50,390 nt of DNA from a virus. Taxonomy: Duplodnaviria > Caudoviricetes. Positions 1 to 50,390 of this stretch are shown piece by piece. The notes beneath the pieces were generated by a model. The model was not told the DNA's origin. It saw only the letters and a program-made list of their open reading frames with translations, and did not search any database. The stretch is taken from the IMG/VR virus record IMGVR_UViG_3300020215_000876, positions 1 through 50,390 of that record. One strand, given 5' to 3'. Positions within the stretch are counted from its first letter, which is position 1. Every line of letters starts with the position of its first letter. Both the position numbers and the translations under genes were made by a program.

Positions 1-594
1 TCAGCCATGACGTTTTACTCCAGCGGTGGCCTCGGCCTCGCTATTCGTGAGCCGTTCGGTGAGTTGCGTCCGCGCGCGATGCAGTCGCGAGCGCACCGTC
101 CCGACCGGTATGTTCAAGATCCGCGACGCATCGTCGTAGGTCAACCCCTGCAAATCACACAAGATCAGCACCTCTCTGTATCTTGACGAGAGCCGGCGGA
201 TGAATCGTCGAACACGTGCGACCGTTTCAGACTGCATCATGGCATTCGACGGGTCATCGATGATCAGATCGCGCTCTCGTGGTTCGTCCAGCGTCACGAA
301 CCGCCGATCCTTGCGAAGATGCCGCCGGCTCAGGTTGCGCGCAATCGCAAACAGGTAAGTGGCCAGCGACCCGCGCTCCGGATCGAAACGCCGCAGCTCA
401 CGCAACAACGCGAGGAACGTTTCCTGCGTGATGTCCTCCGCCGCGGCCACCGAGCCGGTCATGGCGCGCGCGAACCGGAACACCGGCGCGTGGTGTCGCT
501 GATAGATCTCGCGGAACGCGTCCCGCCGGCCGGCAATCGCGTGTCGGACGAGAGCGTCGTCCGCGATTGCCGTGCCATCGATGATGTCCGTCAT
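1..594 (-). CDS. ECF (sigma-70 family) RNA polymerase sigma factor, host gene
   Basis: Region 2 (AEDITQETFL...FDPERGSLATYLFAIARN) and region 4.2 (LTYDDASRILNIPVGTVRSRLHRAR). Start taken at ATG 594; GTG at 642 or 648 is also possible. Confidence 0.92.
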   Translation of the reverse strand: MTDIIDGTAIADDALVRHAIAGRRDAFREIYQRHHAPVFRFARAMTGSVAAAEDITQETFLALLRELRRFDPERGSLATYLFAIARNLSRRHLRKDRRFVTLDEPRERDLIIDDPSNAMMQSETVARVRRFIRRLSSRYREVLILCDLQGLTYDDASRILNIPVGTVRSRLHRARTQLTERLTNSEAEATAGVKRHG

Positions 595-694
595 CGATCG
601 ATCGACGACCAGCGCAAAGTTGCCGGCTTTCCCTGTGGCCACGTGCACAGTTGGACTGCGCCACCGGCGCGTTGGCCGGTGACGCAGACCGTGT

Positions 695-919
695 TCAGCC
701 TTTCTTCCCCTTCGTGCCGCCGCCGTTCGGCTTCTGTCCGCCGCCGCGCAGGCCGGGTGTGCCGTCAGGCTTCTGTCCTTGCGGCGGCTGCGCGCCCGGC
801 TTGACCTTGATCGGCTTGGTCGCTCCTGGCGGCGGCGCCTGCGACCGCGTCTGCGCCAGCACGATACTCGGCATGGCCAGCGCCAGCACACACACGCCGG
901 CAACAAGTGCTCTCTTCAT
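695..919 (-). CDS. Small secreted Pro/Gly/Lys-rich protein, host gene
   Basis: MKRALVAGVCVLALAMPSIVLA-Q is a typical signal peptide followed by a low-complexity mature part. Confidence 0.65.
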   Translation of the reverse strand: MKRALVAGVCVLALAMPSIVLAQTRSQAPPPGATKPIKVKPGAQPPQGQKPDGTPGLRGGGQKPNGGGTKGKKG

Positions 920-1070
920 CACTCGGGTCTCCTCTCGTTGCGCCATCGGCGCCCAATGCGTCGACGTCGCGTTCACTGGGGATTGCCAGCAGCGGCGAGA
1001 GAAGTTCCGTTTTTTTGTGGAGTCGGTGTGCGGCGGGGCAGTTCACGCGGGCGGAGACGCGTAGACCGTA

Positions 1071-1079
1071 TGCTAGAAT
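1071..1079 (+). promoter_or_regulatory. Extended -10 promoter of the tRNA gene
   Basis: TGcTAGAAT about 20 nt upstream of the tRNA 5' end. Confidence 0.6.
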
Positions 1080-1099
1080 CGATTGTTTCCCGCCTCTGT

Positions 1100-1175
1100 G
1101 TCCCCGTCGTCCAGAGGCCTAGGACGTGGCCCTTTCAAGGCTAAAACACGGGTTCGAATCCCGTCGGGGACGCCA
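1100..1175 (+). tRNA. tRNA-Glu (anticodon TTC), prophage attachment site
   Basis: Acceptor stem GTCCCCG/CGGGGAC, D arm GTCC/GGAC, anticodon arm TGGCC-CTTTCAA-GGCTA, T arm GGTTCGAATCC and encoded CCA; 76 nt. Confidence 0.97.
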
Positions 1176-2802
1176 ACGCCTTAGGTGCGAGAGCGTTAAT
1201 CAAAATGCCGCTAGCCGTCAGCGGCAGGCGCACGTCATACGTGCCACGCGCCTCTGGCGTAACAACAATTTTGGCAGACAACACGCCCTCAAGAATCGGC
1301 TTCGCCGCGGTCGGATTCGCGGTGAGCTCGTGCCGCCAATACTGGACTCGTTCGCGCACCAGTCGCTCGATCTCGGCGATGGTCCGATCCGGTGCGGTGG
1401 CGTCCATCAGCCTTGTCAGCGCATCGCGCTGGGACTTGATCGCTTTGAGACGCGTTACCACCGCCGGCAGATCACCCACGCCAGCCACTTGCAGGTCGAC
1501 TAGGCGTGCCGCCTCGATGTCGAGCGCCTTCAGCGTCAGCGCGGCGGTCTCCGTCGCTTGATCGCGCGTGGTGGCGGCCTCGTGCAGCGTTTGCGTGGCG
1601 AGATGGATCGCCATTTCCACGACGGCAGGCGCGAGCAGCCGATCGCGGATCGCGTTCAACACCAGCTCATTTAGTGGCGCCAGCGGCGCCTCGGTGTTAT
1701 TGGTGCACACGCTCTTGCCGCGCGTCATGTAGTTCCAGCAGGCCAAGCCCGGCACGCGACCGCGACCCTTGCGGCTATTTGTGCGCACCACCAGCGACCC
1801 GTGACACTGACCGCACTCGACGAATCCAGTCAGCAAATATTTCGACGGTTTCGCGACGGGGCGACCATGGCGCGCGCCCCCGGTGGCGCCGAGATATGCC
1901 GTCCTCCGGCGCGCGAGGCTGGCATGGGCCGCCTGCCATGCGTCGTCAGACACAATGCGCAGATGATCCGCCGGCTGACGGATCCATTCCGACTCAGCGC
2001 GTTGCCGCTGCCGTTTGCGGCCCCAGTCATCTCGTTTCTTGGATTGATTCCAAACAATGACGCCGCGGTAGAGCTCGCGATACAGAACCTCGCGCACCGT
2101 CGATGGGGTCCAACCTCTAGGACGCCCCAGTTGCGGGCGTGGGGAAGGCGTGAGGGCGTCATTCAATCGGACGGCGATTGCGCGTAGACCGAGACCAGCG
2201 TTCGCAAGTTCGAAGACGCGCCGCACGATCGCGGCCTCCGGCTCGTTGATGCGCCGCTCGACATGCGAGCGCTGCCCTGTGGGCAGCGTAATCGTGATGT
2301 TGTCGTAACCAAAGACGCGGCCGCCGGTCACGTGCCCTGCCTTGGCTTTGCGAGAGAGGGCGTCATAGGTCCGCTGCCTAGCGCGCTCGCGCTCGAGTTC
2401 GTCAGCGAACGCCGCGACGGACATCAAAAGCTTGTCGGTCGGCCCTTGCAGTAACCGCTCGCGGTCTTCGAGATAGAAGAAGACGCGCACGCCGGCGGTG
2501 ACGATCTGCTTCAAGGCATACGCGGTCTCAATGGCTTCACGACCCAGTCGCGATTCCTCGGACATGATCAGCGCATCGAAAAGGGGCCGAGGCGACAGCG
2601 CATTCATCAGCCGGATGAAGCCCGGGCGTTTCGCGAATTCTGCCCCGGATACCTCATCGTGGAACACGCAGTCCTCAACGACGACCCAGCCCTTGCGCGC
2701 AGCGTAGGCACGCGCCTGCTCGATCTGGCGAGTACACGACTTCTGTTCTTCCGCGACGCTCTCCTGCGATGTTGACTTGCGGGCGTAGATGGCAGCACGC
2801 AT
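1141..2802 (-). CDS. int: Large serine recombinase (integrase)
   Basis: YARKS catalytic Ser, SRLGR motif, recombinase domain (FGYD...YRGVIVWN), Zn ribbon (CGQC...C...C) and coiled coil. Confidence 0.95.
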   Translation of the reverse strand: MRAAIYARKSTSQESVAEEQKSCTRQIEQARAYAARKGWVVVEDCVFHDEVSGAEFAKRPGFIRLMNALSPRPLFDALIMSEESRLGREAIETAYALKQIVTAGVRVFFYLEDRERLLQGPTDKLLMSVAAFADELERERARQRTYDALSRKAKAGHVTGGRVFGYDNITITLPTGQRSHVERRINEPEAAIVRRVFELANAGLGLRAIAVRLNDALTPSPRPQLGRPRGWTPSTVREVLYRELYRGVIVWNQSKKRDDWGRKRQRQRAESEWIRQPADHLRIVSDDAWQAAHASLARRRTAYLGATGGARHGRPVAKPSKYLLTGFVECGQCHGSLVVRTNSRKGRGRVPGLACWNYMTRGKSVCTNNTEAPLAPLNELVLNAIRDRLLAPAVVEMAIHLATQTLHEAATTRDQATETAALTLKALDIEAARLVDLQVAGVGDLPAVVTRLKAIKSQRDALTRLMDATAPDRTIAEIERLVRERVQYWRHELTANPTAAKPILEGVLSAKIVVTPEARGTYDVRLPLTASGILINALAPKALASPTGFEPVF

Positions 2803-2889
2803 GACGGTCAGCCTGGATCAGATCGACGGCCGCCGTCTACCCGAGACAGGTGATGCCGTTGCGATTGCCCACCAAAGGCAGACCGCCGC

Positions 2890-3177
2890 TTAGGCATCGT
2901 GGAAACCATTGCTTATGAATGTGGCTGATTCCGGATGGCGCCCACGTGGCATCGGTTGGCGATTCGAGCTATTGATCAGGATTCGCAGCTGTCGTTCCTG
3001 AAATGGCAATAACGCCTCGTTTCCGGTCTCGAGGATCCAGATCGGCAGTGACTCGCCGCGAGCCGGATAGATGTCGCCGTCCGCAAATGAACGTCTACCA
3101 GGGTAGTTGACATCGACGTCAACAACGGCGGTTTGGGTACCGTCGAGCGTGGTCAGGTTTATATTCTTGAGGATCAT
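2890..3177 (-). CDS. Hypothetical protein
   Basis: 95-aa ORF with GAGGGG SD before ATG 3177; co-oriented with int. Confidence 0.55.
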   Translation of the reverse strand: MILKNINLTTLDGTQTAVVDVDVNYPGRRSFADGDIYPARGESLPIWILETGNEALLPFQERQLRILINSSNRQPMPRGRHPESATFISNGFHDA

Positions 3178-3204
3178 TGCCCCCTCGCCTTTATTCCACG
3201 TCAA

Positions 3205-3567
3205 CTAGTGCCGTTTCCACTCTCCATTAAGGGCGCACTCAAAACGCTGATAGAACGCGGGCGCTGTCATACCTGACGGCGGTCTCTGCTCGTTCGCAAC
3301 GAGGCCGGCCGCTGCCATAGCTACCCAGCGTATTTCGCCGCTTTCTGCTTCGAACACAGCGTACGCGGCTGCGCCCGCCGCGCCACCATTGGCACCCGGC
3401 AGCAACGAGACCAGGCGGCCGTAGCTCTTGGGAATGTTGCAACCCGGCAGAATCACATCGGTGGTTGGGGTCTGCGCGATAACAGGTGCGCCGAACCAAT
3501 ACACGCCGGTCGCCATCGTAAAGACAATAGTCACAAACCCCGCGACGACGATCGCTGTACGCTTCAT
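3205..3567 (-). CDS. Exported or membrane-anchored hypothetical protein
   Basis: N-terminal hydrophobic signal/TM segment, two Cys, GGAG SD. Confidence 0.7.
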   Translation of the reverse strand: MKRTAIVVAGFVTIVFTMATGVYWFGAPVIAQTPTTDVILPGCNIPKSYGRLVSLLPGANGGAAGAAAYAVFEAESGEIRWVAMAAAGLVANEQRPPSGMTAPAFYQRFECALNGEWKRH

Positions 3568-3633
3568 GAATCACTCCTCTCGAAAGGCGGATTGACGAAC
3601 ACTACATTGACGACACGCGGCCAGCGTGATTCC

Positions 3634-3879
3634 TCACGGTTCCCGGGTCACGATGTTATCGACGCGTTCCATTTGCCCGGACGAGCCATCCCAAACGAAG
3701 ATGCGCCCGCCGGTGTTGTCGACCGTGACGCGCGCGATCTCCTCTGCGCTGATGCGGCCTTCTGGCCGCCAGTATTTGATGTCAAACGGATCCTCGCCTT
3801 CGTCACGGACAACGGCGACAAGTCGCACGGTAACGTTGGGCTTGTGGCAGATGATGACGTCTCCAGGTGCGGTTTTCAT
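3634..3879 (-). CDS. Hypothetical protein
   Basis: 81-aa protein-like ORF (MKTAPGDVIICHKP...) filling the gap, divergent from the DUF5131 gene. Confidence 0.55.
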   Translation of the reverse strand: MKTAPGDVIICHKPNVTVRLVAVVRDEGEDPFDIKYWRPEGRISAEEIARVTVDNTGGRIFVWDGSSGQMERVDNIVTREP

Positions 3880-3932
3880 AGTGGTTTGATCACCATGGCA
3901 CACAAGCCTGACACGGTAGGTCACTGCGCGTT

Positions 3933-3961
3933 TTGGCGACAGATCCGCTCCGTGGTACTCT
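3933..3961 (+). promoter_or_regulatory. Sigma-70-like promoter, probably giving a leaderless DUF5131 mRNA
   Basis: TTGGCG-17 bp-TACTCT with an extended TG, 6 nt before ATG 3968; no SD. Confidence 0.55.
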
Positions 3962-3967
3962 CGTCGC

Positions 3968-4786
3968 ATGGCCGACAAATCCGCGATCGAATGGACTGAA
4001 TCGACGTGGAACCCAGTCACCGGCTGCACAAAGGTGTCTCCTGGTTGCGATCTCTGTTACGCCGAACGTGTTGCGCTCCGCTTTCCTAACACCTTTCCTA
4101 ACGGATTTGACCTTACGTTGAAGGAGCACTTGGTCGACCTGCCTAAGAAATGGAAGGCGCCGCGGATCGTGTTCGTTAATTCGATGTCGGATCTGTTCCA
4201 TAGAGACGTCCCCGACGCTTATATTCAACGCGTGTTCAAAGTGATGGTGGACTGCCCGCAGCACACATTCCAGGTGCTTACGAAACGCGCCGAACGTCTC
4301 GCGCGCCTCGCGCCGAAGTTGCCGTGGCCGTCTAACGTGTGGATGGGAGTCTCGATCGAAAGCAATTCGTTTGCTTGGCGTGCGGACTACTTGCGCACGA
4401 TACCGGCGACCGTGCGATTCATATCTGCAGAGCCGCTGTTGGGATCGCTCTCCGCGCTGAGCTTGACCGGCATTCACTGGCTTATTGCCGGCGGCGAGAG
4501 CCAGTCTGGGGCGCGTCCTGCCAACATCGAATGGTTCCGAGAGCTGCGTCGCGCCTGCGAGGAGTCCAATACGAAGTTCTTCCTGAAACAGCTCGGAGGG
4601 CACCCCTCTAAACGAGGGGGAACCGCTGCGATTCTCGATGGGCGGCTGTGGCATGAGCTACCCGAGAAGATCGAAGAGGCGAGCGGGCTCCGACGCGGGC
4701 CTGTCCAGGAGCGCCTTGCCGAAAAAGTCCAACCCGCGAGGGTGCTTCGCCGCAAGTATCGGCCGATACATCGACTTCCCGCGTGA
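3968..4786 (+). CDS. Phage Gp37/Gp68 family (DUF5131) radical-SAM-like three-Cys protein
   Basis: IEWTESTWNPVTGCTKVSPGCDLCYAE, FVNSMSDLFH, FQVLTKR, FISAEPLLG, WLIAGGES, FFLKQLGG. Confidence 0.93.
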   Translation: MADKSAIEWTESTWNPVTGCTKVSPGCDLCYAERVALRFPNTFPNGFDLTLKEHLVDLPKKWKAPRIVFVNSMSDLFHRDVPDAYIQRVFKVMVDCPQHTFQVLTKRAERLARLAPKLPWPSNVWMGVSIESNSFAWRADYLRTIPATVRFISAEPLLGSLSALSLTGIHWLIAGGESQSGARPANIEWFRELRRACEESNTKFFLKQLGGHPSKRGGTAAILDGRLWHELPEKIEEASGLRRGPVQERLAEKVQPARVLRRKYRPIHRLPA

Positions 4787-5503
4787 ATTGGTCATGGGCA
4801 ATCTACTGACGGCTGTTAGGTAGCCCAGGGTGGCCAGTTGCTCTTGATATAGCCGCCTCAGGCCAACGAGAGCCTGTGCAGGTCTCCGGCTGCGCGTAAT
4901 CGTTTGCCACGCGTCCGTACCAAAAAACCGTGTCCATCGATCCGCTTCGTCTCCTCCGCGCGGCGCGATGGTCGCATTCCGCCGAAGATCGTATTCCGGA
5001 AAACTGAACCACAGATCGATGCTGCGGTTGATACTCAGCGCACGAATGGTATCGAACGCGATCTCTTGCCCAAGCAAATCCACGAATGCCAACGATAAGG
5101 AACCATCGGTGACGTCCCTGATGCGCTGAATGACCGCGCTGCTATTGCTGTCGCCGGGAATGACCGTCGCCGAATTGGCGCGCGGCGCCTTCGCGACGCG
5201 TTGCTCGAGTGCATCGCGCAGCGCGTCGTCACTTTCAATAAACAAAGCGCGAGTCCAAGGCTGCCGTGTCTGCAGTGCACGCAGCGGAGAGCCAATAAAC
5301 TCCGACCCGTCGCTTCGATCGATACAGATCCCTGGACCGGCCATCAGGTCAACGAACACTAACCCGCTCCACTTGGAGGCCATCGAAGCGGTGACCATGT
5401 TCATGTATCGATCCAGATACCGAAGCTTCTCACGAGCCCACGGACCTGAACTGCGCGCGCGCAGACGATCCGAGCCGAAAACGGGCTTTGATCGTGCTGC
5501 CAT
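4658..5503 (-). CDS. tcmP: Three-Cys-motif partner protein TcmP (methyltransferase-like)
   Basis: GPWAREKLRYLDRY, VDLMAGPG SAM-binding-like motif, GSPLRAL, WTRFFGT; adjacent to DUF5131. Confidence 0.85.
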   Translation of the reverse strand: MAARSKPVFGSDRLRARSSGPWAREKLRYLDRYMNMVTASMASKWSGLVFVDLMAGPGICIDRSDGSEFIGSPLRALQTRQPWTRALFIESDDALRDALEQRVAKAPRANSATVIPGDSNSSAVIQRIRDVTDGSLSLAFVDLLGQEIAFDTIRALSINRSIDLWFSFPEYDLRRNATIAPRGGDEADRWTRFFGTDAWQTITRSRRPAQALVGLRRLYQEQLATLGYLTAVSRLPMTNSRGKSMYRPILAAKHPRGLDFFGKALLDRPASEPARLFDLLG

Positions 5504-5508
5504 GAGCG

Positions 5509-6246
5509 CTACCTATCTCGTCGCGCGCGCCGGGCGGGCCGAATCCACAAGATAGGATGCATCGTTCCGATCTCGTTCTTTTTCACGAATCGTGCAGGGT
5601 AGGCTCGGTTCTCGCTTTCAAGGATCCATCCGCCCGGCGCACGTCGCGCGATCTTCAGTAGACGTTCGCCGCTAAGGAGCGCGACGTACACCTCGTCGCC
5701 ATCCTCAACGTCGGTGTTGGGCGAGACGACGACGGTTTCACCTGGCCTGTAGCGCGGGACCATGGAGTCACCCCGCACCTTGACGCCATACGCCAGCGGA
5801 TCGCGTACATCGAATGGCCGCGAGATCCGATCTTCAACGTCGGAGCGCAATCCCGCTTCATCCCAAAACAGGTTCGGTTGGGGCGACGCTTCGCCCTCGC
5901 CGATCACCGGGATGTCATTGCGCTTGTAACCAGTGGTGACGTCGATGTCGAGTTCTTCAGCCTCTTGGCCATCCTGGACAGATGGTTTTGGCCCGAAGAC
6001 TCGACGCACGGTTTCGTAGCCCTCGTTCACCCCTTGGAGCAATCGGTCGACTGGAATGTTCAGGAAGGTGGCGATTTTCAGTAGCGTGTCGACGCTCGGC
6101 TGGTAAGTGTCCGTTTCCCATTCACTAATGCGGGAGGCATCGACACCCATTGCTGCAGCGAAGGCTTTGCCAGTCAGGTAGCCCGCTTCGATTCTTGCGC
6201 TTCGGATGTTCTCCCCGATGGTCGGCAAAACACAGCCAGTCTCCAC
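5509..6246 (-). CDS. cI: CI-like repressor (HTH_XRE plus S24 peptidase)
   Basis: N-terminal HTH (FAAAMGVDASRISEWE), VRGDSM catalytic Ser and LLKI catalytic Lys. Confidence 0.93.
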   Translation of the reverse strand: METGCVLPTIGENIRSARIEAGYLTGKAFAAAMGVDASRISEWETDTYQPSVDTLLKIATFLNIPVDRLLQGVNEGYETVRRVFGPKPSVQDGQEAEELDIDVTTGYKRNDIPVIGEGEASPQPNLFWDEAGLRSDVEDRISRPFDVRDPLAYGVKVRGDSMVPRYRPGETVVVSPNTDVEDGDEVYVALLSGERLLKIARRAPGGWILESENRAYPARFVKKNEIGTMHPILWIRPARRARRDR

Positions 6247-6375
6247 TTACGCCCGGCCGTAATCCAGCCAATTGCGACATACCGTAAAATTGCGCTTGAC
6301 AGTAATTACGTCATATCGCAATAATTCCGACATGCTCGAACAGAGACAGATAACGAAATTGCGGAATAGCGCAAT
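6246..6375. promoter_or_regulatory. Four 18-bp palindromic operators, consensus ATTRCG-N6-CGYAAT
   Basis: 6246 CTTACG-cccggc-CGTAAT; 6271 ATTGCG-acatac-CGTAAA; 6305 ATTACG-tcatat-CGCAAT; 6358 ATTGCG-gaatag-CGCAAT. Confidence 0.8.
6296..6325 (+). promoter_or_regulatory. Rightward lytic promoter (PR-like)
   Basis: TTGACA-18 bp-AATAAT, overlapped by the third operator; predicted +1 falls at the cro ATG 6332. Confidence 0.7.
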
Positions 6376-6583
6376 TGACGACGCGCCCAATAGGGTTCGG
6401 GCCGCGATCGAACTGTCCGGCAAGACGCAGCGGGAGGTCGCAGAGGCGCTCGAGATGACGGCGCCATATCTCAATGACATCTGCAACGGGCGTGTGCCGG
6501 ACCCGAAGCGGTCGACCATGCAGAGGCTCGCCAATTACTTCGGCTGCTCAATGGACGACCTGTTCCCCTCGAGGGCTGCGTGA
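6332..6583 (+). CDS. cro: Cro-like HTH regulator
   Basis: TQREVAEALEMTAPYLNDICNGR HTH; divergent from cI. Confidence 0.88.
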   Translation: MLEQRQITKLRNSAIDDAPNRVRAAIELSGKTQREVAEALEMTAPYLNDICNGRVPDPKRSTMQRLANYFGCSMDDLFPSRAA

Positions 6584-6744
6584 TGCGCGCCACCACGAAC
6601 GACGTGATGGCGGCTATGGAGGGTTTCCCGGGCGGGTGGCGGCAAGGACCGAAACAGCATGCAGTTGATGTTCGCTGCAAGCTCCGCCGCGTGTCATCCC
6701 GCGTCCCAAGCGAAACAACGGGCGAAGGGCGTGCGGCATGCTGA
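6583..6744 (+). CDS. Small hypothetical protein (53 aa)
   Basis: TGATG coupling to cro and overlap with the next start codon. Confidence 0.45.
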   Translation: MRATTNDVMAAMEGFPGGWRQGPKQHAVDVRCKLRRVSSRVPSETTGEGRAAC

Positions 6745-7220
6745 ATTCGCCTAGCGCGTGCAAGAACGGCCATCCCTGCGACATCAGCGGCATCAAGGAA
6801 GCGATCAGCTGCGGCGCGCAGCATGACCCAGACCGCGGTTCGCAGGTCGACGTCATCGCCGCCGCACTGGACATCAAGCCCGGCACCTTCCGCGACGGCA
6901 CGAATCCCAATGAACCAGATTGGCTGTCGCTGAAGCATCTGGACACGGTCGCCACTTTCACCGCGAATCATCCGGTGATCGCGCGCCACTTCGCCAAGTT
7001 GCAGGGCGGCTTTTTTTACAAGGTCAATCCCGCGACGGTATCCGAGCAAGCCACGGCAAAAACGATCGTCGAATTCGGCGAGTTCCTTCAGGCATTACCA
7101 GCCGGAAAGATCACGCCGCAGATTGCCGCGCGTGTCGAAAAAGAAGGCGCAGAGGCGATGGCGATGATCAAGGCCGTGATCGACGCGGTGACGCTGCGCG
7201 CCGCAGTGGAGGGGCAGTGA
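6738..7220 (+). CDS. CII-like phage regulatory protein
   Basis: Position after cro; IAAALDIKPGTFRDGTNPN HTH-like segment and helical C-terminus. Confidence 0.6.
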   Translation: MLNSPSACKNGHPCDISGIKEAISCGAQHDPDRGSQVDVIAAALDIKPGTFRDGTNPNEPDWLSLKHLDTVATFTANHPVIARHFAKLQGGFFYKVNPATVSEQATAKTIVEFGEFLQALPAGKITPQIAARVEKEGAEAMAMIKAVIDAVTLRAAVEGQ

Positions 7221-7417
7221 CGGATGAAAGCCTCGCTCAACTCTTCGCCAACGTGCTCGTCGAGGGTGTCCGCCGTGTCGAGCGCGAAGCCGGCGACGCT
7301 CACGTCGATCGCGAGCGCGCCGTCATGGTGGATCAATCAGCCGCCGATCGGCTTCACGGCAGCGGCCGCACAGCAGCTCGCGGTGATGGTGCCAGTCGAC
7401 TTCGACGATCTCGATGA
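7217..7417 (+). CDS. Small hypothetical protein
   Basis: GTGA coupling, GGAGG SD. Confidence 0.45.
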   Translation: MTDESLAQLFANVLVEGVRRVEREAGDAHVDRERAVMVDQSAADRLHGSGRTAARGDGASRLRRSR

Positions 7418-7533
7418 GCGGGTGTTTGTGCAACGGCAGCATCTGTTGTCGCTGGCGATCGCGGTGCGCCGGCACCGGCCCACGGTAGGCCTAATGCACG
7501 CCAACGTGGTGAGCAGGAACTGAGGAGAGCGAC

Positions 7534-7728
7534 ATGCGACAGGCATTTGCCGCGGCTTTCGAAGAATGGGACCGCCGGTATCGCGAGAACCCGAAGGGTT
7601 TTATGTCCGATGTGGAACACCTACTCGGCACGACTCCGAAGACCTACGGCGAGGCGTGCTCGGCTTACTTCGAGAAGTTGCTCAACGAGTTGGCGGCTGA
7701 CAAGCCGTGGGACCAGATCGGTAAGTAG
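7534..7728 (+). CDS. Hypothetical protein
   Basis: GAGGAG SD, protein-like composition. Confidence 0.7.
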   Translation: MRQAFAAAFEEWDRRYRENPKGFMSDVEHLLGTTPKTYGEACSAYFEKLLNELAADKPWDQIGK

Positions 7729-7866
7729 AAACACGAAAGGCCGGACTGCTCAGAACAGCCCGGCCCCGGTAGATCGAAACGAAAGGAATGGTTTCGCTTC
7801 ATGGACAGAGTAACGAATTCCGGCAGTGCCCGGCAAGCCCAGCCCGCCTCCCCCAGAGGTCCACGC

Positions 7867-8178
7867 ATGTCTGACCCTCGTGAAGTCCTGCGCCGCAAGC
7901 TGGCGGAACGGTACGCACCGATCGTCGCCGAGTTGGCCTTGAAGGTCGACAAACCCAACCCGGAGATGACGCTGGCAGACCTGCGGTGTGACCGCGCCGC
8001 GGACATCTATCTCGAGAAGGCGATGGACTTTCTGCTCGGCCCCTCGCGCCAGAGTCGGATCAATGAGGTGCAGGCGGCGCAGGCCCACGAACGCGCGTTA
8101 CGGGAGGACGAGGACGAAACCGTCAAGCGGCAGGCGCGTCAGGATGTCATCAAGCACCGCTCCGGGAGGACGCACTGA
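7867..8178 (+). CDS. Hypothetical protein
   Basis: GAGG SD, TGATG coupling to the next gene. Confidence 0.7.
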   Translation: MSDPREVLRRKLAERYAPIVAELALKVDKPNPEMTLADLRCDRAADIYLEKAMDFLLGPSRQSRINEVQAAQAHERALREDEDETVKRQARQDVIKHRSGRTH

Positions 8179-16683: not shown

Positions 16684-17945
16684 TTCACCACGGCGATCTG
16701 TTCACCGTGCTACCGGCGGTTCCGGCTGATTACTACGACGCCTGTGTCACCGATCCGCCCTATGGCATCGGCTTCATGGGGAAAGAGTGGGACACGTTCA
16801 AGCCGGGCGCCGTGAAGCAGGCGCACCGTCTGGTGAAGGCCGAGCCGATTGTCTCGGTCAACCCGAACATCAACGGTCGGCGGAGGTCGCCAGCAATTTC
16901 TCCAAGCCAAGTCGAATATGACTACACCGTCGAAGGATTGCGCGGTTTTCAACACTGGACCGAGCAATGGGCGCGCCAGGTGTTCAGGGTGCTCAAACCT
17001 GGCGCCTACATCGTTGTGTGCTGCGCGCCGCGGTCCTATCACCGCATGGCATGCGGGCTCGAGGACGCCGGCTTCGTCATCCGAGACAAGTTCTCGTGGC
17101 TGTTCGGCTCAGGGTTCCCCAAGAATCTGAATCTCGGAGACGGGCGCGGCACGGCGCTGAAACCAGCGCACGAGCCGATCGCGCTGGCGTGGAAGCCGTT
17201 CAAGGGCAGCATCACCGCTAACGTCGCGAAGCACGGCACAGGGGCGCTGAACATCGACGCGTGCCGGTTGGAACCCGGCGATGACGGTGATCGGACGGGC
17301 GAACCCAGCGCCGAACGAGGCTACACGGATAGCGGCTCGACAGACTTCGCACCGACACCGGGACCGCGCGGCGGTTCACCGCTGGGCCGCTGGCCCGCCA
17401 ACGTCATCATTGACGACGTCGCCGCGGCCGCGATCGATGAACAGACCGGCGAACTGGTCAGCGGCGCCAACCCGACCCGGCGCAGCGCGGATAAGTTCCG
17501 CGACGCGTACGGTGCCTTTAAGGGTCAGGAAGAGTGCGACGCCGCCCGCGGGCTCGACATTGGCGGTGCGTCACGCTTCTACTACGTAGCCAAGCCCTCG
17601 CGCGAAGAGCGCGACATGGGCTGCTACGACCTGACGCCGCGTCAGCGAGACGAATCGCGCAAGGAAGGCAATCCCGGCGGCGATAACCCGCGCAATCGTG
17701 GGCTGCAACCGCGCGGCAACTTTCACCCCACCGTTAAGCCGATCGCGCTGATGCGCTATCTGGTGCGCCTGGTCACGCCGCCAGGCGGCCGCGTGCTCGA
17801 TCCGTTCGGTGGCAGCGGCACTACGGCGTGCGCATGCGTCTACGAACAGCGCGAGTGGGACGTCATCGAGAAGGAAGCCGAATACATCGAGTTGATCAAG
17901 CGGCGCGTTCATGCTGTCGCGCCGCTGTTTACGGAGGCGGTCTAA
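16680..17945 (+). CDS. DNA N6-adenine/N4-cytosine methyltransferase (beta class)
   Basis: TDPPYG, HPTVKP, VLDPFGGSGTT. Confidence 0.93.
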   Translation: MIHHGDLFTVLPAVPADYYDACVTDPPYGIGFMGKEWDTFKPGAVKQAHRLVKAEPIVSVNPNINGRRRSPAISPSQVEYDYTVEGLRGFQHWTEQWARQVFRVLKPGAYIVVCCAPRSYHRMACGLEDAGFVIRDKFSWLFGSGFPKNLNLGDGRGTALKPAHEPIALAWKPFKGSITANVAKHGTGALNIDACRLEPGDDGDRTGEPSAERGYTDSGSTDFAPTPGPRGGSPLGRWPANVIIDDVAAAAIDEQTGELVSGANPTRRSADKFRDAYGAFKGQEECDAARGLDIGGASRFYYVAKPSREERDMGCYDLTPRQRDESRKEGNPGGDNPRNRGLQPRGNFHPTVKPIALMRYLVRLVTPPGGRVLDPFGGSGTTACACVYEQREWDVIEKEAEYIELIKRRVHAVAPLFTEAV

Positions 17946-17983
17946 CCATGCGTGCCCTCTACCGCTGGAAGGCGGCGGCATGA

Positions 17984-19141
17984 ATGGCGGCCTACTACAA
18001 CGAGTTCGATCGCTATGCCGCGGCCTGGCTGCGCGAACTCATCAAGGCGGGGTTGATCGCTGATGGTGAAGTCGATGAGCGCTCAATTGTCGATGTTCGA
18101 GCCGACGACATCCGAGGCTTCACCCAATGCCACTTCTTCGCCGGCATTGGTGGATGGTCGTACGCCCTCCGACTCTCTGGTTGGGCCGATGAGCGGCACG
18201 TCTGGACCGGCAGTTGTCCCTGTCAACCGTTTAGCGCCGCGGGGAAAGGCGATGGCGCCGCCGATTCGCGCCACCTTTGGCCTACGTGGTTCGAGCTCAT
18301 ACGCGAGTGCCGCCCTCCAGTCGTCTTTGGCGAACAGGTTGCGAGCGCGGATGGACTTGGATGGCTCGATCGTGTTTCGACTGACATGGAAGCAACGGGT
18401 TACGCCGTCGCATCGGCGGATCTGTGCGCTGCGAGCGTCGGCGCATTCCACATTCGACAGCGGCTGTACTTCGTGGCCGACACCGAACGCGGGGCCACAG
18501 AACGACGGCGATTCGACCTGGCGGCAGCGGCGCGAAGTGCTCAAAGCGCAACACCGGAACGGCAACGGGTTCGGCCTGACGCTGGGGATGGCCGCGCAGT
18601 TATCGGCCTGGCCGACTCCGAATACGCCGAGCGGCGGCAGGTCCGTGTCCATCGAGAAGATGGACGCGACGGGGCGGATGGTAGACGGTCGCAAGCATAC
18701 GGCGAGCCTGGAACACGCGGCGAAGTTTGCAGCGTGGCGATCGCCGAACGCCTCAGATCAAAAGATGCGCTGCACCAGCGAGGCGATGTATCAGCGGAGA
18801 CGGCAAGCCAATCGGCAAGTGACGCTGGAGGAGCAAGCCTGTCTCGCGGCGTGGCAGTCACCGACGAGCGGGGATGCGAAGTCTCGGACGTACCAGTACG
18901 ACAACCACGACAAGACGAAGCCGCGGTTATCGAACGAGGGGCAGGTTTCTGGCGCACCGCAGATTGGATTCCCTGCGCCGACGGCAAATGGCGGCCAGTT
19001 GAACCCGGCACATTCCCGCTGGCTCATGGGATACCCGGCCGTGTGGGACGACTGCGCGGTTATGGCAATGCCATCGTCCCGCAGGTCGCCCAGGCGTTCA
19101 TCGAAGCCTATCTCGACGCCCGAGGACAAGTAGATGCGTGA
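17984..19141 (+). CDS. DNA C5-cytosine methyltransferase, alpha chain
   Basis: FFAGIGG (motif I), SCPCQPFS (IV), GEQV (VI), HIRQRLYFV (VIII), RLRGYGNAIVP (X). Confidence 0.9.
   Translation: MAAYYNEFDRYAAAWLRELIKAGLIADGEVDERSIVDVRADDIRGFTQCHFFAGIGGWSYALRLSGWADERHVWTGSCPCQPFSAAGKGDGAADSRHLWPTWFELIRECRPPVVFGEQVASADGLGWLDRVSTDMEATGYAVASADLCAASVGAFHIRQRLYFVADTERGATERRRFDLAAAARSAQSATPERQRVRPDAGDGRAVIGLADSEYAERRQVRVHREDGRDGADGRRSQAYGEPGTRGEVCSVAIAERLRSKDALHQRGDVSAETASQSASDAGGASLSRGVAVTDERGCEVSDVPVRQPRQDEAAVIERGAGFWRTADWIPCADGKWRPVEPGTFPLAHGIPGRVGRLRGYGNAIVPQVAQAFIEAYLDARGQVDA
18075..19133 (+). CDS. Overlapping +1-frame protein, probable beta chain of the C5 methyltransferase
   Basis: About 350 open codons nested in the MTase gene; WPTP/WRSP/WQSP repeats and GQLNPAHSRWLMGYP (motif IX-like). 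Start at 18063 or 18075. Confidence 0.7.
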   Translation: MSAQLSMFEPTTSEASPNATSSPALVDGRTPSDSLVGPMSGTSGPAVVPVNRLAPRGKAMAPPIRATFGLRGSSSYASAALQSSLANRLRARMDLDGSIVFRLTWKQRVTPSHRRICALRASAHSTFDSGCTSWPTPNAGPQNDGDSTWRQRREVLKAQHRNGNGFGLTLGMAAQLSAWPTPNTPSGGRSVSIEKMDATGRMVDGRKHTASLEHAAKFAAWRSPNASDQKMRCTSEAMYQRRRQANRQVTLEEQACLAAWQSPTSGDAKSRTYQYDNHDKTKPRLSNEGQVSGAPQIGFPAPTANGGQLNPAHSRWLMGYPAVWDDCAVMAMPSSRRSPRRSSKPISTPEDK

Positions 19142-19260
19142 ACTCCTCGACGTCTTCGCCCTCGTCTTCGGGGGTGATCAGTCTGGTGGCGATCGGATTG
19201 TTGGGATTGGCGGCCGTCGCCTTTGCCGTCGTGAAGCATGACGAGGATGGAGAACTGTAG

Positions 19261-19452
19261 ATGACCGCGGAATCGTTCCTGGTGCTGATCTTCGGCATGG
19301 TCTGTGGGGGCTTCTTGGGCTACGTGTCCGCGTGGCGACTCGCCCGTCGTCTTGAGCATCACGGCGTGGCGTTGTGGAAGTGGGATGAGCCGATCGATCT
19401 GGCGGCCCCACGGACGAAGGCGAAACCGATCGACTTGGGGAGCCGACGATGA
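19261..19452 (+). CDS. Small membrane protein
   Basis: N-terminal TM helix, GGAG SD. Confidence 0.65.
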   Translation: MTAESFLVLIFGMVCGGFLGYVSAWRLARRLEHHGVALWKWDEPIDLAAPRTKAKPIDLGSRR

Positions 19453-19907
19453 AGACACGGCAGCCCAGCCTGTTGGATGCCCCGGAGAGTTCCACCGGGG
19501 CGCAACCGAGCGCGACCAGTGCTGAGGATGCCGCCAGCCGCCTGAAAGCGTCCGAGCGCCTCGTAGGACTGCTCGCGCGGTATCACCAGCAACGGTTGGC
19601 GGCGATCCACGTGCCCGCCGGGGTGATCGACGTCAAGTTCAACGCCAACGGGTTTGCCGGTGACCCGCCCGACCAGATCGAGTACCTGATCGAGCGCCTA
19701 CGGCGATGGACGCTGGCGACGAACTACTCGCACTACTCGCGGTGCGCGGACGGGATCACGATGTTCTCCGGGAACTTTGACGAATATTCGGCGGCGTTTC
19801 AGGTGGATGTGGCGACCGGCTCGGAGGCCGATCAATTACTGACGGCGCTGATGCACGACAACGCCGGATGGCAGGCCACGCGGCCGAAGTTGGTCAAGGC
19901 GAGTTAG
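19449..19907 (+). CDS. Hypothetical protein
   Basis: ATGA coupling, high GC3. Confidence 0.75.
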   Translation: MKTRQPSLLDAPESSTGAQPSATSAEDAASRLKASERLVGLLARYHQQRLAAIHVPAGVIDVKFNANGFAGDPPDQIEYLIERLRRWTLATNYSHYSRCADGITMFSGNFDEYSAAFQVDVATGSEADQLLTALMHDNAGWQATRPKLVKAS

Positions 19908-19933
19908 CAGACGAGGAAAGCGAGCGTAACCCG

Positions 19934-20140
19934 ATGACAGCGAACGAACGAGCAGCAGCGAAGTTAGAGCTGGAGGCGCTGAAAGCCGACATCAGGGCGT
20001 GCACGCCACCGAGTCAGTGCGCCTATGTGTTCGGGGCGATCTTCCCGCTGATTCATCAGCGGATCATCAAACTCGCGGACGGCAACCAAGCCTCAACGCA
20101 GTCCAGCGGTGACCACCGTGGGAGCGCAGCGCAGAAATGA
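19934..20140 (+). CDS. Hypothetical protein
   Basis: Helical ORF coupled to the next gene. Confidence 0.55.
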   Translation: MTANERAAAKLELEALKADIRACTPPSQCAYVFGAIFPLIHQRIIKLADGNQASTQSSGDHRGSAAQK

Positions 20141-20346
20141 AAGCCTCTAATTCATCTCCCTCGCCTCGCCGGACGAGCGGATCGAGGTATCGGGTCGAAC
20201 GCGTGCCCGGACTCGACAGCTGGCAGCTGCTAGACGAGAGAAGGAGTATCTGGGTCGGAACGATCTTCAGAGTCGGAGACGCCCGACAGATCTGCCGGTT
20301 ACTGAATACCTCCCCGGATCGAGGACGGAGAAAGGCCAAAGCATGA
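20137..20346 (+). CDS. Hypothetical protein
   Basis: ATGA coupling at both ends; atypical codon usage. Confidence 0.5.
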   Translation: MKASNSSPSPRRTSGSRYRVERVPGLDSWQLLDERRSIWVGTIFRVGDARQICRLLNTSPDRGRRKAKA

Positions 20347-20621
20347 GGGAGCGCACAGGCGCCACGGCGGTCGTGGGAGTCTCCGTTTCAGCAACAGGTC
20401 AGCTATCGCACGACGGATCAAGAAAATTGGTCGTCGGGGACGACGTGCGCTGGAACGGACTCAAGTATCGCGCGATCGGGCGGCATCGCCGCGACGGCGT
20501 AGTCGTGTGGGCGCTACTACGAAAGCATGGTCGCAAATGGATCGGATGCGTCGTGGAGGAGTCAGAGGTGACGAGATGGGCAGCGCGAAATGCAAACAGT
20601 GCGGGACGGACAAGGTGTTGA
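20343..20621 (+). CDS. Hypothetical protein
   Basis: ATGA coupling, GGAG SD. Confidence 0.5.
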   Translation: MRERTGATAVVGVSVSATGQLSHDGSRKLVVGDDVRWNGLKYRAIGRHRRDGVVVWALLRKHGRKWIGCVVEESEVTRWAARNANSAGRTRC

Positions 20622-20794
20622 TGACTTTCGGGTTTGCCGGTCAAGACATGGAATGTCCGCATGGGCCTTGGGGAGACAAAACGCACGGTGATGATCCGTG
20701 TTCCCTGGGCTGGGCCGTGGCGATCCTGATTCTGTTGAGCTTGGTGTGGTTGGTGTGGGGCATCGTCGCCGCGTGGATACACGTCGCGCAGTAG
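20576..20794 (+). CDS. Small CxxC protein with C-terminal TM helix
   Basis: GAGG SD; CKQC; LGWAVAILILLSLVWLVWGIVAAW. Confidence 0.55.
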   Translation: MGSAKCKQCGTDKVLMTFGFAGQDMECPHGPWGDKTHGDDPCSLGWAVAILILLSLVWLVWGIVAAWIHVAQ

Positions 20795-20799
20795 ACGGC

Positions 20800-21330
20800 A
20801 TGAGGATTGGCTACGCCGACCCGCCATACATCGGTTGCGCGCACCTATACGCCGATCAGCCGACGTATGCCGGGGAGGTGGATCACGCGCAGTTGATTGA
20901 CCGTCTCCAGCGAGAGTTCGACGGCTGGGTGTTGCACGCCGCTGCAACACCGACCTCCATGGCGACGATCGCGGCGCTGGTGGAACACACCGGAGCCAGA
21001 TGGTGCGCGTGGGTGAAGGGGTTCGCCGCGTTCAAGAAGAACGTCAGTGTGGCGTACGCGTGGGAGCCGGTCATTATCAAAGCGGCTCGCAAGCCAGTCG
21101 TCAGCGGTCGCATCGTGATGCGCGATTGGATTCAGGAGTCCATCACCCTCCAGCGCGGGTTGACCGGCGCCAAGCCGGAGCGCGTCTGCCATTGGGCATT
21201 CGAGCTTGTCGGGGCCGAGCCCTCGGATGAATTGATTGACCTGTATCCGGGCACCGGCGCCGTGTCCCGCGCGTGGCGGACATGGCGACAGCAGCCAGAA
21301 CTGCAAATTTCCTCAATGGGTGAGCGATGA
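20800..21330 (+). CDS. Compact amino-methyltransferase-like protein
   Basis: YADPPY and DLYPGTGAV within 176 aa. Confidence 0.75.
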   Translation: MRIGYADPPYIGCAHLYADQPTYAGEVDHAQLIDRLQREFDGWVLHAAATPTSMATIAALVEHTGARWCAWVKGFAAFKKNVSVAYAWEPVIIKAARKPVVSGRIVMRDWIQESITLQRGLTGAKPERVCHWAFELVGAEPSDELIDLYPGTGAVSRAWRTWRQQPELQISSMGER

Positions 21331-21563
21331 CACACGACGACGAGCCGCAGACGATCCGGGTTGGCGTGACCGTCACTTGCACGGTCTGCGGTGGCATGAA
21401 GAAACCAATCGGCCGGGCGGCGCCCGCTGCTGCGTTCTATTGCGACGACGACTGCGAGGGCTATCGCCAGCCGCCCTTTCCGGGATCACTGTGGCCCGGT
21501 GAACGGTCGGACGAGTTCGGGTATCCCGTCAGCAAGGACGGAACGAAAGAGGTTAAACCGTGA
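21327..21563 (+). CDS. Small Cys-rich protein
   Basis: CTVC...CDDDC; coupled to both neighbours. Confidence 0.7.
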   Translation: MTHDDEPQTIRVGVTVTCTVCGGMKKPIGRAAPAAAFYCDDDCEGYRQPPFPGSLWPGERSDEFGYPVSKDGTKEVKP

Positions 21564-22324
21564 GCGAGCAGACGATCCGGGAGATCGCGAGACAGGCGGC
21601 ACAGCAGGCGGCAGTGAGCGCATGGGGCATCGATCCGCCCTACTGGACAGAGCAGCACGATTCTGTGGCCGATGCCGTCGCCGTGGCGGTGCTGCAAGCG
21701 GCACGCGCTCGGTTCTCGGATCTGGACTTCGGTGAGGAGATTCCGGAGATCAACCGCGTGCTCGAACAGGAATTTGGCTTGGCCGAGTTTCAATCAGTCG
21801 GCGGTGCCTCCGTCTCGTCAGAGCGACAGGAACCGGCCGGTGAATGGGAAGTGGTGCGCGCTGGCCTGACGATGTGCGCGGTTCATATGCTCGCCACGGA
21901 CAAGTGCCCCGATTGCGGCTGGGTGCAGAAGCAGGCCGCCACCTGTCGGCATCAGACGGCGTTGCCACAAGCCGACGGCACCTATCACTGTTTCCCATGC
22001 GGCTCGACGCTTCGCAAGGCCGATCCCCTCCGTCCGGTATCGGGAGGGATCGAACGAGGAGAGGAGCAGCCGCCCACACGCTCGATGGAATGGGGACTCG
22101 GTAATTGCTACATGCTCGCGCGTCGAGAACTGCGCCGCCTTGAGCGAATGGGGTGCAAGGCGGATTCGATGAGCGTCGAACGGTGGCAGCACGTTGTGCG
22201 CATCTGCGAAGAAGCCGGAGCGAAATCCAAAGGTGTGCTGCGAGCCACGCTGCCGACCGAATATACCGAGGAGTCGCCAGCCTCGGGAGCGGAGAGCGAG
22301 ACGCCCGACGAAAGGGAGCAGTGA
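21560..22324 (+). CDS. Mosaic hypothetical protein
   Basis: GTGA coupling, GAGG SD; several Cys clusters. Confidence 0.65.
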   Translation: MSEQTIREIARQAAQQAAVSAWGIDPPYWTEQHDSVADAVAVAVLQAARARFSDLDFGEEIPEINRVLEQEFGLAEFQSVGGASVSSERQEPAGEWEVVRAGLTMCAVHMLATDKCPDCGWVQKQAATCRHQTALPQADGTYHCFPCGSTLRKADPLRPVSGGIERGEEQPPTRSMEWGLGNCYMLARRELRRLERMGCKADSMSVERWQHVVRICEEAGAKSKGVLRATLPTEYTEESPASGAESETPDEREQ

Positions 22325-22485
22325 TGTTTTACGAACTTCAACGCGTGAAGCGTTACCGTCGATGGAAGCGCCCGTTTGCCCGCACGGCACTGATCGTCTT
22401 GGCCGTCATTGGTCTACCGGCGTTGGTCATTGAACTGCTCACCGAACTCGGTGCGGACGTGATTCACGAATGGGGGCAGCGATGA
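22324..22485 (+). CDS. Small membrane protein
   Basis: TGATG coupling; basic segment followed by a TM helix. Confidence 0.6.
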   Translation: MFYELQRVKRYRRWKRPFARTALIVLAVIGLPALVIELLTELGADVIHEWGQR

Positions 22486-23108
22486 AGGCCGATCGCGTTC
22501 TCTCTCAGGGGGGATCACGATCGGTCGAAGAGGCGAGGCGTGGGTGGTTGTTCCGGTGCGAGAGCATCGCGCAGGCCACGCCGCGAGAGTGGGGCGCATT
22601 AGACCAACGGTATTACGACGCCGGTCTTGAAGTCATCGATGCCATTGCCGCCGCCGTGCGAGCCGAACAGCCACAGCACAGCGCATCGGTCGCAGAGGCG
22701 ATGCCGCTTGACATGGCCCGGTCGAAGGCGATTCTCGCGCGTAATGCGTGGGCGTCTGAACTGGCCTACCAGTCACGCGAACTCGCGAGATTTGACTTGT
22801 CGAAATTGCAAAAGCTGCGCGACGAAGCGGACGCGGCAATGGACGCCTTTGCTGCCGCCGTGCGAGCCGAGCAGCAGGCCGAGATCGAGCGACTGACGGC
22901 GTTCATCGAAACAGTGACGCCTGTTGCTGAGCGGTTGGCCGCGATGCAAAGCCGCGCCGAATCCGCCGAGCGGGAACGGGACGCCCTCAAGGCGGCACTG
23001 CAAGAGATGCTCGCATCCGCCTACCCCTCGGAGGTCTTACATCCAACCATGTGGGCAGCGTGGGAATCAGCCCGCGCCGCCCTTCGGGGGGCACAGGAGC
23101 AGCCATGA
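22482..23108 (+). CDS. Helical hypothetical protein with an internal repeat
   Basis: DAIAAAVRAEQ and DAFAAAVRAEQ (22638-22670 and 22842-22874). Confidence 0.7.
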   Translation: MKADRVLSQGGSRSVEEARRGWLFRCESIAQATPREWGALDQRYYDAGLEVIDAIAAAVRAEQPQHSASVAEAMPLDMARSKAILARNAWASELAYQSRELARFDLSKLQKLRDEADAAMDAFAAAVRAEQQAEIERLTAFIETVTPVAERLAAMQSRAESAERERDALKAALQEMLASAYPSEVLHPTMWAAWESARAALRGAQEQP

Positions 23109-23398
23109 AGGTCGAGCCGGTGTTCACGGCCAGAACGCGAGGCTGGAGACCCGACGTTCACCTTAACGCGCCAGCAGCAATAACGCATCCAAGGCGGCGT
23201 CGATGGCTCGCTTCATATCAGCGCGAGGCGGCGCGAGCGCACGGCGCGCTTGTTGCGGATGGCGCCGGCGATCACGCGTGTTATCGGTGTTTCCCTGATT
23301 CGGAGCTCGCGAAGGGCTATCGGTTCGTGTGCGTGAAGCACCAACTGGAAGACTTCCTCACTGAGACAGAAGCAAGACCAGCACAGGAGCAGCCATGA
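23105..23398 (+). CDS. Hypothetical protein
   Basis: Starts and ends in a junction repeat; CYRC...CVKH. Confidence 0.65.
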   Translation: MKVEPVFTARTRGWRPDVHLNAPAAITHPRRRRWLASYQREAARAHGALVADGAGDHACYRCFPDSELAKGYRFVCVKHQLEDFLTETEARPAQEQP

Positions 23399-23613
23399 AC
23401 CGCGTAGATCTCTTACGCCACAAACTACGCCACGACGAGCGGTTGGTGGCGCTGGCGGAAGCTGTTGGGAGCGAGAAGGGCCGCGACATCGCGCTCTGTC
23501 ACATGGCCGAAACACTGTGCGAAATCTTTGAAGCCTGCGGGTTTGCGCCAGAAGAATTCGAGACGGTGTTCCGTCTCTTGCGCCATGCGCCGGAGCTGGA
23601 GGAGCAGCCATGA
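23395..23613 (+). CDS. Hypothetical protein
   Basis: Starts and ends in a junction repeat. Confidence 0.7.
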   Translation: MNRVDLLRHKLRHDERLVALAEAVGSEKGRDIALCHMAETLCEIFEACGFAPEEFETVFRLLRHAPELEEQP

Positions 23614-23780
23614 ACCCCGAAGACAACCCCAACGCTTCGCTCGGTGAATTGATTCAGCGGGCGTGGCAACTCGAAATGCAGTTACAGCGACAAGAGCGGC
23701 AAACCGTCGATAGCATCCAAGCCCTTGCCGTGCGCCAGCGGATCGAAACGATCAAACAGCAGTTACAGGAGCAGCCATGA
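23610..23780 (+). CDS. Small coiled-coil protein (56 aa)
   Basis: Starts and ends in a junction repeat; MNPEDNPNASLGELIQRAWQLEMQLQ... Confidence 0.65.
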   Translation: MNPEDNPNASLGELIQRAWQLEMQLQRQERQTVDSIQALAVRQRIETIKQQLQEQP

Positions 23781-23825
23781 CGCAGACGCCGACGTTACCC
23801 TCTCGAAAGCCGAAGGCCGGAAGGA

Positions 23826-23945
23826 TCAGTAAGAGCCGCTGATGACATTCAAGATGGCGTTCACCACCAGCAACCCGAAGCCAACGACGGCAGCCAGCCA
23901 GACCGCGGCGCCGCAAACGTGGATGAACCCTTCCTTGAGTGTCAT
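23826..23945 (-). CDS. Small membrane peptide (moron)
   Basis: MTLKEGFIHVCGAAVWLAAVVGFGLLVVNAILNVISGSY. Confidence 0.5.
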   Translation of the reverse strand: MTLKEGFIHVCGAAVWLAAVVGFGLLVVNAILNVISGSY

Positions 23946-24015
23946 GGCCGTCCTAGCCGTCATCGAAAAAAATCGAACCTCGCCGTGTACGGACGCGACG
24001 ATGAACCTGTTGCTC

Positions 24016-24153
24016 CTAGTGGCCGCCAATGAGGTCAGCGATTCCCTTGAGCGCTAGGAATATCAAGGCTGCCCACGCCGCCAACACAACGATCAAGGCG
24101 CCGAGGTTGAGTAACTGCTCCTTGATTTCAAGGACGACATCCTTGATTTCCAT
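24016..24153 (-). CDS. Small membrane peptide (moron)
   Basis: MEIKDVVLEIKEQLLNLGALIVVLAAWAALIFLALKGIADLIGGH; TGcTAGGAT 5 nt upstream of the ATG. Confidence 0.6.
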   Translation of the reverse strand: MEIKDVVLEIKEQLLNLGALIVVLAAWAALIFLALKGIADLIGGH

Positions 24154-24241
24154 AACCAATCCTAGCAGTCATCGGAAAAACCGAAGGGTCTGCCAGGAGA
24201 TTGCGATCGCGTCGGCGCTGGTGAAAACCAGAGGAACGCGG

Positions 24242-24511
24242 TCAGCCGAACGGTTCGTCGACGGGAGCCTTGAGCGGATCTGGGTCCAGGACGCACAGGA
24301 TCGTTGCGCCTTCGTGCCCGACCACACGGCACTGACGCCATTGTCCGTCGACGCGGAACGGTTTCCCTTGGCGTTCGCCCCACGTCGCCCCGAATTCGAC
24401 CTCCACGTAGCTACCGATCTGCAAGGAGCCTTGGGATCGTACGGCGCGTTCGATGGCCTTGAGCTCGCCGGCACAGATCACCGGTCGGACGGAGAAGTCA
24501 CGGGCGGTCAT
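24242..24511 (-). CDS. Hypothetical protein (moron)
   Basis: Starts 3 nt after the stop of the upstream nuclease gene; beta-rich. Confidence 0.55.
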   Translation of the reverse strand: MTARDFSVRPVICAGELKAIERAVRSQGSLQIGSYVEVEFGATWGERQGKPFRVDGQWRQCRVVGHEGATILCVLDPDPLKAPVDEPFG

Positions 24512-24514
24512 GCG

Positions 24515-25357
24515 TCAGTAGTAATGAAACAGGACCTTCGCAAACGAACTCAAGAAACCATCGATCGCCGCCGAATGGACTACGGCAATCGACCGCGCGT
24601 GGCGATCGCGCACGATGCTCGCGATGTCTGCTGCCGACACGAGCGAGGGCACCTCGTGCACCAAATCCGGCGACACATTATCCTCGAGCCACAACCAGTC
24701 CTGCCTGGTCACAGTTGCGCCGTCTGGTATTCGACCTGTTGCGAGATCGGCATTTGCGAGATTCGCGTCGGTCGTGTACAGGCGTGCAGTAGTAATAATC
24801 ACAGGAATTACAATCACCGAAGTACGTCGTTCGTCCTTCCAGAGCACCTGGTTTTGCGCGAGCATTGCCAGCAACGCGTTGGCACCAGCCTGGGTCTGCG
24901 TGATTGCGTCCCGCAACGATCTAGCCTGCCCCTTCGAGTCTCCTGGCAGATTCGTTTTGACTTCCAACGCCACGTGGTGTGGCGACCAAGACTCGAGTTG
25001 CATAGCGTCCGTCAAAAGGTTTCCATCCTTCGACTCAAAAAGCCGTTCGACTCTGACATAGCGACCGATGTCGCGACGATCGCCGGGCAGTTTCGCGAAA
25101 AGCCAATCGGAATAGGCAGGGTTGACGCGTTTACATTCGCCTACGATCAACGCCCGCCGCAAACACCACGCGAGGACGTCGATGTGCGTCGTGCGGTTAC
25201 GAGCCGAAACTGGAAACTCTGTGTTCACCAAAGCCCAGGCCGCCCCAGCACGGTTAATCGCTTCCGCAATGGTGTGTTGGAACGGATACCCGCTGTCATT
25301 CAGTTCTTTCAACATTCGTTGCTGGTCGATGGTGGGCAGCTCGTCGGGGGTTGACAT
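24515..25357 (-). CDS. PD-(D/E)XK restriction-endonuclease-like protein (moron)
   Basis: SGYPFQ...EFPV...IDVLA...GECK; lower GC; opposite strand to the lytic genes. Confidence 0.75.
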   Translation of the reverse strand: MSTPDELPTIDQQRMLKELNDSGYPFQHTIAEAINRAGAAWALVNTEFPVSARNRTTHIDVLAWCLRRALIVGECKRVNPAYSDWLFAKLPGDRRDIGRYVRVERLFESKDGNLLTDAMQLESWSPHHVALEVKTNLPGDSKGQARSLRDAITQTQAGANALLAMLAQNQVLWKDERRTSVIVIPVIITTARLYTTDANLANADLATGRIPDGATVTRQDWLWLEDNVSPDLVHEVPSLVSAADIASIVRDRHARSIAVVHSAAIDGFLSSFAKVLFHYY

Positions 25358-25359
25358 GA

Positions 25360-25373
25360 AGGGAGATTGTAGG
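25360..25373. promoter_or_regulatory. Dual-use element AGGGAGATTGTAGG, copy 1 (SD on +, TACAAT -10 on -)
   Basis: Lies between divergent starts at 25357 and 25373; exact copy at 27494-27507. Confidence 0.6.
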
Positions 25374-27199
25374 TGAAAGCATTCGAGATCGGGCCCGGCC
25401 TGAAGTGCGACGCGGATCGCCTCGTTGCCAGTCGGCTGTTGGTACAGGCGAATTCCGGTGGCGGCAAGACACGCACGCTGCGCCGGCTGCTCGAGCAAAG
25501 CCACGGCAAGCTGCAGCACCTGGTCATCGACCCGGAAGGCGAGTACCACACCCTCCGGGAGAAGTTCGATTACGTGCTGGCAGCGCCAACAGGCGGCGAC
25601 ACCGTGGCGCACCCGCGAACGGCCGCCATGCTCGCCGAGCGGTTGCTGCAGTTGAACGTCTCAGCCATCCTCGACATCTACGAGCTCAACCCAGATCAGC
25701 GCGTGTTGTTCGTGCAGCGGTTCCTGGACGCGCTGGTGAACGCACCGCGGGACCTGTGGCATCCGGCGCTGATCGTCCTGGACGAGGCGCACGTCTACGC
25801 GCCGGAAGGGAAGGAGAACGCGAGCACCGCGGCCGTGAAGGCGATGGCGTCGCGCGGCCGCAAGCGCGGCTTCTGTCTGGTACCGGCTACGCAACGACTC
25901 GCGAAGTTGTCGAAGGACGTCGCCGCGGAGTGCAACAACAAGCTGATTGGTCGCTGCACGCTCGACGTCGACATCAAGCGCGCCGCCGAAGAACTCGGCT
26001 TCACCACGAACGAACAGAAGCAGGGCCTGCGGCAGCTCGAGCCAGGTCAGTTCTACGCCTACGGGCCGGCGTTCGACGTCACCACGCCGATGTTGGTGCG
26101 CGTTGGGCCGGTGAAGTCCCATCATCCAGAGCCAGGGCAAAAGGCCGCACCGGTGCCGGCGCCGACCGAGAAGGTCAAAAAGGTGCTGCAACAGTTGGCC
26201 GACCTGCCGGCAGAAGCCGAGGAGCGTGAGCGTTCCATTTCGGAGCTGCGAAAAGACAACGCCGACAAGGCGCGTCGCATCAAGCAGTTGGAGGCGGAAC
26301 GCGCAAAAGCGACGCCGAATATTCCCGTAAATATTCCGGCTGCGAGGCCGGTCCCGGCGCTGACCGATGCCGATCGCAAGTCAATCGAGAAGCTCGTCGC
26401 CGCTTATCAATCGTCGGTGAATGGCGCACGAGAGGCGTTGGCCGGCGCGGAACAGCGCATTCGGGACGGCGTTCGAGTGGCGCTCGACGAGCATCTGGCG
26501 TCGTTACGCGCCGCTACGGCTGACATCCTCACCGAAATAGAACGACGTGCCGACCAACCGAGCGTCAAGAAGTTGCTCGAGAAGTTGAACGGATTGGCGG
26601 TTGTTCCGCGAAGCGTTGTACCAGCGCCGATCCGCCAAGTGACCGCGCCGCGCGGGTCCAACAATCGCACAGGTTCCACGTCGATCGCCCCGGTCCAAGG
26701 CCCCAGGCCAGATGCAGCGCAAGGTCTTCAGGAGCCAGAACAACGCATCCTCGATTCCCTCGCCTGGTGGAAGGCCGCCGGAATCGAGCGACCGACGCGG
26801 GTACAGGTCGCATTCGGTGCGCGCTATACGCTGAACGGCCACGTCAATAACACGTTGGGAGGCCTGCGGACCAAGGGCCTGATCGATTACCCGGACCGCG
26901 GCGCCGTGTCGTTGACGGAGGCCGGCGCCGCGTTGGCGAACACTCCAAGCGTTGCCGCCGATCGCGATGAGTTGATCCGCCGTGCCCTCGAAGTCCTGCG
27001 AGAGGAGCCGCAGCAACGCCTGTTCCGCGCCTTGGTCAGCGCCGAAGCCGAGATGCTGACCCGCGAAGAACTCGCCCACGCCTGTAACTACACGCTCAAC
27101 GGGCACGTCAACAACACGCTCGGGTCCTTACGCAGCATTGGGTTGATCGATTATCCGCGCCGCGGATTCGTCGCCCTCTCGGAAATGTTCAATGTGTAA
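25373..27199 (+). CDS. HerA/FtsK-family ATPase with coiled coil and two C-terminal winged-helix-like repeats
   Basis: Walker A ANSGGGKT, IDPEGEY, Walker B IVLDEAH, RGRKRG, ATQR; YTLNGHVNNTLG-LR--GLIDYP occurs twice. Confidence 0.88.
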   Translation: MKAFEIGPGLKCDADRLVASRLLVQANSGGGKTRTLRRLLEQSHGKLQHLVIDPEGEYHTLREKFDYVLAAPTGGDTVAHPRTAAMLAERLLQLNVSAILDIYELNPDQRVLFVQRFLDALVNAPRDLWHPALIVLDEAHVYAPEGKENASTAAVKAMASRGRKRGFCLVPATQRLAKLSKDVAAECNNKLIGRCTLDVDIKRAAEELGFTTNEQKQGLRQLEPGQFYAYGPAFDVTTPMLVRVGPVKSHHPEPGQKAAPVPAPTEKVKKVLQQLADLPAEAEERERSISELRKDNADKARRIKQLEAERAKATPNIPVNIPAARPVPALTDADRKSIEKLVAAYQSSVNGAREALAGAEQRIRDGVRVALDEHLASLRAATADILTEIERRADQPSVKKLLEKLNGLAVVPRSVVPAPIRQVTAPRGSNNRTGSTSIAPVQGPRPDAAQGLQEPEQRILDSLAWWKAAGIERPTRVQVAFGARYTLNGHVNNTLGGLRTKGLIDYPDRGAVSLTEAGAALANTPSVAADRDELIRRALEVLREEPQQRLFRALVSAEAEMLTREELAHACNYTLNGHVNNTLGSLRSIGLIDYPRRGFVALSEMFNV

Positions 27200-27230
27200 A
27201 GTCGCGTCGAACGGAGAAGTCACGAGCGCG

Positions 27231-27491
27231 TTAGCCGCCCATGACGACCGCGTCGTAGCCCTTCAGGGTCACCACCTGCTCGACGTAGGCGATGCGGTTA
27301 GCGGCGAAGCCCGCCACAACCTCAGCCAACCCGCTGTTTTCGTCAAGCCGGACCCACGCGCGAGCCTCTTCGATGTCGCGCAGGGCAAGCCTCAGATGCT
27401 CGCGCAGGAACTCTGCCTTCACTTTAGTCAGCAGGCCATTGGCTATCGCTTCCATTTCATCCAGGCGAGTCGTGAAGACGGTATCGGTCAT
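27231..27491 (-). CDS. Helical hypothetical protein (moron)
   Basis: 86-aa ORF; TACAAT 8 nt upstream of the ATG. Confidence 0.65.
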   Translation of the reverse strand: MTDTVFTTRLDEMEAIANGLLTKVKAEFLREHLRLALRDIEEARAWVRLDENSGLAEVVAGFAANRIAYVEQVVTLKGYDAVVMGG

Positions 27492-27493
27492 AG

Positions 27494-27507
27494 AGGGAGA
27501 TTGTAGG
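27494..27507. promoter_or_regulatory. Dual-use element AGGGAGATTGTAGG, copy 2
   Basis: Lies between divergent starts at 27491 and 27508. Confidence 0.6.
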
Positions 27508-27678
27508 ATGGGGAACAGGAAGCAACCAACACCGCGGCCGAGGAGCAAGGTAAAGGCGCCGCCTCCATCCGCGCCGCCATGCCCTATCGTTCCACTTGGC
27601 ACGCAGTGGTCGTTTCTGCGCTGCGAGAAGCGTAAGGGGCATTCCGGCGTGTGTTCACGCGGGCGCTTGGCATGGTGA
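27508..27678 (+). CDS. Small basic Cys/His protein
   Basis: GGAG SD; C...RCEKRKGHSGVC. Confidence 0.5.
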   Translation: MGNRKQPTPRPRSKVKAPPPSAPPCPIVPLGTQWSFLRCEKRKGHSGVCSRGRLAW

Positions 27679-27899
27679 AGCTCCCCGATCCGGAACGCTG
27701 CCCGCGTTGTCAACGCGAAGGCTACGTTGTGGAAAGCCGGCGCGTTGCGCGCATCGGCAAGGGCAAGCACGCCAAGGTCGGCGCCGGCCTGTGTTATCGC
27801 AAGCGTCGACGTCGTTGTGCGACCTGCAAACTTCGCTGGAATAGCTACGAGACCGTCATAGATCCCGCCAAAATCAAACTTAGAACACCAGCTAGCTAG
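27672..27899 (+). CDS. NrdR-like Zn-ribbon protein, possible late-gene regulator
   Basis: CPRC...VVESR...RRRRCATCKLRWNSYE. Confidence 0.75.
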   Translation: MVKLPDPERCPRCQREGYVVESRRVARIGKGKHAKVGAGLCYRKRRRRCATCKLRWNSYETVIDPAKIKLRTPAS

Positions 27900-27970
27900 C
27901 GTTGTTGGGCTAGCCGTCTCTACATATTCCATTCTGATTTCGTTCCTACAACTTCGCGGGAGAGATCCGA

Positions 27971-28276
27971 ATGAACAGACGAGGGTTCATCGGCGCACTG
28001 GCAGGTCTGCCTTTCGCGGCCGTTGTCCAGCCGAAGGTCGGCCTGCCAGCGGTCTCGAGTCCGCCTTCTCATACGACCTGCAGCGTCAGCGGAGCGAGCG
28101 CCTATCGCTTCTATTCGGCCAATGAGATCAGGCGTGCCGAAGGACTCAGTGTCACGATCTGCTGCGATACCACCGAGTTCCGACGGGAATTGGCGCTCGC
28201 CCAGTGTGAGATTGAGGGTATCGAGCAACAACTGACCGCGGCTTTGCACCGCGGCATCCGCGTGGAGCGCTCGTGA
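27971..28276 (+). CDS. Protein with twin-arginine-like N-terminus
   Basis: MNRRGFIGALAGLPFAAVVQP; GGAG SD. Confidence 0.65.
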   Translation: MNRRGFIGALAGLPFAAVVQPKVGLPAVSSPPSHTTCSVSGASAYRFYSANEIRRAEGLSVTICCDTTEFRRELALAQCEIEGIEQQLTAALHRGIRVERS

Positions 28277-28622
28277 TCAGCCGCCGATCCCTGTTCGGCC
28301 TGACCTTCGGTGGTGCCGTGGCAACGGCTCTTCCTGCTTCACCAGAGAAGCGGTCAAGCCGGCGCCACCGATCCGCCTCACCATCGGCGAGCACGGTCAC
28401 GCCTGCAAGGTGGAGATCGCCGGTGTCGACGTGTCGCACATGTGCCGGTCCGCGCGCATCGCGGCCGACGCCGGCGACGTCACCCGCCTGCAGCTCGACA
28501 TGCTGGTGCTGAAGGACAGCGAGATCGTTGTAGAGCCCGGCACGATGGACGTTACCGTGCGCAACCTGTCGCGGCGTCTCCGCTTTGAGGCGGATCAGGT
28601 GCGCGTCAAGGCCGACGTGTGA
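28273..28622 (+). pseudogene. Twin-arginine-like protein with an apparent frameshift near 28340
   Basis: MISRRSLFGLTFGGAVATALPA in one frame; the protein-like body (EAVKPAPPIRLTIGEHG...KADV) is in another. Confidence 0.5.
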
Positions 28623-29003
28623 GTGCCGAAGCCTCTACGCGTCTGTCCGTGCGGATGCGGCGCCCTGGTGTCGAAGGGACGCTGCCAGGCCTCGAGCCGC
28701 CAGCGAGAGCGATGGCGAGGCAGCAGCCGCGCCCGCGGCTACGACTCCGCATGGGAGAAGGACGCCCGGCTATTCAAGAAGTTCTACCCGTTCTGCGGGA
28801 TGCGGCCGAACGGCGAAGCCCCGGTGATGAGCAGGTGCCACGACGAGGGGCGGGTGACGCCGGCCTACCAGGTCGACCACGTCGTGCCGCATCGCGGAGA
28901 CCCAACGCTGTTCAAGGACCGAAGCCAGCCCGTGAAACGTCAGCCCAACTGGCAAAGCCTCTGCCAGTCCTGCGGCGCCGCGAAGTCCGCCGCCGGTCTG
29001 TGA
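28623..29003 (+). CDS. Packaging-associated HNH endonuclease
   Basis: RGYDSAW...YPFC...VDHVVPHRGD...NWQSLCQSC, directly before terS. Confidence 0.9.
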   Translation: MPKPLRVCPCGCGALVSKGRCQASSRQRERWRGSSRARGYDSAWEKDARLFKKFYPFCGMRPNGEAPVMSRCHDEGRVTPAYQVDHVVPHRGDPTLFKDRSQPVKRQPNWQSLCQSCGAAKSAAGL

Positions 29004-29099
29004 CTCGTCAGCGCAGCGGGACGGCAGACCATCCCAATCACGAACAGATCCGAAATGTGCGCGGTGGAATCGCGAAACTTCGCGGGTATACCGGTCCAA

Positions 29100-29185
29100 T
29101 TTTTCGCCAGTCTTTGCGCCCCGGAACCGCCCCCGTGTCGGTTGGGAAAGTTTGCACCACTAAAGGCGAAAAACCGGTGCAAATC
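29100..29185. other. Candidate cos site
   Basis: Non-coding gap between HNH and terS; AACCG-N9-CGGTT dyad at 29125-29143 and TTTGCACC/GGTGCAAA inverted repeat. Confidence 0.4.
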
Positions 29186-29187
29186 CG

Positions 29188-29709
29188 ATGAAGCGGCGGA
29201 CGCGTCGTTGGTCGCAGGTGCAGGGTGAGGCGAAGCGCCTCGCGTCGATCGGTTGCACGCCGAAGGAGATCGCTGAGCAGCTCGACGTTGACAAGTCGAC
29301 GGTGACGCGCTGGATCGCGAAGAAGAAGCTCACTTTGTCGTCGAACGTGGTGGACATGCCGCCGGCGAGCACGATGAAGAAGCCCGCTGAGTGGGCGAAA
29401 GCGATCCGCGACGAATACGCGCTCGACGAGACCGACGATCAACTCGTGACGATGGCGGAGGCGGCCGCCGCGATCGCGAATGACTCGTCTGCGAAACGGA
29501 GCGAACGCCTCAATGCGATGCGCACGTTCCGCGGCATCGTTGGCCAGCTCCGGCTGGTGGCGCGCAGTGCCGCCGCGTCAGCTACGGAAGAACAGCAGCA
29601 GCCGGTCGCGGTGAAGGCCACGCCGGCGCCGCCACCGAAGGCAAAGAATCCGCCTGTGCGTCGCAGGTCAACCGTAGACCCGCGAACGCATCTGAGGGCG
29701 GTGAAGTGA
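29188..29709 (+). CDS. terS: Terminase small subunit
   Basis: N-terminal HTH (EIAEQLDVDKSTVTRW); directly upstream of and coupled to terL. Confidence 0.75.
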   Translation: MKRRTRRWSQVQGEAKRLASIGCTPKEIAEQLDVDKSTVTRWIAKKKLTLSSNVVDMPPASTMKKPAEWAKAIRDEYALDETDDQLVTMAEAAAAIANDSSAKRSERLNAMRTFRGIVGQLRLVARSAAASATEEQQQPVAVKATPAPPPKAKNPPVRRRSTVDPRTHLRAVK

Positions 29710-31412
29710 TTCTCACTGTGCCGATCGACAAGGTGCTCTATCCGACGCTTGGGCCGCAGGTCTGCGCGTTCATGGAAGAGAACTTGTGCTTCGGACCTGG
29801 TGATCTGCGCGGACAGCCGCTGGTGCTCGATGACGAGCGGCGAGGTCTGATCTACAGCCTCTACGAGATCGAGCCGCAGTACATCAAAGACGGTCGACGA
29901 CGATTGAAGAGTCCGCGCGCGGGCCGACGTCGTTTTCAGCGTGCGGGCCTGTCGCTCGCGAAGGGTAAAGCGAAGACCGAGCTTGCCGCATTGATCGCGG
30001 CCTGCGAGCTACACCCTGATGCACCGGTGCGCTGCACCGGCTGGACGAAAGGCGGCGAGCCGATCGGTGGCCCGGTCGACGATCCATACATCCCGATGTT
30101 CGCCGTGAGCGAGGAACAGTCCGACGAGCTCGCGTTCGGGGCGCTGCGCGTGATCCTCGAGTTGAGCCATTTGAAGGACGACTTCGACATCGGGCTCGCG
30201 CGGATCATGCGCTTGAAGGGTGATGGTAAAGCGGAATCGCTCGCGCAGAATCCAGACGCTAGCGATGGCGCCCGCACGACGTTCACCGTTTTCGACGAGA
30301 CGCACCGCTTCACGATGAGGCGGTTCATCGAGACCCACTCGACGATGTTGAACAACCTGCCGAAGCGCAAGAAGGCGAATGCGTGGGCCTTGGAAATTAC
30401 GACTGCGCCAGAGCCTGGCGCGGGATCGGTCGCTGAAGCGACGATGAATTATGCGCAGCAGATTGCTGACGGCAAGATCAAGAACGCCTCGTTCTTCTAC
30501 TTCCACATGCAGGCCGGCGATTACCACGACTTGAAAACGCCGGAAGGTCGGCGCGCCGCGGTGATCGAGGCCTCCGGCGCAGCCGCGGAGTGGCGCGACA
30601 TCGACGGCATTGTGTCGCTCTACGATGCGCCCGATTGGGACAAGCAGTACTGGGAACGCGTGTGGTGCAACCGGATGGTGCAGGGCTCCACGCAGGCGTT
30701 TGACGTGCAGCACGTCAAGACGCTGCAGGTAGTCCGGTCAATCGGGTCACGGAAGGAACTGATCACGCTCGGCTTCGACGGCGCGATGTTTCATGACAGC
30801 ACGGGCCTTGTGGCGACACACATCAAGACCGGATTCCAGTGGAAGGCCGGATTGTGGGAATGCCCGCCAGGCGGCGACAAGTTTGATCCGCCATGGCAGG
30901 TGCCGGAAAACGAAGTGGACGAAACAGTAAAGCGGTTGTTCTCGACCTACAACGTCTGGCGCATGTATGCGGACCCGCCCTACTGGGCGTCGTGGATCTC
31001 GAAGTGGGTCGGTGACTTCGGGAAGGACCGCGTGGTCGAGTGGTTCACGAATCGCCGACAGCCGATGGCGGCCGCGCTGAAGACGTACGAGACCGCCCTG
31101 AAGACCGGCGCGCTCTCGCACGATGGCGATCCTGATCTGCTCAGGCACATCGGGAACGCGCGCAAGCAAGAGATCCCAGGCTGGAAGGACGAGAAAGGCC
31201 AGTCGTTCTGGCTGATTCGCAAAGAGCATCCGGAATCGCCAAAGAAGATCGACTTGGCGATGGCATCGGTTCTGAGCTGGGAAGCGCGGAAGGATGCGCT
31301 TGCGGCTGGGTTGTTAAAAGTTCGTAGCGGTGAACGAGGGAGGGCACGTGTTTGGACGCCTGAAGGATTTCGGGACATCGATCCGGGACCGCAGCCGGCG
31401 GCTCCGGCGTAA
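29706..31412 (+). CDS. terL: Terminase large subunit
   Basis: KGKAKTE Walker A, VFDETH Walker B, LGFDG and KKIDLA nuclease aspartates. Confidence 0.93.
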   Translation: MILTVPIDKVLYPTLGPQVCAFMEENLCFGPGDLRGQPLVLDDERRGLIYSLYEIEPQYIKDGRRRLKSPRAGRRRFQRAGLSLAKGKAKTELAALIAACELHPDAPVRCTGWTKGGEPIGGPVDDPYIPMFAVSEEQSDELAFGALRVILELSHLKDDFDIGLARIMRLKGDGKAESLAQNPDASDGARTTFTVFDETHRFTMRRFIETHSTMLNNLPKRKKANAWALEITTAPEPGAGSVAEATMNYAQQIADGKIKNASFFYFHMQAGDYHDLKTPEGRRAAVIEASGAAAEWRDIDGIVSLYDAPDWDKQYWERVWCNRMVQGSTQAFDVQHVKTLQVVRSIGSRKELITLGFDGAMFHDSTGLVATHIKTGFQWKAGLWECPPGGDKFDPPWQVPENEVDETVKRLFSTYNVWRMYADPPYWASWISKWVGDFGKDRVVEWFTNRRQPMAAALKTYETALKTGALSHDGDPDLLRHIGNARKQEIPGWKDEKGQSFWLIRKEHPESPKKIDLAMASVLSWEARKDALAAGLLKVRSGERGRARVWTPEGFRDIDPGPQPAAPA

Positions 31413-31635
31413 CGTCGGCACCACAGTGGCGCGATCGTGGAGCGGGGTGCGCCACGTGATCGGGCTTGACGAGCTGCACTTCTACGGCGCGCTCGCGCTC
31501 GTGGCGATCGGGTGCTGGGATCTGTGGCGACCGGGTTCGTTCCTGATTCCCGCGTTCGTGTTGTTGTGGGTCTCCACGCCGCAGCGTCACGCCTTTGTCG
31601 TTCGCCCGCACGAACCGCCGAAGAAGGGGAATTAA
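31348..31635 (+). CDS. Small membrane protein between terL and portal
   Basis: GGAGG SD before GTG 31348; two hydrophobic segments. Confidence 0.6.
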   Translation: MFGRLKDFGTSIRDRSRRLRRNVGTTVARSWSGVRHVIGLDELHFYGALALVAIGCWDLWRPGSFLIPAFVLLWVSTPQRHAFVVRPHEPPKKGN

Positions 31636-31638
31636 CCG

Positions 31639-33270
31639 ATGGGTGCACTCTCTCGATTGCAGACCGTGCGCGGACCAGGCCGGGCGATGGCCGAGACAGC
31701 GAAGCAGCGCAGCGACCGCATGTGGGTGTCGCCCGAAGGCTTCATGCTGCCGGATTCGGCGTATTACGTCACGCCGGAGCTCGCGCTGACGCTGTCGCAT
31801 CTGTACTGCGCTGTCGACATCATCAGTGGCGACTTTGGGACGATGACCTGTCAACTTTTTCGCGACCTTGGCGAGGATGGCAAGTCAAAGATCCGATCGT
31901 CCGACGCCGGCATCGGCCGGTTGGCGTATCAGTTGCGGTGGGCGCCGAACAACTGGCAGACGGCAAAGGCGTTTTGGAGCACGTTGGCGTGGCAATACTG
32001 CCTTCGACCGGCGTGCTACGCCGAGATCAAATACCGCCCGGGGTCGGACAGCCTGATCGAACAGCTGTTGCCGCGCCATCCTGATCGCGTGCGAGAGGAA
32101 CGGCTGCCGAGTAGTCGTGTGCGATTCCGCCTCACGGAGCCAGACGGGTCGTTCCGGTGGGTGACGCAGGACGAAATGCTCTGCGTCCGCAATACGTCCA
32201 CCGACGGACTCAATGCCATCAGCCGAATCCAGTACGGCGCAAAAGCGGTCGCCACCGCGATCGCCCTCCAGGAGTTTACCCGCAACTACTTCGAGCATGG
32301 GGCGACCGCGGCACTGATCGCCACCTACAAGGGCGGCGAGATGGAGCCGCACGAGGAAGAAAACTACCACCGGCGCATCACCCGGTTCATGAACGGCACC
32401 GACAACGCCGGCGGGATCTTCCTGACGCCGGAGGACCTCGAAGTCAAGAACCTGGGCGTCGAGCCAGAAAAGGCGCAGCTGCTGGGGCTGAAGAACATCA
32501 GCGGCCGTGACATCGCGCGCATGTTCAAGATTCCGGCGAACTGGCTCGCCATCGAGGGAGCGCAGTCCTACAACTCGAGCGTCCAGGACACGCTCTACTA
32601 CTCGCAACGCTGCCAAACGCCGATTGTCGTGGAATTCGAACAGGCCATTCAGCGGGACTTGCTGGTGGCGCCGGAGGGGTTCTTCGCGAAATTCAACATG
32701 GATTATCTGATGCGCGCGACGCTGAAAGAGCGGATGGAGTCTTACGAAATCGGTATCCGCGCTCGAGTCATCCGACCGAGCGAGGCGCGACAGCTCGAGG
32801 ACCTCAACGCGGATGAGGAACTCGATCAATTGTCGGCGCTCGACCATCGAGCCGGCAGCCAGCGAGACGGCGCCGACAATAGGCCGAAGCAGGCGACCAC
32901 CGTCGCGACGCCGGTGAGTGTGCGCGCCATGCTATTCGCGCATGACAACGCGCATCGCGTGCTCCGCCGTGAAAAGGGGGCGATCGAGAAGATCGCGAAA
33001 AAGCACGCCGACGATGTGGACGGGTGGAAAGCCGAGTTGAAGTCGTTCTATGCCGACCACGCGAACGTCATCGCGGAAACCATGCGGTTGCCGATCGACA
33101 CCGCCAGGGCGGTCGCGGCGCGGCACGGCAGGGCGCTCGAGAACGGCGGCATTCTTGTTATGGATGAGCACTGGGAGCGCCATGAAGCCGAGGCGCTCGT
33201 GACGCTGGCCATGGATCCGGATTCATCGCTGACGCGGCTCGCCGACGTCGCACAGGAGATCGCATCATGA
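31639..33270 (+). CDS. HK97-family portal protein with C-terminal extension
   Basis: PNNWQTA, HPDRV, DIARMFKIP, EARQLEDL. Confidence 0.93.
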   Translation: MGALSRLQTVRGPGRAMAETAKQRSDRMWVSPEGFMLPDSAYYVTPELALTLSHLYCAVDIISGDFGTMTCQLFRDLGEDGKSKIRSSDAGIGRLAYQLRWAPNNWQTAKAFWSTLAWQYCLRPACYAEIKYRPGSDSLIEQLLPRHPDRVREERLPSSRVRFRLTEPDGSFRWVTQDEMLCVRNTSTDGLNAISRIQYGAKAVATAIALQEFTRNYFEHGATAALIATYKGGEMEPHEEENYHRRITRFMNGTDNAGGIFLTPEDLEVKNLGVEPEKAQLLGLKNISGRDIARMFKIPANWLAIEGAQSYNSSVQDTLYYSQRCQTPIVVEFEQAIQRDLLVAPEGFFAKFNMDYLMRATLKERMESYEIGIRARVIRPSEARQLEDLNADEELDQLSALDHRAGSQRDGADNRPKQATTVATPVSVRAMLFAHDNAHRVLRREKGAIEKIAKKHADDVDGWKAELKSFYADHANVIAETMRLPIDTARAVAARHGRALENGGILVMDEHWERHEAEALVTLAMDPDSSLTRLADVAQEIAS

Positions 33271-34367
33271 TGAACGACTTCGCGAAAGTACTGAGCTCGA
33301 CCTGGTTGATTGATCCGGCCCATCTGCGGCCCCTAATGGAACGCGTCGCCGCTGCATCGCCGGAGGCTGTCGCTGCGGCCGTGCAGGCGTATCGAGACCC
33401 GCAACCGAAGATGATCGGCGACATCGCGGTCATCGAATGCAATGGGCCGATCACCGGCCGCAATTCGTGGTTCTCGATGTGGTACGGGTCATCGACCATC
33501 GAGAGCATGCAGGCACAGTTCCGTCTGGCACTCGCGGATCCCAACGTGAAGACGATCGTGTTTCGAGCCGATACGCCTGGCGGCACGATCGACCTTGCCC
33601 CAGAATTCGCGGACGAACTGTACGCGGCGCGCGAACTGAAGAACATCATCGTCGTAGCGGACACCTGCATCGCGTCGCTTGGGACGTGGCTATTCTCGCA
33701 GTGCTCGACCATTTACGTCCCGCGCAGCGGTCAAATCGGCAGCTGCGGCGCATACCTGCTGCATCAAGACATCTCAAAGATGCTCGAGAACTGGGGCATC
33801 AAGATGACGTTCATCTACGCGGGCGAGCACAAGGTCGAAGGCAACATGTTTGAGCCGCTCAGCGACGATGCCAAAACGCATTTCCAGGACGAGATCAACC
33901 AAGTCAAGGGATGGTTCGACGCCGCACTGGCGCGCGCGCGCGGTGTGAGCGTGAAGCACGTTCTTGAGAACTTTGGCCAAGGCCGCATGTTCTACGGTCA
34001 GGCCGCGGTGAAGGCCGGACTGGCGGATAAGGTCGCCACCTTCGACGCAGTCATCGGGCGGCTGCAAGGTCGCAAGCGGACCGGCGTACCAGTCGCAACC
34101 GCGTCGGCGGTGCAGGCGACGGGCGATCACATCAACGAGGGTGACGGCGGGCCGACCATGATGGCCGACGATGTCGCCAGGAACGCGACAACGCCGTCAG
34201 CCGACGTCCCCGCGAGCGCCGCAGTTGAACCTGACGTCGATGGCCAGTGCCCAGAGGGGTACGAGCTCCGAGACGGCCAGTGCCATCGGCGCAACGATGA
34301 CGACGAGGACGCCCGCGCTGCCGCCGAGCGTGACGCCGTGAACATCGCGATTGCGCTGAGCGAATGA
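33267..34367 (+). CDS. S49-family (SppA/ClpP-like) prohead protease
   Basis: DTPGG, IASLGTW, GQIGSCG, AGEHKVEG, GLADKV. Confidence 0.9.
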   Translation: MMNDFAKVLSSTWLIDPAHLRPLMERVAAASPEAVAAAVQAYRDPQPKMIGDIAVIECNGPITGRNSWFSMWYGSSTIESMQAQFRLALADPNVKTIVFRADTPGGTIDLAPEFADELYAARELKNIIVVADTCIASLGTWLFSQCSTIYVPRSGQIGSCGAYLLHQDISKMLENWGIKMTFIYAGEHKVEGNMFEPLSDDAKTHFQDEINQVKGWFDAALARARGVSVKHVLENFGQGRMFYGQAAVKAGLADKVATFDAVIGRLQGRKRTGVPVATASAVQATGDHINEGDGGPTMMADDVARNATTPSADVPASAAVEPDVDGQCPEGYELRDGQCHRRNDDDEDARAAAERDAVNIAIALSE

Positions 34368-34678
34368 TGTTGGATACCGCCGGCCCAGACCGCCGGCAAT
34401 CGGTACTCGCGGACCGCCGGGCGAGTCCGCGCGTATCTGTTGATACCGGAGAGATTCAAGAACGCCGGCGCCGCGGTCGCCCATCAGTTGATCCGACCGG
34501 GCGATCCGAGCGCATCAGCACCCGCGTAAGTCAGGAAACGTTCGACGCGTTGTGTCGACGCGCGAGCCAGCGCGGAAAGGAACTTGCTGAACACGTGCGC
34601 GAATTGCTCGATCGCGACGCCGCAATCGAGAGTTCTGTCGCCAAAACTCGACTTTCCGACCAATCGGTCCCACTCTAG
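34364..34678 (+). CDS. Ribbon-helix-helix DNA-binding protein
   Basis: RGRP...ISTRVSQETFDALCRRASQRGKELAEHVRELL. Confidence 0.7.
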   Translation: MMLDTAGPDRRQSVLADRRASPRVSVDTGEIQERRRRGRPSVDPTGRSERISTRVSQETFDALCRRASQRGKELAEHVRELLDRDAAIESSVAKTRLSDQSVPL

Positions 34679-34926
34679 CCCTACATAACAAAACTGGCTG
34701 CGCGGTCCTGACGGTCTGACGACCGGTCCATCCGCGCAGTAACACAGGGCTCCGCGAGTTCCGATGAACGCGCGGCCTGTTCGGGTGCTTCACGCGTTCA
34801 CGTGTGCCGGGCACTCACCGAGACGAAAGTCTCGCTGAGCCGGTCCGATTCGAACGCGAGAAGCCTCGAATAGGTCGCGCGTTTTTCATTGGGGTGAGTG
34901 GGGTCGAGTGGCAGGAGCCGATCACC

Positions 34927-36591
34927 ATGGACCGACTTTTCACAGTGCTGCCGTTCCTCGCGGCCTTCTTCATCGCCGTCGCGGCGATGCCCACAAATGT
35001 GGTGCAGGTCAACGCCAAGCAAATGGGCACCGAACACACGCAGCCGTGGCGGGCCAAGGTGCTCGCCGGCGCCGCGCGCGCGATGAGCGACCTTCGGAGT
35101 CGCTGCCTGGCGCTCGTCGAGGCGCTATGCGGACATCCGCTTCGGGGGCCGGCGATGGCTGGCGTGGCCATGCTGGTGGCCTCGATTGCGACTCCGGATC
35201 ACGCGTCGTTCGGGATGTTTGCGGTGCTGGGTTCGTTGAAGCTGGCGCAGACCAAGGCCGCGAAGCTCGAAGGGGAGCGCAAGGCGCTGGTGAAGGAACG
35301 CAGTGAGATTGGCACAAAGGCGCTGGCGGAAGACCGGGCCATGACGGCGGAGGAAAAGGCTAAGTTCGGTGAGTTGACGAACAAGATCACCGCCGTCGAA
35401 GCCCAGATCGAGGACCACAAGCCGATTCTGGCTGCGGCGATCGAAGCGAACGAGATCGAGCGCGATCCCAAGCAGACGCCTGCGGTGACCGACGGTGACG
35501 CCGCCGCCGGCGCGCGTGCGGCCGCCGATGTGCGCCTCGGCGAGAACATGGCCGACAAGGACCCGAAGCGCGGTTTCGCCGACCACCGCGACTACCTGAC
35601 CGCGGTCATGAACGCGGGCCGCGGCCGCAAGGTGGACGCCCGACTGAAGCCACTGGCGACGCAGGGTTCCGACGAGCAGGGTGGCTACAGCGACCCGGCT
35701 GGTGGCTTCCTGGTGCCGCACGGCGTGGCGCCTGGCATCCTGTCGATCGCGCCCGAGAGCGATCCGCTGAACGATCTGATCACGCATGTGCCGATGTCGG
35801 CGCCGACGGTGTCATTCAATGCTCGCGTCGACAAGAACCACGCGACGAGCGTCAGCGGTGGATTCACCGTAACGCGTCGCCCGGAAACGGTCGACGGCAC
35901 GGCGAGCCGGCAGACCTTCGAGCAAGTTGTGCTGACCGCGAACGAGGAGTTCGGCCTGGCCTTCGCCAGCGAGCGCATCATCAACGACTCGCCCCAGTCC
36001 TTCGTGGCCATCATCCAGGCCGGCATGTCGACCGAGTTCGTCGCCAACGCGATGAACGAGCGCATCAACGGCACCGGCACCGGTGAACGCCAGGGCTCGC
36101 TGAATGCGGGCTGCAAGATCGAAGTGGCGAAGGAGGCCGGTCAAGCGGCCGACACCATCGTCAAGAAGAACATCGACAAGATGGCGGCGCGCTGCTGGCG
36201 CTACGGCTCGGCGGTGTGGCTGGCCAATCACAACACCCGCGAGCAGCTCAAGAGCCTCGTGCAGGAAGTGGGCACCGGCGGCCATGCGGTCCAGTACTTG
36301 ACCGGTTCGCAGGGCGGTCAGGAGTACCTCGACAACCGGCCGATCTTCTTCACCGAGTTTGCGAAGACGTTGGGTGACGCTGGCGACATCATGCTGATCG
36401 TCCCCTCCGAATACCTGGAGGGCACCTACCAGAGCGAGCAGTATGCGGAGTCCATCCACGTGCGTTTCGCAGCTGCGGAGCGTGGCTTCCGCTTCTACCG
36501 ACGCAACGACGGTCAGTGGTGGTGGCGATCAGCGTTGACGCCGAAGAACGGCAACCCGCTGTCGCCGGTCGTCGTGTTGGCGGCTCGCTAG
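34927..36591 (+). CDS. HK97-fold major capsid protein with delta domain and hydrophobic N-terminal extension
   Basis: GGFLVP, INGTGTG; coiled-coil delta domain; AGGAG SD before ATG 34927. Confidence 0.92.
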   Translation: MDRLFTVLPFLAAFFIAVAAMPTNVVQVNAKQMGTEHTQPWRAKVLAGAARAMSDLRSRCLALVEALCGHPLRGPAMAGVAMLVASIATPDHASFGMFAVLGSLKLAQTKAAKLEGERKALVKERSEIGTKALAEDRAMTAEEKAKFGELTNKITAVEAQIEDHKPILAAAIEANEIERDPKQTPAVTDGDAAAGARAAADVRLGENMADKDPKRGFADHRDYLTAVMNAGRGRKVDARLKPLATQGSDEQGGYSDPAGGFLVPHGVAPGILSIAPESDPLNDLITHVPMSAPTVSFNARVDKNHATSVSGGFTVTRRPETVDGTASRQTFEQVVLTANEEFGLAFASERIINDSPQSFVAIIQAGMSTEFVANAMNERINGTGTGERQGSLNAGCKIEVAKEAGQAADTIVKKNIDKMAARCWRYGSAVWLANHNTREQLKSLVQEVGTGGHAVQYLTGSQGGQEYLDNRPIFFTEFAKTLGDAGDIMLIVPSEYLEGTYQSEQYAESIHVRFAAAERGFRFYRRNDGQWWWRSALTPKNGNPLSPVVVLAAR

Positions 36592-36624
36592 TTCGGTATC
36601 GGTTTCTGGAGGAGATGAAGAGTC

Positions 36625-37086
36625 ATGGCTTATACCGCGAATAAGGCTCTGGCCCAGTGCCGTCGCCGTCTTGTGGACTTCGATCCCGATTCGGGCTCGG
36701 AAACCATCGTCACGCTCAACCCGGCCGCCTCAGAGAAGTGCCTGGCACTCACCGCGTTGGGAGGCTTGAGGCGCGTGGTGGCCGCGCTGATGCACAGCGT
36801 CGGCACGGGATCGATCACCGGCTTCAAGATCTTTGTCGCCGACAACGCGGCTGGAACGACCAACGCGGCGGTTGTCGCCACGCATGCGCTCGGGTCCGAT
36901 CCGAATGCGGTCGGTGATTACCTGTTCCTCGAAGCAAGCGCCGAGCAGCTGCGTGCGGCGTCGGCCACCGCGGCGTATTGGGGCGTGAAGATCACGCTCG
37001 GCACCAGCACTGATGAGTGCGTGGTCTACGCCGAAGAGCACGGCAAGCAGGCGTACGACCAGGTCACCGCCGACTACGTCAGCTAA
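36625..37086 (+). CDS. Capsid-associated virion protein
   Basis: Strong GGAGG SD directly after the capsid gene; beta-rich. Confidence 0.7.
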   Translation: MAYTANKALAQCRRRLVDFDPDSGSETIVTLNPAASEKCLALTALGGLRRVVAALMHSVGTGSITGFKIFVADNAAGTTNAAVVATHALGSDPNAVGDYLFLEASAEQLRAASATAAYWGVKITLGTSTDECVVYAEEHGKQAYDQVTADYVS

Positions 37087-37105
37087 ACCTGACGCGGCAT
37101 CAGTT

Positions 37106-37149
37106 GCGCGCGCGGCTTTCCAGAGTCGCCATCCTCCGGCCGCGCGCGC
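37106..37149 (+). terminator. GC-rich hairpin after the head genes
   Basis: GCGCGCGGC...GCCGCGCGC followed by GTGTTT; weak U-tract. Confidence 0.35.
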
Positions 37150-37211
37150 GTGTTTCGTAACCCGGCAACCGCTCCGGCGGCAGCGCCCAGAGTAAGGACG
37201 GCAGGACCACC

Positions 37212-37934
37212 ATGGCAGACGTCATCGGCCAGCGCATCGCTGGCAATCTCCTCTATATCGATCGATCCGCGCATCTCCGTCGAATCGTCGACGCAATTGG
37301 TCCCGACGTCATCAAGTGGGACGAGCGCTTCCTGAACGCCGGTGCGTTGTCCGCCGACGATCCACTCGGTTGGACCGTCACGCTAGTGGAGGCCGGCGCC
37401 GGCGAATCCACCGTTACGCGCGCGGCCACCGTGGGTGGTGGCCTCGTGCTGACCTCAGATGCGAACGAAGACGACGGCATCAACATGCAGCTGAAGGGCG
37501 AGGCCTTCAAGCTGAACTCATCCTGCAAGGGGCTGTACTTCTACGCGAAGCTGCAGACGAACGAGGCGACGCAGAGCGATTTTCTCGTCGGCCTGTGCAT
37601 CACGGACACCACGCTGCTGGGCGGAATGACCGACGGCATCTACTTCGAAAAGCTGGACGGCGGCACCGGCATTTCGGCGGTGACCGAGAAGGACTCGACA
37701 GAAACGCAGTCTGACTCGCTGGCGGTCCTCGCAGCCGATACTGACGTCGAACTCGAGTTCTACTACGACGGCGCGAAGGTCGAGTTCTTCATCAACGGCG
37801 TGAGCGTGGCGAGCCATACCGCGAACATCTGCGATGACGAGGATTTGACGCCCAGCCTGCACTTCCTGACTGGGTCGGCGGCGGCGAAGACGCTGACGAT
37901 CAAGCAGATGCGCGTCGTTCAAATCGGCTATTAG
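37212..37934 (+). CDS. Beta-sandwich (lectin-like) virion protein
   Basis: LEFYYDGAKVEFFINGVSV concanavalin-like strands. Confidence 0.65.
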   Translation: MADVIGQRIAGNLLYIDRSAHLRRIVDAIGPDVIKWDERFLNAGALSADDPLGWTVTLVEAGAGESTVTRAATVGGGLVLTSDANEDDGINMQLKGEAFKLNSSCKGLYFYAKLQTNEATQSDFLVGLCITDTTLLGGMTDGIYFEKLDGGTGISAVTEKDSTETQSDSLAVLAADTDVELEFYYDGAKVEFFINGVSVASHTANICDDEDLTPSLHFLTGSAAAKTLTIKQMRVVQIGY

Positions 37935-38116
37935 ACCGATGCGCCTGCGTAAACGTCCTGTCGGTGCTGGTGCTCCTGGTGGCGATGCTGACATCGCCCT
38001 CGGAGCCGTGGGCACGTTAACCGGCGTCAATAAGTCGGGGACAGGATCGACGAGCTGGGTCACGAAGTAGATGTCTCTCCTCTCTCACGTTCTGCCCTGG
38101 TCTGTGGGGTGACCGC

Positions 38117-39070
38117 GTGGAATCGATCCACATTGTCACTCCTCCGGCACTGGAACCGCTCACAACGAACGAGGCCAGACGACAACTCCGCATGGGCGCG
38201 TCCAGCGGGGAACCGGCCCCATCGGCCCCGACGGTCGCCTTGGCGAGTCCTGCTGCTGTAGGGAACTGCGACAACGGCGCGCATCGCGTCGGTGTGACCT
38301 TCGTCACGGCCGACGGCGAAACCGAAATCGGCCAGCTTTCGGCGGCAGTCACCGTCGTCGATAAGACCGTTAACGGTCAGATCGCCGTCACCGACATCCC
38401 GACAGGCGGATCCTTTGTGACGTCGCGCCGGTTGTGGATGACGGCCGTCGGCGGGACGGTAGCGAGGCTGGTGGCGACAATCGCGAACAACACGGCCACG
38501 ACGGCGACGATCAGCGTCGCAGACACCAGCCTGGGTGCCGAAGCTCCGACGAGCAATACGACGGCCAACCCCGAACTGAACGCCTGGATCCCTTCAGCCC
38601 GGCAAATCTGCGAAACGTTCGTGCGCCGCAGGTTGATCGACCAGGTGCTGGACTGGAAGCTCGACGGAGACTCCGTTCCCACAGGCACGCAGGTCTTGCG
38701 TCTCCCGTTCGGCAACGTCACGGCGATCGGGTCGATCACTTACGTGGACGCCAACGGAGTGACTCAACCCTGGTCCAGCAGCGAATATCGAACGGACCTG
38801 CCGACGGGTGAGAAGTGCTCACGGGGACGCATTGAACCGGCGTACGGCTACCAGTGGCCGTCCACGCGTGGCGTCATCGCGGCGATGACGATTCGTATGA
38901 CCGCCGGCTACGGAGCGACGCGCGCGAGTGTCCCTGAAGCATTGAAGGTCGGGATGAAGGCGCTCATTAGCCACTGGGATCGCACGCGCGAAGCCGTGAA
39001 CGTCGGAAACATCGTGAACGAAGTGCCGATGGGCGTGAAGTATTCGTGGTCGCCGTTTAGGACCTTCTGA
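38117..39070 (+). CDS. Head-tail connector (gp6-like) with an inserted domain of about 120 aa
   Basis: EPLTTNEARRQLR...AWIPSARQICETFVRRRLI...AGYG...VPEALKVGMKALISHWDRTRE. Confidence 0.88.
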   Translation: MESIHIVTPPALEPLTTNEARRQLRMGASSGEPAPSAPTVALASPAAVGNCDNGAHRVGVTFVTADGETEIGQLSAAVTVVDKTVNGQIAVTDIPTGGSFVTSRRLWMTAVGGTVARLVATIANNTATTATISVADTSLGAEAPTSNTTANPELNAWIPSARQICETFVRRRLIDQVLDWKLDGDSVPTGTQVLRLPFGNVTAIGSITYVDANGVTQPWSSSEYRTDLPTGEKCSRGRIEPAYGYQWPSTRGVIAAMTIRMTAGYGATRASVPEALKVGMKALISHWDRTREAVNVGNIVNEVPMGVKYSWSPFRTF

Positions 39071-39405
39071 TGGTGAAACTGGGCGATCTCAACGAAACGG
39101 TCGTGATCCTGCGGAGCTCGGTCACGGGTCAATCAGCTACCGGAGAGGACCTCCTGTCCTGGTCTACGGTCGATCACTGGCCGGTCTGTGTCGAAGAGCT
39201 CGCCGGCTCCGAGCGTCTCGGCGTCAGCGATGCCCCGACCAGCGTCATCCAATACCGGGTTACTGGCCGCAACCGCGACGACTTGCAACCGGGCATGCGC
39301 CTTCGCCGGGGCGCCGACATTCTCGAGATTGCCGTGGCGCCGCCAATGCCGCGATCGATGTGGTCCGTCGTGAAGTGCTTCGAGGTGGATCGTGGCGCGT
39401 CCTAA
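39070..39405 (+). CDS. Head closure (head-tail adaptor) protein
   Basis: GDLNETVVI...G.E...MRL pattern and gene position. Confidence 0.8.
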   Translation: MVKLGDLNETVVILRSSVTGQSATGEDLLSWSTVDHWPVCVEELAGSERLGVSDAPTSVIQYRVTGRNRDDLQPGMRLRRGADILEIAVAPPMPRSMWSVVKCFEVDRGAS

Positions 39406-39952
39406 TAATGCGACCGCCATCAGCGCGCACGTCGAGGGACTTCGGGAAGCGAAGCAGCGATTTCAAGCGTTGCCGCCGTTCATGCAGCAGAAGCGCATCG
39501 ACGTGAATTCGGCGACGGCGGCCGCGGTAGCTCTCGGTGCGAAACAGCGTTTGGTCGCGAGTCCGGCAATCCGAACGCGACGGCTGCACGACCACGTCAA
39601 GTGGAAGATCACGAAAACCAGCGGCGTCGCCATTGTCGGCGTCTCGAGCGGTTCGACGATCGTGAACGTCCGGCCAGGGGTGCGGAAGAACGTCCGCATC
39701 AAGGGTATCGCGATCGCCGGACGCGGAGGTTCAGCGTTGACATCGCAGGGCGCGCGTTTTGATCGCCCGTCTCGTCGAGCCCATCTGATTGAGTTTGGCT
39801 GGTCAAAGGCACCGGCGGAGCCATTCATGATCCCGGCCACAGATGCGCAGAAGGAGCCGCACTTGCAGCGCTGGCGCGCGGCGGGTCGACAACTCGAGCG
39901 AGACATCGCCGGATTGGCGAATTTGCCGTCAACAGGTGGAGGCCTTCTGTAA
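39392..39952 (+). CDS. HK97 gp10-like neck protein
   Basis: VEGLRE...AHLIEFG...AEPFMIPA. Confidence 0.8.
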   Translation: MARPNNATAISAHVEGLREAKQRFQALPPFMQQKRIDVNSATAAAVALGAKQRLVASPAIRTRRLHDHVKWKITKTSGVAIVGVSSGSTIVNVRPGVRKNVRIKGIAIAGRGGSALTSQGARFDRPSRRAHLIEFGWSKAPAEPFMIPATDAQKEPHLQRWRAAGRQLERDIAGLANLPSTGGGLL

Positions 39953-40438
39953 ATGGCTGTCACCGTTCGTAAGAGCGCCAGCAAGCCCGTTAAAGCGGCA
40001 ATCTATCTGGCTCTGAATGTTACGGCGCTGACAACGACGGTCGGCGCGGCCGCCACGCCGAAGTACACCGTGGCCGTGCATGGGAAAGTGTCGCAACCGC
40101 TGGCCTACCCGCATGTCAGAGTCGATGCGGCCGGTGGCCGGCCAGACAATGAGACGTTCGGCCGAAACGCGCAGGCGGTCCGAATGTACGTGCAGATCTT
40201 TGCGCTCAGCGAGGAACAGGCGCTCGAGATCGAAAGCACGGTCTTGGGATTGTTGAACCGAGCTGGCGGATACAACACGTTAGGCACTTCCGCGGACGCA
40301 ATCATCACGGCAGCAGGATGGCGTTTGATTCACGTCAACTGGGACGACGTACAGACGCGTGACCCGATCGATGAGGGTAACGCCATCGGCGTCTATCAGC
40401 GCACGGTGATGTTCACCGTCACGGTGGAGGAATCGTAA
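39953..40438 (+). CDS. Tail terminator (DUF3168-like)
   Basis: AIYLAL...YPHVRV...VQIFA and gene position. Confidence 0.7.
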   Translation: MAVTVRKSASKPVKAAIYLALNVTALTTTVGAAATPKYTVAVHGKVSQPLAYPHVRVDAAGGRPDNETFGRNAQAVRMYVQIFALSEEQALEIESTVLGLLNRAGGYNTLGTSADAIITAAGWRLIHVNWDDVQTRDPIDEGNAIGVYQRTVMFTVTVEES

Positions 40439-40713
40439 TGGCGCTCGACTTCGAGAAGGTGAAGGCGGCGTCTGTGTTCGAGCTGGCAGCCCTGGCGCTG
40501 TGTGAATTCAGCCGCCTCGTAGATGCGATCGAGCGCATTGCGCCGGATGCCGGCGCGCAGGCAGACGAGGCGGATGGAGAGCCCCAAGCGGTTACTTGCC
40601 CGCATCCGGCGGAACTCCGCGTCAATCAGGCCGTGATGGGGCAGGAGCCGTACGCCGTGTTTAAGTGCGGCGTCTGCCAGGAAACGGTTACGGCACCAGC
40701 GGTGGAGGCGTAG
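40438..40713 (+). CDS. Small Cys/His protein
   Basis: CPH...CGVC; TAATG coupling. Confidence 0.65.
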   Translation: MALDFEKVKAASVFELAALALCEFSRLVDAIERIAPDAGAQADEADGEPQAVTCPHPAELRVNQAVMGQEPYAVFKCGVCQETVTAPAVEA

Positions 40714-40717
40714 CGTC

Positions 40718-41455
40718 ATGGCGAGTCTAGTCCTTACGAACGTCAAGACCTACCTGGGCGAGTACGACATCTCCGGTTACTCGAACAGCGTGATGCTCGA
40801 TTACGCCGCGGCCGCGCTGAAAGACACGCGCATGGGCCACGAGACGGAGATCAACAAGGGCGGCGCGAAGTCGGTCAACTTCCAGATCGGTGGTTTCGCC
40901 GATCCGGCGACGGATGGCATGGAGGCGATCGCGTTCAACAAGATCGGCACCGCGAACATCCCGCTGACGTGCTCACCGCATGGTGCGCCGGTAGGCGACG
41001 TCGCGTATTTCTTCAAGGCCTTGAAGGCCAGTATGAAGACCTTCGGCGGGTGGGGCCAACTGATGCCGTTCTCTGGCAACGCCGTCGGCGGCGAACAAGC
41101 GGCGTTGGTGCGCGGCAAGGTCTTCGTGGCGGCGAGTACGCCGAAGACGGCGACCAGCACGAGCGGCGTGATTCAACTCGGCGCCGTGACGGCCGCACAA
41201 CGCGTATACGCCGCACTGCACGTGCTTGATCCCGTGTCCGGCACGACCCCGACGTTGGATGTCACGGTGAAGAGCGACGACGCGTCCGGTTTCGCGTCAC
41301 CAACCACGCGACTGACGTTCGACCAGGCGACCGGCAAGACCAGTCAACTGCTGTCCGCAGCCGGCGCCATCACCGACACGCATTGGCGCGTCGACTACAC
41401 CATCGGCGGGACCGGCCCGTCGTTTCCATTCATTGTCGTCGTCGGCATCGTTTAG
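40718..41455 (+). CDS. Tail-tube-like protein with extra C-terminal beta domain
   Basis: N-terminus paralogous to the next gene. Confidence 0.75.
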   Translation: MASLVLTNVKTYLGEYDISGYSNSVMLDYAAAALKDTRMGHETEINKGGAKSVNFQIGGFADPATDGMEAIAFNKIGTANIPLTCSPHGAPVGDVAYFFKALKASMKTFGGWGQLMPFSGNAVGGEQAALVRGKVFVAASTPKTATSTSGVIQLGAVTAAQRVYAALHVLDPVSGTTPTLDVTVKSDDASGFASPTTRLTFDQATGKTSQLLSAAGAITDTHWRVDYTIGGTGPSFPFIVVVGIV

Positions 41456-41464
41456 GAGAACGCA

Positions 41465-41872
41465 ATGGCGAGCATCGTATTGACCAACGTGAGCGTCACG
41501 GTCGGTGGGAATGACATCTCCGCCTACGTGCAGCAGATCAACCTCGATTACGAGGCCGAGGCCGTCAAAGACAACGGCATGGGCTCGACGACCGAGGCGA
41601 ACAAAGGCGGTATCAAGAAGTGGGGCGGCACGATCCAGTTCAAGCAGGATTACGACAACGGCGCCGTCGATGACATTATGTTCGCGTTGATCGGCACCCA
41701 AGGCGTCTTCCAGGGCTGGCCGAACGGGAACACCACCGGTGTCAACAACCCGAAATACCACGGCACCTGCTTTTTCCAAGGCTACGCGCCGTTGAGCGGG
41801 TCACACGGCGAGCTCGCGAAGAGCACACTGCGCTTCTTGTCGGCCGGCAATCTGTCGCGCGCCGAGGCGTAA
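41465..41872 (+). CDS. Major tail tube protein
   Basis: 135 aa, beta-rich, NPKYHG, AGGAG SD; precedes the tail chaperones. Confidence 0.8.
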   Translation: MASIVLTNVSVTVGGNDISAYVQQINLDYEAEAVKDNGMGSTTEANKGGIKKWGGTIQFKQDYDNGAVDDIMFALIGTQGVFQGWPNGNTTGVNNPKYHGTCFFQGYAPLSGSHGELAKSTLRFLSAGNLSRAEA

Positions 41873-41874
41873 TC

Positions 41875-42288
41875 GTGGAACCGACCATCCACCTCGATCG
41901 TAAGCGGACGATGCGCTACGGCTCGCGGGCCTTGCGCCTCGTCGAAGAGCGATCGGGCCACATCCTCGGCGAGTTGCTGATCACCCACGCCAGCGCCGCA
42001 TCCGCGGCTTGGCTGCTGTGGGGGGCCCTACTCCACGAGGACGAGGCATTTCGCCAGCGGCTGGAGCCGAAGCTGTCCATCGATGACGTGTGCGACTTGC
42101 TTGACGAGTACTGGTTTGGGCGGGGCAAAACCCTGAAAGACCTGGCGCCGATGTTCGCGGAAGCGGTGGTGCAGGCGGGGATGTTCTCTCGAGAGGGAAA
42201 AGCCTCGCCGGAGACAGGGAGCGGCTCGCCTGGTTCCGGCAAGGACGGCTCCGAGCCTTCTGCGTCAGCGACTGGTTCGACCGCGTAG
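41875..42288 (+). CDS. Tail assembly chaperone (gpG-like)
   Basis: Between tube and tape measure genes; slippery G GGA AAA at 42195-42201. Confidence 0.8.
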   Translation: MEPTIHLDRKRTMRYGSRALRLVEERSGHILGELLITHASAASAAWLLWGALLHEDEAFRQRLEPKLSIDDVCDLLDEYWFGRGKTLKDLAPMFAEAVVQAGMFSREGKASPETGSGSPGSGKDGSEPSASATGSTA

Positions 42289-42509
42289 AACCGGTCGCCT
42301 ACGGACCGCTGGCGCTGTCGCCGGCGGCGATTGATGAGATGACGCCCGGCGAGCTGCTCAAGATGCACGCCGGGTATATGTGGCGGCTGACGAATCCGGC
42401 GCCTGAGGCGGTGTGGCTCGTCACGATGCTGCTGAAGATGTTCGGCGGATCCGAAATGCCGTGGACGCCAGAGACAGTGTTGGGGTTGAAACCGAAGGCG
42501 AATGGCTGA
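42195..42509 (+). CDS. gpT-like extension made by -1 frameshift
   Basis: The -1 frame is open from the slippery site to TGA 42509 (...LSPAAIDEMTPGELL...). Confidence 0.75.
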   Translation, partial: GKSLAGDRERLAWFRQGRLRAFCVSDWFDRVEPVAYGPLALSPAAIDEMTPGELLKMHAGYMWRLTNPAPEAVWLVTMLLKMFGGSEMPWTPETVLGLKPKANG

Positions 42510-43992
42510 ACCGATTGCGGCCTTGATCGTGCGCATTCTCGCGGATACGAGCGAGATGGTTACCGGTGTGAAAAACGTCACCGGTCAGCTCGACTCATTC
42601 GAGAACCGCGTCGCCCAGTTTGGCAAAGCGTTAGCGGGTTACTTCTCCGCTCAGGCGGTAATCGGGTTCGGGAAACAGATCATCGCCGAAATCGATCAGA
42701 TCGACTCCGCATCCAAACGGATCGGCGCCTCGTCTGAAGAGTTCCAGCGCTTCTCATATGCGGTCACGCAATCAAGCGGCGATGCCGCCGGCGCCTTGGC
42801 TGGCATCGTCTCGTTGACCGATCGTCTCGCCCAAGGCGATGCAGGACTACTGGGGGTCCTCAAGAGACTCAATATCAGCTTTGATGAATTCAACGCGCGC
42901 GATCCCATCGCCCGCTACAGGGACCTAGCGCTTGCGATTGCGGCAGTGGAGAGCCCGACGGAACGACTAGAACTCAGGCTCGAGGCGATGGGCGCAAAGG
43001 GCGAAAAGGCGCTGGCTGCGATTGACAGCGGTTTTGACGAGCTGATGACGAACGCGCCGGTCTATACCGACGAAATGATCAAGCAGATCGATCGCGCTGA
43101 CAAAGCGTTCGATCGCGTCCTCCAAAACATGAAAGTGAACCTGGTCAATTCACTGGCGGAGATGAGGGACATCTTTACCGGCAAGAGCATCAGGGACAGT
43201 TTCGACTTCGCTGGAGACGTGCGCAGGGGGAACCCCGGCGATCGTCCACCGATTGGGAAGGATCCGAAGTCCAGCTCCGGGACGCTGGACAAACGATGGG
43301 TCGTCGATGGCCCTCTCGGCCCAGCGATGGACCCGAACGACGCAAACCAGTTGGCGGTGGCACTGGCTCATCTCGAGCTGGAGATGGTGAAGGTAAAAAA
43401 TGCCCAAGACGCTGAGGCCGCGTCGGCGGACAAATTGCGGAAGGCCTCCGAGCAGTTGAGTGCAGAGTTTTATTTAAATCGTGCTGCCGTCGCGGCGCTG
43501 GCGGCAGAGTTCGAGAAGGAATTCCCGAAGGACTCATTCATCGAAGGCCTCGATAGGGCGGCCGCTGATGCAAAGACGCGCATCAGCGAATTGATCGAGG
43601 AAGAAAAGAAGCTGCGCGACATCATCACCCCTGGGTGGAACACCGTCGCCGGTGACGATGTCGACGCTGAGATTTTCAAACTCCGGCAAAACAAGAACAA
43701 CTGGATCAACGGCAACCTAACGCCTGAAGCCCTCGAGGTGGAGCACCGGTTGATCAACAACTTCAACATGCGCTCGCTGGCCAACATGTTGCGGCCAGCC
43801 GCGACGCCGACGATGCCGTCTGCAGGCGCAATGTTTCCAGGCATGGCGACCCCTGGTGGCCCGACGCACATCACCATCAACGCGCAGGGCAGCTGGTGGG
43901 ACAGCCCGGATCGCATGAACCAGATGACGCGCATGATCGAGGATTCGATCGCGCGACGGTCAGGACTCACGAACACGTATTCGAGACGATGA
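42502..43992 (+). CDS. Tape measure protein (short, 496 aa)
   Basis: IAALIVRILADT N-terminus, helical body, ITINAQG C-terminus; gene position. Confidence 0.85.
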   Translation: MAEPIAALIVRILADTSEMVTGVKNVTGQLDSFENRVAQFGKALAGYFSAQAVIGFGKQIIAEIDQIDSASKRIGASSEEFQRFSYAVTQSSGDAAGALAGIVSLTDRLAQGDAGLLGVLKRLNISFDEFNARDPIARYRDLALAIAAVESPTERLELRLEAMGAKGEKALAAIDSGFDELMTNAPVYTDEMIKQIDRADKAFDRVLQNMKVNLVNSLAEMRDIFTGKSIRDSFDFAGDVRRGNPGDRPPIGKDPKSSSGTLDKRWVVDGPLGPAMDPNDANQLAVALAHLELEMVKVKNAQDAEAASADKLRKASEQLSAEFYLNRAAVAALAAEFEKEFPKDSFIEGLDRAAADAKTRISELIEEEKKLRDIITPGWNTVAGDDVDAEIFKLRQNKNNWINGNLTPEALEVEHRLINNFNMRSLANMLRPAATPTMPSAGAMFPGMATPGGPTHITINAQGSWWDSPDRMNQMTRMIEDSIARRSGLTNTYSRR

Positions 43993-44210
43993 CGAGATAA
44001 ACGAACCGACGTTGACTCAGCCAGGGCGTTGAGGGGTTGCAAACCCTCTTCGCACATGCCAAGGCGCTGCGTTCCGGCGCGCTGAGACAGCACACAGGGA
44101 ACGGTCAGGACGAGAACGGCCTGCGGCTCGCGCACCCACGCGCGACTTGCAGGCCGTTTTGTCGTTCTGGTCGTTTCCGATGTTTGACGCAGAAAAAGGA
44201 GTGCGAACAC

Positions 44211-44846
44211 ATGGCTGGAGTTTCCCGAACGATGGCGCTGAATGGGACGGTGCGTGCGCAGCGGCGACGCTGCACCAAGGCGCCGCTGGCGTGGCGCGTG
44301 AAGAACTTCGTCGCCAACCGGTTGCCCGATTATCCGAGACTGGCGGCCGCGCTCTTTGCACGCGCGATGGGCGTGCCGGTGGTGCTCTCTGTGTTGCGCG
44401 CACGTGTGCGAACCGCCGCCGGGGAGTGGATCGATTACGGCATCGTATCGACGCGAGTCGTCACGACGGCTGGCGTGGGTTTCCTGGTCGACGCATGGCA
44501 GAACAGCGTCGAACTCGAAAACATGAAGTATCACGCCGTCGGCACGGGCACTAATGCCGAAGCCGCAGGCGATACGGCGCTGCAGACGGAAAGCACCACG
44601 ATCCTGAATCCAGATTCGACGCGCGCCACCGGGACCACCACGGAAGGCGCAACGGGGAACATCTTCCGTTCCGTCGGGACGGTGACCTTCGATGGATCCG
44701 GCGCGATTACCGAACACGGGTTGATGTCGCAAGCGGCGACCGGCGGCGGTGTGCTGTGGGATCGCTCGGTCTTCAGCCCCATAAACGTGGTGAATGGGGA
44801 CTCGATTCAATTCACGTACGACGTGACGTTTACCGCGGGCAGCTAA
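44211..44846 (+). CDS. Tail/baseplate structural protein
   Basis: VVTTAG...AVGTG...DTALQTE...ITEHGL...GDSIQFTY; AGGAG SD. Confidence 0.75.
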   Translation: MAGVSRTMALNGTVRAQRRRCTKAPLAWRVKNFVANRLPDYPRLAAALFARAMGVPVVLSVLRARVRTAAGEWIDYGIVSTRVVTTAGVGFLVDAWQNSVELENMKYHAVGTGTNAEAAGDTALQTESTTILNPDSTRATGTTTEGATGNIFRSVGTVTFDGSGAITEHGLMSQAATGGGVLWDRSVFSPINVVNGDSIQFTYDVTFTAGS

Positions 44847-44852
44847 CCGGTC

Positions 44853-45707
44853 ATGTTCGACGCCCACAAGAACTTCGCCTATTCGACCGTCGCGACGGCA
44901 CCGACGCCTCCCAACTCGGGCACGTCGCTGGACGTACAGGCTGGGCACGGGACGCGCTTTCCGGCCACACCGTTTAATGCAACGGTATGGCCGGCGAACA
45001 CCATTCCTGATCCCAGCAACGCCGAGATTGTGCGTGTGACAGGGATCACCGCAGACGCGTTCGCGATCGTGCGGCAAACCGAGAGTTCTGGAGCTCGGTC
45101 GATCCAGGTCGGCGATCAGATTGCTGCGTCCATCACGAACAAGGTCATCACGGACATTGAGGCAGGAATTAACTTTCCGAACCTCCAGTCGGCTGGGTAC
45201 GTCAAGGCCGCCGGCGCGATCGGGTTGACCTCAGGTCAGAAGATTTATCTCGACGGCGTGGGGCTGTCTGGCGATACCTATCTTTACGAGAGCGCGGCGA
45301 ACGTATATTCGGTCGTCGTTGGTGGAACTGAGCGCTTCAAGATCGACGGCAATGGCATCGTGCATTTGCTGGGCCGCGAACGCTTGGTGGTGGCGTCTGA
45401 CATCAATCTGAGCGCAGACGCGAACAACTACAACCCCACTGGATTCTCCAACTGTAATTTCTTGCTCGTGACGCCGACCGGCGCCGATCGCAGCATTACC
45501 GGTATGGCGGCGGGTGCGGACGGCGACGTCGTCTATCTGTCGAACCAGTCGACGACACGCAGCTTGACCCTTGTTTACGAGAGCAGCTCGTCGACCAGCG
45601 TCAATCGGTTCACGACGCCAGGCAGCACCAACGCCGTCCTCACTCCATTGAAGACAGCGATGCTCTATTACGGAGCAAACCGGTGGAACGTCGCCGTTTT
45701 CTCATAA
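44853..45707 (+). CDS. Tail fibre/virion structural protein
   Basis: Thr/Gly beta-rich; AEIVRVT and GTERFKIDGNG motifs. Confidence 0.7.
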   Translation: MFDAHKNFAYSTVATAPTPPNSGTSLDVQAGHGTRFPATPFNATVWPANTIPDPSNAEIVRVTGITADAFAIVRQTESSGARSIQVGDQIAASITNKVITDIEAGINFPNLQSAGYVKAAGAIGLTSGQKIYLDGVGLSGDTYLYESAANVYSVVVGGTERFKIDGNGIVHLLGRERLVVASDINLSADANNYNPTGFSNCNFLLVTPTGADRSITGMAAGADGDVVYLSNQSTTRSLTLVYESSSSTSVNRFTTPGSTNAVLTPLKTAMLYYGANRWNVAVFS

Positions 45708-45729
45708 ACCTTGCGAGGAGAAAGCCTTT

Positions 45730-46017
45730 ATGCGTATCACGCAATTAGCAGACGGCGCGTTCCACTTGTTGTTGACCGACGCCGAACACGCCACGCTGGC
45801 ACGTGCGGCAGAACTCAGTTCGCGCGGCGAGTCGCCACTGCAACTGCTTCACGATCAGGTGGATGGCTACTTGGTGAATCAACGGACCAGGCAGGCCCAG
45901 ATGGACGCGAGTGAACGCGCTCGGCTTGATGACGCGCTATCCAGCGCGGACAGAAAAGCCATTGCCGAGATCTACAACAGAGCGCGTATAGCCAAAGACC
46001 TCGCCGCGAAGGGCTGA
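45730..46017 (+). CDS. Hypothetical protein, possible fibre chaperone
   Basis: GAGGAG SD; helical. Confidence 0.6.
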   Translation: MRITQLADGAFHLLLTDAEHATLARAAELSSRGESPLQLLHDQVDGYLVNQRTRQAQMDASERARLDDALSSADRKAIAEIYNRARIAKDLAAKG

Positions 46018-46044
46018 CGGTCACCCTTCGGAATTATCACGACG

Positions 46045-49000
46045 ATGTTTGGGCATTACGCACCCGGGCAGGGCTACTTCGGTAAAGGTGGTCAGGACTT
46101 CAATGGGCTCACGAAAAGCCTTACTGGAGCCGTGGCGTCCGCCGGTGCCTTTGCGTCGAGAACGATCGGGCGGATGCTCACGAGCGCCGTGATGCCAACA
46201 AGCACCTGGGTTCGCCAGGTCACGCGCGCGATCGGGAGGTCGCTCGCCTCTGGCATCGGCAATTGCGGTAAGCGCGTCCAACGCGGCTTGGTTGGGACCG
46301 TCACGGCCAGCGGTGTGCTGGATCTGCTGAAAGTCCGACTTGTCGCACTATCCGGATCTGTGGCGTCGGCCGGCGCGCTGGCGCGCGTGTGCTTTCGCCG
46401 ATTAACAGGCGCCGTCAACCCGACGGGGTCGATAACGAGGCGCATCGCCAGACTGCTGGCTGGTCTGCTGACGCCGAACGGGTTCCTTGCACAACGTCAC
46501 CGCGGCGAAACCACCGTCACCGTTGCGCTCGGAGGCACCGATCGGACCAGCAACATTCGGCTCGGTTCGCTGGAGGTGGAAGACGTCCTGAACGACGCGC
46601 CGAACCGATGCACCTTCACGTGTGTCGGCTACATGCCGACGGAAGGCGAGGTGGTGCAGGTGCTTCGCGGTCCAACCGCGGAGCGGGAATTTGCCGGCCA
46701 CGTGATGAGCGTGCAGCAGTTCTATGAGGGCATCCTGGCCAACGTTGCCTACCACGTGACGTGCCAAGACTACACGTGGAAGCTCAATCGGCGTCGGGTG
46801 ACCAAGCGTTGGGTTAATACCAGCGCCAGCACGATAGCCCAACAGATCATCAGTGGATTCACGTCCGGGATCACCTCGAACAACGTCGTGCTCGGACTGG
46901 CGACTGTGCCGGAGTTCCGATGCGATAACGAGTTGCCGAGCCGCGCCTTGCAGCGGCTATGCGCAGAGATCGGCGGCAACTTCTACATCGACTATGCGCT
47001 CGACCTGCACTTTTTCTTAACGGAGACCTCCGAGGCCCCGAACGACATCTCCGACGCGACGTTGGCCACGACCACGGCACGCGGGTTGGCACATACCGGT
47101 GACGTGTCTCAAGTCCGCACACGGATGCGCGGCATCGGCCATGGGACGTCGGCGCTCGAGCACATCTCAAGCACCGATACATCGATCCCAGTTGAGAGCG
47201 CCGAGATGTTCGAGTCGAACGGCGGATCACTGAAGAACACGGAAAACGAGGGCGCCTATACGGGGCGTCACCTCGGCGGCGTCGCGTCGACGGTTCTGGG
47301 CAACGTCGCCGGCCCGGCAAGCGCGCCCTCAGCGAATGTCGCATCGGGCGTGGTCGGCGTGTTGGCCGGAATCTTCAAATACAAAATTGCCTTCGCGAAT
47401 GCGCAGGGCGAAACGACTCCGGGGCCTGAGTCCGGATCTGTGACTGGAACCGCCTTCGCGCCTCCGACGAATGCCAACGTGGCCGCGAGTGGCGCGATCG
47501 GTCCGTTGGTCGGCGCCTATCTCTACGTCACAACGTATGTGACGTCCCTCGGAGAGACGACGGCGGGCGCATCGTTTGGCCGGACGGCGACAGCCGTCGC
47601 CGCGCCAGGTGCGCCGTCTTTAGCCGCCGCCGGCACGATCGGACGACTCATCGGGAACTATGGCTACCGCGTCGCCTTCAAGACGCCGTTCGGTATTACA
47701 GAGGGCGGCAGCATCGCCACGCGCACGGCGTCAGGCACCGCGGCTGGGTCGACGCCGTCCGCATCAGCCATCTCCAACACGCTCGGTAACTTAGTCGGCG
47801 CTTACAGCTACCGGGTCACTTTTGGATCGCCGTTTGGTGAATCGGCACCGACGAGCGCTGGTGGCCGCACCGCCTCGACGCCAGGCGGTCCTGGCGCCCC
47901 AACCTGCACAGCGACGGCCATCGGTCCATTGAAAGGCACCTATCACTACAAAGTAGGTTTCGTCGATGACGAAGGCCGCGAGATTCTCGGCGGGTCTGCG
48001 ACGTCGTACACCCATAACGGTTCGCAAGCGGCGACGCCGAGTGTCGGCAGCACCGGGGGCGCGACAGGACTCAACATTCGCATTCGCGTGTGCTGGATTC
48101 ACCCCATCTATGGTGAATCGAGTTGGTCAGACGCCGCTGAACTGACCAATCACGGAGCGAACGTCAACATTACCGCGAACGCACTGCCGTCCGGTTGCAC
48201 GTGGCAGGTGTTCTCGACTGGCAGCTTCTCGGGCGCATATGCCGGCCAGCCGTACTTTCGAATGCCGACCGTCTACACGGCCAGCAGCGGCGCGTTGGAC
48301 ACGGTCAGCGGTGCCGTTGCGACGTCAGCAGCCGGCACGATGGGCGGCAACTGCTCGATCTCTGGGATCTCGACCGGCCCCAACGGCACGGACTCCCGGC
48401 GCGTGTACAGAACGCGAGTAGGTGCGGGGAGCGGTGGGGCGTATTACCTGGTTGGCCAGATCAACGACAACAGCACAACGACTTTCAACGATGTCGTGCC
48501 AGACCAGGCGTTGCAGTCCGGACCGCTGTACGCGCAACCAGGGGAACAGCACACGGTGACCGTCCCGACTGGGCCGACTGGGACGACGAGGCGCTACGTA
48601 TATAGAACCGAAGCTGGCGGGTCGGCGCACTACCTGTTGCGCACGCTCGAGGACAACGTCACGACCTCGTTTACGGACAACGCGAAGGACGTAGAGCTCG
48701 ACAAGTCCCGCCAGCCCTCCGCTTCGGCGACGTCTGGTGAACAAATCAGCCTGACGAACATTCCGACGGGACCGTCCGGCACCATCAGCCGTTTGATCTA
48801 CCGCACGGAAGCGGGTGGATCTGTTTACAGGTTGCTGATCGAAATCGCGGACAACAGTACGACGTCGTATACCGACAACAAGGCGGACACCGAGCTCGGC
48901 GCAGAGACAGCCCGGGGCACGTCCACCGCCGGCGGTCAGGCGCACAGCCTCACCTCGATTCCCGTCGGGCCTACTGGCACGCTGGCTCGTCGTATCTACA

Positions 49001-50175
49001 GGACGGTCGCTGGCGGCACCTCGTATCAGTTTGTTGGCGAGCTGACGGACAACGTCTCGACCACCTTTACCGACGCGGTGGCGGATTCCGCATTGGGCCA
49101 CTACATCCCACTGACCAATACCGCCGGCGCGAACAAGATCGCGTTGACGTCGATTCCGACCGGTGGTGCGGGCGTCACGAAGCGGATCATCTATCGCACT
49201 GAGGCCGGTGGGAGCGTCTTCCGATACGTCGCCACGCTCGATGACAACAGCGCGACGACGTACACGGACAACACGCCCGACACGAGCCTCGGGCGAGAGG
49301 CGCTGACGCAGAGCACGATCGGTGCGATCACCGGAGACACGAGTCTCTTGCTGAGCAGCGTCACCGGCTGGCCGACGGTCGGGTGGTTGAAGGCCGGCAG
49401 CTTATTAGTTCGGTGGAACGGCATCAGTGGCACCACGCTGACCGGTATCCCTGGCGGCCAGGACTCAACGATCACCCGTAGCGGAACGACCGCGACGGTG
49501 ACCACGACGGGCAGCCACGGTTTCGCCACGAACGACGTGGTCACAATCCAAGGCGCAGAACAGTCCGAATATAACGGCTCGCACAAGATCACGGTGACTG
49601 GCTCGACGACGTTCACCTACACGATCGCAGGGTCACCGGCCACGCCCGCGACGGGGACCATTAAGGTCTACGCCGTTGGAGCCATTCTGGCGCCCATCCA
49701 AGGCGGCTCTGGTGTTGTCACGGCGCCGTTCCTGTCGGGTGTTTCGGGTCTGACCTATCCCGTCGACAAAGGCGGGCCGGTGCGCATCATGGTCGTCCGC
49801 AACGATTCGGCCGCGCAGGCCGCGCTGGCGGCTGTCGAAGGCGGCGACGGCGTGCACGAAGAACTCCTTGACGAACCGTCGATCGAAACTGTCGCGCAGC
49901 TGACGGCCGCCTGCGACGCGGAACTGGCGGCGTACAGCAGGAAACTTCGGACGATTACGTTCCGCTCGAGAGATCCAAAACTTCGCAGTGGAAAGACGGT
50001 GACGTTGAATCTTGGTGCCCCGACGAACATTTCAGGATCGTTCCTGATTCAGCGCGTGATCAGCACCGAGTTTGATACCGCGCCGTATCTCAATCCGATG
50101 CGCGAAGTGATTGCGGCGCCGGTACGCCTCTCATTCGAAACGGTATTGCGCCGATCGCGCGAGTCGGTGATGTAG
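46045..50175 (+). CDS. Large tail tip/hub protein with nested split beta-domain repeats
   Basis: Hub-like segment (CQDYTWKL...FYIDYALDLHFF) and C-terminal LRSGKTVTL, with six A-type and six B-type half-repeats between them. Confidence 0.85.
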   Translation: MFGHYAPGQGYFGKGGQDFNGLTKSLTGAVASAGAFASRTIGRMLTSAVMPTSTWVRQVTRAIGRSLASGIGNCGKRVQRGLVGTVTASGVLDLLKVRLVALSGSVASAGALARVCFRRLTGAVNPTGSITRRIARLLAGLLTPNGFLAQRHRGETTVTVALGGTDRTSNIRLGSLEVEDVLNDAPNRCTFTCVGYMPTEGEVVQVLRGPTAEREFAGHVMSVQQFYEGILANVAYHVTCQDYTWKLNRRRVTKRWVNTSASTIAQQIISGFTSGITSNNVVLGLATVPEFRCDNELPSRALQRLCAEIGGNFYIDYALDLHFFLTETSEAPNDISDATLATTTARGLAHTGDVSQVRTRMRGIGHGTSALEHISSTDTSIPVESAEMFESNGGSLKNTENEGAYTGRHLGGVASTVLGNVAGPASAPSANVASGVVGVLAGIFKYKIAFANAQGETTPGPESGSVTGTAFAPPTNANVAASGAIGPLVGAYLYVTTYVTSLGETTAGASFGRTATAVAAPGAPSLAAAGTIGRLIGNYGYRVAFKTPFGITEGGSIATRTASGTAAGSTPSASAISNTLGNLVGAYSYRVTFGSPFGESAPTSAGGRTASTPGGPGAPTCTATAIGPLKGTYHYKVGFVDDEGREILGGSATSYTHNGSQAATPSVGSTGGATGLNIRIRVCWIHPIYGESSWSDAAELTNHGANVNITANALPSGCTWQVFSTGSFSGAYAGQPYFRMPTVYTASSGALDTVSGAVATSAAGTMGGNCSISGISTGPNGTDSRRVYRTRVGAGSGGAYYLVGQINDNSTTTFNDVVPDQALQSGPLYAQPGEQHTVTVPTGPTGTTRRYVYRTEAGGSAHYLLRTLEDNVTTSFTDNAKDVELDKSRQPSASATSGEQISLTNIPTGPSGTISRLIYRTEAGGSVYRLLIEIADNSTTSYTDNKADTELGAETARGTSTAGGQAHSLTSIPVGPTGTLARRIYRTVAGGTSYQFVGELTDNVSTTFTDAVADSALGHYIPLTNTAGANKIALTSIPTGGAGVTKRIIYRTEAGGSVFRYVATLDDNSATTYTDNTPDTSLGREALTQSTIGAITGDTSLLLSSVTGWPTVGWLKAGSLLVRWNGISGTTLTGIPGGQDSTITRSGTTATVTTTGSHGFATNDVVTIQGAEQSEYNGSHKITVTGSTTFTYTIAGSPATPATGTIKVYAVGAILAPIQGGSGVVTAPFLSGVSGLTYPVDKGGPVRIMVVRNDSAAQAALAAVEGGDGVHEELLDEPSIETVAQLTAACDAELAAYSRKLRTITFRSRDPKLRSGKTVTLNLGAPTNISGSFLIQRVISTEFDTAPYLNPMREVIAAPVRLSFETVLRRSRESVM

Positions 50176-50180
50176 CGGCC

Positions 50181-50390
50181 ATGGATTACCCAGCCATTAT
50201 TCAAGCGGTCGTCGCCAGTGGCGCGATCAGTGCCGTCGTCGGCGCCATTCCGGCTGTGCGATCAGTCCGTAAGGGTCTTCGCACGCTCGAGGAGCTGGCG
50301 ACGATGACACGTCGCATCGACGCCTATCTGCGCGCGTCAACCGACTTGGATGAGCGGCCGATCTTCCGCACGAACAAAGTTGGCCACGTC
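50181..50390 (+). CDS. Membrane protein, possible holin (partial)
   Basis: MDYPAIIQAVVASGAISAVVGAIP hydrophobic N-terminus; runs off the window edge. Confidence 0.5.
   Translation, partial: MDYPAIIQAVVASGAISAVVGAIPAVRSVRKGLRTLEELATMTRRIDAYLRASTDLDERPIFRTNKVGHV

Follow-up and report, generated by a model that had tools for sequence, protein, structure and literature searches.

How does one polypeptide come to carry a run of one kind of repeat followed by a run of another, and what do the two runs have to do with each other? This question is raised by a 1,376-residue protein (P0001), the product of ORF 46045-50175 (+), which is the sole long ORF at this place in the 50,390-nucleotide viral sequence analyzed here (the window). 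A preliminary description of this DNA recognized six A half-repeats, then one divergent and five clear B half-repeats, and proposed that A and B are the two halves of one domain, each copy having been inserted into the loop between the halves of the previous one, so that the chain would run out from a tail hub and back again.

To judge by its modeled fold, the product of this ORF is a tail-tip hub of the gp27/P2 gpD/Mu gp44 type. We built two AlphaFold2 monomer models, both from ~20 sequences, one of residues 415 to 1102 (model 1; mean pLDDT, 88.9) and one of residues 170 to 1369 (model 2; pLDDT, 85.1). The hub fold was found over the whole domain set by both VIA and Foldseek: about 15 solved hubs matched at VIA Z 15-19, their ~280-300 aligned residues being scattered over model positions 1..~1197. 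The matches included Mu gp44 (1wru_A; Z 16.7, with 289 of its 325 residues aligned to model 2), 3cdd_A (Z 17.3), 9g8s_q (Z 18.3), HFTV1 9h4p_BD (Z 18.8) and 80alpha 6v8i_AE (Z 15.5), and Foldseek gave E values of 1e-7 to 1e-6 against solved hubs (1wru at probability 1.00, E 9e-7). The Pfam family Phage_GPD (PF05954) matched residues 211 to 362 of P0001 (profile positions 40-194 of 305) below its curated threshold, at 27.0 bits against a cutoff of 30.1 (E 3.3e-6), and PF05954.18 is listed in the precomputed annotation of the protein cluster to which P0001 belongs. The repeats had been described as looped out of the hub, and two results show this: hub folds span model positions 1..~1197 with only ~290 aligned residues, and in insert-free homologs (P0223; L065, L075-L077) the two hub halves are joined directly. 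In P0223, query residues 157-407 align to subject residues 34-288 and query residues 1230-1338 to subject residues 298-413, so that the two alignments meet within 10 residues.

The hub gene lies downstream of the tape measure gene in the tail module (Table 1), and we propose that the sequence comes from a long-tailed phage or prophage. Two further segments of the protein lie outside the repeats. The N-terminal extension gave repeated blastp matches to P0224, P0226-P0228 and P0230; in P0015, P0020 and P0022, which have the same architecture, the repeat units begin ~130-146 residues earlier than in P0001, which suggests that these proteins lack the extension. The small beta-barrel that follows the repeats matched phrog_9998 (E 3.2e-14) and Pfam E1_FCCH (E 0.0034) and, in structure, residues 256-338 of the phi92 endosialidase (VIA Z 9.6) and UBA1 (Z 9.3).

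Table 1. Features of the hub gene and of the tail module, in window coordinates
Feature	Residues	Positions	Strand	Basis or remark
Contiguous single A+B domain in head-tail adaptor P0002	~31-150	38207..38566	+	HMM, phrog_442
Major tail protein		40718-41452		In tail module ahead of hub ORF
Tape measure		42502-43989		Upstream of hub ORF; three small genes between
Tail-fiber-like gene		44853-45707		phrog_8469; just upstream of hub ORF
Tail hub protein gene with nested insert		46045..50175	+	ORF, hub fold, gene order
N-terminal extension with own short repeats, outside nest	~24-150	46114..46494	+	blastp
Hub N-terminal part	~164-419	46534..47301	+	Phage_GPD, VIA, P0223 alignment
A1 half-domain, pairs with B5	430-465	47332..47439	+	HMM; FN3 model ranges 1..679, 6..679
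A2, pairs with B4	478-513	47476..47583	+	HMM; model alignment ranges
A3, pairs with B3	526-560	47620..47724	+	HMM; model range 104..537 (one row only)
A4, pairs with B2	573-608	47761..47868	+	HMM; model ranges
A5, pairs with B1	619-654	47899..48006	+	HMM; model ranges
Innermost contiguous "tip" domain, A6 + divergent B	661-765	48025..48339	+	HMM, T profile, VIA
B1, closes A5	768-824	48346..48516	+	HMM, model alignments
B2, closes A4	833-888	48541..48708	+	HMM, model alignments
B3, closes A3	899-954	48739..48906	+	HMM, model alignments
B4, closes A2	965-1020	48937..49104	+	HMM, model alignments
B5, closes A1	1030-1085	49132..49299	+	HMM, model alignments
Small E1-FCCH-like beta-barrel after nest	~1136-1211	49450..49677	+	phrog_9998, Pfam, VIA
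Hub C-terminal part	~1225-1369	49717..50151	+	P0223 alignment, hub folds to model ~1197

The six A motifs (YxYxVxFxxxxGE[ST]) lie exactly where the preliminary description had placed them, at nucleotides 47374, 47518, 47659, 47803, 47941 and 48076 (residues 444, 492, 539, 587, 633 and 678; spacings of 48, 47, 48, 46 and 45 residues). The same is true of the YRT of the five clear B motifs (RxIYRTxxGGxxYxL...DNxTTxFxD) at 48406, 48601, 48799, 48997 and 49192 (residues 788, 853, 919, 985 and 1050; spacings of 65, 66, 66 and 65 residues). We built HMMs from the A and B units and ran them on the ORF and on a six-frame translation of the whole window. In the ORF, the A HMM found its unit six times, at domain E values between 1e-14 and 5e-17, and the B HMM five times (E 6e-27 to 3e-31), the A6 match covering residues 664-699; the divergent B region of P0001 (residues ~697-766) gave no match to the B profile. 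Because the A and B profiles match at every level, guest and host belong to one domain family.

Elsewhere in the window, the one clear match was to a B unit in ORF 38117-39070 (E 1.3e-14); the 317-residue product of that ORF, P0002, matches phrog_442 (E 4e-15) and is a head-tail adaptor. The A profile matched this ORF weakly (i-E 0.18 and 0.63), and an iterated profile placed an A unit at residue 46 and a B unit 43 residues on, at residue 89. The adaptor had been cited as carrying the contiguous form of the domain, and its A+B insert (residues ~31-150) indeed agrees in length with the A and B periods summed. Residues 31 to 150 of P0002 recur in many multirepeat proteins, and A followed directly by B forms a single ~118-residue unit in thousands of proteins, this adaptor included, with purely tandem ABAB... 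arrays in others; the domain is promiscuous across virion-type proteins. A weak match (E 0.0014) between the contiguous A+B of P0051 and residues 106-224 of the Ralstonia phage GP4 virion-associated protein (PDB 8jov_A) indicates that the domain has probably been solved in its unsplit form.

We read the pairing of A with B solely from where structural alignments to the models begin and end. Of 50 alignment rows for model 1, 21 extend over more than 150 residues; each of these runs from just before Ai to the end of B(6-i), with 2, 4, 1, 5 and 9 rows per level from the outermost inward; the remaining 29 rows lie inside the innermost domain. The aligned ranges 1..679, 56..614, 104..537, 150..483 and 198..418 each enclose the next, and in the models each host is built of two segments with its guest wholly in the gap. 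At the A2/B4 level, the ranges were 56..614, 56..613, 56..607 and 63..604, to which a further structure search added 56..601; at A4/B2, they start at 146-167 and end at 468-483 (five rows, with more in the further search), and at A5/B1, they start at 197-208 and end at 394-418 (nine rows). Level 3 (A3/B3) is covered by a single row, and most of the rows from FN3 chains, many of which align to each nested level over 60-80 residues, have a low Z (3.1-4.8). In the further search, three contiguous solved domains aligned across the split A5+B1 domain: the SPO1 capsid domain 9vel_A 285-401 (100 residues to 201..411, at Z 9.2 and an rmsd of 2.5 Å), residues 355-459 of alpha-latrotoxin (94 residues, Z 7.8) and crAss001 7qol_P 168-291 (106 residues, Z 7.0). 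One multidomain row of that search (151..332, rmsd 18.9 Å) fits no single pair. Model 2 repeats the A5+B1 pair as range 445..656. Solved domains of 90-120 residues thus align across Ai...B(6-i) at all six levels, in agreement with the nesting that AlphaFold had been expected to show. The pTM values of the two models are low (0.58 and 0.39), so the geometry between domains is uncertain.

If A and B are halves of one domain, homologs should gain and lose them together, as had been predicted. Among 67 homologs, 53 read as balanced words, A^n(T)B^n, n ranging from 1 to 6. Fourteen are unbalanced under strict thresholds, eight of which are explained by subthreshold A matches or false T overlaps, while six (P0044, P0046, P0047, P0053, P0061 and P0062) stay unexplained. 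In an independent sample of 71 IMG/VR hubs with depths of 0 to 7, the numbers of A and B units were correlated at a Pearson r of 0.94; 41 hubs were strictly balanced, 28 were off by one and 2 by two, and most imbalances reflected a subthreshold A at the expected spacing or one weak A missing. Four of these 71 hubs have no unit at all, and in none of the 71 does a unit fall outside the stretch between the N- and C-terminal parts of the hub. Furthermore, mixed architectures read as balanced-bracket words, AABABABB (P0080, P0181) and AAAABBBABB (P0134), in which whole tandem domains sit inside a split one.

Rates of divergence also favored the mirror order. We double-centered the unit-by-unit divergence between homologs and correlated it under each permutation of the pairing. 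The mirror permutation came first among the 120 possible for n = 5 (20 proteins), the 24 for n = 4 (13 proteins) and the 6 for n = 3, with parallel pairing ranking 98, 23 and 5, respectively; at n = 6, with only four proteins, the mirror ranked 131 of 720. The order of conservation was the same in the two series (A2>A1>A3>A4>A5 and B4>B5>B3>B2>B1), and (A5, B1) was the pair most commonly inferred to be lost between homologs one layer apart. Within-protein similarity congruence weakly favored the mirror (r 0.26 versus 0.11; 35 of 63 proteins), and the mapping of indels was noisy, with 101 of 260 comparisons mirror consistent. Mirror covariation of rates could also arise without physical pairing, through exchange of contiguous blocks of DNA centered on the tip. 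Taken together, structure, counts, grammar and covariation agree in supporting the nesting A1(A2(A3(A4(A5(tip)B1)B2)B3)B4)B5 that had been claimed.

At the center of the nest, where the T profile matched residues 661-765, A6 and residues ~697-766 form one contiguous beta-sandwich in the AlphaFold model, which VIA matched over ranges of ~246..351 to 9vel_C (Z 7.7) and 7qok_A (Z 7.3). This is also the least conserved part of the protein (mean identity of 31.5%, against 45-55% elsewhere), in keeping with the earlier placing of a divergent domain at the tip. In P0006, the tip is kept (64% identity) on a different hub (26-34%). Sequence comparison thus suggests that tip and stalk are exchanged between hubs as a module, with a putative role in host recognition.

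The best explanation of these results, to which we give a probability of roughly 85%, is a nested single-chain stalk on a gp27-type hub, made by six uses of one beta-sandwich domain. The chain would leave the hub fold at about residue 420 and return at about residue 1100. Outward bound, it would form the N-terminal halves of five domains (A1-A5), each consisting of a beta-hairpin and one strand; the whole divergent domain (A6 and the divergent B) would fold next, as the tip; and on its way back the chain would add the five matching C-terminal halves in mirror order, with B1 closing A5 and so on until B5 closes A1, each ~110-residue copy thus lying inside the A/B loop of the previous one. By analogy with solved hubs, the hub would be a trimer, and three stalks would therefore project from the tail tip. 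The domains may stack into a stalk ~20 nm long, which would hold the variable tip out as a putative adhesin or host recognition module. Related phages carry from zero to ~7 layers of the nested domain, and this depth would set the reach of the stalk; new layers may have arisen when a complete copy of the domain was inserted or an inner block was exchanged, mostly adjoining the tip, with paired duplications as an alternative route. Receptor binding and the rod shape of the stalk are among the parts of this account that we infer.

It might be argued that A and B are two independent tandem arrays, the A hairpins building a beta structure of their own and the B units being separate small domains, equal in number by coincidence or for length matching, since each is laid out head to tail with a regular period and 14 of 67 and 30 of 71 proteins differ in their strict counts of A and B. 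We consider this very improbable and disfavor it: the models pair A with B, the two numbers stay coupled over depths 0-7 (r 0.94) with mixed words that are balanced brackets, most imbalances show a subthreshold A at the expected spacing, and A+B is a single ~118-residue unit in thousands of proteins and matches 8jov_A 106-224. A different pairing could preserve the nested topology, each Ai of one chain completing a B of its neighbor in the trimer (a 3D domain swap) to give an intertwined three-chain fiber instead of three separate stalks. Coupled A and B numbers are expected whether pairing is within or between chains, the models are of monomers with low pTM, and solved hubs of this fold are trimeric (by their entry titles). 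However, each domain is closed by a single chain in the monomer models, with high pLDDT, and both the innermost domain and the contiguous copies elsewhere fold from one chain, so we hold an intertwined fiber to be unlikely.

As to function, the nested single-chain stalk may be a generic Ig-like decoration, a spacer or a tail-tip strut that takes no part in receptor recognition, perhaps adhering weakly and nonspecifically to surface glycans, with host specificity residing in the product of the tail-fiber-like gene just upstream (phrog_8469). We regard this reading as quite possible, if short of an even chance. Ig-like accessory domains are common on phages, many other virion-type proteins carry the domain of P0001 in tandem arrays, and its presence in the head-tail adaptor, at a distance from the tip, means that it is not specific to receptor-binding positions. 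On the other side, the tip evolves faster than any other part and is exchanged between hubs along with the stalk, the usual pattern, albeit indirect evidence, of specificity determinants.

Against known systems, the hubs of the gp27/P2 gpD/Mu gp44 fold and the siphophage Tal proteins resemble P0001 in hub fold and in the placing of their gene after the tape measure. Solved hubs of the gp27/Mu gp44 fold are trimers, and inserted binding modules are known from hub proteins and distal tail proteins in other phages. To our knowledge, the inserts described so far in such proteins are single or side-by-side modules; P0001 differs from them in its homotypic six-deep nest. FN3 and Ig-like accessory domains on virions are, like the nested domain, surface exposed and promiscuous. 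By eye, the A and B motifs look FN3-like, but the sequence suggests a strand order different from that of canonical FN3, with the hairpin first, and Pfam fn3 (PF00041) matched none of the A and B units of P0001 at E values up to 1 and, with the limit raised to 10, none in P0051, P0069, P0122 and P0152, all of them tandem arrays; the fn3 matches of P0026 and P0061 sit in their N termini, outside the units. The GP4 domain in 8jov_A, which is matched weakly, is single and un-nested, unlike the nest of P0001. In structure, both the split A5+B1 domain and the tip were matched best (Z 7.0-9.2, 91-106 aligned residues, rmsd 2.5-3.5 Å) by SPO1 9vel 285-401, the crAss001 muzzle protein (7qok/7qol, ~164-291), which matches both, and alpha-latrotoxin (9go9/9goa, ~355-459). 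Each of these is one uninterrupted stretch, unlike A5+B1, at 12-17% sequence identity, and Z values below ~8 may reflect the common sandwich arrangement alone.

The preliminary description knew of no account of such an arrangement in phage tails. Literature searches likewise found no description of recursive self-insertion there; the principle itself has a precedent outside phages. A survey of 2.7 million classified domains describes Si3 of cyanobacterial RNA polymerase as a six-level recursive insertion (PMC13114784), and a crystal structure shows its SBHM-2 to -5 to be discontinuous (PMC10895346). Si3, which lies in the trigger loop of beta' and is built of nested sandwich-barrel hybrid motifs, is like P0001 in that a small beta domain has repeatedly inserted into itself within a loop of the protein that hosts it; distant chain segments combine to build several of the copies, and the result is an elongated appendage. 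The two differ in fold, host protein and biology, and Si3 mixes nested with side-by-side copies in an arrangement that is fixed within cyanobacteria. The P0001 type, in contrast, has a word that hardly departs from A^n(T)B^n, varies in depth from 0 to ~7 among close relatives and ends its nest in a hypervariable tip domain.

The tail hub protein P0001 contains six A half-repeats, with motifs at residues 444, 492, 539, 587, 633, and 678 (period, 45 to 48 residues), and B half-repeats whose YRT motifs stand at residues 788, 853, 919, 985, and 1050 (period, 65 to 66 residues). All six A motifs fall exactly at the nucleotides assigned to them in the preliminary description, and its count of five clear B units is borne out by the five regularly spaced YRT motifs and by five B profile matches. 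Profiles built from the units detected six A units (domain E values, 1e-14 to 5e-17) and five B units (6e-27 to 3e-31) in P0001, and the sole other clear match in the six frames of the window was a B unit in the head-tail adaptor P0002 (E value, 1.3e-14), where A matches were weak. The profiles, the motif positions, and the adaptor copy therefore confirm the repeat pattern, which is far beyond chance. At the DNA level, repeats within the hub gene are short and 70 to 85% identical at best, with no sign of recent duplication; the layers are thus old, and it seems unlikely that present-day units undergo homologous unequal crossing-over.

In P0002 (317 amino acids), an iterated profile placed the A unit 43 residues ahead of the B unit, and the insert containing them is as long as the A and B periods combined, in agreement with the proposal that A and B together match a contiguous insert in the adaptor. 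The phrog_442 profile already includes part of the B half. A search with P0002 against 1.84 billion cluster representatives returned 12,776 proteins at an E value of ≤0.001; adaptor homologs of ~190 to 200 amino acids without the insert and of ~310 to 330 amino acids with it are both found among the best 150 of these. Many of the 12,776 proteins align solely to the insert of P0002, once or repeatedly, and in such proteins B comes ~40 residues after A, in single copies or in ABABAB tandem arrays (proteins P0051, P0069, and P0152). A P0051 unit matches residues 106 to 224 of a Ralstonia phage GP4 virion protein of solved structure (8jov_A) in sequence (E value, 0.0014). The Pfam families, including fn3, gave no matches to the A or B units. 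Judging from the motifs, A+B might be an FN3 domain in circularly permuted form; on the natural tandem arrays, Pfam gave no fn3 match across the B-to-A junctions or elsewhere in the units, and an ESM Atlas look-up of the domain returned no named family or cluster. This ~110-residue domain has no Pfam model although it occurs in thousands of protein clusters, and it is easily mistaken for two unrelated repeat families.

We modeled P0001 residues 415 to 1102 with AlphaFold2, using 19 homologs of the same architecture as input (model 1, numbered from 1), and obtained an all-beta structure with a mean pLDDT of 88.9. The pairing order was taken from the residue ranges of structural alignments to the models. 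When model 1 was aligned with 48,161 PDB representatives and the best 50 rows were considered, 29 lay within model residues 245 to 351, the innermost domain formed by A6 and the divergent stretch, and the other 21 were single domains of ~90 to 120 residues stretched over much longer ranges, which fall into five levels (see the table). In model numbering, the A units outside this domain start near 20, 68, 115, 163, and 209, and the B units, counted along the chain, end near 408, 474, 538, 604, and 669. Each of the 21 long ranges listed therefore runs from just ahead of Ai to the end of B(6−i), and none of them links Ai to Bi, so that the predicted order is the mirror order proposed earlier rather than the parallel one. 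FN3 rows had low Z scores (3.4 to 4.8). Further alignment on the best 1,000 Foldseek chains gave stronger cases for level 5. In the SPO1 capsid protein, a domain of 117 uninterrupted residues (9vel_A, residues 285 to 401) aligned over 100 residues to model range 201..411 (Z score, 9.2; rmsd, 2.5 Å), of which only ~105 residues lie outside the enclosed tip domain. Alpha-latrotoxin residues 355 to 459 (Z score, 7.8) and crAss001 7qol_P residues 168 to 291 (Z score, 7.0) likewise aligned across the split A5+B1 domain, and the crAss001 domain also matched the tip alone (7qok_A, 246..351; Z score, 7.3). One row of this set, 151..332, fits no pair and is a poor multidomain alignment (rmsd, 18.9 Å). 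A second AlphaFold2 model, covering residues 170 to 1369 (model 2; mean pLDDT, 85.1), repeats the A5+B1 pair over range 445..656.

Features of the tail region and structural alignment ranges of the hub insert
Feature	Position	Strand	Remark
Head-tail adaptor P0002 (phrog_442)	38117-39070		Unsplit single A+B domain, residues ~31-150
Major tail protein	40718-41452		
Tape measure	42502-43989		496 aa
Tail-fibre-like N-terminus (phrog_8469)	44853-45704		One of three small genes between tape measure and hub
Tail hub gene, P0001	46045-50175	+	1376 residues; last long gene of window
N-terminal extension of hub	46114-46494		P0001 residues ~24-150; G/A/S/T/V/L/R-rich repeats
Small E1-FCCH-like beta-barrel	49450-49677		Residues ~1136-1211, between nest and C-terminal hub part; phrog_9998, E 3e-14
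Level 1, model 1	1..679, 6..679		
Level 2, model 1	56..614, 56..613, 56..607, 63..604		
Level 3, model 1	104..537		
Level 4, model 1	start 146-167, end 468-483		Five rows
Level 5, model 1	start 197-208, end 394-418		Nine rows

The pairing order was also addressed without models. For pairs of homologs with the same number (n) of A and B units, we took per-unit identities, removed the pair and unit means, and looked for the highest mean correlation over all A-to-B assignments. The mirror assignment ranked 1st of 120 at n = 5 (20 proteins), 1st of 24 at n = 4 (13 proteins), and 1st of 6 at n = 3, whereas the parallel assignment ranked 98th, 23rd, and 5th, respectively; at n = 6, where four proteins were too few to be informative, the mirror assignment ranked 131st of 720. 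The orders of conservation, A2>A1>A3>A4>A5 and B4>B5>B3>B2>B1, are mirror images, and when n = 5 proteins were compared with n = 4 proteins, the pair most often inferred to be missing was (A5, B1), which adjoins the tip. Among 260 layer-loss comparisons, 101 were consistent with the mirror order and 44 with the parallel order, 27 of them with both, and within-protein similarity matrices favored the mirror order weakly (35 of 63 proteins). Since swapping of contiguous DNA blocks centered on the tip would produce mirror covariation too, these tests support the models rather than replace them.

Two independent arrays of A and B would be an alternative to nesting, and unit counts in relatives bear on the question. 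A word-index search with P0001 residues 420 to 1100 yielded 67 homologs (765 to 1,928 amino acids), in which we called units with a T profile for the tip domain in addition to the iterated profiles for A and B. Of the 67 resulting words, 53 were balanced, most of them being of the type A^n B^n, with or without T between the halves (n = 1 to 6); P0057 to P0060, for instance, are short AAABBB hubs of 771 to 872 amino acids. Of the 14 exceptions, eight were explained either by a correctly spaced A unit below the threshold or by a spurious T match; among the six that stay unbalanced, A units are the scarcer in five, the short A profile being clearly less sensitive than the B profile. An independent scan of IMG/VR found >454 relatives, from which we kept 79 loci with 81 hub-bearing ORFs, 71 of them with both hub ends. 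In all 71, every unit lies between the hub ends, at depths of 0 to 7, and the numbers of A and B units are correlated (r = 0.94; 41 strictly balanced, 28 off by one, and 2 off by two). The expectation that homologs gain and lose the two halves together thus held in both sets. Nesting further predicts a bracket grammar, which the mixed words fit: AABABABB (P0080 and P0181) and AAAABBBABB (P0134) are balanced brackets, and so are the words of IMG/VR locus L080 and of P0136 if one A was missed in each. Two independent arrays would hardly produce such a grammar. The deepest words, A7B7 in P0128 (1,362 amino acids), A6B6 in P0121 (1,502 amino acids), and AAAAAAABBBBBABBBB in P0082 (1,593 amino acids), would correspond to seven or more levels.

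Several whole tandem A+B domains lie within one or two split ones, in hubs and other proteins, at loci L080 (131-4822) and L048 (2086-7005) and in P0080, P0181, P0134, and P0136; an example, with n and c for the hub ends, is n-AABABABABABABBB-c. At two further loci, a pair of overlapping ORFs makes up the hub, with the break within the B array: L046 (2335-5166 and 4830-5975; nAABAB + BBc) and L057 (2872-4680 and 4313-5623; nAAB + BBc). A frameshift, an error in sequencing, or a genuine split could account for the break.

The hub gene follows genes for head-closure and neck proteins, the major tail protein, the tape measure, and a tail-fibre-like protein; the length of the tape measure suggests a rather short noncontractile tail. 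Pfam Phage_GPD matched P0001 residues 211 to 362 with 27.0 bits, under its cutoff of 30.1. Model 2 gave ~15 matches to solved baseplate or tail-tip hubs with the structural aligner VIA (Z scores, 15 to 19), including Mu gp44 (1wru; Z score, 16.7; 289 residues), MuSo2 3cdd, 80alpha 6v8i, and HFTV1 9h4p, and Foldseek was concordant. Each match consists of ~280 to 300 aligned residues scattered across model residues 1 to ~1197; the hub fold is therefore interrupted by an ~800-residue insert. In the 454-amino-acid relative P0223, which has no A or B units, the equivalents of P0001 residues 157 to 407 and 1230 to 1338 are separated by 10 residues, and four IMG/VR hubs of 453 to 538 amino acids likewise lack any unit. 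The split alignment and these unit-free relatives bear out the suggestion that the nest is looped out of the hub. The E1-FCCH-like barrel resembles phi92 endosialidase residues 256 to 338 (VIA Z score, 9.6) and UBA1 (Z score, 9.3) and is 57% identical to a module in a "tail assembly protein" of Pseudomonas phage 8P. Alignment ranges of 205..1042 and 196..1080 hint that the barrel or a neighboring small domain also takes a strand from before the nest. The repeats of the N-terminal extension are found several times each in the otherwise different proteins P0224, P0226 to P0228, and P0230; in the close homologs P0015, P0020, and P0022, units begin ~130 to 146 residues earlier, which suggests that these proteins lack the extension.

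When P0001 was compared with 20 homologs of the same architecture, mean identity was 31.5% in the tip (residues 660 to 766), 45 to 51% in the hub parts, 47% in the A block, and 55% in the B block. The divergent domain that had been placed at the tip is thus the least conserved part of P0001, and in model 1 it is the contiguous innermost domain. P0005 and P0008 are 71 to 76% identical to P0001 in the hub and just 29 to 30% in the tip, whereas P0006 is 64% identical in the tip, 54 to 62% in the stalk, and only 26 to 34% in the hub; in this case, the nested cassette seems to have been transferred in its entirety from one hub to an unrelated one. These contrasts point to exchange of the cassette between hubs and to a center that evolves fastest. 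Specificity determinants usually show this pattern.

We put the probability that P0001 is nested at roughly 0.85. What the evidence above shows is a hub carrying homotypic nesting at six levels, A1(A2(A3(A4(A5(tip)B1)B2)B3)B4)B5, with a depth that differs among relatives. Its outgoing chain would supply hairpin halves and its returning chain four-strand halves, so that both ends would stay attached to the hub, with the variable domain distal. By analogy with solved hubs, the hub would be a trimer, so each tail tip would bear three stalks; judging from domain size, each layer would add a few nanometers, so six layers would span roughly 20 nm. The models on which single-chain closure rests are monomers, and the stalk may instead, with low probability, be a domain-swapped, intertwined trimer. 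We favor, by a little over even odds, a previously undescribed tail appendage in which recursive self-insertion of a beta-sandwich into a hub loop builds a single-chain out-and-back stalk; nesting depth (from 0 to at least 7 in natural relatives) would let evolution tune the length at which a hypervariable tip adhesin is held, and the entire cassette could be exchanged between hubs. That it serves reach-adjustable adhesion or host recognition is about an even bet. Its chief competitor is a generic Ig-like role, as decoration or strut, with no part in host recognition, because the adaptor at the neck carries the same domain; the variability of the tip is what the recognition reading has in its favor.

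When the 688-residue insert was compared with the PDB by Foldseek, only weak whole-chain matches appeared, led by the Aureispira grappling-hook protein GhpA (E value, 1.7e-4; TM score, 0.1). We discounted GhpA as a relative; its preprint describes successive Ig-like domains in parallel strands, does not use the word "nested," and reads as a linear array. Among viral predicted structures, Foldseek matched two uncharacterized proteins of uncultured phages (E values, 1e-17 and 3e-11) and no named protein, and phmmer of P0001 against PDB sequences gave nothing meaningful (best E value, 0.04). By tblastn, 50,697 phage records yielded no isolated phage with the nested insert; Thermoanaerobacterium phage THSA-485A matched in the hub part only (26% identity) and Pseudomonas phage 8P in the FCCH-like barrel only. 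A scan of genome contigs found only two partial B-type matches, in MAGs.

Protein repeats normally expand by tandem duplication, so growth by recursion is rare. The layer series and the mixed forms of the hub make the origin, folding, and depth control of such a nest testable; in folding, the first half-domain has to wait for the last. The arrangement suggests a compact means, with one gene and one chain, of holding a variable adhesin away from the tail tip by a distance that can be adjusted, both chain ends being anchored by the hub, and for protein design it is a natural scaffold that accepts many insertions into its own loop. The open-access full texts searched contained no description of nested FN3, Ig-like, or beta-sandwich insertions in phage tail proteins. 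The principle itself is not new, as recursive self-insertion was already known from the Si3 insertion of cyanobacterial RNA polymerase, for which a crystal structure with discontinuous SBHM copies is reported (PMC10895346). In a survey of 2.7 million ECOD domains, which does not contain the word "phage," Si3 with its six levels serves to exemplify complex nesting (PMC13114784). We met no other well-documented deep recursive case in the literature searched. Nests of the P0001 type, at 6 to 7 levels or perhaps deeper in P0082 and P0128, would equal or exceed the deepest nesting reported in that survey. Whereas Si3 is a fixed arrangement, the hub nests apply the same principle in a fast-evolving part of a virus and form an unusually clean natural system, with a series of 0 to ~7 layers, mixed nested and tandem forms, and a hypervariable tip; the hub nest combines recursive domain insertion with the insertion of modules into hubs.
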